Below, one piece after another: positions 1-64,000 of a stretch of DNA of 64,000 bases (positions are counted from its first letter, which is position 1; every line of letters starts with the position of its first letter). Under the pieces are notes generated by a model, which was not told the origin of the DNA, did no database searches, and saw nothing but the letters and a program-made list of their open reading frames with translations. The position numbers were made by a program, and so were the translations under genes. Source of the DNA: an uncultured Actinomycetota bacterium (GTDB taxonomy: Bacteria; Actinomycetota; Acidimicrobiia; Acidimicrobiales; Palsa-688); assembly GCA_963757175.1 (NCBI GenBank), contig CAVWQR010000005.1:45205-109204 (forward strand), in the 5' to 3' direction.

Positions 1-99
1 AAGCCGTCGCGGCGCAGGTAGAGATCCACCAGGTCGGCGATGTTGGGATCATCCTCGACCACCACGATGGTTCCCGGTTCTGCAGCCATCGCCGCCAGC
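1..99 (-). CDS. response regulator receiver protein, N-terminal fragment (gene runs off the left edge)
   Basis: The reverse complement of 1-99 reads 'MAAEPGTIVVVEDDPNIADLVDLYLRRDG', a typical CheY/OmpR receiver N-terminus with an acidic pocket. Only 33 codons are visible, so it is absent from the ORF track. Confidence 0.5.
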
Positions 100-159
100 A
101 TGGCAGGAAGGGAAAGCATCGGCGGGGCACGGACCCCGTGCCAGTACCATTTGTCTCTC

Positions 160-951
160 ATGGCTGCCGCCACCTACCTCGATCGCATCCTCGCCGCCCA
201 CCGAGCGGCGGCGGCGGAGGACCGGCGCGACGTGGACGCCTTGGCCGCCGCCGCCCGCCGGCAGCCGCCGGCCCGGGGGTTCGCCGCCGCCCTGGCCCGG
301 GCGACGCCGATGGCCGTGGTGGCCGAGCTGAAGCGGGCGTCGCCCAGCCGGGGCCCGCTGGCCCGTGAGGTGGACGCCGCCGCGGTGGCCAGGGCCTACC
401 GGGAGGGCGGCGCCGCCTGCCTGTCGGTGCTGACCGATGCCGAGTTCTTCGCCGGCAGCGTCGACGACCTGGCCGCAGCCCGGCACGCGTCAGGGCTGCC
501 GGTGTTGAGGAAGGACTTCACCGTGGCGGCTGCGGACGTCTGCGACGCCCGGCTGATGGGCGCCGATGCCGTCCTGCTCATCACGGCCGCGTTTTCCCCG
601 ACCCAACTACGAGAGCTCGTGGCGTTGGCGGACGACGTCGGCATCGACGCCCTGGTCGAGGTGCACGATGAGGACGAAGCCCAGTCGGCGCTGGACGCCG
701 GAGCCCGCCTGGTGGGTGTCAACCAGCGGGACCTGTTCAGTTTCGAGGTCGACCACGACCGGGCCGCCCGGGTGGCCAAGGTGTTGCCGGACGGTGTTGT
801 CCGGGTGGCCGAATCGGGCGTCCGGGACGCCGGGGACGTCGCCCGCCTGGCCGACGCCGGCTTCGACGCGGTCCTCGTCGGCGAGGCGCTGGTCACTGCG
901 CCGGACCCGGCCGCCGCGGTGGCCGCCTTGCGCGGCGTCGAAGCGAGCTGA
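160..951 (+). CDS. trpC: indole-3-glycerol phosphate synthase
   Basis: Lies in the frame of ORF 40..951. IGPS motifs '[13 protein letters not shown]', 'CLSVLTD', 'LVEVHDEDE' and 'VGVNQRDL' are present. I placed the start at ATG 160 ('[11 protein letters not shown]') because the upstream residues look non-homologous. Confidence 0.9.
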
Positions 952-965
952 GGAGGAGCGGAGCC

Positions 966-1619
966 GTGTGGGTGAAGATCTGCGGGACGACGAACGAGGA
1001 CGACGCCCTCCTCGCCGTGGCCATGGGCGCCGACGCCGTGGGCTTCATCTTCGCCCCGTCGCCGCGCCAGGTCGCCCCGCAGGTGGCCGCCGACATCGCC
1101 AAGCGCCTGCCCCCGGAGATCCTCACCGTCGGCGTCTTCCGCGACGAGGCGCCGCAGCGGGTGGTGCAGATCTGCCACGCCAGCGGCCTCCGCGGCGCCC
1201 AGCTGCACGGGCACGAGACCGTCGCCCAGACCATCTGGGTATCCAAACGGCTGCGATGGGTGATCAAGGCGTTCCCGGCCGGGTCGAACCAGGTGGCCCG
1301 AGCGCGCAGCTACCAGGCGTCGGCCATCATGCTCGACGCACCCCATCCCGGTTCCGGGCAGGTGTTCGACTGGGCCTTCGCCCAGGAGGTCCCGGTCGGC
1401 GAGCGTCTGATCCTCGCCGGCGGGCTGGACACCGACAACGTCGCCGGCGCCATCGAGCGCACCCGCCCCTTCGGCGTCGACGCCACGAGCGGGGTGGAGG
1501 CGTCGCCCGGGCGCAAGGACCCGGTCAGGTTGCGCGAGTTCGTCGCCGCAGCCAAGGCGGCGGCGCCGGAGGAGTACGAACCCGGCCGCCGGGCGCCCTA
1601 CGACTGGATGGAGGAGTAG
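966..1619 (+). CDS. trpF: phosphoribosylanthranilate isomerase
   Basis: ORF 966..1619 with a GTG start. '[29 protein letters not shown]' and 'LILAGGL...GVDATSGVE' are PRAI hallmarks. The gene lies between trpC and trpB. Confidence 0.85.
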
Positions 1620-1672
1620 TGGCCCCCGGCGCCGCCGCCTCGGGGGCGCGAGGGGTGGCCGAGCCGGGAGCC

Positions 1673-2830
1673 ATGGGCGAGCCCGATGCGACGGGGCGGT
1701 TCGGTGAGTTCGGCGGCCGGTTCCTGCCCGAGGCGCTCGTCCCCGCCTGCCAGGAGCTGGAGACGGCATGGCGGCGGGCGTGGGCCGACCCCGGATTCCA
1801 CCAGCGCTACGAGGCGCTGCTGCGGGACTACGCCGGGCGGCCGACGCCGGTGACCGACTGCGCCCGTCTGTCCGAGGAGCTCGGCGTGCGGGTCCTGCTC
1901 AAGCGGGAGGACCTGACCCACACCGGCTCGCACAAGATCAACAACGTCATCGGCCAAGGCCTGCTGGCCCAGGAGATGGGCAAGCCCCGCCTCATCGCCG
2001 AGACCGGAGCCGGCCAGCACGGGGTGGCGGCGGCGACGGCCGCGGCCCTGTTCGGGCTCGACTGCCTCGTGTACATGGGCGAGGTCGACATGGAACGCCA
2101 GGAGCTCAACGTGTTCCGCATGCGACTGCTCGGCGCCGAGGTGGTGCCGGTGCGTTCCGGGAGTCGCACGCTGAAGGACGCGGTCAACGAGGCGTTGCGC
2201 GACTGGGTGGCGTCCGTGGCCACCACCCACTACCTCGTCGGTTCGGTGATGGGCCCGCACCCGTACCCGTGGATGGTGCGCGAGCTGCAGCGGGTCCTGG
2301 GCGACGAGGCGCGGGTCCAGTGCCGGGAGATCCTGGACGCCGACCCCGACGTGGTGGTGGCGTGCGTGGGCGGAGGGTCCAACGCGGCGGGAACGTTCGC
2401 CGGATTCGTCGACACGCCGGCCCGGCTGGTGGGCGTGGAGGCGGCGGGGGGTGCGGCGATCGGGCGGGGCGTCCCCGGCGTCCTCCACGGGATGCGGTCC
2501 TACCTGCTGCAGGACGAGTGGGGCCAGATCCTGGAGGCGGAGTCGATCTCGGCCGGGCTCGACTACCCGGGGATCGGCCCGGAGCACGCCTACCTGGCCG
2601 ACAGCGGCCGGGCGGCGTACGAGGTGGCCGACGACGCCGAGGTGCTCGAGGCGTTGCAACTGCTGGCGCGCACCGAGGGGATCGTGCCCGCCCTGGAGCC
2701 CGCCCACGCCCTGGCCTGGCTGGTCCGGGCGGTGGCGGCGGGGGACGTGCCGGCGGGCTCGACGGTCCTGGTCAACCTGTCGGGTCGGGGCGACAAGGAC
2801 GCAGAGCAGGTGATGGGCCTCCTCTCTTGA
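1673..2830 (+). CDS. trpB: tryptophan synthase beta chain
   Basis: Lies in the frame of ORF 566..2830. ATG 1673 gives '[22 protein letters not shown]'. The PLP-lysine motif 'HTGSHKINN' and 'GGGSNAAG' are present. An alternative GTG at 1619 overlaps the trpF stop. Confidence 0.95.
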
Positions 2831-2840
2831 CCGGGCTGCC

Positions 2841-3660
2841 GTGAAAGAAACAGAGGGGAAAGAGGCGGCCGCGGCGCCGCCCCCGCGCGGCGTGCCCCTG
2901 GGGCCGGCGCTGGCAGGGGCACGAGCCGGAGGTCGGAAGTTGCTGGTCACCTACGTCACCGGCGGGGTGCGCGCCGACTGGGTGGACGTGCTGGCGGCCA
3001 TGGTGGACGCGGGGGCCGACGCGGTCGAGGTGGGCCTGCCGTTCTCCGACCCCGTCATGGACGGCGCGACCATCCAGGAGGCGTCGGTCGCCGCCCTGGC
3101 CGCGGGGGCCACACCGGCGTCGATCCTCGACGCCGTCCGCAAGGGGGACTTTCCCGTCCCGCTGGTGGCCATGACGTACTACAACCTGGTGGTGCGGGCC
3201 GGCCATCGACGGTTCGCGTCCGCTGCTCAGCGAGGCCGGGGTGCGCGGAGCCATCCTCCCCGACGTCCCCCTCGAGGAGCTCGGGGACTGGGAACGCGCC
3301 GCCCACTGGGCTCACGTGGCGCCCGTGCTCCTCGCCGCGCCTGTCAGCCCCGACGAGCGGCTGGCCGAGCTGTGCCGGCGGACGCGAGGCTTCGTCTACG
3401 GCGTCAACGTCATGGGGGTGACGGGGGAGCGGGCCACGCTCGCCGAGTCGGCCGCCGTTCTGGCCCGGCGGCTCAAAGCGGTCACCGATCTGCCCGTGGT
3501 GATGGGCTTCGGGGTGTCGGGGCCCGAGCAGGCGGCCGCCATCGCCGCCGAAGCCGACGGCGTGGTCGTGGCCAGCGCCCTGATGCGCCTGGTGCTCGAC
3601 GGCGAGCCCCCCGCGGCGATCGGCGCCGCCGTGGGTCGGCTGCGCGCCGCGCTCGACTAA
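2841..3660 (+). pseudogene. trpA: tryptophan synthase alpha chain, reading frame broken as assembled
   Basis: The N-terminal half is in ORF 2841..3761 ('LLVTYVTGG', 'VEVGLPFSDPVMDGATIQ', 'MTYYNLVVRAG..RRFA'). The C-terminal half is in the frame of ORF 3241..3660 ('LLSEAGVRGAILPDVPLEE', 'GFVYGVNVMGVTG', 'GFGVSGPEQ'). The +1 frame change is near 3217-3221. Confidence 0.85.
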
Positions 3661-3669
3661 CCGCGGCGC

Positions 3670-4482
3670 TCAATCGGCCGGCCACCACGAGACGAAGTGG
3701 TGGACGGGGCCGTGGCCGGCGCCGACGTCGAGCCGATCGGCCCCTTGGAGAGCGGCGGTGAGGTAGGCCTTGGCGTCCCGGACGGCCGCGGGCCAGTCCG
3801 GCCGCTGGGGGCGAAGGGCGGCCACGGCGGAGGAGAGGGTGCAGCCGGTGCCGTGATCGTTGTTTGTCGCCACCCGCGGCGCTTCGAGGCGGTCGCACCC
3901 GCCGTCGCCCAGGAGCACGTCCACGCTGCCCGGTCCGCCGAGGTGGCCCCCTTTGAGCAGCACCCGGCGGGCGCCGCCGGCGACCAGACGCCCGGCTTGG
4001 TCGACCATGGCGGCCACGTCGCCGGCCTCGCCTTGGTCGAGGAGATCCGCGGCTTCGGGGATGTTCGGCGTGATCAGGTCGGCCCGGGGCACCAGCTGGC
4101 GGCGCAGGGCATCGACGGCGTCGGGTTGGAGGAGGCGGTCGCCGCTCTTGGCCACCATGACGGGGTCGAGCACGACCACCGGCGGCCGGAACCGGTCCAG
4201 GGCCTCGGCCACCGCCGTGATCACGTCCCGGTTGCCCAGCATCCCGATCTTGACCGCGTCGATCCGGACGTCGTCGAACACGGCGTCGAGCTGCGCCGTC
4301 ACCGAGGCGGCCGGTACCGGATGGACGCCCCGGACCCCGGTCGTGTTCTGGGCCACCACCGCGGTGACGACGGCCAGCCCGTAGGCGCCCAGCGCCGAGA
4401 ACGTCTTCAGATCGGCGTGGATCCCCGCCCCGCCGGTCGGATCCGTCCCCGCCACGGAAAGGACGTTGGGCGGTGGGCTCAC
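3670..4482 (-). CDS. thiD: hydroxymethylpyrimidine/phosphomethylpyrimidine kinase
   Basis: ORF 3670..4482. 'VLSVAGTDPTGGAGIHADLKTF', 'KIGMLG' and 'DPVMVAKSG' are typical ThiD motifs. The GTG start overlaps the thiE stop (GTGA). Confidence 0.9.
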   Translation of the reverse strand: MSPPPNVLSVAGTDPTGGAGIHADLKTFSALGAYGLAVVTAVVAQNTTGVRGVHPVPAASVTAQLDAVFDDVRIDAVKIGMLGNRDVITAVAEALDRFRPPVVVLDPVMVAKSGDRLLQPDAVDALRRQLVPRADLITPNIPEAADLLDQGEAGDVAAMVDQAGRLVAGGARRVLLKGGHLGGPGSVDVLLGDGGCDRLEAPRVATNNDHGTGCTLSSAVAALRPQRPDWPAAVRDAKAYLTAALQGADRLDVGAGHGPVHHFVSWWPAD

Positions 4483-5138
4483 CGAGGCCCGCCGACGCGG
4501 CCGGCGAGGAAGCGGCGGCGCAGATCGGCGGCCGCGCCGGCAGGATCGTCGCTGGCGGCGATGGCCGAGACCACGGCGATGCCGGCCGCCCCGGTGGCGC
4601 CCAGCTCGGAGGCGTCGGCGGGCCCGACGCCGCCGATGGCGACGCAGGGCAGCGCCGTGGCGGCCACCGCCGCGCGCAGCCCTCGGACACCGATCGGCGC
4701 GGCGTGGTCGGGCTTCGTGGGGGTGGCGGCGACGGGGCCGACACCCAGGTAGTCGACGGTCCCCTGGGGAAGGGCCTCGGCGTCGGCCACCTCGTCGACC
4801 GTCGTCGCCGAAAGGCCGACTACCAGCGCGGGGCCGGCGAGGCGCCGGGCGGCGACGGCCGGCAGGTCCGACTGGCCCACGTGCACGCCGGCGGCACCGG
4901 CGGCGATGGCCACGTCGACGCGGTCGTTGACGATCAGGGGCACGCCCGAGCCGCGCAACTGGCGGACCAGCGCCTTGGCCGCCTCGAACAGGTCCCGGGC
5001 GGCGGCATCGGGGTCGCGCAGCTGCACCGCGGTCGCCCCCCCGGACACCGCCTCGGCGACCGTGGCGCCGATCCCCCGGCCGGCACAGAGGTGGGGATCG
5101 GTGACGAAGTACAGGGTGGGGTCGAAGCCGGGCGCCAT
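4479..5138 (-). CDS. thiE: thiamine-phosphate synthase
   Basis: ORF 4479..5138. 'LYFVTDP', 'VQLRDPD', 'LIVNDRVDVA..GA.GVHVGQSDL' and 'YLGVGPV..T.TK' match the ThiE family. Confidence 0.9.
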   Translation of the reverse strand: MAPGFDPTLYFVTDPHLCAGRGIGATVAEAVSGGATAVQLRDPDAAARDLFEAAKALVRQLRGSGVPLIVNDRVDVAIAAGAAGVHVGQSDLPAVAARRLAGPALVVGLSATTVDEVADAEALPQGTVDYLGVGPVAATPTKPDHAAPIGVRGLRAAVAATALPCVAIGGVGPADASELGATGAAGIAVVSAIAASDDPAGAAADLRRRFLAGRVGGPR

Positions 5139-5147
5139 CGCCGCCTG

Positions 5148-5963
5148 TCAGTAGTTGGCCGTCGTCCCGCTCTCGGCCGCTCGGGCCAGAGCGCCGAGGT
5201 GGTCGAGCAGGGCGACGGCGAACGACCCCGGTCCCCGGGTGGCTTGGGCCGCCCGTTCGCCAGCGGCGGCCAGCACCGCCGACGCTCCCGCGGCTGCACC
5301 CAGGGCGTCGCCCCCGTTGGCGGCCACGAACGCGGCCATCAGGGCGCCCAGGGCGCAGCCCACCCCGGTGACCCGCGTCATCAGCACGTCACCACCGGGC
5401 ACCTCGATGACGGTCGAGCCGTCCGTGACGTAGTCGACCGCACCGCTGACCGCGACCACGCACCCCCGCGCCCGGGACAGAGCCTGGGCCGCGTCCACCG
5501 CCTCGCCCGATCCGGCCAGCGAGTCAACCCCTCGGCCACCGCCGCCGGCGCCAGCCAGGCTCATGACCTCCGAAGGGTTGCCGCGCACGATCGCCGGTCC
5601 CCAGTCGAGGAGCTCGGCGGCGAACGTGGTGCGATGGGCCAGGGCGCCCACCGCCACCGGGTCCAGCACCCAGGGCCGGCCGGCGCCGGCGGCGCTGGTC
5701 GCCGCGCTCCGCATGGCCCGCTCCCGCTCCGCCGACAAAGTCCCCAGATTGACGAGGACGGCGCCGGCCACCGCGGCGAACGGGCCCGATTCCTCGGCGT
5801 TCTCGACCATCGCTGGCGAAGCCCCCACCGCCAACAGGACATTGGCGGTGAACCCGGCCACCACGATGTTGGTCAGGCAGTGGACGAGCGGCGCGCCCCG
5901 GCTCACCGCCCGCAGCCCGTCGACGACGGGCTCGTCGTCCGAGGTCCAGGTCTGGCTGCTCAC
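5148..5963 (-). CDS. thiM: hydroxyethylthiazole kinase
   Basis: ORF 5148..5963. 'LVHCLTNIVVAGFTANVLLAVGASPAMV', 'LVNLGTL', 'VLDPVAVGA' and 'IRGNPSEV' match ThiM. Confidence 0.9.
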   Translation of the reverse strand: MSSQTWTSDDEPVVDGLRAVSRGAPLVHCLTNIVVAGFTANVLLAVGASPAMVENAEESGPFAAVAGAVLVNLGTLSAERERAMRSAATSAAGAGRPWVLDPVAVGALAHRTTFAAELLDWGPAIVRGNPSEVMSLAGAGGGGRGVDSLAGSGEAVDAAQALSRARGCVVAVSGAVDYVTDGSTVIEVPGGDVLMTRVTGVGCALGALMAAFVAANGGDALGAAAGASAVLAAAGERAAQATRGPGSFAVALLDHLGALARAAESGTTANY

Positions 5964-5975
5964 GGCGACGTTGGG

Positions 5976-6539
5976 CTACTCGTCGACCGGCACGGGCGCG
6001 GTGGCGGCGGTGGCGAAGGCGGTGGTGGCGAACAGCAGCAGGGCGATCACGTGTACCGCGGTGCAGTACAGGCAGATGTTGTCGATCTTGAACAGCTCGG
6101 CGTACACCAGCCACAGGGCGGTGCCCACGCCGACGAGCGACCACAGCACCCGCCCGGTGCGCAGCGCCCGGCTGGTGCTGCGCCACATCGCCGGCAGCTG
6201 CAGGACGAGCATCACCGCGAAGAACGCCAGCCCGAGATCGACCACCGGGACGCCGTGGATCTTGGAGTAGATGCTGGTGGTCACCTTGGCGCAGTTGACG
6301 ACCCCGTGCTCGGCGCACGCGGCCGGCGCCGTGCCGCTGTAGTGGTCGTAGGCGAGGTAGGCGGCGTCGATCAGGCCGAGCACCGACAGGATCAGCCCGC
6401 TGACCCACGGCCAGCGCAGGCCGGGTTCGGCGTCGACGTCGACGTCATCGGTGGCGACGTCCAGGTCGGGGCGGACCTGGGCGCGACCGGCAGGGGGCCG
6501 CGACGTGCGCCGCTTCTGGACGGTGCGGCCGGACGCCAC
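5976..6539 (-). CDS. vitamin K epoxide reductase (VKOR) family membrane protein
   Basis: ORF 5976..6539. It has several TM helices, the loop cysteine pair 'CAEHGVVNC' and the membrane-embedded CxxC 'CLYC' typical of bacterial VKOR homologues. The exact start is uncertain because the N-terminus is basic. Confidence 0.8.
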   Translation of the reverse strand: MASGRTVQKRRTSRPPAGRAQVRPDLDVATDDVDVDAEPGLRWPWVSGLILSVLGLIDAAYLAYDHYSGTAPAACAEHGVVNCAKVTTSIYSKIHGVPVVDLGLAFFAVMLVLQLPAMWRSTSRALRTGRVLWSLVGVGTALWLVYAELFKIDNICLYCTAVHVIALLLFATTAFATAATAPVPVDE

Positions 6540-6551
6540 CGGGATTGGCCC

Positions 6552-7577
6552 TCAGCTCCCCGGGGCGGTGCAGACGGGCGCCTTGTTGCCGATCACGCCG
6601 CAGATGGACTTGACCAGCTGGGAGGCGGCGGCGTCGATGTAGGCCCCGAAGACGTTGGTGTTGTCGCCGATGGAGTTGGCGATGGTGGCGAAGCTGGCGT
6701 TGGAGAAGGTGTTGTCATTGAACTGGGCGCTGGTCAGCTGCCACTTCCCGTTCATGTCGATGAACGGGAAGGTTCGGGGGCCGTTGGGGACGCTCTTGGT
6801 CGCATTGACCCAGAGGGCGTCGGCCGCCGGGGACGGCGTCTCGAGCGGCTTGCTGTTGCGGTCTTCCACCTCGTAGGTGGTGAACGTCAGGTACGGGCTG
6901 CTGTAGGACGCCTGGTAGTAGGTCAACGTGGCGATGTTCCCGTCGTCGGCGGCCGAGTGGATCTGTCGCAGATTGGTGAAGGTGCCGAACTGGCTGAGGG
7001 CCACGGTCAGCGGCCAGCGTTCGGTCGCGCAGATGGGGCAGAACTCGGCGCCGATGTAGAGCAGCTGGGGCTTGCCGTTGACCAGCCGGGGCGGGCCCGA
7101 GATGGGCGTCGGCGGGCTGACATTGGACCCGGCCTTGGGCACGGCGGCGTTGAGGGTGGCCACGGGGACCGGCGTGGTGATCTTGGCCAGCTGGGCCGGG
7201 TTGATGGCCAGGCGGGTGTTGCTCGAGCTGCTGCTGGAGGTGGCCTTGACGATCACGAACACGGCGATGACCACCACGACCACGGCCACTGCGACAGCGG
7301 CGAGCACGTTGCGCTGGTGACGGGCGCGCTGGGCGGTCGCGGCGCGGCCCCGGGGCGGGCGCTTGGCGGCGGCGGGCGCCGGCCGGCGGCCCGGCCCGGA
7401 AGGGCGCTTCTTGCCGGGCCGGGGCGGGACGGTGGTCTTGGCCTTCGCCGGGGAATCGCCCTCGTTGTTGCCCTTGGCGCCGCCGCCGCCGCCCTTGGCG
7501 CCGCTCCCGCCGGGCTTGCCCCCGGGTCGCTGTTCGGCGGACCGCGAGCGCTTGGCGGGGGATCCTGGGATGCTCAC
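6552..7577 (-). CDS. membrane-anchored thioredoxin-like protein, DUF929-type (CPIC motif)
   Basis: This is the C-terminal 341 codons of the 6552..8411 frame. The GTG at 7577 is preceded by GAGGAGG. The protein has a basic Pro/Gly/Lys-rich tail, one TM helix ('VLAAVAVAVVVVVIAVFVIV'), then 'LLYIGAEFCPICATERWPL', which resembles DUF929 proteins as I recall them. Confidence 0.7.
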   Translation of the reverse strand: MSIPGSPAKRSRSAEQRPGGKPGGSGAKGGGGGAKGNNEGDSPAKAKTTVPPRPGKKRPSGPGRRPAPAAAKRPPRGRAATAQRARHQRNVLAAVAVAVVVVVIAVFVIVKATSSSSSSNTRLAINPAQLAKITTPVPVATLNAAVPKAGSNVSPPTPISGPPRLVNGKPQLLYIGAEFCPICATERWPLTVALSQFGTFTNLRQIHSAADDGNIATLTYYQASYSSPYLTFTTYEVEDRNSKPLETPSPAADALWVNATKSVPNGPRTFPFIDMNGKWQLTSAQFNDNTFSNASFATIANSIGDNTNVFGAYIDAAASQLVKSICGVIGNKAPVCTAPGS

Positions 7578-7660
7578 GTGGCACTGCCTCCTCGGCGTCG
7601 AAACCGCCCCCGAGCGTAGCGGCCGTCCTCCCCGCCCTTGCCGCGACCCATCCCCGGCGC

Positions 7661-8709
7661 TCAGGCAGGGGCGAACTCGAGGACCGTCTTGACGTCCCCG
7701 TCGCGCCGGGTATAGGCGTCGCGCCACTGCGTCAACGGCACCCGGCGGGTGATGAGCCGACCCAGCCAGTCGTGGTCGGCGCCGGCCAGGGCCTGGGCGC
7801 CGGCCTCGTAGTGGCGGCGGTTGGCGTTGACCGACCCGAAGACCACGTCGTTCTCGAGGACCATGCGCCGGTTGAGCACACCGGCGTCCACCGTCAGGCT
7901 GCGGCCGCCCGAGGAGACGCCGGTGAGGCACACGATGCCGTTGGCGCCGGCCTCCTCCATCACGTCGAACACCAGTTGACCGACCCCCGTGCACTCCAAC
8001 ACCACGTCGGGCTCGATGCCGATGTCGGACACCGCCCCGTGGTGGTAGGTGGCGCCCAGGGCGGTGACCAGTTCGGGCTTGAGCCCGTCGGTCACCTGGT
8101 CGAGCACGTGGACCTCCAGGCCCTGCTGGCGTCCGATCAGCGCCGCCAGCAGGCCGATGGGCCCGGCCCCGGTGATCAGAACGGTCTTCGGCTGCCAACG
8201 GGCGCGCGCCCGATGCGCCCGATGTGGTCCCACGCCTTGGCCACCACGGTCGTCGGCTCCAGCAGCACGCCGAGGGCCCCGAGAGACGGTTCCACCTTGA
8301 CCACGAAGTCGGGGGTGATCCGGTACCGCTCCCGGGCGTAGCCGTGGTGCTGTTTGATCCCCCACTCGGTGTACTGCCCGTTGCGGCACATGTCCCACTC
8401 CCCGACGGCACAGTTCGAGCAGGGGACCGGATCGGGCCGCCGCACGATCCCCACGACCAGGTCCCCTTTCCCCACTTCTGCGTCAGCCGGGGCCTCGAGG
8501 ACCTCGCCGAGCGACTCGTGGCCGATCGCCAGCCGCTGCTCGCCCGGCGGCGCCCACCCGTAGTCGCCGTCGATGATCTCCACGTCGGTCCCGCACACCC
8601 CGATGGCCTTGGTGGCGACGAGCACCGGGCCGTCCGACTCCGGCGGCTCCGGCAGCTCGGTCATGTCGACAGAATTCTTCTGGAGGGGAAGTACGGTGAC
8701 ACCACGCAT
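7661..8709 (-). pseudogene. zinc-dependent MDR dehydrogenase, glucose 1-dehydrogenase-like, frame broken as assembled
   Basis: The N-terminal half is in ORF 8176..8871 from ATG 8709 ('MRGVTV', 'GVCGTDVEIIDGDYG', 'GHESLGEV', 'CSNCAVGEWDMC'). The C-terminal half is in ORF 7661..8398 ('VLITGAGPIGLLAA'). The frame change is near 8198-8212 in a GC-repeat 'GGGCGCGCGCCC'. Confidence 0.75.
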
Positions 8710-9076
8710 GACCGCAGACCGTAGTGGCGACGAAAATCCCCAGGCCCCGGCTCGGCCCGGCCCCGCCGGCGCGGCCGGTTGCGAGCTGTGCGAGGCGGCT
8801 CCCATCACCCGGTGGTGGCACGCCGACGACCTGTGCTGGATCGCCGACTGCGAGGCGTGCGACTCGCCCATGGTGGTGTGGCGCCGTCACGGTGCCGAGC
8901 CGCCCCCTGACGAGGTGACGACCATGCTCGAGCGGCTGGCGACCGTGGCCGACGCCCGCTTCGGTCCCGGCGGCTACCGGGTCGACCGGGTCATGCGCCA
9001 GATCCCCGACCACTTCCACGCCCACGCCCGGGACCGCAGCCGCTCCCGGTCGCTGTTCGCCGCGGGGGGCTCGTGA
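8708..9076 (+). CDS. small Cys-rich protein with HIT-like HxHxH motif
   Basis: Lies in the frame of ORF 8573..9076 from ATG 8708. 'CELCE...CWIADCEAC' looks like a zinc-ribbon and 'IPDHFHAHAR' is a histidine-triad-like motif. Its stop overlaps the next gene (GTGA). Confidence 0.55.
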   Translation: MTADRSGDENPQAPARPGPAGAAGCELCEAAPITRWWHADDLCWIADCEACDSPMVVWRRHGAEPPPDEVTTMLERLATVADARFGPGGYRVDRVMRQIPDHFHAHARDRSRSRSLFAAGGS

Positions 9077-9654
9077 CCACCGGCGCGACCGACGAGCTCG
9101 TCGGGCGCCTGCTGGTCGCCAATCCGCGGCTGGCGGACCCCAACTTCGACCGCAGCATCGTTCTCGTCCTCGCCCACGGCGACGAGGGTGCCCTGGGCGT
9201 GATCCTGAACCGTCCGAGCGACACTGCGGTCGCCGAGGCGCTGCCCGGTTGGGAAGAGGTCGCCTCCGCCCCCGCCACCGTGTTCGTGGGCGGCCCGGTA
9301 CAGCAGACCACCGTGATTGCCCTGGCCCAATCCACCGGGCCGGTGGCCACGAGCACCGACCCGGATACGGGGTGGGCGTCGGTCGCCGGCGACGTGGGCA
9401 CCATCGACCTCGACCTCGGCCCCGACGAGGCGGCCCAGCGGGTGGCGGGCCTGCGCGTGTTCGCCGGCTACGCCGGCTGGGGGCCCGAGCAGCTGGAGAG
9501 CGAGATCGCCGCCGGCGGATGGTTCGTCGTCGACGGTGAACCCGGCGACGGGCTGACGTCGGATCCGGCGTCGCTGTGGAAGCAGGTGCTGCGGCGGCAG
9601 CGGTCGGATCTCGCCCTGGTCGCCGCCTATCCCGACGACCCCGACATGAACTGA
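9073..9654 (+). CDS. YqgE/AlgH family protein (UPF0301)
   Basis: ORF 9073..9654. 'GRLLVANPRLADPNFDRSIVLVLAHGDEGALGVILNRP' and 'VFAGYAGWGPEQLESEI..G.W' are family signatures. Confidence 0.85.
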   Translation: MTTGATDELVGRLLVANPRLADPNFDRSIVLVLAHGDEGALGVILNRPSDTAVAEALPGWEEVASAPATVFVGGPVQQTTVIALAQSTGPVATSTDPDTGWASVAGDVGTIDLDLGPDEAAQRVAGLRVFAGYAGWGPEQLESEIAAGGWFVVDGEPGDGLTSDPASLWKQVLRRQRSDLALVAAYPDDPDMN

Positions 9655-9662
9655 GGTTGCCG

Positions 9663-11393
9663 GTGACGTCAACCCACGAGGTGTCCAACCAGCCCCCGCC
9701 GCTGGCGGGTTACGACGTTTTCGCCTCCGATGCGGCGCTGCGCGAGGCGGTCGATCGCGAGGGCGCCGGCTGGGCGGTCGACGAGCTCCACGCCCTCGGC
9801 TCGCTGGCCGGGTCCGAGGAGGCCATCGGGTGGGGGTTCCAGGCCAACGCCAACCCTCCGGTGCTGCGCACCCACGACCGCTACGGCAACCGGCTCGACC
9901 GTGTCGACTTCCACCCCAGCTATCACCAACTGATGGACGTGGCCGTGTCCCACGGGCTGCACGCCGCCCCATGGGAGGAAGTCTCCAGCAGCGTCGGCGA
10001 TGGGCGCCGGGGGGCCGGCCCGAGCGGCCGAGGGCCCGGCCCGAGCGGCCGCGGAGCGGAAGGCAGAGCCCGGCACGTGGCCCGGGCGGCCGGTTTCTTC
10101 GTGTGGAGCCAGGTCGATGCCGGCCACGGATGCCCGATCTCCATGACCTACTCGGTCCTCCCCGCCCTGACCGCGGCGCCGACGCTGCTGGAGGCGTGGC
10201 GGCCGAGGCTGATCTCGCGGCGTTACGACCCGTCCGACCGCCCCGCGGTCGACAAGGCCGGTGCCCTGGCCGGCATGGGCATGACCGAGAAGCAAGGGGG
10301 TTCGGACGTACGCGCCGGGACCACCCGGGCCGAGCGCGACGGTGACGAGTGGCGTCTGACCGGCCACAAGTGGTTCTTCTCGGCACCCATGGGCGACGTC
10401 TTCCTGGTGCTCGCCCAGAGACCCGCCGGCGTCTCGTGCTTCCTCCTGCCGCGGTACACGCCCGACGGGGAGCGCAACCAGGTCCGCCTGCAGCGGCTCA
10501 AGGACAAGCTCGGCAATCGCTCGAACGCCTCCAGCGAGATCGAGCTCGACGGGGCGTGGGCGCAGCTGCTCGGCGAGGAGGGGAGGGGCGTGGCCACCAT
10601 CATCCAGATGGTCAACCACACCCGGCTGGACTGCGTGCTGGGCGCGGCCGCCGGAACCCGCCAGGCCGTGGCTCAGGCGTGCCATCACGCCCGTCACCGC
10701 CGGGCGTTCGGCCGCGACCTGGTCGACCAGCCCCTCATGGCTGCCGTGCTGGCCGACCTGGCCGTCGAGAGCGAAGCGGCCACCGCCCTGGCCCTGCGTC
10801 TGGCCCGGGCCTACGACCGGGCGGACGACGACCCGGCCGAGGACGCCTTTCGCCGCCTGGCCACTGCGGCCGGCAAGTACTGGGTGTGCAAGCGCCACCC
10901 GCCGGCCGTGGCCGAGGCGCTGGAGTGCCTGGGCGGCAACGGCTACGTCGAGGAGTCGATCATGCCCCGGCTGCTGCGGGAGAGCCCCCTCAACGGCATC
11001 TGGGAGGGGTCGGGCAATGTCATCTGCCTCGACGTGCTGCGGGCGCTGGCCCGCACCCCGGCATCGGTGGAGGCGCTGACCGACGAGCTGGGCACGGCGC
11101 GCGGCGGCGACCGTCGCCTCGATCGGGCCATGGACGGGCTGGCGACCGAGCTGGCGTCGCTGGCCACCGCGGATCCCGGTGCACTCGAGTCGGGTGCCCG
11201 CCGGCTGGTCGAGCGCCTGGTCGTGACCCTGCAGGGGGCGCTGCTCGTTCGTGACGGCCATCCGGCGGTGGCCGACGCCTTCTGCGCCAGCCGTCTGGGG
11301 GACGGCGGCGGAGGGCGGGCGTTCGGTGCCATGCCCGCCGGCGCCGACCACCAGGTCATCGTCGAGCGGGCCACGCCGAAGCTCGGGCGCTGA
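9663..11393 (+). CDS. acyl-CoA dehydrogenase family protein, AidB-like
   Basis: Lies in the frame of ORF 9576..11393, with GTG 9663 preceded by GAGG. 'NQPPPLAGYDVFASD', 'GMTEKQGGSDV', 'KWFFSAPM' and 'GGNGYVEE' follow the AidB-type ACAD pattern. Confidence 0.85.
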   Translation: MTSTHEVSNQPPPLAGYDVFASDAALREAVDREGAGWAVDELHALGSLAGSEEAIGWGFQANANPPVLRTHDRYGNRLDRVDFHPSYHQLMDVAVSHGLHAAPWEEVSSSVGDGRRGAGPSGRGPGPSGRGAEGRARHVARAAGFFVWSQVDAGHGCPISMTYSVLPALTAAPTLLEAWRPRLISRRYDPSDRPAVDKAGALAGMGMTEKQGGSDVRAGTTRAERDGDEWRLTGHKWFFSAPMGDVFLVLAQRPAGVSCFLLPRYTPDGERNQVRLQRLKDKLGNRSNASSEIELDGAWAQLLGEEGRGVATIIQMVNHTRLDCVLGAAAGTRQAVAQACHHARHRRAFGRDLVDQPLMAAVLADLAVESEAATALALRLARAYDRADDDPAEDAFRRLATAAGKYWVCKRHPPAVAEALECLGGNGYVEESIMPRLLRESPLNGIWEGSGNVICLDVLRALARTPASVEALTDELGTARGGDRRLDRAMDGLATELASLATADPGALESGARRLVERLVVTLQGALLVRDGHPAVADAFCASRLGDGGGGRAFGAMPAGADHQVIVERATPKLGR

Positions 11394-11408
11394 CGGCGGT
11401 CTGCCGGC

Positions 11409-12983
11409 GTGGCCGAGGACCTGGATCTCGACCGGCTCAACGAACTGGTGCGCGACGCCCTGGGCCGGCCCGACGCCACCGTGGGCGAGATGCACGCCCT
11501 CTCGGGCGGTGCCAGCCGCCAGACATGGTCGCTGGTCGCCGCCGCCCCCGACGGCCTCCGCCGCCGGCTGATCCTGCGGCGGGACCCGCCGGGTCTGGCG
11601 GCCGGCGCCGGCGACGGCGTGGGGGCGGGACCGGCCTCAGGGCCGGCCTCAGCCGACGGGAGCGGGACGACCTCGCTGGAGGTGGCGTGCCTGCGCGCCG
11701 CGGCGGGCGCCGGCGTGGCCGTGCCCGGACTGCTCGCCCACGACGAGGGACCGGCGACCCTGGGTGCGCCGTTCCTGCTCATGGACCACGTCGAGGGCGA
11801 GACCATCCCGCGGCGGATCCTCCGCGACGAGCGTTTCGCCGTGGCCCGGTCGCGCCTGGCCGGCCAGTGCGGGGAGGCGCTGGCCCGCATCCACGGCATC
11901 GACCGCGCCGAAGTGGCGCCGGCCGTCTCCGTCGATCCCCTGGCGAGGATCGGTCTGGCCCTCGAGGCCATCGGCGACCCCCATCCCGTGTTCGAGTTGG
12001 CCCGGCGGTGGCTGGAGCTGCACCGCCCGGAATCAGCGCCCGAGAGTCTCGTCCACGGCGACTTCCGCAGCGGCAACCTCATCGTCGACGAGGACGGCCT
12101 GGCCGCGGTCATCGACTGGGAGCGGGCCCACTGGGGCGATCCGGTGGAGGACCTGGGGTGGCTGTGCGTGCGCGCCTGGCGGTTCGGTTCCCCGCTCGAG
12201 GCGGGTGGTTTCGCCACGGTCGACGCCCTGCTGGACGCGTACCGCGAGGCCGGCGGGAGACCCGTCGACGCCGGCCGGTTCGGGTGGTGGCTGGTGTTCG
12301 GCACCCTCGACTGGGGGGTGATCTGCGGCGTCATGGCCCATCGTCATCTGGACCAGGGGCTGCGGTCGGTCGAGCTGGCGACCATCGGCCGGCGGGCCGC
12401 CGCCCAGGAGTGGGACCTGCTCGGACTGCTGGCGCCCCGGCTGGCCGAGGGCGGGGACGCCGGGGCGGCTGCCGGGGGCGGGGCTGCCGGCGGCGCCGCT
12501 GCCGGGGCCGGGGCGGCTCGGGCGGCAGCGCAGGAGGCGGCCGCCGTGGGCAGGTCCTACTCCTGGGCGGCGCCCCGGCCGGGCCCGCCTGGAGCGCCCG
12601 CGCCGGACCCGCGCGGGACCAGGGGGCCGCACGACCGCCCCGACCCGGGCGAGCTAACCGGTGCCGTGCGGGACTATCTGAGCGACGAGGTGTTCGGGGC
12701 CACGTCGGGTCGCATCCAGTTCCTGACCCGGGTGGCCATCAACGCCCTCGGCATCGTGGAGCGGGAGCTGGCGCTCGGGCCCGCCCACGCCGCCCGCCAC
12801 GCCGCCCGCCTGCGGGCGCTGGGCGCGGCCGACGACGCCCAGCTGGCGGCCGCCATCCGCGCCGGCCGGTGGGACGATCGCCTGGACGCGCTCATCGCCC
12901 CGCTGCGCGCCGCCGTCGCCGACAAGCTGGCGGTCGACAACCCGGCGCTGCTGGCGGCGGAGGCCGGCGACCCGGCGTCGTGA
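11409..12983 (+). CDS. phosphotransferase (APH/choline-kinase-like) family protein with Ala/Gly-rich linker and C-terminal helical extension
   Basis: ORF 11409..12983 with a GTG start. The kinase-like motifs 'LVHGDFRSGNLIVD' and 'VIDWERAHWGDPVEDL' are present. The tail 'LTGAVRDYLSDEV...' resembles the separate small proteins (DUF6285-like, from memory) often found next to such kinases. Confidence 0.75.
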   Translation: MAEDLDLDRLNELVRDALGRPDATVGEMHALSGGASRQTWSLVAAAPDGLRRRLILRRDPPGLAAGAGDGVGAGPASGPASADGSGTTSLEVACLRAAAGAGVAVPGLLAHDEGPATLGAPFLLMDHVEGETIPRRILRDERFAVARSRLAGQCGEALARIHGIDRAEVAPAVSVDPLARIGLALEAIGDPHPVFELARRWLELHRPESAPESLVHGDFRSGNLIVDEDGLAAVIDWERAHWGDPVEDLGWLCVRAWRFGSPLEAGGFATVDALLDAYREAGGRPVDAGRFGWWLVFGTLDWGVICGVMAHRHLDQGLRSVELATIGRRAAAQEWDLLGLLAPRLAEGGDAGAAAGGGAAGGAAAGAGAARAAAQEAAAVGRSYSWAAPRPGPPGAPAPDPRGTRGPHDRPDPGELTGAVRDYLSDEVFGATSGRIQFLTRVAINALGIVERELALGPAHAARHAARLRALGAADDAQLAAAIRAGRWDDRLDALIAPLRAAVADKLAVDNPALLAAEAGDPAS

Positions 12984-12999
12984 GCCCGCCGGCCCGGTG

Positions 13000-14025
13000 T
13001 CAGCCCCCGCCGGGATCGGAGACCCGGACCAGGACTTTGCCCGTGTTCTCACCGCGGAACAGAAGGTTCAAGGCGTCCGGCGCGCTCATCAGCCCGTCGA
13101 CCACGTGCACCCGGTAGCGCACGCGTCCCTCGGCCACCCAGCCGGCCATCTCCTGCTGTGCCGCCGGGAACCGACCCACGAAGTCGAGGACGAGGAACCC
13201 TTCCATCCTCCCGCGCTTGACGATGAGGTTGACGTAGTTGGCCGGGCCGGGCGGCGGCGCCGCCGCGTTGTAGCCGGCGATGGCGCCGCAGAGAACCACC
13301 CGGCCCCGCAGGGCCAGCTGGCCCAGGCAGGCGTCCAGAATCTCCCCGCCCACGTTGTCGAAGTACAGGTCGATCCCGTCGGGGCACGTCTGGTGGAGAC
13401 GCCGGCGGACATTTTCCGCCTTGTAGTCGATGGCGGCGTCGAAGCCCAGCTCGCCGGTGAGCCACGCGCACTTCTCCGGGCCGCCGGCGATGCCGACCAC
13501 CCGCTTGGCTCCCTTGATCCGGGCGATCTGGCCGGCGACCGATCCGGTGGCGCCCGCCGCCCCGGATACCACCACGACGTCGCCTTCGGTCACCCGGCCG
13601 ATGTCGAGCATGCCGAAATAGGCGGTGATCCCCGTCGTCCCCAGCACGCTCATGGCCGCCTCGGGGTCGACGCCCGGTGGCAGCACGCTGACGCCGGCCG
13701 CGTCCGCCCCGACCACCACGTGATCCTGCCAGCCGGTCATGCCGGACACGAGGGTGCCGACGGCAAAGCCGTCGGCCCGGCTGGCCACCACCTCGCCCAG
13801 GCCGCCGCTGCGCACCACGTCGCCGATCTGGATGGCCGGCAGGTAGCCCTCGGCCTCGTTCATCCACGTGCGGATGGTGGGGTCGATGGACAGGTAGCGC
13901 ACCGCCACCAAGGCCTGACCGGGCTCCAGGTCGGGGATGGGCGCCTCCTCGACGCGGGTGGTGCGCTCGTCGATGGGGCCGCGCGGACGTTCGGCCAGGA
14001 CGATGCGGCGGTTGCGGTCGGTCAT
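13000..14025 (-). CDS. NADP-dependent oxidoreductase (MDR family, YncB/CurA-like)
   Basis: Lies in the frame of ORF 13000..14190 from ATG 14025 ('MTDRNRRIVLAERP'). 'VVVSGAAGATGSVAGQIAR..GA.RVVGIAG' and 'GRMEGFLV' are typical of this family. Confidence 0.85.
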   Translation of the reverse strand: MTDRNRRIVLAERPRGPIDERTTRVEEAPIPDLEPGQALVAVRYLSIDPTIRTWMNEAEGYLPAIQIGDVVRSGGLGEVVASRADGFAVGTLVSGMTGWQDHVVVGADAAGVSVLPPGVDPEAAMSVLGTTGITAYFGMLDIGRVTEGDVVVVSGAAGATGSVAGQIARIKGAKRVVGIAGGPEKCAWLTGELGFDAAIDYKAENVRRRLHQTCPDGIDLYFDNVGGEILDACLGQLALRGRVVLCGAIAGYNAAAPPPGPANYVNLIVKRGRMEGFLVLDFVGRFPAAQQEMAGWVAEGRVRYRVHVVDGLMSAPDALNLLFRGENTGKVLVRVSDPGGG

Positions 14026-14062
14026 GGGCTCATCCTGGCAGGGTGCGGACTCGGCCGGCGGC

Positions 14063-14115
14063 GGGGAGGGTGGGCGCGGCCTCCGCACCTGCGTGGTTTG
14101 GCGCGCCCCCTCCCC
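14063..14115 (-). terminator. candidate stem-loop downstream of typA (possible intrinsic terminator)
   Basis: GGGGAGGGTGGGCGCG (14063-14078) pairs with CGCGCCCCCTCCCC (14102-14115), leaving one bulge and a 23-nt loop. There is no U-tract. It sits between the typA stop (14284) and the next gene start (14025). Confidence 0.25.
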
Positions 14116-14283
14116 GTCAGCTGCGTGGGAGGGTGCGGTACTCGCGACCAGCCACGCAGTTCGCAGGGAGCGGCGCGACCTTTCACGCATCTCGGGCCCC
14201 GCCGCCGCCGCCCCGGCCGCCCCGCCTCCGGCCGCGCCCGCCGCGCTAAGCCGCCGGCCCCGCCGTGCCCGCGTCCCGCCGGC

Positions 14284-16142
<1,859 letters not shown>

Positions 16143-16240
16143 GGGAGCAGTTGGGGAAAGGGTGCCCGGGTGCGGGGTGCGCCTGGGCGGCCCAGGGTAC
16201 CGTCGGCGCCGGCGACGAGGGCCTCGGGGCCCGACCTCTC

Positions 16241-17910
16241 CTACCGGAGGCGCCGGCGTCGGCGCCGGGTGCGGCGGTGGTCCTCCATGCGGTCGCGGAT
16301 GAGCTGGCGGCGGGCCTGGAGCTCGCGGTAGGTGAGGCGGTCGACGTCGGATCCGACGCCCAGGCCGGCCCGCACCCCTTCCATGTCCACCGGGTGGAGG
16401 CGGGGGTCGATGCCGACGTCCAAGGCGATCTGGGCCCCGTAGCGGGTGGTGAAGTAGGCGGCGACCTCGGTGATCTCGGCGAACAGGTCGACGTCGGGGG
16501 CGAGCGTGGCCAGGGCGCCGTCGAGGAACAGCAGGTCCTTGACGAACAGCATGAGGATCTTCGGGAACCGGGCGCCGTAGGCGAGCAGCTGCTTGGTCAC
16601 CTCCCGGATCTCGCCGAGCAGCTCGTCCGGGGTCATGGTGGTGGGATCCACGGCGGGCGGTCGAGGCCCAGGTCGTGCATCACCGCGTCGAGGTCGGTGT
16701 CGGGCGGCAAGGCCCCCAGGTCCCGCAGGGCGGCGAGCTGCAACTTGGGATCGTTGATGGTGCCGCCCATGAGCATGCGCAGGAACGCCACCCGACGCTC
16801 GCGGTCCAGCCGTCCGGTGATCCCGTAGTCGAGCAGGGCCACCCGGCCGTCGGTCCGCACGAACAGGTTGCCGCCGTGCAGGTCGCCGTGGAACACCCCG
16901 AACAGGGTGGCGCCCTCCAGGAAGGCGATCATCAGCGCCCGCACCACGGCGTTGGTGTCGATGCCGGCTCCGCGCATGCCGGCGACGTCGTCCCAGCCGA
17001 AGCCGTCCAGACGCTCCATGACCAGCACCCGACGGGTCACCAGCTCCGGGTGAGGGCGGGGAACGACCACCGCCCGCTGCCCGGTCGAGGCCAGGATGCG
17101 GGCGATGTCGAGCATGTTGTCCGCTTCCAGGCGGAAGTCGAGCTCCTCGACCACGGTCTCGGCGAACAGCTCGACCAGCGCCGGCGGGTTGGCCAGCGCC
17201 GACACCGGGATGCGGCCGATGAGCGCCGGCGCGATCCAGCTCATGGCGGCCAGGTCGATGCGAACGAGCGACGCCACCTCCGGCCGCTGCACCTTGACCA
17301 CCACCGGCTCCCCGGTGGGCAGGGTGGCCGCGTGGACCTGGGCGATCGACGCCGCCGCCACCGGCTCGGTGGCGAAGGTGGCGAAGGCGCGCTCCAGGGG
17401 CACGCCGAGATCCTCTTCCACCACCTCTCTGACCACGGCGAAGGGCTCGGGCGGCACGTGGTCGCGCAGGAGGCGGAACTCGGCCACCAGCTCGGGCGGG
17501 AACACCCCCTCGCCCGACGACAGGATCTGGCCCAGCTTGATATAGGTCGGCCCGAGGCGCTCGAAGGCGATCCGCAGCCGGCGGGAGATGCCGGCGCGCG
17601 AGCGGCCGGGGTCGCCGTGGCGCCGTCCCTGGCGGCGTTCGACGGCCATCCAGCGGACGATGGCCCCGCCCAGCTCGACGCCGACCTTGACCACCCGCCG
17701 TCCCGGGGGAAGGCGCCGGCGGCGCAGCAGCAGCGGAACCTGGGCCGCGGTGCCCGCCCGCAACGCGGGGGCGCCCTGACGCCAGGCCGGTTGGTCGTCG
17801 GCCAGGACCCACGGCGGCGTGTCGCTGAACGCGCCGAAGGCGAGGTCGGCGGGGGCGTCCGGCGGCAGCGCCTCGTCCGAGCGGGAGGCCGAGATCATCT
17901 CGCCGGGCAC
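16241..17910 (-). pseudogene. ABC1/UbiB-family atypical kinase, frame broken as assembled
   Basis: ORF 16633..17910 carries 'FERLGPTYIKLGQILS', 'ASIAQVH' and 'FHGDLHGGNLFV'. The C-terminal ~130 aa continue in the 16241.. frame ('[18 protein letters not shown]'). The break is near 16650. Confidence 0.85.
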
Positions 17911-17924
17911 GCTACTGTCCGCCC

Positions 17925-18386
17925 ATGGCAGACACGCTGCAGGTGGGGGACCGGGCGCCCGCGTTCACCCTCCAGGACCAGAACGAGAAACCGGTGGCGC
18001 TCAAGGACTTCCGGGGCCGCCGCGTCCTCGTGTACTTCTATCCCAAGGCGGACACTCCCGGCTGCACGACCCAGGCGTGCGGGCTGCGCGACGTCCTGGG
18101 CGACATCGGCGACACCGCCGTGGTGGGCATCAGCCCCGACCCGCCCCGTCGGCAGGCCAAGTTCGACCAGAAGTACGGGCTCGGGTTTCCCCTGCTGGCC
18201 GACGAGGACCACGCCGTGGCCGAGGCCTACGGCGTGTGGACCGAGAAGCGCAACTACGGGCGCACGTACATGGGCGTCCTGCGTTCGGCGTTTCTCGTCG
18301 ACCCCGATGGCCGGCTGGCGCAGGTGTGGTACAAGATCTCGCCCAAGGACACGCCGGCCAAGCTGACCGCCGCCCTAGCCGCTTAA
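17925..18386 (+). CDS. bcp: thioredoxin-dependent peroxiredoxin Bcp
   Basis: ORF 17925..18386. 'GDRAPAFTL.DQ', 'LVYFYPKADTPGCTTQAC' and 'FPLLADEDH' are Bcp motifs. Confidence 0.9.
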   Translation: MADTLQVGDRAPAFTLQDQNEKPVALKDFRGRRVLVYFYPKADTPGCTTQACGLRDVLGDIGDTAVVGISPDPPRRQAKFDQKYGLGFPLLADEDHAVAEAYGVWTEKRNYGRTYMGVLRSAFLVDPDGRLAQVWYKISPKDTPAKLTAALAA

Positions 18387-18788
18387 GACCATCTGCGTCT
18401 GGGTGGTGCGGGCCACCAGCCGGTCCCGTTCGTCGCGCAGGTCGGTGTCGACGACGATGACCGTGCGTCCTACGTGCAGCGGCCGCGACGTGGCGGTGAC
18501 GACCGATCCCTCCCGCACGGCGCGCAACAGGTTGGTCTTGGACTCCACCGTCGTGGTCCCGGCACCCTCGGGGAGGTTGAGGAAGGCGCACCAACCGCCG
18601 GTTCCGTCGGCCAGGGCCATGAGCGCCCCCCCGTGAAGGAGCCCGCCGGTCGTGCAGCGGGTGGCGTCCCACGCCAGCCGGGTGACGACCTCGTCGGGGG
18701 TGGCCGACACCGCTTCCGCGCCCAGGACGGCCATGAACGGCTGGGACGCGCGCAGGAATTCGGTGGGGGCGGGATCCTGATCGGCCAT
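18375..18788 (-). CDS. PaaI-family hotdog-fold thioesterase
   Basis: ORF 18375..18788. 'GGLLHGGALMALADGTGG', 'TVESKTNLLRAV' and 'GRTVIVVDTDL' match the PaaI/YdiI pattern. Confidence 0.8.
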   Translation of the reverse strand: MADQDPAPTEFLRASQPFMAVLGAEAVSATPDEVVTRLAWDATRCTTGGLLHGGALMALADGTGGWCAFLNLPEGAGTTTVESKTNLLRAVREGSVVTATSRPLHVGRTVIVVDTDLRDERDRLVARTTQTQMVLSG

Positions 18789-18819
18789 GCGCTCATCCTG
18801 GCAGCCCTATCCTGTCGCC

Positions 18820-19632
18820 GTGCTCCGACGTGAACCTCTGGTCGACGCGCTGGTGGAGGAATGGCTGGCGATCGACGCCCTCGTCGAGGGGCTCGCCGCC
18901 GACGAGTGGTCGACGCCGACCTGCCTGCCGGGATGGGACGTGGCCGACGTGCTCGCCCATGTGGTCGGCACCGAGGCCATGCTGCTGGGGGAGCCCGCTC
19001 CCGAGACCGCTATCGACCCGCACCAGCGGTCCCATGTCCGCAACGAGATCGCCGCCGCCAACGAGCGCTGGGTCGAGGCGGCGCGCACGCTGACGCCCGG
19101 CGAGCTGGTCGCGCGCTACCGCGAACTGATCGCCCGTCGTCGGCAGGCCTTGGCCGGGATGGACGACGCCGCCTTCGAGGCGGCCTCGTGGACGCCGGCG
19201 GGCGACGCCACCTACGGACGGTTCATGCAGATCCGGCTGTTCGACACCTGGATGCACGAGCAGGACATCCGCGCCGCGCTCGACCGGCCCGGCCACGAGG
19301 ACGGGGCCTGCGCCGAGGGCGCCCAGGACGAGATCGAAGCCGGTCTCGGCTTCATCATCGGCAAGCGGGCCGGCGCCCCCGACGGCTCCTCGGTGACCAT
19401 CGAGCTCACCGGCCCGGTGCGCCGCACCACCCACGTCGTCGTGGCCGGCCGGGCCCGGGTCGCGGAACGGCTGGACGGACCGGCGACGACCACGCTGCGT
19501 CTGGGCTCCACGCTCTTCGCCCGCCTGGCCGGCGGCCGGGTCGAGCCGGCCGACCACCTGGCCGACATCGCGGTCGAAGGCGACGCCGGACTCGGCCGGC
19601 AGGTGGCCACCCGCCTGGCGTTCACGATCTGA
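18820..19632 (+). CDS. DinB-like / mycothiol-dependent maleylpyruvate isomerase family protein
   Basis: Lies in the frame of ORF 18787..19632. 'WSTPTCLPGWDVADVLAHVVG' is the N-terminal metal-binding-domain signature. I preferred the GTG at 18820. The ATG at 18787 is the alternative and would overlap the divergent gene's ATG (CATG). Confidence 0.7.
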   Translation: MLRREPLVDALVEEWLAIDALVEGLAADEWSTPTCLPGWDVADVLAHVVGTEAMLLGEPAPETAIDPHQRSHVRNEIAAANERWVEAARTLTPGELVARYRELIARRRQALAGMDDAAFEAASWTPAGDATYGRFMQIRLFDTWMHEQDIRAALDRPGHEDGACAEGAQDEIEAGLGFIIGKRAGAPDGSSVTIELTGPVRRTTHVVVAGRARVAERLDGPATTTLRLGSTLFARLAGGRVEPADHLADIAVEGDAGLGRQVATRLAFTI

Positions 19633-21373
19633 GCTCGCCGGCGGTGGCGTCTCGACGCAGGACGGCCAGCAGCTCGTCGTAGGGGCCGATCAGGTAGGCC
19701 TGGTCGCCGGGGGCGAAGCGGGTGTCGCGGCGGGGCGGGTGCTCGAGCGTCGCCGCCGCCCCGGCTGCCTTCGCCGCCCGACCCAGGGCGACCACCCGGG
19801 TCTTGTCCGGCAGGTCCTGCATGGCCACGCCGGCCAGACCGCCCGAGGGCGCCACGGTGAGGCGGGCCACCAGCAGCAGCTCCTGGCGGACGTAGAACGT
19901 GGACAGCACGTCGAGGCCCAGAGCGGCGCCGACGAACCAGGGGGCAGCCAGGGCGGAGGTCGATCGGACGTTGCGGAAGGCGAAGCTGCGTTCGATCCCC
20001 CGGGCCAGCGAGCGGTCGAAGATGCGCATCACGACAGGGACGTCCAGGCGGTCGGGACCGAGATGGTCGCGAACGGCCAGGCCGGTCTCGATGTTGGTGA
20101 GGTCGTTGCTGGTCAGCACGGCGACGGCGGAGGCGTCAGTCACGTTGGCGGCGTCGAGGGTCTCGGCCAGGGTGCCGTCGCCGATGACGATGGGCAGGCC
20201 GAGGGCCCGGCCCTGGGCGAGGTGGCGGTTGGCGTCGTCCCGCTCGATCACGACCGGCGCCTCGCCGGCGGCGACGAGGGCGCGGGCCACGAGGACCCCG
20301 ACGGCGCCGAAGCCGATGACGACGACGTGGTCGCGCATGTGGGTGACCCGCTGTCTTCCGAGGGCGTGGACCATCTGGCGGCTGAACAGCAGGTTGGTGA
20401 CCAGGGCGAACACGCTGGTCACAAAGGCCACCCCGATGATGATCAGCGCGGTGAGGAACACCTCCAGCCAGGCGGGGTCGTGGATCTGGGTGCCCGAGCC
20501 GAACCCGATGGTGGCCACCGTCTCGACCGTGTAGAAGGCCGCGGTGAGCACGGACAGGCGCGGACCGCCGTCGAGATAACTGAGGCGGAGGACCACCGTC
20601 GACACCACGAGGACGGCGACGAACACCAGCAGCGTCCAGCGCAGGGGCCGGTCGGCCAGCGACCAGGCCGATAGCGCCACCCGGCGGGGGAAGCCCAGCC
20701 ACCGGGGTCGGGCGTGAGCGGCGCCGGCCGGCGTCGGTGGTTGCTCGAGAGGGACGCCGGCCCGGGCGAAGTCGTCGGGCGCGCCGATCACCGTCACCGT
20801 GTCCCCGGCCGAGACCGTGGTGTCCCGTCCCGGGCTGAGCTCGACCGCGCCCGCCTGGTCGACGACGGCCACCGGGGCCAGGTCGCCGATCAGGTCCCGG
20901 AGGGTGCCCGAGGCGGGGACGGGATGATCCACGACGGCGAAGCGTTCGCCGCCGAGGCTCAACTCCTTGGCAGCCTGACGCCGGCACGCCTCGACGATGG
21001 ACGGTGCGGCCAGGGCGGCGGTGTCGAGAACCGACCTCGGCCCGATCAGGCCGGTGAGGGCGTGTCCCACCCCGGCGTTGGCCATCTGCACGACCATCCG
21101 GAGGTCGGGCCGCAGGTCGCGGGCGACGAGCACCGTTTCCAGGGCCACGAGCGCGTCCTCTTCGACACAGATCAGGGCGGCCGCCCCTCCGATGCCCGCT
21201 TCGTGCAGCACGTGGGGTCGGCGCCCGGAGCCCACGACGCAAGCGATTCCCCACCGATCCAACAGTGAGGCCGCCCGGGCCGCGTCCTCGGCCACCGCCA
21301 CGGCCGGGCTGCCGGAGAGGTGCAGCTGCTCGGCGATGCGGATGCCGAGGCTGTGCAGGCCGCAGAGGATCAC
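19622..21373 (-). CDS. two-TM potassium channel with RCK (TrkA-N/TrkA-C) modules on both sides of the pore
   Basis: ORF 19622..21373. The order is an N-terminal Rossmann-like module plus a TrkA-C-like 'TVTVIGAPDDF', then TM1, pore helix and filter 'FYTVETVATIGFGSG', then TM2, then a second RCK 'VVVIGFGAVGVLVARAL' with its own TrkA-C-like end. Confidence 0.8.
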   Translation of the reverse strand: MILCGLHSLGIRIAEQLHLSGSPAVAVAEDAARAASLLDRWGIACVVGSGRRPHVLHEAGIGGAAALICVEEDALVALETVLVARDLRPDLRMVVQMANAGVGHALTGLIGPRSVLDTAALAAPSIVEACRRQAAKELSLGGERFAVVDHPVPASGTLRDLIGDLAPVAVVDQAGAVELSPGRDTTVSAGDTVTVIGAPDDFARAGVPLEQPPTPAGAAHARPRWLGFPRRVALSAWSLADRPLRWTLLVFVAVLVVSTVVLRLSYLDGGPRLSVLTAAFYTVETVATIGFGSGTQIHDPAWLEVFLTALIIIGVAFVTSVFALVTNLLFSRQMVHALGRQRVTHMRDHVVVIGFGAVGVLVARALVAAGEAPVVIERDDANRHLAQGRALGLPIVIGDGTLAETLDAANVTDASAVAVLTSNDLTNIETGLAVRDHLGPDRLDVPVVMRIFDRSLARGIERSFAFRNVRSTSALAAPWFVGAALGLDVLSTFYVRQELLLVARLTVAPSGGLAGVAMQDLPDKTRVVALGRAAKAAGAAATLEHPPRRDTRFAPGDQAYLIGPYDELLAVLRRDATAGELRS

Positions 21374-21424
21374 ATGGCCGCTCAGATCCCCTGTGCTTGG
21401 TCGGCTTCGCGCCGCAAGCGGCGC

Positions 21425-22636
21425 TCAGGGGACGATGACGATGGTGCCGTTGTGGCCCCCGAAGCCGAAGGAGTTGGAGAGCGCCGGGCCGGGCTCCCAC
21501 GGGCGGGGGTCGCCGGCGACGACGTCGATGTGGAACTCGGGATCGAGGTCGCGCAGGCCGAAGGTCGGGGGGATGAGACGGTGCCGCATGCTGAGCACGA
21601 CGGCGACCGCTTCGAGGGCGCCGGCCGCACCCAGGGCGTGCCCGGTGACCCCTTTGGTGGAGGTCACCGGCGGCCCGGGCGTCCCGAAGACCTTGGTGAT
21701 CGCCTCGGCTTCGGATGCGTCGTTGCGCGGGGTCGAGGTGCCGTGGGCGTTGATGTGGACGATGTCGGCCGGCTTGAGGCCGGCGTCGGCTATCGCTTCC
21801 TCCATGCATGAGGCGGCGCCGGCGCCGCCCGGGGCGGGGGCGGTGATGTCGTAGGCGTCGGCGTTGCTGGCCGCGCCGGCCAGCTCCCCGTGGATGGGCG
21901 CGCCTCGGGCCCGCGCCCGTTCGAGCTCTTCCAGGACGAGGATGGCTCCGCCTTCGGCGATGACGAAGCCGTCGCGCCGCACGTCGAAAGGCATGGAGAC
22001 GCCGGAGGTGGAGAGGGCGGTCATGTTGGTGAAACCGGCCAGGCTCGTCTCGGTCAGCGAGGCCTCCGAGGAGCCGGCGATGACCACGTCGCAGCGACCG
22101 GTGGCGATGAGGCGGGCGCCGTTGCCGATGCTCTGGGTGCCCGCCGCGCACGCCGTCACCGTGTTCTCGCAGGGCCCGCGGAATCCGTAGCGCATGGAGA
22201 TCCCTGCCGCCGACGAGTTGGCCATCATCATGGGCACGAGGAAGGGGCTGACCCGGCGGGCCCCTTTCTCCATGCGCAGGCCGATCTGCGACTCCAAGCT
22301 CTCGATCCCACCGACGCCCGTGCCGACGAACACCCCGGCCCGCTCGGGATCGGCGCCGATGGCCTCGACCCCGCCGGCGTCCGCCACCGCCTCGGCGGCC
22401 GCCACCGCGGCGAACTGCGAGAAGCGGTCCACCCGTCGGATCTCCTTGGCGCCGAACAGCGGCGTGGCGTCGAGACCGGTGACGTGGCGGACGCCCTCGC
22501 CCGGCTGCCGCAGCAGACCCTGCCAGAACTCGTCCCGGCCGATACCGCAGGGTCCGACGACGCCGACGCCGGTGATGGCGACTCGACGACCGGGAACCGC
22601 ATCGGGACCTCCCGGCGCGGCGTGGATCGCCTGCAT
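21425..22636 (-). CDS. fabF: beta-ketoacyl-ACP synthase II
   Basis: Lies in the frame of ORF 21425..22840 from ATG 22636, which overlaps the acpP stop (ATGA). The active-site 'TACAAG', 'INAHGTSTP' and 'NSFGFGGHN' are present. Confidence 0.9.
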   Translation of the reverse strand: MQAIHAAPGGPDAVPGRRVAITGVGVVGPCGIGRDEFWQGLLRQPGEGVRHVTGLDATPLFGAKEIRRVDRFSQFAAVAAAEAVADAGGVEAIGADPERAGVFVGTGVGGIESLESQIGLRMEKGARRVSPFLVPMMMANSSAAGISMRYGFRGPCENTVTACAAGTQSIGNGARLIATGRCDVVIAGSSEASLTETSLAGFTNMTALSTSGVSMPFDVRRDGFVIAEGGAILVLEELERARARGAPIHGELAGAASNADAYDITAPAPGGAGAASCMEEAIADAGLKPADIVHINAHGTSTPRNDASEAEAITKVFGTPGPPVTSTKGVTGHALGAAGALEAVAVVLSMRHRLIPPTFGLRDLDPEFHIDVVAGDPRPWEPGPALSNSFGFGGHNGTIVIVP

Positions 22637-22875
22637 CAGAGCTTCGAGGTGACGAGATCGAACGCCTGGTTGACCGTTTCGACCCCCTCCAGCTCGGACT
22701 CGTCGACGCTGATGTCGAACTGCTCTTCGAGCGCCATCACCAGCTCCACCAGATCGAGGCTGTCGGCGTCGAGGTCTTCGGCGAAGCGGGCGTCCGGTGT
22801 CACCTTGGCCGCGTCGACCTGGAGCACCTCGACGGCGCACTGCTTGAACTTGTCGAAGGCCTCGCTGTTGTCCAT
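22636..22875 (-). CDS. acpP: acyl carrier protein
   Basis: ORF 22636..22875, 79 aa. It has the phosphopantetheine site 'DLDADSLDLVELVMALEE'. Confidence 0.9.
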   Translation of the reverse strand: MDNSEAFDKFKQCAVEVLQVDAAKVTPDARFAEDLDADSLDLVELVMALEEQFDISVDESELEGVETVNQAFDLVTSKL

Positions 22876-22949
22876 CGGGTTTCTCCTCGGGTCGCTGTGG
22901 CTCGAAATCTAACCGGCCGCGGTGCGAGGCGGCGGAGTCGCGGGCGGGG

Positions 22950-23979
22950 TCACGTGCCCCACCGCCAGACGGCGGACGCCCAGGTCATTCCCGCTCCGAA
23001 CCCGGCCAGGAGGACCAGGTCGCCGTCGTGCAGGCGCCCGCGGCTGGCGGCGTCGGCGAGGGCGAGAGGGATCGACGCCGACGACGTGTTGCCCGTCGTC
23101 TCGATGACCGAGGCGATGCGGTCGTGGGCGATCCCCAGCCGGTCGGCGACGGCCACCATGATGCGGCTGTTGGCCTGATGGGGGACGAACAAGGCGACGT
23201 CCGCCGCCGCCACCTTGGCCTGCTCCAGGCTGGCGGTGGCGGACTCGACGGTGGCGCGTACCGCCCGCCGGAAGACCTCCTGACCTTTCATCACCATGCC
23301 CGAGCCGAGATCGGCGTAGAGGATCGGCTGCAGCGAGCCGTCGACCCCCAGGTCCCAGCCGAGCAGCCCACCCTCGCCGGGTACGGCTTCCACCACCACG
23401 GCGCCGGCACCGTCGCCGAACAGGAAGGCGTTGGTGCGGTCCGACCAGTTGGTGATGCGGGTGAGCGTCTCGGCCCCGATGAGCAGGACCCGGTCGATCC
23501 CCGTGGTGATCATGCCGGCCGCGGTGACCAGGCCGTAGGTGAACCCGGCGCAGGCGGCGTTGAGGTCCATGGCGCCTCCGCCGACGCCCAGGGCGGCCGA
23601 CACCGGCGACGACGTCGCCGGCGTCGCCTGGTCGGGCGTCGTGGTGCACAGGAGGAGCAGGCCGACCTCGGCGGGATCGACGCCGGCGCCGGGCCAAGGC
23701 GTCGCGCCCGGCGCGGATGGCGAGGGCGGCGGTGGTGCCGACCCCGCCCGGCGGCGACGCCGGCGGCTGCTCGGCGACGAAGGGCCCGGTGGCGGCGCGG
23801 CGCTCGGCGATGCCGGATCGCTCCCGGATCCACTCGTCGGACGTCTCGAACAGGGTGGTGATGTCGGCGTTGGTCACCCGCTGCTCAGGGAGCGCGGTGG
23901 CCCAGCCGGTGATGGCGCAGCCTCGCGTTGGTCCTCGGGCGTCGCCCGGCCCGGACTGGGCGTGCTCGTCGGTGGTCAC
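22950..23979 (-). pseudogene. fabH: beta-ketoacyl-ACP synthase III, frame broken as assembled
   Basis: The N-terminus is in ORF 22909..23979 ('ITGWATALPEQRVTNADI', 'SDEWIRERSGI'). The remainder is in the 22950..23603 frame ('DLNAACAGFTYGL', 'FGDGAGA', 'VPHQAN', 'GNTSSASIP', 'GFGAGMTW'). A single extra base lies near 23685-23690. The GTG start overlaps the fabD stop. Confidence 0.9.
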
Positions 23980-25229
23980 GGCTCGCTCCTCGCCGGCTCG
24001 ATGCGCAGCCAGGCGATGGGCTGGCCGGCCTGTACCCGCTCGCCGGCGTGGGCCAGCATCCCCATGAGCTCGCCTGAGAACGGCGAGCGCACCTCGACGT
24101 CGCCCACCGAGCCGACGAGGTCGCCGACCTCGATATTCGCCGCCAGGGGCGCCAGCCGGTCGCCGGCGTCGGCGGGGCCGGCGGGCGTGAAGACGCCGGC
24201 GGCGGGGCTGATGACCATCCGCTCGGACACGTACAGGCGCTCGCCCTGATGGCCGGCGGCGTAGCGGCGGAAGGCGGCGTCGCCTGCGACCACGTCGACC
24301 AGGTGGTCGAGGTCGTCGGGGGACGCCACCGCCACAGTGGCGACCCCGGGAACGGTCGCCCGGATCATCCGGGAGAGCGAGCCGCCCGGTCCGATCTCCA
24401 CGAACAGCTCCTCGCCGCCGCCCACGTCGACTCCGGCCGCACTGGGGCCGAGACCAGCCAGGCGCAGGATGCTCTGGCGCCAGCGCACCGGGCTGACCAG
24501 CTGGGCCAGCAGCAGCAACGCCCAGTCCTCACTGGTCACGTGGGGGAGGGCGTCGACGTTGGCGACGACGGCGGCATCCGGCTGGTGGAAGGCGGCGGCG
24601 GCGAGCGCTTTGCCCAGCCGGTCACGCGCCGGGACCATGAACGGGGTGTGGAAGGCGCCACCCACCGCCACGGGCGCCACCCGGCGGGCTCCGAGCAGGC
24701 GGGCGCGCCCACCCGCCCGTTCCACCGCCCCCGCCTCGCCGGCCACGACCACCTCGTCGGGGGTGTTGACGTTGGCCACCCACACCTCGCCGTCAGCCAG
24801 TCGGCAGGCGATGTCGCCGGTATCGGCGTCGCAACCGTCGAACAGCGCCATGACGCCGGGTTTGGCGTCGGCGGCCGCCTGCATGGCCTCGCCCCGCTCG
24901 GCCACCACGCGGACCCCGTCCTCGAAGCCCAGGGCGCCGGCGGCGACCAGCGCGCTGTACTCGCCGACGCTGTGGCCGGCGCACGACGTGGGCTCGATGC
25001 CCAGCCGCTCGACCGCGTCGAGCACCAGCAGACCCATGGTGAACGTCGCCAGCTGGGCGTGCCTGGTCTCGGTCAGGGTCTCGGCGTCCGCCTCCAGCAG
25101 CAGCCAGGCCAGGTCCCGCCCGGCGGCCTCCGACGCGTCGCCCACCAGCTCCCACGACGGGTGCTCGCTCCAGGCCCGGCCCATGCCCGGCCGCTGGGAT
25201 CCCTGCCCGGGGAACACGAATGCTGGCAC
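23976..25229 (-). CDS. fabD: ACP S-malonyltransferase fused to a C-terminal lysine-less biotinyl/lipoyl-like domain
   Basis: Lies in the frame of ORF 23976..25382. GTG 25229 is preceded by GGGAGGAG and gives 'VPAFVFPGQGSQ'. The active-site 'GHSVGEYSA' is present. The last ~110 aa ('VISPAAGVFTP...VGDLVGSVGDVEVRSPFSGELMGMLAHAGERVQAGQPIAWL') look like a barrel-sandwich hybrid domain with no Lys. Confidence 0.85.
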   Translation of the reverse strand: MPAFVFPGQGSQRPGMGRAWSEHPSWELVGDASEAAGRDLAWLLLEADAETLTETRHAQLATFTMGLLVLDAVERLGIEPTSCAGHSVGEYSALVAAGALGFEDGVRVVAERGEAMQAAADAKPGVMALFDGCDADTGDIACRLADGEVWVANVNTPDEVVVAGEAGAVERAGGRARLLGARRVAPVAVGGAFHTPFMVPARDRLGKALAAAAFHQPDAAVVANVDALPHVTSEDWALLLLAQLVSPVRWRQSILRLAGLGPSAAGVDVGGGEELFVEIGPGGSLSRMIRATVPGVATVAVASPDDLDHLVDVVAGDAAFRRYAAGHQGERLYVSERMVISPAAGVFTPAGPADAGDRLAPLAANIEVGDLVGSVGDVEVRSPFSGELMGMLAHAGERVQAGQPIAWLRIEPARSEP

Positions 25230-25315
25230 CCTGCGCTCTCCTCCCGCTCCCGGGACGCTCCCGGGTTTTGATTCTGACCTATCCCGGGCTGCGGACGTAA
25301 CACCTGGCTCGGGGC

Positions 25316-25798
25316 CTAGCTGGTGTCGCCGGCGCCCTGGGTCTGCTGCTGGGGGGCGCGAACGAGGAAGCTGGCCGTCCACTCCTCGTGCCGCTCGCCG
25401 TCGAGGGACACCTGCCAGCGGTAGGAACCGGGACGAAGCGGCAGCCCCGGAGCCATCTCGAGGAGGGTGTTGGCGTGGCCGGGCGTGCCGGCCGGCGCCT
25501 CGAGCGGCGGGGCCACGGTCACCGTCTGGGCGATGTGCAGGGGTTGAATGCCGCTGGCGGTGGGCACGGTGACGGTCTGGCCGTCCTCGGTGACCAGCTC
25601 CACGACCATGGCCAGGGGCTGGTTGCAGCGGGGCAGCTCGACCTCGAAGAACACCGCCACCGCGTGCGGCGGGGTGAGGACGTTGCCGTCGGGCTGGACG
25701 TTGAGGGTGGTGACCGACCAGCCCACGTTCAGCAGGTTGAGCGTGCCCGCCGGGGGGTTGGCGGTTCCCTTGTCGGCGAGGACGACGGCGACTTTCAT
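25316..25798 (-). CDS. hypothetical protein (160 aa, beta-rich; possibly DUF6941-like)
   Basis: Lies in the frame of ORF 25316..26329 from ATG 25798 ('MKVAVVLADKGTANPPAGTLNLLNVGW'). High third-position GC supports coding. The family assignment is from memory only. Confidence 0.5.
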   Translation of the reverse strand: MKVAVVLADKGTANPPAGTLNLLNVGWSVTTLNVQPDGNVLTPPHAVAVFFEVELPRCNQPLAMVVELVTEDGQTVTVPTASGIQPLHIAQTVTVAPPLEAPAGTPGHANTLLEMAPGLPLRPGSYRWQVSLDGERHEEWTASFLVRAPQQQTQGAGDTS

Positions 25799-25947
25799 CG
25801 TGCGGCTCTCCGGGCGCCGCGGTTCGTGGAGGTCGCCCGGGGCCGGGTCTCGGCGGGCGCCAGCACGGCGCCGCACGTTAGCCGCGGCGTGCGCGTCTTC
25901 CGCCGTGGGTAGCCTCGCCGACCTCACCGGCAGGCGTGGTGGTGACG

Positions 25948-25974
25948 TGTCGAGAACCGGCGATCGGCTCCGTC
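25948..25974 (+). promoter_or_regulatory. candidate ECF-type promoter (TGTCGA-N17-CGTC) upstream of the DGPF/ECF42 operon
   Basis: TGTCGA is at 25948-25953, followed by a 17-nt spacer and CGTC at 25971-25974. The element lies ~50 nt upstream of ATG 26024, which has an AAGGAG RBS. It resembles the -35/-10 pattern I recall for ECF41/42-type sigma factors. Confidence 0.35.
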
Positions 25975-26023
25975 TCCACCTTGAGGCGGCAGGACCGCCG
26001 CCCCGGACACCAAGGAGCGAATC

Positions 26024-26437
26024 ATGCCGAAGTACCTGCTGTTGAAGCACTACCGCGGCGGCCCCGAGCCGTCGCCGGGCTTCGCCCCCATGAGCGAGTG
26101 GACGCCGGATGAGATCGCCGCCCATATCGCCTTCCAGCGGGAGGTCGGCCGCATGCTCACCGAGAACGGTGAGATGGTGGACGCCCAGGCCGTCAGCCCC
26201 GACGGCGCCTACGTCCGTTACGGCGGTCCCGAGGCGGCGCCCGTCGTCACCGACGGCCCCTTCCCCGAGACCAAGGAGCTGGTCGCCGGTTGGTTCCTCG
26301 TCGACGTCGAATCCGAGGCCCGGGCCCACGAGATCGCCGCCTACGTGTCCTCCGCCCCGGGCCAGGGCGGCCAGCCGATCTACGAGTGGCTCGAGGTACG
26401 GCCGGTGATGGGCGACCCGCCGGCCACCACCGAGTGA
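26024..26437 (+). CDS. YCII-related protein (DGPF motif)
   Basis: ORF 26024..26437. 'MPKYLLLKHYRGGP' and 'VTDGPFPETKELVAGWFLVDV' form the DGPF/YCII signature. The stop overlaps the sigma gene start (GTGA). Confidence 0.8.
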   Translation: MPKYLLLKHYRGGPEPSPGFAPMSEWTPDEIAAHIAFQREVGRMLTENGEMVDAQAVSPDGAYVRYGGPEAAPVVTDGPFPETKELVAGWFLVDVESEARAHEIAAYVSSAPGQGGQPIYEWLEVRPVMGDPPATTE

Positions 26438-27611
26438 ACGACGAAGCGTGGCGGGATGCCGCCCCGCAGGCGCTGGGTGCCCTCGTCCGCCGCGGAAACG
26501 ACTTCGCCGCGGCCGAGGACGCCGTCCAGGAAGCGCTGCTCGAAGCCCATCAGCACTGGCCTGACGGGCTGCCGGCTTCCCCGACGGCCTGGCTCGTCAC
26601 CGTCGCCACCCGGAAGCTCGTCGACACCCGGCGCTCGGAAGCGGCGCGCCGGCGACGGGAGGACGCGGCCGCGTACGACCGGGAGCCGGGCCCGACGGAA
26701 CAGGTCGACGACACCCTGCTCCTGCTGTTCCTGTGCTGCCATCCTGCGCTCAGCCCGGGGTCGGCGGTCGCTCTCACCCTCCGGGCCGTCGTCGGGCCTC
26801 ACCACCAGGCAGGTCGCCGAGGCGTTCCTCGTCCCCGAGGCGACCATGGCGCAGCGGATCAGCCGGGCGAAGCGGGCCGTCGCCGGGCAGCCGCTCACCA
26901 GGCCGGCGGACATCGCCGTCGTCCTTCGCGTCCTCTACCTGATCTTCAACGAGGGCTACGGGGGACGGGTCGACCTGGTCGCCGAGGCGATCCGCCTGAC
27001 CCGCCTGCTGGCGCTGGAGTCGGACGAACCCGAGGTCTCGGGATTGCTGGCGCTGATGCTCCTCCACGATGCTCGTCGCGCCGCCCGCACCGACGACGAC
27101 GGTGGGCTCGTCCCCCTGGATCAGCAGGACCGCAACCGCTGGAACGAGGCGGAGATCGCCGAGGGTGTCCGGATGCTGCAGACGGCGCTGGCGAAGGGCC
27201 GTCGGGGGGAGTACCAGATCCAGGCGGCGATCGCCGCCCTGCACGACGACGCCAGAGACGGCCGAGGAGACGGACTGGCCGCAGATACTGGCGTGGTACG
27301 ACGAGTTGGTCGCCGTGGCCGACAACCCGGCGGCGGCCCTCAGCCGGGCGGTGGCCGTGGGCAAGGTCAACGGTCCGCTCGCCGGACTGGAGGCGCTCGA
27401 AGGTCTCGACTCGCGGCTCGGAGACGGCTACCGGCTGTACGCCGTGCGGGCCTATCTCCACGAGGAGGCCGGGCGTCTCGCTACCGCCGCCGAGCAGTAC
27501 GCGCTGGCCGCGGCCCGGGCGACCAGCACCGCCGATCGCGACCACCTGACGAAGCAGGCCGCTCGGCTGCGCGGCGGCGGGGTATCCACCTCGGAGCGGC
27601 CCAGCCTGTAG
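26434..27611 (+). pseudogene. ECF sigma factor with long C-terminal TPR-like extension (ECF42-type), two frame breaks as assembled
   Basis: It runs through three frames. From 26434: 'AEDAVQEALLEAHQHWP' and 'WLVTVATRKLVD'. The 26456.. frame: 'LTTRQVAEAFLVPEATMAQRISRAKR' and 'LYLIFNEGY'. The 27069.. frame: 'TDWPQILAWYDEL...YLHEEAGR'. The breaks are near 26796 and 27253. Confidence 0.8.
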
Positions 27612-27659
27612 AAAACTACGGATGACGACGGAGCCGGTAAGGCAGAACGGGGGTGGGAC

Positions 27660-27944
27660 ATGGGTATGACGCTCGCCGTCGGACCGGTCCGCTTGTACCG
27701 CCGTAGACGAAGCAACGGCACGGTGACCACGGTGTATCGCCATCCCGGGTGCACGATCAACCATCGCCGGGCCAGTGGCGCCAGCAGCTGCGCCGCTCGG
27801 GCGCAGCGGAGTGCCCGCCAGCACCCCGTCTACCGGCAGAACGGGCACGGGGACTGGTGGCGCTGGGACGGGTACCGGTGGGTGCCCGCGCCCGAACACG
27901 ACGCACGCGCCCTGACCGGTTCCCCTCTATGGTCCGGGGCATGA
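27660..27944 (+). CDS. hypothetical small protein (94 aa; Arg/Trp/His-rich, two Cys)
   Basis: ORF 27660..27944. Third-position GC is high, and its TGA overlaps the ATG of the next gene (ATGA at 27941-27944), suggesting translational coupling. I recognise no family. Confidence 0.4.
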   Translation: MGMTLAVGPVRLYRRRRSNGTVTTVYRHPGCTINHRRASGASSCAARAQRSARQHPVYRQNGHGDWWRWDGYRWVPAPEHDARALTGSPLWSGA

Positions 27945-28534
27945 GTCGCCTCCCGTACCTGCGTCGCCAGGATCTTGACGAGAAGGCCGCCGAGGTCTGG
28001 GACGGTGTCACCGCCTCACGCGGCTCGACGTTGGTCAACGACGAGGGCGGCCTGGTCGGCCCCTTCAACGCCTGGGTCCACGCACCCGAGGCCGGCGGCC
28101 GCTTGGCGGCGCTCGGTGCCCACCTGCGGTTCGAGACATCGATCGAGCGCCGCCTGCTGGAGCTGGCCATCGTCACCGTCGCCGCCCACTGGCACGCCGA
28201 GTTCGAGTGGTGGGCGCACGCCCGGATGGCTCGGAACCACGGCATCGGGGATGCCATCCTGGACGCGCTGGCCCAGGGGCGGGCTCCGTCGTTCGCCGCC
28301 GACGACGAACGGGTCGTGCACGCCGTCGCCAGCCAGCTCGTTCGCACCGGGAGCGTCGATGACGCGGCCTACGCCGCCGCCCAGACGCTCCTCGGCGACG
28401 CCGGGATGGTCGAGCTGGTGTCGCTCTGCGGTTACTACACGCTGGTGTCGTTCAGCCTCAATGCGTTCACCGTCCCGCTGCCGCCGGACGCCACGCCCCA
28501 GTGGGGCGACGCCGGGTCTCCGGCCGGGAGGTGA
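27941..28534 (+). CDS. carboxymuconolactone decarboxylase (AhpD-like) family protein
   Basis: Lies in the frame of ORF 27749..28534 from ATG 27941 ('MSRLPYLRRQDLDE'). 'RLLELAIVTVAAHWHAEFEWWAHARMA' and 'VSLCGYYTLVSFSLNAF' are typical CMD-family sequences. Confidence 0.8.
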   Translation: MSRLPYLRRQDLDEKAAEVWDGVTASRGSTLVNDEGGLVGPFNAWVHAPEAGGRLAALGAHLRFETSIERRLLELAIVTVAAHWHAEFEWWAHARMARNHGIGDAILDALAQGRAPSFAADDERVVHAVASQLVRTGSVDDAAYAAAQTLLGDAGMVELVSLCGYYTLVSFSLNAFTVPLPPDATPQWGDAGSPAGR

Positions 28535-29370
28535 CCGATCACCCGCCCGATGCCCGGCCCGCCGCCGGGTTTCCGGCGGAGAGCCGCGGGGTGGCCCCCG
28601 GCCGCGGACGCCTCCACGGTCGGCGCATCCTGGTCGTGGGCGCGGGGACCCAGCCCTCGGACGACCCCGAGGCGCCCATCGGCAACGGGAGGGCCGTCTC
28701 GGTCCTGGCTGCTCGCGAAGGGGCCGTGGTGGCGTGCGCCGACCGCGACGAAGCCGCCGCCCGGGTCACCGCCGAGCTGATCCGGGCCGAGGAGCACGAG
28801 GCCAGCGTGGTGGTCGCCGATGTCACCGAGGCCGAAGCCTGTGCCGCCCTGGTGGCTGAGGCCGCCAGCCAGCTGGGGGGAATCGACGGTCTGGTCCTCA
28901 ACGTGGGCATCGGGCTGGGACGGCGGATGGCCGGGACGACCATCGAGGACTGGGATGCGGTGGTGGCCGTCAACCTCCGGGCTCACTTCGCCGTGGCCCA
29001 GCGGGCCATGGAGGTGCTGGGACCAGGCTCGTCCATGGTGTTCGTGGGCTCGACCGCGGGGCTGCGCCCGGGCACGAACATCCCCGCCTACGACGCCACC
29101 AAAGCCGGGCTGGCGGGGCTCATGCGCCACGTCGCCATGGAGGCGGCGCCGGGAACCCGGGCGAACCTGCTCCTACCCGGCCTCATCGACACCCCGCTCG
29201 GGCGGCGAGCCAGCGCCGGCCGCCCCGGGCGGACCCGGGTCCCCATCGCCCTGGGGCGCCAAGGCACGGCATGGGAGGTGGCCTACGCCGCCATCTGGCT
29301 GCTGTCGGACGAGAGCGCCTACGTCACCGGCCAGCAGCTGGTCGTCGACGGCGGCCTCACCTTCCGTTAG
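28531..29370 (+). CDS. SDR family oxidoreductase
   Basis: Lies in the frame of ORF 28501..29370, with a GTG at 28531 after GGGAGG that overlaps the upstream stop. 'VVGAGTQ...IGNGRA', 'NVGIG', the catalytic 'YDATKAG' and 'PGLIDTP' are present. Confidence 0.85.
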   Translation: MTDHPPDARPAAGFPAESRGVAPGRGRLHGRRILVVGAGTQPSDDPEAPIGNGRAVSVLAAREGAVVACADRDEAAARVTAELIRAEEHEASVVVADVTEAEACAALVAEAASQLGGIDGLVLNVGIGLGRRMAGTTIEDWDAVVAVNLRAHFAVAQRAMEVLGPGSSMVFVGSTAGLRPGTNIPAYDATKAGLAGLMRHVAMEAAPGTRANLLLPGLIDTPLGRRASAGRPGRTRVPIALGRQGTAWEVAYAAIWLLSDESAYVTGQQLVVDGGLTFR

Positions 29371-29387
29371 CGACCGGGGAGCGAACA

Positions 29388-29730
29388 TTGGAGTACCTCG
29401 TCACCATGACGACCCAGGTTCCGCAAGGAACGGCCGAAGAGACGGTTGACGACGTGCGGACCGCGAGGCGGCGCAGTCCGTGAGCTTTCCGCGCAGGGTC
29501 ACCTGCGCCGGCTGTGGCGCCCTCCTCTGCAGCCCGGCGAATGGCGCACGCTCGGCCTCTTCGCCGCGGCCGACCTCGACCAGCTCGAGGAGGTCCTGGC
29601 GTCGATGCCGCTTCGCGTGTGGTGGCAGGATGCGGTCACGCCGCTCGCGTCCCACCCGAACGACCCTGCGCCCGTTGCCGGCGGCGGCGCTGTCCTGCCG
29701 GGGCGGGGGCGGAAGCGATGGAGTTCCTGA
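29388..29730 (+). pseudogene. muconolactone delta-isomerase-like protein, copy 1, frame broken as assembled
   Basis: TTG 29388 gives 'LEYLVTMTTQVPQGTAEETVDDVRTA' (frame of ORF 29271..29483). It continues in the frame of ORF 29446..29730 ('VRELSAQGHLRRLWRPP...MPLRVWWQDAVTPLASHPNDP'). The break is near 29463-29467. Confidence 0.65.
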
Positions 29731-30017
29731 TCACCCTCACCACCGTCGTCCCCGACGGCACGACCGGTGCGACGGTCGACGACACCAAGGCCGCGAGGCC
29801 CAACGTGCCCACCAACTGGCCGAGCAGAGACACCTCGTGCGGCTCTGGACGCTCCCCGCCGACGGGGAGGAGGGGCGCACCCTGGGCCTCTGGCGGGCCC
29901 ACGACGCCGGCGAGATGCAGTCGATCCTGGAGTCGCTCCCCCTGCACCCGTGGATGACCGCGGAGACGACGCCGCTCACCCCACCACCCGAGCGACCCGG
30001 CCACCAGCACCAGATGA
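29718..30017 (+). pseudogene. muconolactone delta-isomerase-like protein, copy 2, two frame breaks as assembled
   Basis: ATG 29718 gives 'MEFLITLTTVVPDGTTGATVDDTKAA'. The 29480.. frame continues with 'EAQRAHQLAEQRHLVRLWTLP...LPLHPWMTAETTPLTP'. A third frame then gives 'HPSDPATSTR*', stopping at 30015-30017. The breaks are near 29795 and 29984. Confidence 0.6.
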
Positions 30018-30035
30018 CGGCCGGCCGAGTCCTGG

Positions 30036-30940
30036 TCAGTCGTGTAGGAGCGACGCCAGGTCGGAGGCGTTGCGCACGCCGTAGTCCTGGTAGCAGTTGT
30101 TCATCAGTGCGTGCACGGTGGTGGCCCGCTCGGCGAGCGCCTCGATCTTGGGGACCCAGGCCCGCAGCTGGGGCTTGGAGTAGAGGTACTCGAACCGTTC
30201 GGCCGCGGTGGTGCCCGGCTTCTTCCAGGTCTCGTCGTTGCGCCCGTGGAAGCGGATCACGGCCAGGGTCGGGGCTGGTCGCCTCCAGGACCGTCGGCAG
30301 TTTCGATGCCCGCGGGGCGTCGACGACGACGAGGGCCAGGTTGAGCTCGGTGAGGGCGCGCAGGGTTCGGTCGCGGTCCTCGGGGGTCGTCAGCCAGGTG
30401 GGCGAGCGCAACTCGACGCAGACCGGCAGATCCTCCCATCGCTGGCGGATGGCGGCCAGCTCGGCGCGGTTGGCCTTGTTGGCGGTGAACCACTCCGGGT
30501 ACTGCATCAGCACCGCGCCGAGCTTGCCGGCTTCGCGCAGCGGCCTCAGGGCGTACTCGAATCGCTCCCAGGCCTCCTCCACGGCGTCGTCGTCGAGGTG
30601 GGACGCGTACACGTTGCGCTTGCCGGCGAACTTGGGCTTGATCGCCTGTTTGAGATCGGGCCAGAGCGACTCCGCCCGGGTGGGATGGCCCGTCAAGAGG
30701 GAGTAGCCCTTGACGTTCATGGTGAACCCGGCGGGTGTCCGCTCCGCCCACCCTCGAGTCAGCCGCGGCGACGGCGGGAAGTAGTAGGTGCTGTCGGCCT
30801 CGGCGATCGGGAAAGCGCGAGGCGTAGAAGGCGAGCCGGTCGGCCGCCGACATCGACCGCTTCGGGTACCAGTTGGTGTCGTTGACGAGTGTCTTGTCCG
30901 TCCAGGAGCAGGTGCCGACGAGGACCCTCGGGTGCGTCAC
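30036..30940 (-). pseudogene. DUF72 (UPF0759) family protein, two frame breaks as assembled
   Basis: GTG 30940 gives 'VTHPRVLVGTCSWTDKTL...RLAFYASRFP'. It continues with 'IAEADSTYYFPPSP...GFTMNVKGYSLLTGH...VLMQYPEWF' (frame of ORF 29737..30720) and then 'AVIRFHGRNDETW...NNCYQDYGVRNA' (frame of ORF 30036..30260). The breaks are near 30808 and 30267. Confidence 0.75.
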
Positions 30941-31286
30941 CCTTGGGCGTGTCGTCGGCCACCTCGTCCATCTCCCACGGCTCGATCTCGGTGACCTCCA
31001 TGTCCCGTTCTGCGCTGGTGGCCCCGTCGGTCGGTTTGTCGTCTGCGATGTCGTACGGACCTGAGCCGTCGGGGTCGTCCATCGCCCCCTCGAGGACCGA
31101 GAGGCGCTCGGGGTCGTCCAGGTCGGCGCCGAGCTCTGCCAGTTCCTCCTGGTCGACGACCAGATCCCGATCGAGCTCCCGCTCGCCTTCGGGTCCGTCG
31201 CCGAGGGCGTCCTCGGCATCGAGCGACTCGTCCAGGCTCTCGTACGCCTCGTTGTCGTCCGGTGGCTCCTCGAAGATGTCACTCAT
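30759..31286 (-). CDS. highly acidic hypothetical protein (3' end uncertain)
   Basis: ATG 31286 gives 'MSDIFEEPPDDNEAYESLDESLDAEDALGDGPEGERELDRDLVVDQEELAELGADLDDPERL...'. The open frame runs to 30759, but the last ~180 nt overlap DUF72. A TGA in another frame overlaps the DUF72 GTG (GTGA at 30937-30940), so the true end is probably near 30937 after one more indel. Confidence 0.45.
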   Translation of the reverse strand: MSDIFEEPPDDNEAYESLDESLDAEDALGDGPEGERELDRDLVVDQEELAELGADLDDPERLSVLEGAMDDPDGSGPYDIADDKPTDGATSAERDMEVTEIEPWEMDEVADDTPKGDAPEGPRRHLLLDGQDTRQRHQLVPEAVDVGGRPARLLRLALSRSPRPTAPTTSRRRRG

Positions 31287-31330
31287 TCCTCTTCCGCTAC
31301 CCCATTTGGCGTCGGCCAAGCACCTGACCC

Positions 31331-31978
31331 TCAGGCCGACAGGCGGCGTTCCAGGTCGGCGAAATAGCGTCGGTACAGGCGGCCGATCGCCACCCGGGAC
31401 GGTTCGAGCAGCCAGTTCAGCCACGCCCCGCCCATGAACGCGGTCATCTCCTCGGCCACGCCGGCCACGTCCGTGTCGGCCCGCAGCTCCCCCGAGGCGA
31501 TCCCTCGGCGCAGGCCCCGCCGCAGGAGGGCCTGATCCAGGCGGCGGCGCCCGGCGAAGAAGCGGTGGTAGGGGTCGCCGGGCTCCAGGTTCTCCGCGGC
31601 CACGGCCACGTTGAGGGCGGCCAGGTGTTGGCGGTGGGCAACCCGCTCGCCCACCTGGGCCAGGGCCCGGAGCATGCCCAGGCCCCCGGGCTCCACGAGG
31701 ACGCGCAGCTCCTCCTCCCGGCGACGTTCCAGCTCCACCACGACCTCGGAGACCAGCGCCTCCTTGGTCTTGAAGTGGTACAGCACGCCTTGGGCGGTGA
31801 TCCCGGCGCGCCTGGCCACGTCGGCCATGGACGTCCCGCGGACGCCGCGCACCTCGACGGTGGCGATCGCCGCCTCGACGATCTGGCGGCGTCGCTCTTC
31901 CCCCCGCCGCTGGGGCCGCCGAGGTGCGGCCGGGGTGCCGGTGGCGGGAGCGGTCACGGTCGCAGTGTAGATCGTCAC
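31331..31978 (-). CDS. TetR family transcriptional regulator
   Basis: ORF 31331..31978 with a GTG start. The HTH is 'IVEAAIATVEVRGVRGTSMADVARRAGITAQGVLYHFKTKEAL'. Confidence 0.85.
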   Translation of the reverse strand: MTIYTATVTAPATGTPAAPRRPQRRGEERRRQIVEAAIATVEVRGVRGTSMADVARRAGITAQGVLYHFKTKEALVSEVVVELERRREEELRVLVEPGGLGMLRALAQVGERVAHRQHLAALNVAVAAENLEPGDPYHRFFAGRRRLDQALLRRGLRRGIASGELRADTDVAGVAEEMTAFMGGAWLNWLLEPSRVAIGRLYRRYFADLERRLSA

Positions 31979-31988
31979 CTGCTACATT

Positions 31989-32006
31989 CCTGAAGTCCCA
32001 TTCAGG
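31989..32006. promoter_or_regulatory. candidate TetR operator, perfect inverted repeat CCTGAA-N6-TTCAGG
   Basis: CCTGAA (31989-31994) and TTCAGG (32001-32006) lie in the 64-nt divergent intergenic region between the TetR gene (start 31978) and the FAD oxidoreductase gene. Confidence 0.3.
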
Positions 32007-32042
32007 TTTTGGGCAAGCGGGGTGACCGGGGAGGGGAGGAGC

Positions 32043-33679
32043 ATGAGCGAAGCAACGGGGTGGGACGAGGTGGTCGACGTCGTCGTGGTGGGTTCGGGTG
32101 GCGCCGCCCTGACGGCGGCCACCCTCGCCGCCGACACGGGCGCCCAGGTAACCGTGATGGAAAAGGCCGCCATGCTGGGGGGGACGACCGCCGTGTCGGG
32201 TGGGGTGATGTGGCTTCCCCGCAACCACCACATGGCCGCGGCCGGCATCGACGATGACCGCGAGGACGCGCTGGCATACCTGGAGGCCGTCACCGCCGAC
32301 CGTTCCGATCCGGCCATGTTCGGCGCGTTCGTGGACAGCGCCCCCGAAGCCATCGCCTATCTGGAAGGGCACACCCCGCTGCGGACCACGGCGCTCGCCC
32401 TTTTCCCCGACTACTACTTCCCCTACGGGTTCCCGGGCCGCCGGCAGGGTGGCCGCTCGGTCGAGCCCGTTCCCTTCGCCGTCGGGCGGGAGCTGCCCGA
32501 CTGGCGGGATCGGCTGGTCAGCCGGGGAACGCTCATGTCCCTCGGCTCCTACACGACATTGGCCGAGGACCTCTTCGGTGGCGGCGACGAGGGGCTGGCT
32601 GCCGAGCTCGCCCGCCGGGAAGCGGAGGACACCCGCCCCAAGGGCGCAGCGTTGATCGCCGCCTTGCTCAAGGGCCTGCTCGTTCGTGGTGTCGACGTCC
32701 GGCTGGCCAGCCCCGTGCGCGAGCTCGTCCACCACGGACGGGCCGTGACCGGCGTCGTCGCCGAGTGCGACGGCAGGCGCCGGGCGGTCGGCGCCCGCCA
32801 AGGGGTGGTGTTGGCCTGTGGGGGCTTCGAGTGGAACCCCGACCTGGTGCGCAGCTACGTCGGCTACGAGGTGCTTCCCCTCTCGCCGCCCAACAACGTC
32901 GGCGACGGCCTGCTGATGGCCGCCGACGCCGGCGCCCAGCTGGCCAACCTGGGCTCGTACTGGGGCACGCCGGCCATGCTGGACCCCGCCATCCGCGACG
33001 GGGAGGCCGGTCCGTTCCCCAGTTCGAGGGCGGACGGGGCACGCCGGCCTCGCTGGTGGTCAACGGTCACGGTCGCCGTTTCGCCAACGAGGCCGTTCCC
33101 TACAACGACTTTCCCAAGGCGTTCGGCGCCTTCGACCCGTCGACCGCCACCTTTCCCAACCGGGCGCCGGCCTGGCTGATCTTCGACCGGCGGACCAAGG
33201 ACTCCACCCAGATCCTGTCCATTGCCCCCGACCGGCCCGCGCCCCAATGGGTTCCGCAGGCGGCCGAGGTCCGGGACCTGGCCCCGGCCATCTCGGTCGA
33301 TCCCGACACCCTGGCGGCCACCGTCGAGCGGTACAACCAGCACGCCAAGGCGGGCGAGGACCCCGACTTCGGGCGCCACCGGCGGGGGCTCATGGGGCCC
33401 GGGTCGCTCAAGCCGCTCGACCAGCCGCCCTACTACGCGGTGGCCTTGTACCCCGGCACGCTGGGTACCAACGGCGGCCCGTTGGTCACCGCCGACGGTC
33501 AGGCCGTCGACCGAGCCGGCGATGCCATCCCCGGCCTGTACGCCGTGGGCAACACCGCGGCCAACGCCTTCGGCTGGGCCTACCCCTCCGGGGGGGCCAC
33601 CATCGCTCACGGGGTGGTGTTCGGGTTCCGGGCGGGGCGCCACGTGGCGTCCCAACCGCGGCGACCGCTGGAGCCCTGA
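32043..33679 (+). pseudogene. FAD-dependent oxidoreductase (3-ketosteroid dehydrogenase / fumarate reductase-like), frame broken as assembled
   Basis: ORF 32022..33179 carries 'VVDVVVVGSGGAALTAA', 'EKAAMLGGTTAVSGG' and 'VVLACGGFEWNP'. The 32765..33679 frame continues with 'ASLVVNGHGRRFANEAVPYN', 'GTLGTNGGPLV' and 'IPGLYAVGN'. The break is near 33010. I chose ATG 32043; GTG 32022 is the alternative. Confidence 0.8.
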
Positions 33680-33729
33680 GCGGCGGGCAGCGATCGAAGC
33701 CCGAAAACGCGCTTCCGGCCACGGCCCCC

Positions 33730-34074
33730 TCAGCCGTGGCCGGAAGTCCCTTCCCGATGGCGAAGTCTCTCCCTCCTCTCCTTGTCTTTGGCTTCTTTCA
33801 GTTGGCGCCGCAGGTGGGCCACCTCCGCTTCGGCCTCGAGGAGGCGTCGGATTCCGGCCAGGGTCATCCCTTCGCTCATCAGTTCCACCGCCCGCTGGGC
33901 GATGTCGATCTCGACTCGGCTGTAGCGGCGTTGGCCGCCGTCGGATCGTTCCGGCTGGACCACCGCCTCGGTCTCGAGTCGTCGCAGGAAGGCGGGTTGC
34001 ACCCCGAGAAGGTCGGCGACCTGGCCCACGGTGAAGAACGGCTGGTGCTGCTGGTCGAAGGGGTAAGAGTCCAT
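33730..34074 (-). CDS. MerR family transcriptional regulator (HspR-like)
   Basis: ORF 33730..34074. 'FFTVGQVADLLGVQPAFLRRLE...QRRYSRVEIDIAQRAVELMSEGMTLAGIRRLL' is a MerR-type HTH. It lies directly downstream of hsp20 on the same strand. Confidence 0.75.
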   Translation of the reverse strand: MDSYPFDQQHQPFFTVGQVADLLGVQPAFLRRLETEAVVQPERSDGGQRRYSRVEIDIAQRAVELMSEGMTLAGIRRLLEAEAEVAHLRRQLKEAKDKERRERLRHREGTSGHG

Positions 34075-34157
34075 CGTCTCTCACCGACCTGAGGGGTTAG
34101 CAGCGAGCCGACATCGCCGGCTGCTGCTAACCCACCCTCTGCCGCTGGGGCGGGGCG

Positions 34158-34586
34158 TCAAACGGTGATCGCCTGGCGGTCTCCGCTGGCGTTGATCGCC
34201 ACCTTCTTGGGCTTGGCCTGCTCGGCAACCGGGATCCGCAAGGCCAACACCCCGTCGTGATAGTCGGCGTTGATCCGTTCGGCGTCGAGGGTCTCACCCA
34301 AGAACAATTGACGGCTGAAGGTGCCATGCGGCCGCTCGGCCACCAGCATCTCCGCGTCCCTGTCCGACAGTTCCCGGCGAGCATGGACGGTCAACACGTT
34401 GCGCTCGACGGTGAGGTCGATCGAGTCGCTTGCCACGCCGGGAAGGTCGAATTCGACCACGAAGTTGTCGCCCTTGCGGTAGGCGTCGATCGGCATCGCC
34501 GCCGGCCGGGCCGGCGTGCCCGCCACCGACTGGGCCAGGCGGTCGAGATCACGGAACGGATCGGTACGCATCAGCATTTGGCTCAC
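34158..34586 (-). CDS. Hsp20/alpha-crystallin family small heat-shock protein
   Basis: ORF 34158..34586. '[11 protein letters not shown]', '[21 protein letters not shown]', '[15 protein letters not shown]' and '[11 protein letters not shown]' match the family. ATG 34577 is equally plausible as the start, with GGAGGGAG lying 10 nt upstream of it. Confidence 0.9.
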
Positions 34587-34650
34587 ACTCCCTCCTCGTG
34601 CTCACCTCTCGTCTTTCCAAGGACAGCTATACCTCTACCATGAGCAGAGC

Positions 34651-34676
34651 AAACCTGTCAACAGATTTGTAGGTTT
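34651..34676 (-). promoter_or_regulatory. candidate hsp20 promoter/operator: inverted repeat AAACCT-N14-AGGTTT overlapping a TTGACA -35 box
   Basis: This is an AT-richer region upstream of hsp20. On the minus strand TTGACA (34661-34656) is followed 17 nt later by TAGAGG. The arms AAACCT (34651-56) and AGGTTT (34671-76) flank the -35 box. Confidence 0.3.
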
Positions 34677-34751
34677 CTGAACGAACCGTCATCGCCGCTG
34701 GGGCCAGGGAGGGCCAAAGCATGGCTCGGTGCCGCTCACTCCGGGCACGAC

Positions 34752-36304
34752 GTGGAACACCCAGCCCGCCCTGGACGGGCATGCTGGGGAAGTGTCAACA
34801 CGGTCGGCGGGTGGTTCTCGCCGTCGGGCTGTCAGAACCGCCCGGCCTTCAGACGGACTGATGAGGGAACGTCAGCTCTTGGCAGGTACGACAGCTGCGC
34901 ACAGACGCGCAGCCAAATTGGCGGGGCTCGCCGGTCGACACGGACATCACAGTCTGCGACCGCTCGCGCCCGGTTGAGATACCACCAGCGTGTCCTGATC
35001 CTCGCGGTGGTCTCGGTGACGGCGTTGCTCGCGGGCCTCGACGCATACTGGCATCTCAAATCTTGGTTCGGCACCTACGACCCTCATGTTACCTCGTCTA
35101 TTGCGTGGTGGGGTGCGTTGGTTGTTCTTGCACTTGTCGCCCTTTATTGGGCGGTCATCATCACTCGCAAGCGCGAGCCGCTTCCCTCAAGATACGTGGT
35201 CGGCGGAACCGTCATCCTGATGCTCGCGCTCGGCTGGGTGGTCAACCAGGCTCGCGGCGAGGCGCACGAGACCTACCGCATGTTCCTGCGGACGGCGACT
35301 GCCAGTGTCCACGACTACCCAGCGGACGTCCCACTGCTCAGGCACCTCGGTTTCCTTCGCTTCGTCAGAGATTTTCCGCACCTGAATGCAGACCTGTTCT
35401 CTATTCATTCACGTACGCACCCGCCGGGAGCCGTTGCCGTGTTCGCCGCCCTCGACGGGCTGCTGCCCGGTCACCCAGCGGCCCAGGCGTTCGTCCTCGC
35501 GGTGATGAGCGCAGCCGTTGTCATACCGACCTGGTTCCTGTGCAGGGCGTGGCTCGACGAGTCTGCAAGCCGGTACGCAATCGTGCTGCTCGCCGTGATG
35601 CCTTCACCGCTGCTGTTCGAGTTTGCCAGCTTCGATAGCGCACTCGCCACACTGCTCGTCACGAGCATCGCCTTCTGGGTGTGGGCGGTACGTCGCCGAT
35701 CCGTGCGGCTAGCCGCCGCGACCGGCCTCGCCGTAGGTTTGACATCCTTTTTCACCTACGCGATCAGCTTCACCGTGCTCTTCTGTGCTCTGTACCGGCG
35801 GTCGTGCTGCGGCGCGAATTGTTCCAGTTGCTTCGGTTGGCTGCCAGTGCAGCACTGATCGGTACGCTTGCGATTGTCGCCCTGCGCGTCGGCATCGGAT
35901 ACGACTTGTTTGCATCGTACAAATCGGTCCGGTTGCTCCCGGGAGGACAGAAAGGCGTCGTTGGGTGGTTCGTTGTCGACCCACTTGGGTGGGCGACCGG
36001 TGCGGGGAGCGTCACCTTGGCCCTCGCCGCTCTCGGCGTCAAGCGCGTGGCATGGCCATTGTTACTGTTTATCCCGCTTATTGCGTTCTCGGCGCTCCCG
36101 TCGTCGGTCACGAGACTCGTCCCAGGCGAGTTGGAGCGCACCTGGTTGTTCACCTATCCGCTCTTCGCGATCATGGCCGGTGCCGCGCTCGCCGCGTGGC
36201 ACCGGCGTTCGGTGCGTCAGCGCGCCACGGCGCTCGGCGCGCTTCTCGCCCTGAGCATCGGCCAAGCCGTGGTGCTCGAGGCGTTGGTGTACAACTGGTG
36301 GTGA
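34752..36304 (+). pseudogene. polytopic membrane protein, GT-C-like (HPPG motif), low-GC, frame broken as assembled
   Basis: ORF 34752..35858 and ORF 35681..36304 join near 35797 ('FTVLFCALY|AVVLRRELFQLL'). There are many TM helices, and 'FSIHSRTHPPGAVAVFA' recalls the HPPL/G loop of GT39/83-type glycosyltransferases. The true start is probably internal (TTG 34974, 'RYHQRVLILAVVSV'). Confidence 0.5.
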
Positions 36305-36443
36305 GCTTCGACGGTCCGGCTCAGCCGCCGGGCCCGCAAGGGCGAACTCACCATCGCCGAGCGCGCCGCCAGCGGTCACCTGGATCAGCCGGCCCCCACC
36401 ACCCAGCCTTGGCGTCGCCAGGCGTCTGACCTGCGGCTTTGCT

Positions 36444-36530
36444 TGGTGCCCGAGGCGGGAATCGAACCCGCACGCCCTTGCGGACAAGGGCTTTTGAGGC
36501 CCCCGCGTCTACCGTTCCGCCACTCGGGCC
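36444..36530 (-). tRNA. tRNA-Leu (anticodon CAA)
   Basis: The reverse complement is GGCCCGAGTGGCGGAACGGTAGACGCGGGGGCCTCAAAAGCCCTTGTCCGCAAGGGCGTGCGGGTTCGATTCCCGCCTCGGGCACCA. It is 87 nt with a 7-bp acceptor stem, anticodon loop CTCAAAA, a long variable arm, T-loop GGTTCGATTCC and an encoded CCA. Confidence 0.9.
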
Positions 36531-36543
36531 AGGTGGTGTGACA

Positions 36544-38337
36544 CTACCCGGCAGGAGAGGCGGGAAGGGTGGCCGGCGAGCCCGGGCCATTGGGCGGCGC
36601 CGGTGGTGCCGACGTCGGGTCCTCCGATACGACGGGCGCCTCGAGATGGACGAGGGTGCCGCCGTCGGCGGGCGAGGTGACCCAGGCCTCCCCGCCGAGG
36701 CCGCGGAACACCTGGCGGACGATCGCCAGCCCCAGCCCCGAGCCGGGCATGGCCCGGGCGCTGGACGCGCGGTAGAAGCGGTCGAAGACCTTGGGGATGT
36801 CCTCGGGGGCGATGCCCGGACCCTGGTCGCGCACAACCAGCTCCCACCGGTTCGCGGTGGCCGGCGGCGGAGGCGGCGGAGGTAGCGGAGCGCCGGTGGC
36901 CGGGAAAGCGGCCGACGGCGCACCGGAACTGGCGGGGACGCCGTTGGCGCCATTGCTGCCGCCCGCCGGTCGGGGTTGGGGTTGGTCCACGGGGGACCGG
37001 GCGCCGGCGGGGGCCGGCACGTCCGGCGGGGGCGGGGCCGAGGAGAACGGGGGCGCCGGGGTCGACACGAACGGCGGCGTCATTGCGCCCTCCCGCCGGC
37101 GCAGGGTCACCTCGACGATGCCGCTGGGCGGGCTCCACTTGGCCGCGTTGTCGAGCACGTTGAGCACGGCACGCTCCAGCAGCGCCGGCTGGGCGCGCAC
37201 CAGGCCGGGTTCGGTGGTGACCCGGAAGGTGAGCGACGGCGCCCGGCGCTTGGCCCGGTCGACCGCCCGCTGCACGACGCCGTCGAAACGGAGCTCCTCG
37301 GGCTCGGTCTCCTGCTCGTCCTCGCGGGCCAGCTCCACGACGTCGCCGACCAGCGTGGTCAACTCCTCCAGCTGGCCGCCGACGTCCTCGAGCAACGCCG
37401 CCCGATCGTCCTCGGGCAGGTCGCGCATGCGCATCAGGACCTCGATGTTGGTGCGCAGGCTGGTGAGCGGGGTGCGCAACTCGTGGCCGGCGTCGGCCAC
37501 CAGCTGGGACTGTTGCAGACGCGACGCCTGCAAGGCCCCGAGCATGGCGTTGAAGCTGTGGGCCAGACGGGCCAGTTCGTCCTTGCCGTCCTCTTCGATC
37601 CGGGCGTCGAGGTCCTGGGTCACGGCCACGTGCTCGGCGGCCCCGGTGAGGCGTTCGACCGGGCGGATCATCGCCCGCGCCGCCAGGTAGCCGAGCAGCA
37701 AGGCGACGGCGACGCCGCCGATTCCGACCAGGAGCAGGATGAGGCGCAGGTCGGACAGGGTGTGGTCGAGCAGAGCCAACGGCGAGTACACGACCAGCGC
37801 CACGCTGGCGAAGGAGGTCTGGCCGTCGACGGTCGTGACCATCTGAGGTCCCAGCCCGATGGTGTAGACGCGGAAGCGTTGGCCGGCGGCGGAGACCGTA
37901 CCGATGCTGTCGTCGCCGGCGGCGCTCGGCTGGGCCAGGGCCTTGGCGGTCGAGGAGGCCGGGAGGACCACGTTGAAGGGCAGGTTCGGCGTCGCCAGCG
38001 GTCGGTTGCCCTGCTCGTAGGGAAAGCGGGTGCCGTCGGTGGCCACCAGCTCGGCCTGGTCGTTGCTGGCCTGGATGTGGCCGATCGCCTGGGAGACGCC
38101 GCGGCTGGCCAACCCCTCAGGGGAGCCCTGCAGCGCGCTCCAGACCTCCTGGCCCTCGTTGGTCAGCGTGGTGTCGGTCTGGTCGTACAGGAGGTGGCGA
38201 ACGGCGAAGTAGGCGCTGAACGCGGCCAGGGCCAAGGCCAGGCCGACGGCGGCCGCCGCCAACAGGCTGAGCCGGGACCGGAAACTCACCCGGCGGAACC
38301 ACGCGTTGGAGCGGGGCGCCATCGTCGGAGCGGTCAT
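36544..38337 (-). CDS. sensor histidine kinase (MprB/MtrB-like) with Pro-rich insertion in the ATPase domain
   Basis: ORF 36544..38337. It has two TM segments, a HAMP domain, the H-box '[17 protein letters not shown]', the N-box '[10 protein letters not shown]', G1 'RDQGPGI' and G2 'GSGLGLAIV'. Confidence 0.85.
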
Positions 38338-38340
38338 GGC

Positions 38341-39024
38341 TCAGTCCCCGGCAGGCTCGCGCAGCACATAGCCGACACCCCGGACGGTGTGGATGAGGCG
38401 GGGCTCGCCCTCCGCTTCGGTCTTGCGGCGGAGGTATCCGATGTACACCTCCAAGGAGTTGGAGTTTGCCCCGAAGTCGTACCCCCAGACGCGGTCGAAG
38501 ATGACCTCCCGGGCCAGCACCTGGCGGGCGTTGCGCAGCAGGAGCTCCAACAGGAGGAACTCGGTGCGCGTCAGCTCGATGCGCCGGGTGCCGCGCCGAA
38601 CCTCCCGGGTGCCGGGATCGAGCGACAGGTCGGCGAAGCGCAGCACCTCGTTCTCCGACAGCGGTGCGGTGCGGCGGAGCAGGGCGCGCATCCGGGCGAG
38701 GAGCTCTTCGAGCGAGAACGGCTTGACCAGATAGTCGTCGGCGCCGGCATCCAGACCGGCGACCCGCTCGGAGACGGCGGAACGGGCGGTGAGCAGGAGG
38801 ATCGGCGTGGCGTCGCCCGCGCTCCGCAGGCGGGAGCAAACCTGGATCCCGTCGAGACGGGGCATGGCGACATCGAGAATGATGGCGTCGGCGGGCCGTT
38901 CGGCGTGGGCGGAGAGCGCGGCGGTGCCGTCTTCGGCCAGCTCCGTCTCGTAACTCTCGAAGCGGAGGGCGCGGTCGAGCGCCTGACGCACCGCAGGCTC
39001 GTCGTCGACCACCAGGATCCTCAC
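38341..39024 (-). CDS. OmpR-family response regulator
   Basis: Lies in the frame of ORF 38341..39069 with a GTG at 39024 ('[12 protein letters not shown]'). '[11 protein letters not shown]', 'LLLTAR', 'DDYLVKPF' and the winged-helix '[10 protein letters not shown]' are present. It lies 3 nt upstream of the kinase gene. Confidence 0.9.
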
Positions 39025-39086
39025 CGGTTCCAGTGTGGCCGATCGAGCTGAAAAAGATCTGAATGCCATGGGTAAGGTCGCAAACC

Positions 39087-39911
39087 ATGGGCACGATCAC
39101 CCTCGAGGCGGGAAGCGCGCAGGCCGAGATCTCACCCGAGCACGGCGGTCGGCTGGCTGCCTTGTCGTTCGACGGTCATCAGCTGCTCGTCACCGAGACG
39201 CAGGCGGCGGAGATCGTCGGGGAGAACCCGCCACCGCCGACGCGCTGGGGGATGTTCCTCATGGTCCCGTGGGCCGGTCGCATCCGTCACGGCGACTTCT
39301 CCTTCGACGGGCACGACTACCACATGCCGATCAACGCGCCGCCCCATGCGATTCACGGGACGCTGTTCGACCATCCCGCCAGCCACCAGGAGTTCGGAGA
39401 GACGACCGCCCGCCTGGGATGGACGCTCGAGGACCCTTGGCCGTTCGCGGGCACGGTCACCCACACAGTCGAGTTGGCCGAGACCGGCATCACCTTGACG
39501 CTGGAGGTGGCCGCCCAAGCCGCCATGCCGGTCACCGTCGGCTGGCATCCGTGGTGGCGCCGGGAGATCGGGACGGACCGGCCCCTCGAGCTGCAGTTCG
39601 CCCCATCGGGGATGTACCTCCGCGACGACGAGGGGATCCCGACGGGTGAGCTCGGCGCCGTGTCCCCGGGACCGTGGGACGACTGCTTCCCCCGCCCCGA
39701 CGAACCCGTGCGTCTGGTCTGGCCCGACGCCGTGACCCTGCGGCTGGAAACGTCCTGCTCCGACCTGGTCGTGTTCACCCAACCCGACTTCGCCACCTGC
39801 GTCGAGCCTCAGTCGGGCCCGCCGGACGCGGTCAACTCGGGGGTGGACCTGGCCGTGCTTGCGCCGCACCAGTCGATCGTCGCCGTGGCCCGCTGGGTGC
39901 GCGAGGCCTGA
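39087..39911 (+). CDS. aldose 1-epimerase family protein
   Basis: Lies in the frame of ORF 39063..39911 from ATG 39087 ('MGTITLEAG'). '[15 protein letters not shown]', '[13 protein letters not shown]', 'HAIHGT' and 'GWHPWW' are mutarotase-like motifs. Confidence 0.8.
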
Positions 39912-39913
39912 TC

Positions 39914-39948
39914 GACCTCGGACCTCGGACCTCGGACCGCGGACCGGA
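39914..39948 (+). repeat. five tandem 7-nt units (GACCTCG x3, GACCGCG, GACCGGA)
   Basis: Read directly at 39914-39948, immediately after the epimerase stop codon (39909-39911). Confidence 0.85.
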
Positions 39949-39950
39949 GC

Positions 39951-39980
39951 GGGCGGGCCGGGGCGGGCGGGGCGGCGGGG
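39951..39980 (+). other. G-run tract matching a G-quadruplex motif (GGGCGGGCCGGGGCGGGCGGGGCGGCGGGG)
   Basis: Six runs of at least three G separated by 1-4 nt are read directly, ~30 nt upstream of ATG 40010. Confidence 0.4.
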
Positions 39981-40009
39981 CGGCGGCCCAGCGGTAAGCT
40001 GCCCGGACC

Positions 40010-40303
40010 ATGTCCCGCTCCCTCATCGAGCGCCGCCTGACCGATGTCGCCGAGCGGCTGCGCCGCGCCCGGGCGGAGCTTGCCGTGCTCGACGAGCAGC
40101 TGGCCGTGTTCAACGAGGCGGCCGACGACGCCCGGCTGCGATCTCTCGTCTCCGAGACCCCCATGGCGCACCGCGAGCACAGCGACGCCCAACGACATGC
40201 CGATGCCATGGCGCGCAGTCACCGGCTGCTGCAGGGGCAGATCGCCGAGCTGACCAGGGCCCAGGACGAGTTGCTTGACCGTCTCGTCGTCTCCTCGGAC
40301 TAG
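40010..40303 (+). CDS. hypothetical coiled-coil protein (97 aa)
   Basis: ORF 40010..40303. It is heptad-like and Arg/Glu/Leu-rich ('LTDVAERLRRARAELAVLDEQLAVF', 'LLQGQIAELTRAQDELLDRL'). I recognise no family. Confidence 0.5.
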   Translation: MSRSLIERRLTDVAERLRRARAELAVLDEQLAVFNEAADDARLRSLVSETPMAHREHSDAQRHADAMARSHRLLQGQIAELTRAQDELLDRLVVSSD

Positions 40304-40393
40304 GCGACCTACCGGCGCGTGCCGTAGTTTCCCACCCTTGATCAGGCGGACCGTGGGCGCACCGTTGCCCCCCGACCCCGAAGGAGATCAGTC

Positions 40394-40984
40394 GTGCCCG
40401 TGCGTGTCGTGATCGCCGAGGACGAGGCCATCGTCCGACTGGACCTCAAGGAGATCCTCGAGGAGGAGGGCTACGACGTGGTGGGGGAGACCGGGCGAGG
40501 CGACGAGGCGGTGGCGCTCGTGCGCAGCGAACGCCCCGACCTGGCCATCCTCGACATCAAGATGCCGGGCCAGGACGGCCTGGGCGCGGCGCGTGACATC
40601 AACGCCGAACGCCTCTGCGCCGTGCTCATCCTCACCGCCTTCTCCCAGCGGGATCTCATCGACCAGGCCCGGGACGCCGGCGCCCTCGCCTACCTCGTCA
40701 AGCCGTTCCAGAAGAGCGAACTGCTACCGGCGATCGAGATCGCCCTCGGCCGGTTCGCCGACCTGCAGTCGCTCGACGATCAGGTCCACTCGCTCGAGGA
40801 GCGACTCGAGGTCCGCAAGGCGGTCGAACGGGCCAAGGGGATTCTCATGGAGGAGTGCGGCCTGAAGGAGCACGAGGCGTACACCTGGATCCAGCGCACC
40901 GCCATGCGGGGACGGCAGCGGATGGTGGAGGTGGCCAAGCAGATCATCGACGGCAATCTGCGCCCCGGCCCGGACCAACCCTGA
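40394..40984 (+). CDS. ANTAR-domain response regulator (PdtaR-like)
   Basis: ORF 40394..40984, GTG after AAGGAG. The receiver domain has 'VVIAEDEAIVRLDL', 'ILDIKMPGQDG' and 'YLVKPF'. The ANTAR domain has 'LEVRKAVERAKGILMEE.GLKEHEAYTWIQRTAM'. Confidence 0.85.
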   Translation: MPVRVVIAEDEAIVRLDLKEILEEEGYDVVGETGRGDEAVALVRSERPDLAILDIKMPGQDGLGAARDINAERLCAVLILTAFSQRDLIDQARDAGALAYLVKPFQKSELLPAIEIALGRFADLQSLDDQVHSLEERLEVRKAVERAKGILMEECGLKEHEAYTWIQRTAMRGRQRMVEVAKQIIDGNLRPGPDQP

Positions 40985-41044
40985 GCGCGCGCTCGGGTTT
41001 CCCGCGCCGCAGCTCGATGACACGGTCATCGCCGCATCGTCGGC

Positions 41045-41706
41045 CTAGGCGACATCGGCGACGAAGAGCTGGCCGGCGAGCGTCGGTCCGAGGGCGATGC
41101 TCTGGTCCCCCAGGTCGAGGGTCAGCGTGCCGTCGGGGGCGCGGGACGCCACCGTGGCCTCCGCGCCGGGGACGAAGCCGTGCTCGGCCAGGTAGTCGAG
41201 CGAGTCGACATCGATCTCCACCGACTCGGTCACCCGCTCGAGTCGCACGTGGTCGCCGCCGCGGGCCTCGGACAAGGCGGTGAGCACGGCGGACGCCGCA
41301 CCCGACCCGGGAATCGGGTTGCCGTGCGGGCAGGTCGTGGGGTGGCCGAGCAGCTCGATGAGACGCTCCTCGACCTCGTCGGAGATCACGTGTTCCCACC
41401 GGCCGGCCTCGAGGTGGCTGCGCTGCCAGGGAAGGCCGATCACATCGGTGAGCAGCCGCTCGGCCAGGCGGTGGCGGCGCACCACGCTCTCGGCCACCGC
41501 CTGGCCCGAGGCGGTCAACCGCATCGAACGCCCCTCGAAGGTCACGTAGCCGTCGTCGCGCAGGCGCCGCATCATCTCGGAAACCGCCGGCGGGGTGATC
41601 CCCAGACGCTCGGCCAGCCGGGCCTGGATGACGGTCGCCCCCTCCTCCTCCAGCTCGTGGATGGCCTCGAGGTACTCCTCCAGCGGGGGTGGAAACCGTC
41701 AGCCAC
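41045..41706 (-). pseudogene. DtxR/IdeR/MntR-family metal-dependent repressor, frame broken near the 5' end as assembled
   Basis: The frame of ORF 41045..41575 extends upstream without a start codon ('PLEEYLEAIHELEEEGATVIQARLAERLGITPPAVSEMMRRL'). GTG 41706 ('VADGFHP') is one frame off, and the break lies in the G-run 41685-41689. The metal-site region 'CPHGNPIP' and an SH3/FeoA-like C-terminus are present. Confidence 0.8.
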
Positions 41707-41802
41707 GGACGCCAGCGTACCGTTGCGCTCCCGGCGCTCGGCCGGCCCGGCCGCTCGGCGCTTCCGGCCGCTCGGGTGCGCCCAGGCCGTAGCATCGTCG
41801 GG

Positions 41803-44498
41803 ATGGCGCGGCTCATGCTTCTGGACGGGCACTCGCTGGCCTACCGGGCCTTCTTCGCCCTGCCGTCGGACATGGCCACCGCGTCGGGGCAGGTCACCAA
41901 CGCCGTCTACGGCTTCACGTCCATGCTCGTCAACCTGCTCAAGGACCACCAGCCGGACCGCATCGCGGTGGCGTTCGACCGTCCCGAGCCCACGTTCCGC
42001 CACGAGATGGTGAGCGACTACAAGGCGGGGCGGGCCGAGACCCCCGACATCCTGCGCCAGCAACTGGGTCTGGTCCGCCAGGTGGTGGAGACCATGCACA
42101 TGCCGATCGTGGAAGCCGCCGGCTACGAGGCCGACGATGTCATCGCCACCCTCGCCACCGAGGCCCGCGATCGGGGCGACGACGTCATCATCGTGACGGG
42201 CGACCGGGACGCCTACCAGCTGGTCGAGGACCCTCACGTCAAGGTCCTGTACAACCGCCGGGGGGTGTCGGACTACGTCCTGTACGACGAGGCGGGGATC
42301 GCCGAGCGCACGGGGGTCACCCCTGCCCAGTACCCCCAGTACGCCGCGCTGCGCGGCGACCCGTCCGACAACCTGCCCGGCGTGCCGGGGGTGGGGGACA
42401 AGACCGCCGCCCGCCTCATCAACACCTACGGCGATCTGGACGGGATCTTCGCCCACCTGGACGACCTGACCCCCAAGCTGCGGGCCAACCTGGCCGAGGC
42501 CGAGTCGACGGTGCGCACCAACGCCAAGGCCACGCCGCTGGTGCGCGAAGTCCCCCTGGAGGCGGACTTGGACCAGCTGACCATGGGCGGTTGGGACCGT
42601 GAGGAGCTGCGGCGGCTGTTCGACTTCCTCGAGTTCCGCACCCTGTGGGACCGGTTGCTGGAGGCGGTCGAGGGAGGGGAAATTGCGGCCCGGTCCGAGG
42701 TGGACGCCGGCGATGCCCTCGACCTGGTCGTGGACCCGCTGGCCTCCGCCGACGAGGCCACGCACCGCCTCGGCGCCTGGCAGGCCGCCGGCGCCGCCCT
42801 GGCCGTGTCCGGGGCCTGGGACGAGCGGGAGGGGCGTTCGCCGCTGGTCGGCCTGGCGTTCGCGTCCGCGGCAGGACCCCGGCGCGCCCGTGGTCTGGAT
42901 GGGCGACTCGCTTCTGGCCGATGCGTCCGTCCTCGACGGGCTGGGTCGGTTGTTCGGCCCGGGCGGCGCCGACATCTCCGCCCACGACGCCAAGGCCCTC
43001 ATGCGGGGTCTGGCCGTGCTGGGCGTGGACTTTTCCCATCTGCAACTCGACACCGTCGATCGCCGCCTACCTGGTGGACCCGGCCGGCGACCAGTACCTG
43101 CTCGAGGACCTGGCCACCCGCTACGCCCACCTCGACCTCAGCGGCCCCGAGGCGCCGCCCGCCGGCCAGCTGGACTTGGCCGGCGGCGGAGCCGACGCCG
43201 CCGACGTGGCCGCCCGACGAGCCGCCGCCGTCGCCCGCCTGGTCGAGCCCTTGTCGGCCGCCTTGTCGGCGCGGGGCATGTCCGCCCTGTACGACGAGGT
43301 CGAACGCCCGCTCGTGCGGGTGCTGGCCAAGATGGAGCTCGCCGGCATCCGCGTCGACGTCGAGGGTTTGCGCACGCTCGCCGCCGAGCTGTCGGAGGAG
43401 GCCAAGAAGCTGGAGGCGGAGATCCAGGATCTCGCCGGCGAGCCGTTCGTGGTCAACTCCACCAAGCAGCTGCGCGACATCCTCTTCGTCAAGCTCGGCC
43501 TCAGCCCCCAGAAGCGGACCAAGACCGGTTTCTCGACCGACGCCCAGTCGCTGGAGAAGCTCCGCGGCCAGCACCCCATCATCGAGGCGCTCCTCCGCTA
43601 CCGGGAGGTGGAGAAGCTGCGCTCCACCTACGGCGAGAGCCTGCTCGCCGAAGTCGCCCCCGACGGGCGCATCCACGCCACCTTCAACCAAACCGTGGCC
43701 CGCACCGGGCGGCTGTCCTCTGACCAGCCCAACCTGCACAACATCCCGGTACGGTCCGAGGAGGGGAGGCGGTTCCGCAGCTCGTTCATCCCCGCTGCCG
43801 GGTGCCGGCTGCTCGTCGCCGACTACAACCAGATCGAGCTGCGGGTCATCGCCCACCTGGCCGAGGATCCCGGCCTGGTCGATGCCTTCACCACCGGGCT
43901 CGACATCCACACCGCGACCGCCTCGCGCATCTACGGGGTGGAGCCGGCGGACGTCACCATCGCCATGCGCTCCAAGGCCAAGATGGTCTCCTACGGGCTG
44001 GCCTACGGCATGGAGTCCTACGGCCTGGCCCAGCGCCTTGCCGTGCCCGTCGACGAAGCCGCCCAGATCCTGGCCGCCTACTTCGAGGGGTTCCCCAACG
44101 TCCGGGCGTACATGGACCGGGTGGTGGCCGAGGCCCGCGACCGGGGCTACACCGAGACCCTGTTCGGCCGGCGCCGGCTCATCCCCGAGCTGCAGTCCGG
44201 TCGGTACCAGGTGCGGGCCGCCGGCGAGCGCCAGGCCATGAACGCCGGCATCCAGGGACTGGCCGCCGACATCTTCAAAGTGGCCCTCGTGCGCCTCGAC
44301 GCCCGGCTCGAAGAGGGCGGCCTGGCCAGCCGGGTGGTCCTCCAGGTGCACGACGAGGTGATCCTCGAGGTCCCGCCCTCGGAGGAGGCGGCCGCCGAGG
44401 AAGTGGTGACCGCCGCCATGGCCGGCGCCGTCGAGCTACGGGTGCCGCTGTCGCTCAACCTTTCCTGGGGCGACACCTGGGCCGACGCCAAGGGCTAG
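41803..44498 (+). pseudogene. polA: DNA polymerase I, two frame breaks as assembled
   Basis: ATG 41803 gives 'MARLMLLDGHSLAYRAFFAL'. The 5' nuclease region carries 'GDRDAYQLV' and 'SDNLPGVPGVGDKTA'. The middle segment is in the frame of ORF 42599..43723. The polymerase domain is in the frame of ORF 42645..44498 ('RIHATFNQTVARTGRLSS', 'DYNQIELRV', 'KMVSYGLAYGM', 'QVHDEV'). The breaks are near 42873 and 43058. Confidence 0.95.
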
Positions 44499-44629
44499 CC
44501 CCGGGGTCGCCCGGGCGGGCGCCGGGTGGCGTGCGCTCGGCGGTTGTGTGCACTTCTTCGCCCATGGCCGGGGGGCCGGCGGATCTTGCGCGCAGTTGAG
44601 GCCGCCCACGGACCATCTTCTGCACGCAA

Positions 44630-44694
44630 CGCGACAACTGGCCGCGACAACTGCCCGCAACCACGGCCACAACCACTGCGCACGAGCCGCTGCC
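44630..44694. repeat. degenerate ~13-nt tandem repeats (CGCGACAACTGGC / CGCGACAACTGCC / CGCAACCACGGC / CACAACCACTGCG ...)
   Basis: Read directly in the convergent intergenic region between polA (stop 44498) and the minus-strand gene that ends at 44735. Confidence 0.6.
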
Positions 44695-44734
44695 CCGGCC
44701 GCCGGCGCCGAGCCGCCGCCCCGGCCCCGAGCGT

Positions 44735-45397
44735 TCAGACCGCCGGCGCCCGCCCCCACCCGGCGAGGTAGGCGGGCACGGCCGCGCCGACGTCTGCGTC
44801 GCGCGCCAAGGGGTCGGCGGTGGCGACGGTACCCACCGGGATCACGCCGGACCACACGCCGTTGACCCGGTCGGCGTCGATGGTCTCGACCGGCGGGCCC
44901 GAGCGGGACTTGGCCGACCACGACTCCATGACCATCTCGACCACGGCCGTCTTCCGCAGCTCGGCGTCGCTCGGTTGGCGGGCGTCCTTCCAGCGTCCCG
45001 GGGCGAGGTGGTCGACGACGTGCCGCAACGCCTCCCGCTTCTCCTCCGGGTCGGTCAGCGGCCGGAGGGGACCGAACACCGCGGCCGACCGGTAGTTGAA
45101 CGAGTGGCTGAACACCGACGCCGCAAACACCGCTCCGTCCACGATCGTCGCCGTGGCGCACACCCGCTCCGGAGGCCCGGCCGGCGCCAACAGACCCGCC
45201 GCCGGCGAGCCGTGCAGGTACAGCCGGTCGCCGGCACGCCCGTGGGTCATGGGGAGCACCACAGGGTCGTCGCCGCGCACCGCGCCCACGTGACAGATGA
45301 GCGCCTCGTCGAACACCGCCGCCACCTGGTCGAAGTCGTAGCCGGCTCGTTCGGGGTGGCGACGGACGCGAGCGAGGGGAGAAACGGGCGGGCTCAT
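44735..45397 (-). CDS. pyridoxamine 5'-phosphate oxidase family (flavin-binding split-barrel) protein
   Basis: Lies in the frame of ORF 44735..46801 from ATG 45397 ('[21 protein letters not shown]'). '[28 protein letters not shown]' and 'FNYRSAVVFG' follow this family's pattern. Confidence 0.8.
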
Positions 45398-45484
45398 GGC
45401 CGCCAGTTTGACCAAGGCGCCGGCCCCGCGCCCAGGACTTTGGCCCCCGGGGCGGCGCCAGCCCGGTCGGTAGGCTGCGGGGCC

Positions 45485-48372
45485 ATGTCCGCAGGTTCGC
45501 CCTCCGACGCCGTGGCGCCGGGGCCCGACGCCGCCCCGCCGGAGCGCTACGACGGGCGTTTGGCCGCGGCGATCGAGCGCCGTTGGCAACGGCGCTGGCT
45601 CGAGGACGGAACATTTGTGGTCCCGCGGGTGACCGCGGGCGACAAGTTCTTCCTCCTGGACATGTTCCCGTACCCGTCGGGCGAGGGGCTGCACGTGGGC
45701 CACCCGCTCGGCTACATCGCCACCGACGTGTACGGGCGCTACCTGCGCATGCGGGGCCGGCGGGTCCTGCACACGCTGGGCTTCGACGCCTTCGGGCTGC
45801 CGGCGGAGCAGTACGCGGTGCAGACGGGCACCCACCCGCGGGCCACGACGGAGGCCAACATGGGCCGCTACCGGGCTCAGATCGACCGTCTGGGCCTGGC
45901 CCACGACCCGACGCGGTCGGTGGCGACCACCGACCCGGGGTTCTACCGGTGGACCCAGTGGATCTTCCTGCAGATCTACAACGCCTACTACGACGAGGAG
46001 GAGGGGAAAGCCAAGCCCATCGCCGAGCTGGTCTCGGCGTACGCATCGGGCCGCCGCGCCACTCCCGACGGCCGGGCGTGGCCCGAGCTGACCAGCGCCG
46101 AGCAGGCGGAGGCGTTGGATGCCCACCGGCTGGCCTACCGGGCCCGGGTCCCGGTCAACTGGTGTCCGGGCCTGGGTACGGTGCTGGCCAACGAGGAGGT
46201 CACCGCCGACGGACGTTCCGAACGGGGCAACTACCCGGTGTTCCGCCGCGAGCTGACCCAGTGGATGATGCGGATCACCGCCTACGCCGATCGCCTGCTC
46301 GCCGACCTCGACGTGCTCGATTGGCCGGTGTCGGTGAAGACGATGCAGCGCAACTGGATCGGCCGTTCGACCGGGGCCACCATCCGCTTCCCGGTGCTCG
46401 GCGCGGCCCCGGCCCGAGCGGCCGAGAGCGGGGTGACGGACATCGAGGTGTTCACCACCCGCCCCGACACCCTCTTCGGCGCCACCTACATGGTCCTGGC
46501 CCCGGAGCTGGATCTGGTGGATCGCCTCGTTGCCGACGCCTGGCCGGAGGTCGACGGGAGCCCCCCGCCGGCGAGCTGGACCGGGGGAGCGGCCACGCCG
46601 GTGGAGGCGGTGGCCCGCTACCGGCGGGCGGCGTCGGCCCTCCCCGAGCGCACCCGCCAGTCCGAGGCGCGGGACAAGACCGGCGTGTTCACGGGCGCCT
46701 TCGCCCGCAACCCGGCCACCGGCGAGGCCATGCCCGTGTTCGTGGCCGACTACGTGCTGGCCGGGTACGGGACCGGGGCCATCATGGCCGTGCCCGCCCA
46801 CGACCAGCGCGACTTCGAGTTTGCCGCATGCCTTCGGCCTGGCCGTCCGCCAGGTGGCGACGCCGGCCGGGCGACGCCGCCGTGGAGGACTGGGCGGACG
46901 CGTGGACGGCCGACGGCACGGTGGTCAACTCGACCAACGACGACGTCTCGCTCGACGGGCTCGCGGTCGAGGAGGCCAAGGTGAGGATCGTCGCCTGGTT
47001 GGAAGCCTCCGGCCACGGCAAGGGGAGCGTGACCTACAAGCTGCGGGACTGGCTCTTCAGCCGCCAGCGCTACTGGGGCGAGCCGTTTCCCATCGTCTAC
47101 GACGACGACGGGCGGGCGCACGCCCTGCCCGACGAGATGCTCCCCGTCGAGCTGCCCGACGTCGCCGACTACCGGCCCGCGGTCTACGACCCCGAGGACG
47201 TCGACACCGAGCCCGAGCCGCCGCTGGCCCGGGCGACCGACTGGGTGGAGACCACCCTCGACCTGGGCGACGGCCCCCGGCGCTACCACCGGGAAGCCAA
47301 CACCATGCCCCAGTGGGCGGGGTCGTGCTGGTACGAGCTGCGCTACCTGGACCCTGACAACGACCAGGAGCTGGTCGCTCCCGACCTGGAGCGGTTCTGG
47401 ATGGGACCGCAGGGCGACGGGGACCCGGGCGGCGTGGACCTGTATGTCGGTGGCGTGGAGCACGCCGTGCTCCACCTGCTCTACGCCCGCTTCTGGCACA
47501 AGGTGCTGTTCGACCTGGGTCACGTGTCCAGCTGGGAGCCGTTTCGCCGGCTGTTCAACCAGGGCTACATCCAGGCCTATGCCTACGTGGACGACCGGGG
47601 GTTCTACGTGCCGGCCGAGGAGGTCGTCGAGGACGGCGACGGCTGGTCCTACCGGGACGCCGCCGTGTCCCGCCGCTACGGGAAGATGGGCAAGTCGCTG
47701 CGCAACGCCGTCACCCCCGACGAGATGGCCGACCGCTACGGGGCCGACACGCTGCGGCTGTACGAGATGTCGATGGGGCCCCTCGACGTGTCCCGACCTT
47801 GGGAGACGCGCGCCGTGGTCGGCTCCCAACGCTTCTTGCAGCGGGTGTGGCGCAACCTCCTCGACGAGCAGACCGGGAAGGCCACCGTGGTCGACACCGG
47901 CCCCGCGCCCGACACCCTGCGGGTGCTGCACGCCACCATCGACGGCGTCGGGCGGGACATGGACGGCCTGCGGCTGAACACGGCGATCGCCAAGCTCATC
48001 GAGCTCAACAACCACCTGACCGGGCTGCCCGCCGTGCCCCGCGACGTGGCCGAGGCCCTGGTGTTGATGCTGGCGCCGTTCGCCCCCCACGTGGGCGAGG
48101 AGTTGTGGTCCCGTCTGGGCCACGACGAGACGCTGGCCTACCACGCCTTCCCGGTCGCCGACCCGGACTGGCTGCGCCACGAGACGGTCGCCTACCCGGT
48201 GCAGGTCGACGGCCGGGTGCGCGCCACCGTGGAAGTCGACGCCGGCGCCGGCGAGGACGCGGTGCGAGAAGCGGCCCTCCTTCATCCCAACGTTCGGGCT
48301 CACGTGGCGGACAAGACCATCGCCCGGGTGGTGGTGGTACCAGGGCGCATTGTCAACGTCGTCACCGGCTGA
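45485..48372 (+). pseudogene. leuS: leucine--tRNA ligase, two closely spaced frame breaks as assembled
   Basis: ATG 45485. '[22 protein letters not shown]' is the HIGH region, and '[15 protein letters not shown]' and '[12 protein letters not shown]' are in the first frame. About 14 codons follow in a second frame ('[14 protein letters not shown]'). The rest is in the frame of ORF 45583..48372, including 'KMGKSLRN' (KMSKS). The breaks are near 46828 and 46868. Confidence 0.95.
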
Positions 48373-48401
48373 ATGGTGCCCGGCCGGGTAGATCAGCGGT
48401 G

Positions 48402-49139
48402 ATGACGCACACGCCCGTGGTCGCCAGCCTGTTCGGCCAACCATCCGGCGAGGGCTGGAAGCAGGTCATCGAGCTGGTGGTCGCTTTCGTCCTCTGCTCG
48501 CTGATCGGGCTGGAGCGCGAGATCCGCCAGAAGAGCGCCGGCCTGCGCACCCACGCCCTGGTCGGCCTGGGGGCGGCGCTGTTCGTCCTGGTCAGCAAGT
48601 ACGGCTTCACCGACGTGCTGGCCCCGGGACGCGTGGTGCTCGACCCCTCCCGGGTGGCGGCCCAGATCGTGTCGGGCGTCGGTTTCATCGGCGCCGGCCT
48701 GATCTTCGTGCGCCGCGACGCGGTGCGCGGCCTGACCACCGCGGCCACGGTGTGGATCAGCGCGGCGATCGGGGCGGCCAGCGGCGCCGGCCTGCCGCTC
48801 CTGGCCCTGGCCGTCACCGTCGGCTTCTTCATCGTTGCCGTCGGCTTCCAGCCGCTCGTCCGGCGTCTGCCGCGGTCGCGCTTCGCAGTGTCCGCCATAC
48901 GGGTGCAATACCTCGACGGTCGGGGCCTGCTGCGCGCCATCCTCGGCGAGGTCACCGGGCAGGGGTTCCGGGTGGCCGAGCTGGACACCTCCACGGCCGA
49001 CTCGTCCGGCGACGTCGTCGAGGTCACGCTGCTGGTGCAGGGCACGGGTTCGGTCGACGCCCTCACCACCTCGCTGTCGGAGATCGACGGGGTGCGCTCC
49101 GCCGCCGGCGGCGACGCCAACATCATCAGCGAGTCGTGA
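48402..49139 (+). CDS. mgtC: MgtC/SapB family membrane protein
   Basis: Lies in the frame of ORF 47799..49139 from ATG 48402. '[28 protein letters not shown]', '[17 protein letters not shown]' and '[15 protein letters not shown]' are MgtC signatures, and there is an ACT-like C-terminus. Confidence 0.85.
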
Positions 49140-49148
49140 GCGCGGCCC

Positions 49149-50738
49149 CTAGGGCGCCGGGGGCGCCAGCGCCGGCGGCGCCGGCGGGGCGGTGACCGAG
49201 GTGGAGGGCGCGCCGGGCGGCGCCCCGGTCCCGAGGGCGGCGGCGAGCATCGACAGGTACAGGCTGAGGATGGAGTTGCCGTAGATCGGCGAGCTGGCCC
49301 ACACGCCGGTGAGCGACTGCCAGGTGCCGCAGCAGCCGCGCACGGACTGGCCTTCCGGAGCCACCTGGGCGACGGCCGGCGGGCTGGCCAGCTGGGCGGT
49401 GCTGAGCGACGGGTCGGCGTAGGCCCGGAGCAGCTGGATCTGGCCCCGCACGCCGAGCAGGGGGGAGGGGAACGGCAGCCCGCTGGGGCAGAGGTCGCAG
49501 TGGCCGATGCCGGCGTAGTTGTTGGCCGCGACGGCGTCGGGTGAGGCGAAGCCCCCCGTCTCGAGCACGGCCTGGGCGAAGGCGATGTCGCCGCGTACCC
49601 CCTCGGCCTGGCCTTCGCTCAGGTACCACTGGGCCAGCTGGAGGATCGGGGTCGACGTCGAGTCCGCGTAGCCCTGGGCGTTGAACCAGCTGACGAGCTC
49701 GGCCGCGGTGAGCGCCGCCGGGCCGAGGATGGAAGGCGACGCGTCTCCGGCCGGGCGCGGCCGGGCCAGCGGCGGACCGCTCAGGGCGGCCAGCGCGGCG
49801 GTGAGGCTGTTCTGATCGGTGGTCAGCTGCTGGCCCGCCGTGGCCGCCGTCTGGGTGTCGCGCGCCACGACGTCCCGCTGGGTCTGCAGCGATTGGGCCG
49901 CGCTCGATGCCTGCTGGTTGGCGTTGCTCAGGTCGGTGGTGTCGCGCGAGACCGCGGTGGTCAGCTGCTGCACCTGCTTGGCCGTCTGGGCCTGACGGGC
50001 GGCGTCGAGCTGGGCGGTGTGGTCGATCGCCCCCACGGCGTCGCCGAAGTAGACCTGACCGGCGTCGTTCTCCTGGGCCTGTTGGAGCTGGTCGGAGAGG
50101 CCCAGGCTGGGCGCCCCCGAGATCCCCGACCCGGCGCCGGCGGTCGGCAGGTTCTGGGTCGCCGGCGTCGGCGGCCCCTCGTAGATCTGCACGGCGATGG
50201 TTCGCAGCTGCTGCCGGTCGGCGTCGACCGCGGCGTTGGCGCGCTGGTTGGCGCTGACCGCCAGGCGCTGGGCCGCCTCGTCGGACTGCAGGGTCTGGGT
50301 GGAGTGGGTGACCGCCGCGGTGGAGTTGGTGGCCTGCTGCTGGTCGCCGGCGAGGGCCTGCTGGTCGCGTCCCAGGGTGGTCTGGGCCGAGCTCACGGCC
50401 CGCTGGTCGGCGTCGATGGCAGCCTGATGCTCCCGCTTGACCAGGTTCATCTGGTCGGTGGTGATGGCGGCCATGTCGACGGGCGGCGCCGCCGGTGCGG
50501 TGGAGGTCGACGACGTGGGCCCCGGCGCCGACCCCGACGTGGGCACCGACGGCGGCACCGATGGCGGGGTGGTGGCCGGGCCGGAGTTGCCGGTGGAGGT
50601 ACTGGGCCCGGGCGGGGCGGCCGTCGCGGTGGTTGCGGGGGCGACGAGGCTGGCCGCCGCCCATGACGCCAGACCGAGGACGGCGACGGCGGCGCGGGCG
50701 CGCGGGCAGCGCCGGACCCCCAGCTGGTACGCACCCAC
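49149..50738 (-). CDS. secreted coiled-coil protein with C-terminal glucosaminidase-like (peptidoglycan hydrolase) domain
   Basis: Lies in the frame of ORF 49149..51203 with a GTG at 50738. It has a signal-like 'RRCPRARAAVAVLGLASWAAASLVAPA', a Pro/Thr/Ser linker, a ~250-aa Gln/Ala-rich helical region, then 'IAFAQAVLETGGFASPDAVAANNYAGIG' and 'GVRGQIQLLRAYA', which resemble the N-acetylglucosaminidase domain. Confidence 0.7.
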   Translation of the reverse strand: MGAYQLGVRRCPRARAAVAVLGLASWAAASLVAPATTATAAPPGPSTSTGNSGPATTPPSVPPSVPTSGSAPGPTSSTSTAPAAPPVDMAAITTDQMNLVKREHQAAIDADQRAVSSAQTTLGRDQQALAGDQQQATNSTAAVTHSTQTLQSDEAAQRLAVSANQRANAAVDADRQQLRTIAVQIYEGPPTPATQNLPTAGAGSGISGAPSLGLSDQLQQAQENDAGQVYFGDAVGAIDHTAQLDAARQAQTAKQVQQLTTAVSRDTTDLSNANQQASSAAQSLQTQRDVVARDTQTAATAGQQLTTDQNSLTAALAALSGPPLARPRPAGDASPSILGPAALTAAELVSWFNAQGYADSTSTPILQLAQWYLSEGQAEGVRGDIAFAQAVLETGGFASPDAVAANNYAGIGHCDLCPSGLPFPSPLLGVRGQIQLLRAYADPSLSTAQLASPPAVAQVAPEGQSVRGCCGTWQSLTGVWASSPIYGNSILSLYLSMLAAALGTGAPPGAPSTSVTAPPAPPALAPPAP

Positions 50739-50813
50739 CCCCCAAGATTGCTCGATGGCGGCGGTGAGGTGGGGCCGCCTCGTGGCCCCGCGCCGGCCGA
50801 ATACGCTCTGGCC

Positions 50814-51276
50814 ATGGGGAACGACGCCGACCGGCCGCCCGACTGGGCGGCGGTGCGCCGCAACCGGGCGGGGGTGCGGCACGCCTGCGCCGACCTCGAA
50901 GGGGCGCTGGCCGAGGTCTCGCGCCAGAACCCCCGCCGGTGGGCCCAGGGCGTCGAAGCCGCGCTCGATGCTCTGCGCGTCGCCTTCGATCGCCATACTG
51001 CGGCCAACGAGGCCGAGGACGGGCTGCTGGCCGAGATGGTCGAGGTGAGCCCGCGCCTGGCCCATCAGGCCGACCTGCTGCGACGGGACCACCGCAGTCT
51101 CCGCGCCGAGATCGACGACCTGGCGGCGCGCACGCTTCGTCGCCGTCGATGCGGGGACGGTCGACGCCGTGCGGGCCCGGGCCCTCGACCTGCTGCGCCA
51201 CATCTCCGAGCACCGCCACCTCGGCGTGGAGATCGTCCACGAGGCCTACCTGGTCGACATCGAAGCCGCCGACTAA
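50814..51276 (+). pseudogene. hypothetical all-helical protein, frame broken as assembled
   Basis: ATG 50814 gives 'MGNDADRPPDWAAVRRN...LLRRDHRSLRAEIDDLAAR' (frame of ORF 50748..51608). It continues one frame over with 'RFVAVDAGTVDAVRARALDLLRHISEHRHLGVEIVHEAYLVDIEAAD*', stopping at 51274-51276. The break is near 51133. Confidence 0.45.
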
Positions 51277-51295
51277 CCCGCCTGGACCGGCGGCG

Positions 51296-51889
51296 CTACT
51301 CGAGGACCCGCCGAGTGGGTCGCTTGGGCCGGCTCGTCAGGCGCACCAGCGCGGTCGTCTCCGCCACCGGCCGGCCCACGGTGTGGCTGGTGCGGCCGAC
51401 CGCCTCGCTCACCGCCCCGGCGACGGTGGGCAGGGGATGGTCGCCGTCGACCTCGAGCAGGGCGTCGACATGGATGGCCGGATCCTGGTCGACCAGGCCG
51501 ACGGCGGCCCGCTCGACCCCTTCGATGCGGCCCAGGTCGACCTCCAGTGCCCGGCGCACGCCGCTGACCCGCACGATCGTCCGCCCGCGGCCGGTGCGGG
51601 CGCGGTAACGCAGATCGGCGAGGCGGGCGCGCCGGGGCCGGGGCCGGCGCAGCTGGAAGAGGGCCAGGACGGCGCCGATGAGCACGGCGGCGGCGGCCAC
51701 CCCGCCGGCGATGGCGAACGAGGTGTCGCCGCCCTGGTTCCAATGGCGCACCAGGGCGGGGCTGAGGATGGCGGTGTGTTGGCGGCGGCTGCCGAACGCG
51801 CCCTGGGACAGGGCCAGCCCGCCGGCGCCGACGACGACGAACACGACCGACACCACCGTCCAGCCGACGCGGTTGGCTCGTCCTCTCAT
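51296..51889 (-). CDS. alkaline shock response membrane anchor protein AmaP-like
   Basis: ORF 51296..51889. It has an N-terminal TM ('NRVGWTVVSVVFVVVGAGGLAL') and a second TM, and it is the last gene of the Asp23 cluster. Its ATG overlaps the upstream stop (ATGA). The family call is from context and memory. Confidence 0.6.
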   Translation of the reverse strand: MRGRANRVGWTVVSVVFVVVGAGGLALSQGAFGSRRQHTAILSPALVRHWNQGGDTSFAIAGGVAAAAVLIGAVLALFQLRRPRPRRARLADLRYRARTGRGRTIVRVSGVRRALEVDLGRIEGVERAAVGLVDQDPAIHVDALLEVDGDHPLPTVAGAVSEAVGRTSHTVGRPVAETTALVRLTSRPKRPTRRVLE

Positions 51890-52485
51890 GGCGTGGGTGC
51901 CGGGTCGGGTCGGCTACCGGCGGTGCGCTCGTCGAGGCGGGATTTCGACCGCTTCTGGGGGATGGGTCGCAGGCGGATGCGCACCTCGGACGGCTGGGGC
52001 GCGCCGACCCTCGCCAGCGCGGCGCGCGCCGTGCGCTCGACCTCGGCCCGGATGTCGGGCGGTCCCGTGCCCCTCAGGTCCAGCCGCCACGCCCCGTTCC
52101 GGTAGGCGAGGGTGGCGTGCATCGCCTGGCAGGGCGTGGCCGCGACCACCTCGTGGGCGAGTCTGGCCTGGAGGGCGCGTCGTTGCGCCATCCACAGCTG
52201 GTCGGCGGGAAGCCCGGTGAGGGACAGCTCGAGGGTGGGGCGCGACCGGCGCCACAGCTCGGCCACCAGCAGCACCACGCCGGCGGCGGTGATGGCCGCG
52301 AAGGTGATGACGACGGGCGTGGCCGACCAGTTGGTCGTGCGCAGGGTGTGGATCCACTCGTGGCCGGGGATCCACACGAAGCCGTCGTCCAGGCCGGTCG
52401 AGACGGCCTCGACGGCGCCGATGACGCCGACGCCGACCAGAGCCACGCCGGCCAGGAACGACAGCAGGCGGTTGAAATAGCGCAT
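51886..52485 (-). CDS. DUF6286-like membrane protein of the Asp23 locus
   Basis: Lies in the frame of ORF 51886..52767 from ATG 52485 ('MRYFNRLLSFLAGVALVGVGVIGAVEAV'). It has two TM segments, and its start shares one base with the upstream TGA. Confidence 0.55.
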   Translation of the reverse strand: MRYFNRLLSFLAGVALVGVGVIGAVEAVSTGLDDGFVWIPGHEWIHTLRTTNWSATPVVITFAAITAAGVVLLVAELWRRSRPTLELSLTGLPADQLWMAQRRALQARLAHEVVAATPCQAMHATLAYRNGAWRLDLRGTGPPDIRAEVERTARAALARVGAPQPSEVRIRLRPIPQKRSKSRLDERTAGSRPDPAPTP

Positions 52486-52849
52486 CAGGCGCCTTCGGCC
52501 GTTCCCGGCCCCGGGCCGGGCTCGTCCGGGGCCATCTTCGAGCACGATGTCTTCGATCCGCACGAACACACCGCGCTCGTCGCCCAGGGCGCGCAGGGCC
52601 TCGGTGACCTGGCGGCGCACGTCCTCGAGCAGGGGCGGCAGCGGCACGCGGTCGGCGACCACGTGCACGTCCACCCGGTCCTCGCCCAGGCGCACCCCGA
52701 CGATGGCGCCGCCGGGGGCCAGGGTGGACACCGGCGGGAGCGCCGGCCCCGGCGACAGATCGGCCACGCCGGCGACGGCCCTCGCCGCGGCGGCGACGCG
52801 TCTCGGCCACCCGGGCGCGCGAGGGGGCGGTGTCCGCCACGGGCGTCAC
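52485..52849 (-). pseudogene. second Asp23/Gls24-like protein, two frame breaks as assembled
   Basis: GTG 52849 overlaps the asp23 stop and gives 'VTPVADTAPSRARVAET'. It continues with 'VAAAARAVAGVADLSP...VGVRLGEDRVDVHVVAD...VRIEDIVLED' and then 'PDEPGPGPGTAEGA*', which stops at 52485-52487. The breaks are near 52798 and in the G-run 52528-52531. Confidence 0.55.
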
Positions 52850-53373
52850 TCCACGCGGCTGGGGCCGGTGTCGGCCTCGTCACCCTCCAGGTGCAGGTCG
52901 TCGACGGTGATGTTGACCTCGACCACCTCGAGCCCGGTCATGGCCTCGATGCGCTCGATGACGTTGGCCCGGACCGACTCGGTGACCTCGACCAGGTCCT
53001 GGCCGTACTCGGCGACGACGTCGATGTCCACCGCTGTCTGCCGCTCGCCGACCTCGACCGAGACGCCTTTGGTGGACGTCTCGGTGGACGAGCCGGGTAT
53101 CCGCGACCGGATGCCGGCGATGGCCCGGGCCAGGCCCCGGCCCAGGGTGTAGACGCCCGGGATCTCCCGGGTGGCCAGGCTGGCGATCTTGGCCACCACC
53201 AGGTCGGCGATCTGCGTGGTGCCCCGGTCGGTCTTCAGCCGGGCGTTGGCGCCCGACACCGGCGGGCTGGACGGGGCGCGCCGGTCGGGGAGGGGCGTCG
53301 GCGCCTCGGCATCGCCGGTCGTGGTGCCGGTCGTGGTGGGAGTGCTCGAAGCGGTAGCGGCGGTTTCGGGCAC
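52846..53373 (-). CDS. Asp23/Gls24 family envelope stress response protein
   Basis: ORF 52846..53373. 'GTTQIADLVVAKIASLATREIPGV', 'GVSVEVGERQTAVDIDVVAEYG' and 'VVEVNITVDDL' match the family. Confidence 0.85.
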   Translation of the reverse strand: MPETAATASSTPTTTGTTTGDAEAPTPLPDRRAPSSPPVSGANARLKTDRGTTQIADLVVAKIASLATREIPGVYTLGRGLARAIAGIRSRIPGSSTETSTKGVSVEVGERQTAVDIDVVAEYGQDLVEVTESVRANVIERIEAMTGLEVVEVNITVDDLHLEGDEADTGPSRVE

Positions 53374-53487
53374 GGGGACCTCCTGGGCTCGTGGCGCGTT
53401 CGGCGTGATCGCCGTTCGGCCCCGTCCTACCCGCCTGGGCCCGATGCGACGCCGAGGTCGCGGGCCACAGGTCCCGGTGACGGCCCG

Positions 53488-55626
53488 TCACCCCGTCGGT
53501 GCGGGGAGCGGGGTGTCCTCGGACAGGCCGATGCGGCGGTGGAAACGGCGCAGGGGCGCCGGCGACCACCAGTTGGCGTCTCCGGCGAGGCGCATGAACG
53601 CGGGCACGAGGACGCCGCGCACCAGGGTGGCGTCCACCAGGATGGCGAGCCCGGTGCCGATCCCGAACAGCTGGATGAAGCTCACCCGCGACAGGGCGAA
53701 GGCGAAGAACGACACGGCCAGGATGCCCGCCGCCGTGGTCATGATCCTTCCCGTGCGGGCCAACCCGCCGACCACCGCCTCCTCGTTGGAGGCGCCGGCG
53801 ACGTGGAGCTCCTTGATGCGCGACAGCAGGTAGACCTCGTAGTCCATGGACAGTCCGAAGGCGATGCAGAACAGCAGCACGGGCATGGCGGTGTTGGTCG
53901 GTGACGGGGTGAAGCCGAGCAGACCCGACAGGTGCCCCTCCTGGAAGATCCACACCATGGCGCCGAGCACCGCGGTCAGGTTGAGGGCGTTGAGGACCAG
54001 CGCCTTGATGGGCAGGACCACGCTGCCGGTGAACAGGAACAGCACCACGAAGGTGACGAGGACGACCAGGGCCACGGCGAGAGGGATGCGGCTGGCCAGG
54101 TCGTGCTTCTGGTCGACGAAGGAGGCGGCCTGGCCGCCCACGTAGGCCGTGGTCCCCGCAGGCGGCGGCAGGGCGCGCGCCTCGTGGACCAGGTTCGCCG
54201 CCGCCCCGCTGAGCGGGTCCGGGGCGATCACGGCCGAGAACCACGTGGCCTCGGGGCTCTGATGCTCGGTCAGGGACACGACTCCCGGCAGCCGGGCGAT
54301 GGACGCGCCGTAGCGGGCGGCGGCGGGCGGGCTGAGCGCCGACGAGGTGACCACGTCGAGCGTGTCGTTGGCGCCGCTGGCGAAGCCGGCGCGCACCGCG
54401 GTGTCCACCTGGCGGGCCGGGGTCGACGCCGGGACCACCCGGTCGTCCGGCGGGCCGAAGTGGACGCTCAGGAACGGCGTTCCCACCGCCAGCAGGAGGA
54501 TGAGCACGGGCACGCCGGCGGCGACCGGCCGGCGCATGACCGCCTGGCCCACCCGCCGCCAGAACGGCGACTCGACGTCGCGCGTCAACGCCCGCCGGCG
54601 GATGGGCGCGGCGTTCACCCGCTCGCCGAGGAGCGCCAGCACCGACGGCAGGACGATCACCGCAGCCAGGGTGCCGACCACGACCACGGCCACGCCGGCG
54701 TAGGCGAACGAGCGCAGGAAGTAGATGGGGAACACCAGCAGGGTGGCCAGGGCGGCGGCGACGGTCGCGGCGGAGAACACCACCGTGCGACCGGCCGTCT
54801 CCACCGTGCGCCGGACGGCGTCGGGCGGGGCCAGCCCGGCGCCGAGCTCCTCCCGGTAGCGGTTGACGATCAGCAGGGCGGAGTCGATCCCCAGACCCAG
54901 CCCCATGGCCGTGGTCATGTTGAGCGAGTAGGTGCTCACGTCGGTGAACTCCGACAGGCCGAACAGCACCGCCAGGGTGGCCAGGATGGCGCACACGCCG
55001 GTGATGAGCGGGAGCAGGGCGGCCACCACCGACCCGAACGACAACAGCAGCAGCACCATGGTGATGGGAACGGCGAGGCCCTCGGCCTTGGCCAGGTCCT
55101 TGCCGATCTGGGTGGAGATGGCGTTGTTGACCGCCGACGTACCGCCGGCGCCCACGGTGACCGGCCCCCCGGCGCCGGCGCCGACGGTGTGATGGCTGAC
55201 CAGCGCCTTGGTCCGGGTGGCCACCTGCTTGTCGGTGCCGGCCACGTCGACGATCACCAGGGCCTGGCGCCCGTCGTGGCTGCGCAGCTGGGGGGCGTGG
55301 GTGGCCCAGTAGGAGGTAACGGCGGCGACGCCGGGCTGGCCGGTCAGGCTGGCCGCCAGCTGGTCGCCGGCGGCGGCGACCGCAGGGGAGTCCACGCTGC
55401 CCTGGCGGGCGGTGACCAGGAACACCAGGTTGGGGGCGGCCTTGAAGTCGGCGTCCAGGCGGTTGGCCACCTGTTGGGAGGGCGACGACGGGCTGGTGAA
55501 GCCGGCGCCGAGCAGGCGGCCGGGGGCGCGGATGCCCACGGCGGCGCAGATGATGAGCAGCACCCCGGCGACGAGCAGGACCCGCTTGGGTCGGGCGGTG
55601 ACGAGGTGGCCGATGCGTGCGAACAC
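53488..55626 (-). CDS. MMPL family RND-type transporter
   Basis: ORF 53488..55626, 712 aa and intact. It has the twofold repeat of TM bundles ('LGLGIDSALLIVNRYREE' and 'FGLSMDYEVYLLSRIKE') typical of MMPL proteins. Confidence 0.9.
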   Translation of the reverse strand: MFARIGHLVTARPKRVLLVAGVLLIICAAVGIRAPGRLLGAGFTSPSSPSQQVANRLDADFKAAPNLVFLVTARQGSVDSPAVAAAGDQLAASLTGQPGVAAVTSYWATHAPQLRSHDGRQALVIVDVAGTDKQVATRTKALVSHHTVGAGAGGPVTVGAGGTSAVNNAISTQIGKDLAKAEGLAVPITMVLLLLSFGSVVAALLPLITGVCAILATLAVLFGLSEFTDVSTYSLNMTTAMGLGLGIDSALLIVNRYREELGAGLAPPDAVRRTVETAGRTVVFSAATVAAALATLLVFPIYFLRSFAYAGVAVVVVGTLAAVIVLPSVLALLGERVNAAPIRRRALTRDVESPFWRRVGQAVMRRPVAAGVPVLILLLAVGTPFLSVHFGPPDDRVVPASTPARQVDTAVRAGFASGANDTLDVVTSSALSPPAAARYGASIARLPGVVSLTEHQSPEATWFSAVIAPDPLSGAAANLVHEARALPPPAGTTAYVGGQAASFVDQKHDLASRIPLAVALVVLVTFVVLFLFTGSVVLPIKALVLNALNLTAVLGAMVWIFQEGHLSGLLGFTPSPTNTAMPVLLFCIAFGLSMDYEVYLLSRIKELHVAGASNEEAVVGGLARTGRIMTTAAGILAVSFFAFALSRVSFIQLFGIGTGLAILVDATLVRGVLVPAFMRLAGDANWWSPAPLRRFHRRIGLSEDTPLPAPTG

Positions 55627-55710
55627 GGGATCTCCTCGGGGCGCGGGCCGGGCCGTTGGTCGCCATCGTCGCGTGACGCCTGCTCACCGTCAAGACGGAT
55701 TCTCTCTAAA

Positions 55711-55724
55711 GTGACAAGTGTTAC
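55711..55724. promoter_or_regulatory. weak candidate operator, imperfect palindrome GTGACAAGTGTTAC
   Basis: Lies in the 107-nt divergent region between the MMPL and TetR genes, 10 nt upstream of ATG 55734, in a locally AT-richer stretch. Only 5 of 7 positions are symmetric. Confidence 0.2.
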
Positions 55725-55733
55725 GGTGGTGGC

Positions 55734-56477
55734 ATGACGGATGCCCGGCCCGACCCGGAGCTGGACGCCGCCGACCTGCCCGGCCGGCGCCAGCGGGTGC
55801 GCAACGCCACCGTGGCCGAGATCAAACGGCTGGCCTGGGACCAGATCGCCACCGGCGGGCCCGCCGCCCTGTCGCTGCGCGCCCTGTCGCGCCAGATGGG
55901 CATGACCGGATCGGCCATCTACCGCTACTTCTCGGGGCGAGAGGCGCTGCTGACCGCCTTGATCACCGACGGCTTCGCCTCGCTGGCCGACGCCCTCGAA
56001 GCCGCCGAGGCCGGCCTGGACGACGAGGTGGACGCGGCCGAGCGTTGGCTGGGGACGGCGCGGGCCTACCGGAGCTGGGCCAAGGCCCACCCGACCGAGT
56101 ACGCGCTGATCTTCGGAACCCGCTCGCCACACGTCGAGGACCCGGGCGAGGCGGTCCAGCGCCAGCACCGTCGCGGCGTCGACGTGCTGTTCCGGGTCAT
56201 GCAGTCCTGCGTGGCCGAGGGCCGCGCCGACCTGGCCGAGCAGGAAGCCACGCTGACCCCGGCGCTGCGGGCGCAGCTGGAAGCGTGGCGGCGGGGCGAC
56301 GCCCTCGACCTGCCGGCGGCGGCGCTGGCCGGGTGCATGACGGCGTGGACCCAGCTGCACGGGATGCTGTCCCTGGAGCTCTTCGGCGGCTTCCCGCCGT
56401 GGCTCCAGCCCCTCGACGAGCTGTTCGACCAGCAGATGCGCCACGTCGTGGCGCGCATCGGCGTCAGAACCGGGTGA
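55734..56477 (+). CDS. TetR/AcrR family transcriptional regulator
   Basis: ORF 55734..56477. The HTH is 'ATVAEIKRLAWDQIATGGPAALSLRALSRQMGMTGSAIYRYFSGREALL' and there is a 'WTQLHGMLSLELFG' C-terminal motif. It is divergent from the MMPL gene. Confidence 0.85.
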   Translation: MTDARPDPELDAADLPGRRQRVRNATVAEIKRLAWDQIATGGPAALSLRALSRQMGMTGSAIYRYFSGREALLTALITDGFASLADALEAAEAGLDDEVDAAERWLGTARAYRSWAKAHPTEYALIFGTRSPHVEDPGEAVQRQHRRGVDVLFRVMQSCVAEGRADLAEQEATLTPALRAQLEAWRRGDALDLPAAALAGCMTAWTQLHGMLSLELFGGFPPWLQPLDELFDQQMRHVVARIGVRTG

Positions 56478-57359
56478 TCTCGCCGGCCGGGGCCATGGCG
56501 ATGTGGGGGTCGGCGGCCGGGCGCAGCGCCCGCAGCAGGGCGTCGAGGTCGGGCAGCGGGATGGCGACGCAGCCGGCGGTGGGCTGGCCGGTGTCGACGT
56601 GCAGGAAGATGCCCGAGCCGGCGCCGGCGACGACCGGGTCGGCGTTGTAGTCGATCACCGCGAAGCTCGGGTAGGGGGCGGTTTCCGTCCACAACGCCTC
56701 GCTGCCGCCGCCGAAGGGCGGATTCTGTCCGCACGGCACGTGCTGGAAGGTGTTGTACGCCGGCGAGGTCGGGTCCTCGTCCCACCAGTCGCCGCACACC
56801 AACGGGTGGTAGGCGTAGGCCACCCCCGGGTCGGGGGCGTTGCCGTACATGACCGGGCCGATGCTGTAGATCCCCGTGGGCGTGCTGTCGTCGCCTTCCA
56901 CGTGATGGTCGGAGAAGCCGCTGGCGCCGATCAGCCCCGGCCACGGCCCGCCGGCCACCGCCCAGCACGTCCCGGCGCGCTGCCACAGGGTCGACGGTGA
57001 CCGCGTCGGTGGCGGAGGAGGCGGCCTCGGCGGTGATCAGCTGGGTGCCCCCGCCCGTCGACGCCAGGTCGGCGGCCAGCCCGGGCGCACACGCCGGCGT
57101 CGTCGTCGCCACCGGAGCCGCGGTGGTGGGGCGGCGTGGTGGCCGGGGCGGTCGACGCCGGCGGCAGGGCGGGCGCCGTCGCCGGCGGCACGGTGGTGGG
57201 TGGGGCCGTCGTGGTGGTGGCCGACGACGGGGGCGCGGCGAGGTGGGAGACGGCGACCCGCGCCGCGCCGGCGGGGTGCGAAGCACCGCAGGCGCCGGCG
57301 GCCAGCGCGAACGCGGCGGCCAACACCGCAGTCCTAGGCTTCCCGGACATCGGGTCCAT
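56464..57359 (-). pseudogene. L,D-transpeptidase (YkuD-like) lipoprotein/secreted protein, two frame breaks as assembled
   Basis: The signal sequence 'MSGKPRTAVLAAAFALAAGACG' and a Pro/Thr linker are in ORF 56931..57359. 'TTAAPVATTTPACAPG...TQLITAEAASSATDAVTVDP' follows in a second frame. The catalytic part is in ORF 56464..56958 ('GDDSTPTGIYSIG', 'GSGIFLHVDTGQPTAGCVAI'). The breaks are near 57128 and 56989. Confidence 0.7.
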
Positions 57360-58228
57360 CCTCTCTGCGCACGCCCGGCGCGGTCGACGATACCGGCCCG
57401 TCGGCGGCCTTCTCGGCGCCGCACTCCTCTCCGTCGGGGCGGTGGCGTGCGGGAGCGGCAGCGCCCATCGGCACGGCGCCGCCCCCGGCCCCGGCCCCGC
57501 CCGCCACGTCCGGCACCACGGCCACCACCACGGCCACCACAGTCCCGGCCACGGTGCCCGGCATCACCACGCCGCCGGCGACGCCGCCGCCCACCACGGC
57601 GACCGTCGGCGCCACCACCGCGGCGGCGCCGACGACGGCGCCACCCACGACCGCGGCGGCGGCCTTCTCGGCCACCACCAGCCCCGTCACCGCCGCCGAC
57701 GTGCCCGCCACGTGGCGGCCGGGGTGCCCGGTGAGCCCCTCCCAGCTGGTGATGCTGCACCTGAGCTACTGGGGCTTCGACGGCCAGGCCCACCAGGGCG
57801 CCATGGTCGTCAACGCCGCCGTCGGCGACCAGGTGACCGGCATCTTCCGCACCCTGTTCAATGACCGCTTCCCGATCTTCGAGATGGTTCCCGAGGACTT
57901 CTACGGCGGCAACGACAACGCCGCCGCCGCGGCCGACGACACCTCCGGGTTCAACTGCCGCGACGCGGTGGCGCCGGGCCCGCCGCAGTGGTCAGTGCAC
58001 GCCTTCGGCGAGGCCATCGACGTCAACGACGTGCAGAACCCCTACGTCGACGGGTCCACCGTCATCCCGCCCGCCGGGTCGGCCTACCTCGACCGGTCCG
58101 ACGTGCGCCCGGGCATGGCCGAGCCGGGCGGACCGCTCAACCAGGCGTTCGCCGCCGCCGGCTGGCAGTGGGGCGGGCGCTGGGCGACGGGCACCGACTA
58201 CCAGCACTTCTCGCTCACGGGCGGCTGA
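57358..58228 (+). pseudogene. M15-family peptidoglycan peptidase (D,D-carboxypeptidase-like), frame broken and start unclear
   Basis: The signal/lipobox-like 'RRYRPVGGLLGAALLSVGAVACGSGSA' is in the frame of ORF 57136..57864. The Pro/Thr/Ala linker and catalytic domain are in ORF 57554..58228 ('SVHAFGEAIDVNDVQNP', 'WQWGGRW...DYQHFS'). The break is near 57465. I see no canonical start codon in frame near 57358. Confidence 0.65.
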
Positions 58229-58725
58229 CCGCCTCGGCGGACACGAACCAGTTGTGGCCGAACGGATCCCGCACCTTGCCCATGCGGGTGCCGTAGGCGT
58301 CGGCCACCGGCCGGAGGATCTCGGCGCCGGCGGCGGCCGCGGCGGCGACCACGGCGTCGGCGTCGGTCACGGTGAGGTACAGCTGCACGGTGGTGGCGCC
58401 GAGGGAGCTCGGGTTGCGGACGTCCTCGGGCGGGTGCTCGCCGGCGACGCGGACGATGCTGTCACCGATGGCGAGCTCGGCGTGGCCGACGCTGCCGTCG
58501 GGCATGACGATGGGCTCGCCGACCAGGCGGGCGCCGAACGCCCGCTGGTAGAAGTCGATGGCGGCCCACGGGTCGTCGACGGAGAGGTAGGTCTCGACCC
58601 GGGCGATGGTCGGGAACCGAGGGGAAAGACGACGCCAGGCGCCGGCGGAGCTCCTCGGCGAACTCGGCCCTCGGAGCCAACGGGGCGCCGTCGCAGCCGC
58701 AGGACGCGTCGAACGGATCAGCCAT
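58215..58725 (-). pseudogene. VOC (glyoxalase/bleomycin-resistance fold) protein with 'DPFDA' N-terminal peptide, frame broken as assembled
   Basis: ATG 58725 gives 'MADPFDASCGCDGAPLAPRAEFAEELRRRLASSFP' (ORF 58462..58725). It continues with 'FPTIARVETYLSVDDPWAAIDFYQRAFGA...GKVRDPFGHNWFV' (frame of ORF 58215..59204). The break is near the G-run 58621-58624. Confidence 0.7.
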
Positions 58726-59204
58726 CGTCGGAGCTCTCTTCGTAGGCGCGCCGGAAGGCGACGCGCGCCCGGACCAGCAGCGCTTCGGTGGCGTGCACGG
58801 TGCGACCCAGCTGCTCGGCCACCTCGGGGACCGGGAGGCCGTCGAGGTAACGCAGGGTCAGGGCGGCGCGGTGGTGGCCACCGAGGCGGGCCAGCACCTC
58901 GTGGGCGCGGGCCCGGTCGAGGGGGGCGTCCCACGGATCCTCGGCCTCGGCCGCCTCGGCTTCCAGACGGTTCCACCGCCGTTCTTCGCGTTCGGTCCGC
59001 CGCCAGTGGTCGACCAGCTTGTGCCGGGCCACGCCGATGAGCCAGCGCACGCTGAGATCGGGGGGCGGTTGGCGCACGGCCGCCAGGAACGTCTCCGCGG
59101 TCAGGTCCTCGGCCGTGGCCTGTCCCCGCAGCGGGGGAGCAGGTACCGTAGACCTCGGGGAGCGCCCGGGGGTAGAGCGCCAGGAGCGGCTGGTGCGCCT
59201 CCAC
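58718..59204 (-). pseudogene. ECF-type RNA polymerase sigma factor, two frame breaks as assembled
   Basis: GTG 59204 gives 'VEAHQPLLALYPRALPEVYG'. About 9 codons follow in a second frame ('YLLPRCGDR'). The 58718.. frame continues with 'ATAEDLTAETFLAAV', 'WLIGVARHKLVDHWRR' and 'AALTLRYLDGLPVPEVAEQLGRTVHATEALLVRAR'. The breaks are near 59145 and 59119. Confidence 0.75.
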
Positions 59205-59966
59205 GCCCGTATCATCGCTCGTCGATGCCGCCCTCCGACGGGCCTTCTCCTAGCTCCCGCCCCCGCCGGCCGCTCGGGGAGGTGGTTCGAAGCCATCGCC
59301 GACCACGCCGGCGCCGCCTACCTGCGCTACTCGTTCACCAAGGGAACCGACCAGGAGGTGGGCTTCCTCGTCGACACCCTCGGCCTGCGCCCCGGGCAGC
59401 GGGTCCTCGACGTCGGCTGCGGCCCCGGCCGCCACAGCCGGGCCCTGGCCGAGCGGGGCCTGTGGGTGGTGGGCCTGGACATCTCGGCCTCGTTCCTCGC
59501 CATGGCGGGCGAGGGGCACTGGACGCGTGGCGACGCCCGACGGCTGCCTTTTCCCCACTCCTCCTTCGACGCGGCGATCTGCTTGTGTCAGGGCGGCTTC
59601 GGCCTGCTGGGCGGGATCGACGACGTCGCCGTCATCGACGAGCTGGCCCGCGTGCTGCGCTCGGGCGCGGTCGCCGCCGTGTCCGCCTTCTCCGCCTACT
59701 TCGCCGTCCGCCACCTCGAGGACGGCGACACCTTCGACGCCGCCCTCGGCGTGAACCACGAGCGGGCCGCCGTGCGCAACCCCGCCGGCGACGAGGCGTC
59801 GTTCGACCTGTGGACCACGTGCTTCACGCCTCGCGAGCTGCGGCTGGTGGCGGCCGGGGCCGGCTTCTCGGTCGAAGGTCTGTGGGCCGTCGCCCCCGGC
59901 GCCTACGCCGCCCGTGCGCCCGATCTCGACCACCCGGAATGGCTGCTGGTGGCCCGGAAGCCGTGA
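59193..59966 (+). CDS. class I SAM-dependent methyltransferase (start uncertain)
   Basis: Lies in the frame of ORF 59019..59966. 'YLRYSFTKGTDQEVGFL' and 'RVLDVGCGPGRHSRALAERGLWVVGLDIS' (motif I) are present. The first in-frame candidate near the homologous region is GTG 59193. An ATG at 59225 in another frame would need one indel in the G-run 59276-59279. Confidence 0.7.
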   Translation: MRLHARIIARRCRPPTGLLLAPAPAGRSGRWFEAIADHAGAAYLRYSFTKGTDQEVGFLVDTLGLRPGQRVLDVGCGPGRHSRALAERGLWVVGLDISASFLAMAGEGHWTRGDARRLPFPHSSFDAAICLCQGGFGLLGGIDDVAVIDELARVLRSGAVAAVSAFSAYFAVRHLEDGDTFDAALGVNHERAAVRNPAGDEASFDLWTTCFTPRELRLVAAGAGFSVEGLWAVAPGAYAARAPDLDHPEWLLVARKP

Positions 59967-60068
59967 CCGCGACCCGGTGTAGCATTGTCGCGGCGAACCG
60001 TTCGCCCCGGCGCCGCCCACGACCGCAAGCGAGCAGCGTCCCCGCCCGGAAAGAAGGCAACCGACCGC

Positions 60069-61463
<1,395 letters not shown>

Positions 61464-61471
61464 CCGCCGCC

Positions 61472-61768
61472 TCAGCGGCCGGAGATCGACTCCTCCGGGA
61501 ACTCCCCGTCGAGGAGCGCCCCGGTCTGGCCCAGCAGCTGGCGGATCTGCTCGGCCGGATAGCGGCGGTGGCCACCCGGTGTCCGCACCGACGGGATGCG
61601 CCCGCGCCGGGCCCACTCCGACACCGTCCGCTCCGACACCTGGAACAGGGCGGCGACGTCAGTGGTGCGTAACAGCTGGCTGTCCAGCCCGGCGGGAACG
61701 TCGGGGCCGAAGAGCGTGGCCAGCAACTGTCGGCGCAGCGCTTCCGGTGTCGGTTCGGTCATCAGCAT
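61472..61768 (-). CDS. helix-turn-helix (excisionase/MerR-like) DNA-binding protein
   Basis: ORF 61472..61768. 'LLRTTDVAALFQVSERTVSEWARRGRIPSVRTPGGHRRYPAEQIRQLL' matches the excisionase-type HTH pattern. Confidence 0.7.
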   Translation of the reverse strand: MLMTEPTPEALRRQLLATLFGPDVPAGLDSQLLRTTDVAALFQVSERTVSEWARRGRIPSVRTPGGHRRYPAEQIRQLLGQTGALLDGEFPEESISGR

Positions 61769-61943
61769 CTGCCCTCTCGCTGGTGCGCGCGACCGTCCCG
61801 CTCTCGGTCCTCATGTCCACCCTGGCCGTTCGGGGCAAACAGGGCAATGGCCCAGGGGAGCTATTTGTGCGCGAGGCGAGCTAGTACGGAAGGACCAGAA
61901 GAGGAGGGTTCTCACGGCAGCCGGGCGGCTAGGTTCGCCGCCC

Positions 61944-62561
61944 ATGCTGCTCGTCGGGCTCACCGGAGGTATCGGCTCGGGCAAGTCGACCGTGGCCGAC
62001 GCACTGGCCCAGCGGGGCGCGGTCGTCGTCGACGCCGACCGTATCGCCCGGGAAGTGGTCGAGCCCGGCGGCCGCGCCTACGGACCGGTGGTCGAGCGCT
62101 TCGGCCCGGCTGTCCTCGACGCCGACAAGCGCCTCGACCGGGGCGCGCTCGCCGGCGTGGTGTTCGCCGACGAGGCCGCCCGCCGGGACCTCGACGCCAT
62201 CACCCACCCGGCCATCGGCCAGGTGATGCTCGAGCGGGTCGCCGAGCACGCCGACACCGACCGGGTGGTGGTGCTGGACATCCCCCTGCTGACGCCGAAG
62301 ACCCGCGACCGCTGGCCGTTTGCGGGCGTGATCGTCGTGGATGCCCCCGTGGAGGTCGCCGTGGAGCGGCTGGTGCGCTTCCGGGGCTTCGACGAGGCCG
62401 ACGCCCGGGCCCGTATCGGCGCCCAGCTCGGCCGGGAGGAGCGCCGGTCGCTGGCCGACGTGGTCATCGACAACGCCGGCGACCGCGAGGCCCTCGACGC
62501 CCAGGTCGACCGCACGTGGGCGTGGATCGGCAGCTTGGACGCGGCCGGCGGTCAGGCCTGA
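61944..62561 (+). CDS. coaE: dephospho-CoA kinase
   Basis: Lies in the frame of ORF 61596..62561 from ATG 61944. The P-loop 'MLLVGLTGGIGSGKSTVA', 'VVDADRIAREVVEPG', 'AITHPAI' and 'VLDIPLL' are present. Confidence 0.9.
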   Translation: MLLVGLTGGIGSGKSTVADALAQRGAVVVDADRIAREVVEPGGRAYGPVVERFGPAVLDADKRLDRGALAGVVFADEAARRDLDAITHPAIGQVMLERVAEHADTDRVVVLDIPLLTPKTRDRWPFAGVIVVDAPVEVAVERLVRFRGFDEADARARIGAQLGREERRSLADVVIDNAGDREALDAQVDRTWAWIGSLDAAGGQA

Positions 62562-63421
62562 TACAGGTAGAAGAAGGTCTCCTGGTCGTCGGTGCACTCC
62601 GCGCTCCACCCGTAGGGCTGCAGCTCGGGCTCGGTCGCGGTGCCGCCGGCGGCCTCCACCCGCCGCACCGCGGCGCGGATGTCCTCCACCCGGTACATGG
62701 GCACGAGGCGCGGCCGGTCGTGGCCGCCGTGCATGCCGGTCATGGGCGCGGTATCGACGGGCCCCCAGCCGTCCTCCACGTGGCCGGGCTCGAAGGTCCA
62801 ACCCAGGACGTCGCCGTAGAAGCGGCGGGCCACCGACGAGTCCCCCACCTCCATGGTGATGTAGGCCAGGTCGCCGGCCTCGACACCGTTGGCCGCCGGT
62901 CGCGGGCGGCGACCGGTAGCCGGGAGCTGGAAGGCGGCGAAGCGCACCCCTTCGGGATCGGTGGCCATGGCGGTCAGGCCCCACGGCTCCTGGGTGGGCG
63001 CCTCCGCCTGACCGCCGGCGTCGACGATGCGCTCGACGGTCTCGGCGATGTCGTCGACGGCATAGGCGGCCATCAGCGTGCTGCGCTCCACCCCGCCGGC
63101 GAAGCCGTGGTCGATGCCGCCGGGAGTCGCCGCCTGGCGGTGGCCGGTCTCGGGCCACCCGAGCACGGCGGAGAAGAAGCGCCGGGCACGCGTCTCGTCG
63201 GGCACCCACAGGGAGGTGTAGCCGACGTCGCCGTGGCGGATCGGGTCGGAGGTGGCGGCGTTGGCGGCTTCGGACGTGACGGGATCGGTCAGGTCGGACA
63301 CGGTGACTCCTCGGGGTAGGGAAAGCGACCGCTGGACGCGGACGCGCAGCTGGGCGGTGAAGGTGGGGTCGGGATCGACGGGCTCGTCGGGGGCGCGCAG
63401 GGCGTCGAAGGGATCAGGCAT
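62552..63421 (-). CDS. two-domain VOC (glyoxalase fold) protein with 'DPFDA' N-terminal peptide
   Basis: ORF 62552..63421. The N-terminus 'MPDPFDALRAPDEPVDPDPTFTAQLRVRVQRSL' is followed by two VOC modules ('GYTSLWVPDETRARRFFSAVLGW' and 'LAYITMEVGDSSVARRFYGDVLGW'). The start lies 8 nt inside the sigma gene. Confidence 0.8.
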   Translation of the reverse strand: MPDPFDALRAPDEPVDPDPTFTAQLRVRVQRSLSLPRGVTVSDLTDPVTSEAANAATSDPIRHGDVGYTSLWVPDETRARRFFSAVLGWPETGHRQAATPGGIDHGFAGGVERSTLMAAYAVDDIAETVERIVDAGGQAEAPTQEPWGLTAMATDPEGVRFAAFQLPATGRRPRPAANGVEAGDLAYITMEVGDSSVARRFYGDVLGWTFEPGHVEDGWGPVDTAPMTGMHGGHDRPRLVPMYRVEDIRAAVRRVEAAGGTATEPELQPYGWSAECTDDQETFFYLYQA

Positions 63422-63968
63422 CGGGCGGTGCCTCGTTCGTGTAGTCGCGCCGGAAGGCGATCCGGGCCCGCACGAGCAGCGCCTCGGTGGCGTGCACGGT
63501 CCGGCCCAGGACGTCGGCGACCTCGGCGACGGGGAGATCGTCGACGTAGCGGAGGGTGAGCGCGGCCCGGTGATGGGGCGACAGGCGGGCCAGCGTGGCC
63601 CGGGCGCTGAGGACGTCGAGCTGGGCGTCCCACGGGTCCTCGACGACTGCGTCCTCGGCGGCGCGGTCCTCGGCGGCCAGGGCGGCCAGGCGGCGCTCCT
63701 CGCGTCCCCGGCGGCGCCAGTGGTCGACCAGCTTGTGGCGGGCCACGCCCACCAGCCACGGGACCGACACCGTCAGCGGATCGTCCCGGCGCACGGCGTC
63801 GACGGCGGCGAGGAACGTCTGAGAGGTGAGGTCCTGGGCCTCGGCCCGGTTGCCGCAGCGGGCCAGGAGGTAGCCGTACACGCGGGGTACGGCGTGGTCG
63901 AACACGTCGACCAGCGCGGCGCCGGCGCCGCCCGCGGGGTTGCCGGCGTCGGCCGGCTGGGCGTTCAC
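63414..63968 (-). CDS. ECF-type RNA polymerase sigma factor
   Basis: ORF 63414..63968 with a GTG start. Region 2 has 'VPRVYGYLLARCGNRAEAQDLTSQTFLAAV' and 'WLVGVARHKLVDHWRR'. Region 4 has 'AALTLRYVDDLPVAEVADVLGRTVHATEALLVRAR'. Confidence 0.85.
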   Translation of the reverse strand: MNAQPADAGNPAGGAGAALVDVFDHAVPRVYGYLLARCGNRAEAQDLTSQTFLAAVDAVRRDDPLTVSVPWLVGVARHKLVDHWRRRGREERRLAALAAEDRAAEDAVVEDPWDAQLDVLSARATLARLSPHHRAALTLRYVDDLPVAEVADVLGRTVHATEALLVRARIAFRRDYTNEAPPDA

Positions 63969-64000
63969 GACCCAAGTGTCGCTCGGCGGGGCACCGGTCC

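Follow-up and report, generated by a model that had tools for sequence, protein, structure and literature searches.

An ECF125 sigma factor gene paired with a VOC-fold protein gene with a candidate anti-sigma peptide in Actinomycetota

An ECF sigma factor gene and the gene of a VOC-fold protein, located at the edge of the 64-kb stretch of DNA analyzed here (the window), form a unit that is conserved across several Actinomycetota orders. We lean toward the explanation that this locus is a member of ECF125 and acts as a self-contained, self-regulated two-gene module. A short N-terminal peptide of the VOC protein is the candidate anti-sigma element and, judging from sequence comparison, probably holds the sigma factor in check. 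The pairing of the two genes is already catalogued as ECF125, and the window locus is a rediscovery of it.

Organization of the Locus

The features of the locus (cassette A) and of a paralogous copy (cassette B) are listed in Table 1. The Pfam matches of the sigma factor covered residues 23–89 (Sigma70_r2) and 123–169 (Sigma70_r4_2), and these limits within 184 aa bore out the first-pass annotation, which had described a sigma factor lacking a C-terminal extension. The protein consisted of sigma2 and sigma4 only, with no extension at either end, as is typical of ECF125. Its nearest solved relative was BldN, the structure of which comes from a complex of BldN with its anti-sigma factor (PDB 6dxo).

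Table 1. Features of cassettes A and B in the window.
Feature	Position	Strand	Basis
ECF sigma factor gene, 184 aa, GTG start	63414..63968	-	ORF list, Pfam
VOC gene, 289 aa, ATG 63419-63421	62552..63421	-	ORF list, Pfam
8-nt overlap ATGCCTGA, putative translational-coupling junction, sigma TGA 63414-63416	63414..63421	-	Sequence
GAGG Shine-Dalgarno-like element, 9 nt upstream of VOC ATG	63431-63434		Sequence
N-terminal peptide, residues 1-45, MPDPFDALRAPDEPVDPDPTFTAQLRVRVQRSLSLPRGVTVSDL; candidate sigma-binding element	63287..63421	-	AlphaFold2, alignments, co-occurrence with sigma
VOC domain 1, residues ~61-170	62912..63241	-	Pfam Glyoxalase_6 and Glyoxalase, AlphaFold2, Foldseek match to Rv0577 (3oxh)
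VOC domain 2, residues ~183-289 including stop codon, with Cys276	62552..62875	-	Pfam, alignment, AlphaFold2, Foldseek
Partial promoter of cassette A, stopped by window edge	63969..64000	-	Sequence, comparison with closest relative (L081)
Cassette B promoter and sigma start	59202..59240	-	Motif match, sequence
ECF125-type sigma paralogue, disrupted	58718..59204	-	ORF list, translations
Cassette B partner, degenerate N-terminal peptide (MADPFDA...), then single PhnB-like VOC domain	58215..58725	-	ORF list, Pfam

The sigma gene ended 8 nt inside the VOC gene, and both the coordinates and the overlap ATGCCTGA agreed with the first reading. An overlap of 8 nt was found in 59 of the 73 orthologous loci and one of 4 nt in nine; a GGAG/GAGG-like element preceded the VOC start in 64 of the 73. 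We infer that the overlap is a site of translational coupling at which the two proteins are made in roughly equal amounts.

Assignment to ECF125

ECF125 was defined by Casas-Pastor et al. (2021), after Huang et al. (2015). The group counted 577 sigma factors in 2019, and a 2022 review stated that experimental data on it were lacking. Its defining trait is a soluble glyoxalase/bleomycin-resistance/dioxygenase protein encoded at +1 (Casas-Pastor et al., 2021; ECF Hub). The ECF Hub lists these +1 proteins as putative soluble anti-sigma factors and notes that they resemble the anti-sigma factors of ECF121.

The window sigma factor was assigned to ECF125 by its domain layout, its sigma2 Cys, the homology of its +1 partner and its promoter motif. 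The Cys characteristic of ECF125 sigma2, Cys38 in the RCG motif, was kept in 98% of 189 sequences. The CX4C motif described in sigma4 for subgroup s1 was absent from the window sigma factor, which had no Cys in sigma4. The +1 position was occupied by a soluble VOC-type protein (0 TM), as in the group, and this protein was homologous to the listed ECF125 partners of M. smegmatis and M. phlei. With the M. smegmatis partner YP_885800.1 it shared 47% identity across 203 residues (BLASTP, E 1e-51), which spanned the two VOC domains, and the N-terminal peptides of the two proteins aligned as well. All 80 related loci and all named homologues belonged to Actinomycetota, which is also the taxonomic range of ECF125. 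Nothing essential distinguished the window locus from ECF125; it represents the shorter form with two VOC domains and lacks the sigma4 Cys. An ECF56/SigG identity was ruled out by the SnoaL-type C-terminal extension and the different promoter of ECF56.

The first-pass annotation had presented the VOC protein as standing in place of a recognizable anti-sigma factor. That claim did not hold, as the ECF Hub already lists this partner as a putative anti-sigma factor of ECF125. The sigma group and its described partner, which had been left to classification, are by this assignment ECF125 and a +1 glyoxalase-type putative anti-sigma factor. The accompanying remark that no VOC-type sigma regulator has been characterized experimentally was upheld, since no experimental study of a VOC- or glyoxalase-type anti-sigma factor turned up in a literature search.

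Conservation of the Pair

The conservation of the pair was assessed in 80 species-level genomes containing a relative of the VOC protein. Both the N-terminal peptide and an orthologous sigma gene directly upstream were present in 73 of them, and the other seven had neither, so that the peptide was confined to VOC proteins preceded by such a sigma gene (73/73 with, 0/7 without). Pair and junction were kept in Acidimicrobiales, Mycobacteriales, Streptosporangiales, Nocardioidaceae, Geodermatophilaceae, Frankiaceae and Baekduia. The adjacency was far beyond chance, with peptide and sigma factor co-occurring perfectly; a lack of enrichment outside this genome, which would have refuted the first reading, was ruled out. 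The window architecture of peptide plus two VOC domains was found in 15 of the 73 loci, and a form with three VOC domains was commoner (56/73).

Clustering of the ORFs around the 73 loci brought up neither a canonical anti-sigma gene nor a third gene conserved alongside the pair. The families that it grouped were generic ones whose position varied, for example the short-chain dehydrogenases in 17 of the 73 loci. In the closest relative, L081, the gene upstream of the sigma gene was divergent and had no Pfam match. A canonical anti-sigma gene upstream of the sigma gene, just outside the window, had been named as the observation that would overturn the first reading; neither the neighbor clustering nor the upstream gene of L081 revealed one. 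The apparent natural sigma-VOC "fusions" among the peptide matches turned out to be gene calls with frameshifts and not true fusions.

The VOC Body and the N-terminal Peptide

AlphaFold2 predicted a soluble protein with two VOC domains built from four beta-alpha-beta-beta-beta modules (pLDDT 91.5), the arrangement that characterizes the VOC superfamily. The ~45-aa peptide proposed at first reading was thus retained, and the "two complete VOC modules" behind it were corrected to two domains of four modules in total, as in Rv0577; the reported lack of a TM helix agreed with the soluble two-domain fold. Rv0577 (3oxh) was the best Foldseek match (E 1.3e-16, TM 0.63/0.71) and also the best sequence match in the PDB. 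The PDB title of 3oxh is "kinase inhibitor homolog", and KbpA is an inhibitor of the AfsK kinase, to which it binds. Regulation through protein binding is therefore not without precedent for this fold. With the NCBIfam KbpA model NF053614, the window protein scored 51.8 bits over residues 116–287 against a cut-off of 250, which makes it a relative and not an equivalog. Rv0577 and KbpA are likewise two-domain VOC proteins, but without the N-terminal peptide or any link to a sigma factor. Other relatives of the VOC body were TioX, enediyne-sequestering proteins and AbxF, which are small-molecule binders and enzymes.

VOC metalloenzymes such as glyoxalase I and extradiol dioxygenase carry canonical His/Glu ligands on strands 1, 4, 5 and 8. 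Judged by eye, the window protein had the invariant Tyr68 and Tyr187 at the places of the first His, and its last strands ended in Gln, not Glu. Cys276 was invariant across 120 sequences.

In the peptide, AlphaFold2 predicted a short helix at residues 6–9, an amphipathic helix of 16 residues at 19–34 and a short helix at 41–44. Column identity in the peptide (0.74) was similar to that in the two VOC domains (0.66 and 0.76). A profile of the peptide matched 454 proteins among 1.84 billion, and a VOC domain followed the peptide in nearly all of the ~55 listed matches of at least 140 aa. A Pfam search with the N-terminal ~45 residues gave no family, and the profile retrieved no solved anti-sigma factor from the PDB sequences at E ≤ 10, RsbN (6dxo) included. 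Residues 1–60 contained no His or Cys, and the HxxxCxxC motif was absent for this reason. Nor was there a zf-HC2 or RskA-type Pfam match that would indicate a class I, zinc-binding anti-sigma domain (ZAS, ~80–90 residues, four helices). These two results confirmed that the protein has no zinc-finger anti-sigma domain, as originally described.

Promoter and Cassette B

The window edge cut the promoter of cassette A. GGA at 63998–64000 was the end of a GTCGGA -35-like element and was followed by a 16-nt spacer and a -10-like element, CGACACTT (63974–63981), which lay 5 nt before the GTG. In L081, which was identical to the window from CGACACTT through the GTG start, the full element read GTCGGA-N16-CGACACTT-gggtc-GTG. 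Among 72 loci, GTCGGA-N15-17-CGA[CT] was present upstream of the sigma gene in 57, and in 53 the distance to the start codon was 34–35 nt; elsewhere, 31 matches were found in 1.32 Mb. This fixed geometry between promoter and start fits a leaderless, self-regulated operon. The ECF125 promoter is described as CGTCGGA with an upstream A-rich block, and this motif was exact at cassette B and partial at cassette A. In the published assignment AAAA is the -35 and CGTCGGA the -10 element, whereas here CGTCGGA would occupy the -35 position of a leaderless start and CGAC(g/a)AT, a second block, its -10 position. The sole exact match in the window lay before cassette B. Any regulon beyond the operon was out of view because the 64 kb contained only two motif-bearing sites.

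In cassette B, CGTCGGA (59234–59240) was followed by a 16-nt spacer, CGATGATA (59210–59217), 5 nt and a GTG (59202–59204), and the ATGGCTGA junction between sigma gene and partner was kept. The sigma gene was distributed over three frames, which carried the N-terminus, the YLLPRCGDR segment and residues 41–176, respectively. The VOC gene occupied at least two frames, with the VOC domain in a different frame from the N-terminal peptide. Assembly errors or decay to a pseudogene probably account for the state of cassette B (58215–59204). This paralogous cassette, 4 kb away, had been taken as an argument that the arrangement is functional; its ATGGCTGA junction and promoter were preserved, but the frameshifts in both genes weakened the argument.

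Proposed Regulation and Alternative Explanations

According to the explanation that we favor, the sigma factor would transcribe its own operon as a leaderless mRNA, and translational coupling would keep sigma factor and VOC protein at roughly equal levels. The peptide, chiefly its amphipathic helix 19–34 and the DPF motif, would bind sigma2/sigma4 and prevent the sigma factor from joining RNA polymerase, much as short anti-sigma domains of class II/III do. The VOC body, which resembles Rv0577/KbpA, would be the cytoplasmic sensor, and the binding of a small molecule to it, or its covalent modification, would release the sigma factor. The signal might be a quinone, an electrophile or an aromatic antibiotic, perhaps taking effect via the invariant Cys276 and Cys38 of the sigma factor. 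The freed sigma factor would then amplify the expression of the sigma-VOC pair. Comparative genomics sustained two parts of the initial proposal, a functional arrangement and the peptide as the sigma-linked part; the "unrecognized partner" was given up, such proteins being listed in the ECF Hub.

That the adjacency is fortuitous or limited to this genome has a negligible probability, as pair and junction were kept in 73 of 80 genomes and ECF125 is defined in the literature by this pairing. A more serious alternative, though one we regard as unlikely, is that the VOC protein is the main output of the sigma factor, with a detoxifying or ligand-sequestering role. The sigma factor would then be controlled otherwise (through Cys38, transcription or proteolysis), and the peptide would serve the folding, oligomerization or turnover of the VOC protein. 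The VOC body of 230 aa is large and strongly conserved and could equally be the effector of the operon; its relatives include the small-molecule binders and enzymes named above, and ECF56 sigma factors induce glyoxalase-family genes as targets. No anti-sigma domain was detectable by PDB profile or Pfam, and an AlphaFold model of a natural frameshift fusion (P0253) showed no confident docking (pTM 0.37, peptide pLDDT ~40–70), although sigma helix 1 was missing from this model and the alignment held sigma rows only, leaving the peptide without one. Against an effector role stand the restriction of the peptide to sigma-linked copies, its conservation, which equals that of the catalytic-fold domains, and the exact 8-nt junction, the retention of which across orders is typical of stoichiometric partners. 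An effector role and an anti-sigma role could also coexist in one protein.

The VOC protein might also be a positive partner (co-sigma, stabilizer or chaperone) that the sigma factor needs for activity or solubility. Close co-translation and strict co-occurrence would suit any obligate partner, and BldN is poorly soluble without its own (PMC6101532). However, the reviews consulted gave no precedent among ECF sigma factors for a required activator protein encoded at +1, and this gene order usually means sigma factor, then anti-sigma factor, which makes a positive role improbable.

A specific and rather doubtful extension of the anti-sigma explanation is that the VOC protein is a ligand-gated, "sense-and-sequester" anti-sigma factor. 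A zinc-free single-helix element of ~45 residues would tether the sigma factor to a drug- or electrophile-binding body, and ligand binding or alkylation of Cys276/Cys38 would free it. The sigma factor would mainly target its own leaderless operon, and the cell would in this way overproduce the toxin-binding protein; TipAL/TipAS follow an analogous logic.

Comparison with Known Anti-sigma Factors and Significance

RsbN, of class III, inhibits BldN (ECF121) by a long helix clamped between sigma2 and sigma4 together with short N-terminal helices (PMC6101532). The predicted pattern of the window peptide, a short helix, a 16-residue amphipathic helix and a short helix, is compatible with this mode. 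RsbN is, however, a membrane protein with a binding domain of 91 residues, whereas the window candidate comprises 45 residues on a soluble protein. The class II domains of CnrY and NepR are helical, zinc-free and, at ~30–45 residues, as short as the window peptide, and they wrap a sigma or sigma-like domain (PMC6101532). They have no sequence similarity to the window peptide, and neither bears an enzyme-fold sensor; unlike the window protein, CnrY is membrane-anchored and NepR uses partner switching with PhyR. ChrR, the anti-sigma factor of RpoE (ECF11), is soluble and joins an N-terminal sigma-binding part to a C-terminal ligand/metal-type sensor fold, as proposed here. ChrR combines a class I zinc domain (HxxxCxxC) with a cupin, whereas the window protein has no zinc motif and a VOC fold.

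This analysis refines the published one-line hypothesis on ECF125 partners in four respects: it defines the exact peptide linked to the sigma factor, shows that the coupling junction is conserved, revises the promoter geometry in a way that implies leaderless transcription, and identifies conserved Cys residues on both partners. ECF125 occurs throughout the Actinobacteria, fast-growing mycobacteria such as M. smegmatis included, and thousands of metagenomic relatives were found here. If the VOC partner is an anti-sigma factor, it would represent a soluble anti-sigma element that is very short, free of zinc and joined to a fold for small-molecule binding, and the locus would provide a compact, probably orthogonal triple of sigma factor, anti-sigma factor and promoter for synthetic circuits.

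Organization of the sigma-VOC operon

The operon under study (cassette A) comprised an ECF sigma gene and a VOC protein gene, two minus-strand open reading frames whose coordinates and 8-nt overlap, reported in the first-pass annotation, agreed with the sequence. The sigma factor matched Sigma70_r2 and Sigma70_r4_2 and had no further domain or extension; the lack of a C-terminal extension had been claimed before. No NCBIfam subfamily model reached its cut-off for this sigma factor, and the best was a BldN-family model (80 bits vs. a cut-off of 206). The ATG of the VOC gene sits 8 nt within the sigma gene (junction ATGCCTGA), with GAGG 9 nt upstream.

The VOC protein began with a 45-residue peptide (N-peptide) that matched no Pfam family; a linker of low conservation and two VOC domains came next. 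Its AlphaFold2 model (120-sequence alignment; pLDDT 91.5) was confident and contained four beta-alpha-beta-beta-beta modules. Within the N-peptide, helices were predicted at residues 19–34 (16 residues) and, as short segments, at 6–9 and 41–44 (pLDDT 70–86). Residues 1–60 included no His or Cys, and therefore no zinc-binding anti-sigma motif, and there was no hydrophobic membrane segment; both absences had been noted before.

A CoaE-like dephospho-CoA kinase gene is convergent with the VOC gene, the two sharing 10 nt at their 3′ ends. In the closest relative, locus L081 (75% protein identity), CoaE likewise lies downstream of the cassette, with a PIN-domain gene between. An ORF of 98 aa between rpsA and coaE encodes an excisionase/MerR-like helix-turn-helix (…FQVSERTVSEWARRGRIPSVRTPGGHRRY…), and the L081 contig carries a similar HTH_17/MerR gene (8793–9080).

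Coordinates of the features in and around the two sigma-VOC cassettes
Feature	Position	Strand	Remarks
MMPL-type transporter	53488-55626	-	intact
TetR-family regulator	55734-56477	+	divergent from MMPL gene; ~1.7 kb from cassette B
Cassette B	58215-59204	-	~4 kb from cassette A; GTG at 59204
Cassette B partner	58215-58725	-	N-peptide and a single PhnB-like VOC domain
Cassette B promoter	59215-59240	-	sole exact motif match in the 64-kb window; 59202-59240 with the start codon
rpsA	59985-61463		intact
98-aa ORF	61472-61768	-	
CoaE-like ORF	61596-62561	+	
VOC protein gene	62552-63421	-	289 aa
DPFD motif (N-peptide)	63404-63415	-	
ECF sigma gene	63414-63968	-	GTG start at 63968; 184 aa; Sigma70_r2 residues 23-89, Sigma70_r4_2 residues 123-169
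DPWD motif (sigma linker)	63629-63640	-	
Cassette A promoter, partial	63969-64000	-	window ends inside: GGA, 16 nt, CGACACTT, 5 nt, GTG

Conservation of the sigma-VOC pair

At least 979 database relatives of the VOC protein were found, almost all in Actinomycetota. They occurred in two sizes, ~290 aa and ~420–450 aa, the longer form having an additional PhnB-like VOC domain between the N-peptide and the two-domain body. Sampling one genome per species yielded 80 loci with a VOC relative. By tblastn, 73 of them carried the N-peptide together with a sigma orthologue (50–69% identity to the sigma factor of cassette A), and the sigma gene ended at or overlapped the N-peptide start codon in nearly all of these. 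The VOC homologues in the other seven lacked the N-peptide, and all seven lacked the sigma gene within 4 kb. The adjacency that the first-pass annotation had proposed to tally exceeded chance by far. The overlap was exactly 8 nt in 59 of the 73 loci (ATGNNTGA or GTGNNTGA), 4 nt in nine and 1 nt in two, and a GGAG-like element preceded the VOC start in 64. The N-peptide had a mean column identity of 0.74, on a par with the two VOC domains (0.66 and 0.76).

Clustering of flanking ORFs at the orthologous loci revealed no third conserved gene and no canonical anti-sigma gene on either side. The gene upstream of sigma in L081 is divergent and encodes 167 aa with no Pfam match and no anti-sigma features. 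A profile built on the N-peptide alone had 454 matches among 1.84 billion representative proteins; among the ~55 listed matches of at least 140 aa, nearly all had a VOC domain after the peptide, as peptide plus PhnB-like domain, plus two domains or plus three domains. Apparent natural sigma-peptide fusions among the matches were frameshifted gene calls.

A single partner with the N-peptide, a PhnB-like VOC domain and two VOC domains was found in 56 of 73 loci; here, these domains are divided between cassette A and a paralogous cassette B. Cassette B had been cited as an argument that the arrangement is functional. Its promoter, GTG start and ATGGCTGA junction were retained. However, its sigma gene was split over three frames (N-terminus to EVYG; YLLPRCGDR; residues 41–176), with breaks in the first ~40 codons and apparent 1-nt losses in short homopolymers, and its N-peptide and VOC domain were in different frames. 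Cassette B is either a pseudogene or a local assembly error, and it cannot serve as evidence of function without a read check. The neighboring rpsA and MMPL transporter genes were intact. A TetR-family regulator gene also lies nearby; a TetR repressor is a recurrent neighbor in ECF125 subgroup 1 (ECF Hub).

Promoter and relationship to ECF125

Within 250 nt upstream of sigma, CGTCGGA was strongly enriched (54 of 69 loci vs. 2 in control sequence). The consensus aligned on it comprised an A-rich block, ~13 nt, CCGTCGGAG, 16 nt, CGAC(g/a)AT(a), 5–6 nt and the start codon. GTCGGA-N15-17-CGA[CT] preceded sigma in 57 of 72 loci, 34–35 nt from the start codon in 53, compared with 31 matches in the other 1.32 Mb, several of which were loci with a mis-called sigma start. 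L081 had the complete GTCGGA, and between CGACACTT and the GTG, both included, it did not differ from cassette A.

The supplement to the bioRxiv version of Casas-Pastor et al. [quoted passage not shown] These all start with the same peptide, DPLxVL...PDPxFxARLRARLExAL. The M. smegmatis partner shared 47% identity with the VOC protein over the two-domain body, and their N-peptides aligned. The sigma2 Cys has its counterpart in Cys38, conserved in 98% of 189 relatives, and our independently found motif is the published one. Literature searches retrieved no experimental study of such a system, nor any characterized VOC-type sigma regulator, in line with the first-pass annotation. Cassette A is therefore a further member of the published, experimentally uncharacterized ECF125 kind. 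The earlier proposal of a soluble VOC anti-sigma matches the published in silico hypothesis; it is partly supported, with strong genomic evidence.

The published assignment puts GTCGGA at -10, but the spacing, with CGAC(g/a)AT as a third conserved block 16 nt downstream, suggests a -35 element instead. Because the in-frame start codon lies at fixed distances from the -35-like (35 nt) and -10-like (~6 nt) blocks, the alignment also suggests a leaderless sigma mRNA.

Putative anti-sigma function

Among solved sigma factors, the closest was BldN, whose structure includes its class III anti-sigma RsbN; there, sigma2 and sigma4 clamp a long RsbN helix between them. The N-peptide was predicted to form an amphipathic helix with invariant Phe21, Leu25 and Arg26 and near-invariant Arg28; in its DPF motif, Asp3-Pro4 was invariant, whereas some members have Leu or Met instead of Phe5. 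This helix with Asp3-Pro4 would be a plausible minimal counterpart of the RsbN helix. Against the sequences of solved structures, the N-peptide profile matched no anti-sigma, RsbN included. When a natural frameshift fusion was modeled, with sigma helix 1 missing and the peptide without alignment, the pTM was 0.37 and confidence in the peptide was low to moderate.

The sigma2-sigma4 linker motif DPW(D/E)xxL resembles DPF(D/E)xL of the N-peptide, and MAFFT repeatedly placed the N-peptide on this linker together with the first helix of sigma4. Chance or mimicry could account for the likeness.

In structure and sequence searches, the nearest relatives of the two-domain body were Rv0577 (deposited as 'kinase inhibitor homolog') and AbxF, and those of the optional middle domain were At5g48480, TioX and binding proteins of the PhnB type. 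The canonical first metal-ligand positions held an invariant Tyr instead of His, and the last strands lacked Glu, as judged by eye, which would fit a binding protein better than a metalloenzyme. The main alternative, which seems rather unlikely to us, is a VOC protein that acts mostly as the effector of the operon; such a role could coexist with an anti-sigma one.

Cys276 of the VOC protein was invariant in 120 sequences; its domain 1 equivalent, Cys153, showed at least 90% conservation, yet the protein studied here has Ala at this position. Conserved cysteines on both partners, on the sigma side Cys38 in the RCG motif, may indicate a thiol or electrophile switch. On balance, we favor the VOC protein as a soluble anti-sigma: the N-peptide would sequester sigma, the VOC body would sense a cytoplasmic small molecule or electrophile, and the sigma-VOC operon would be positively autoregulated.
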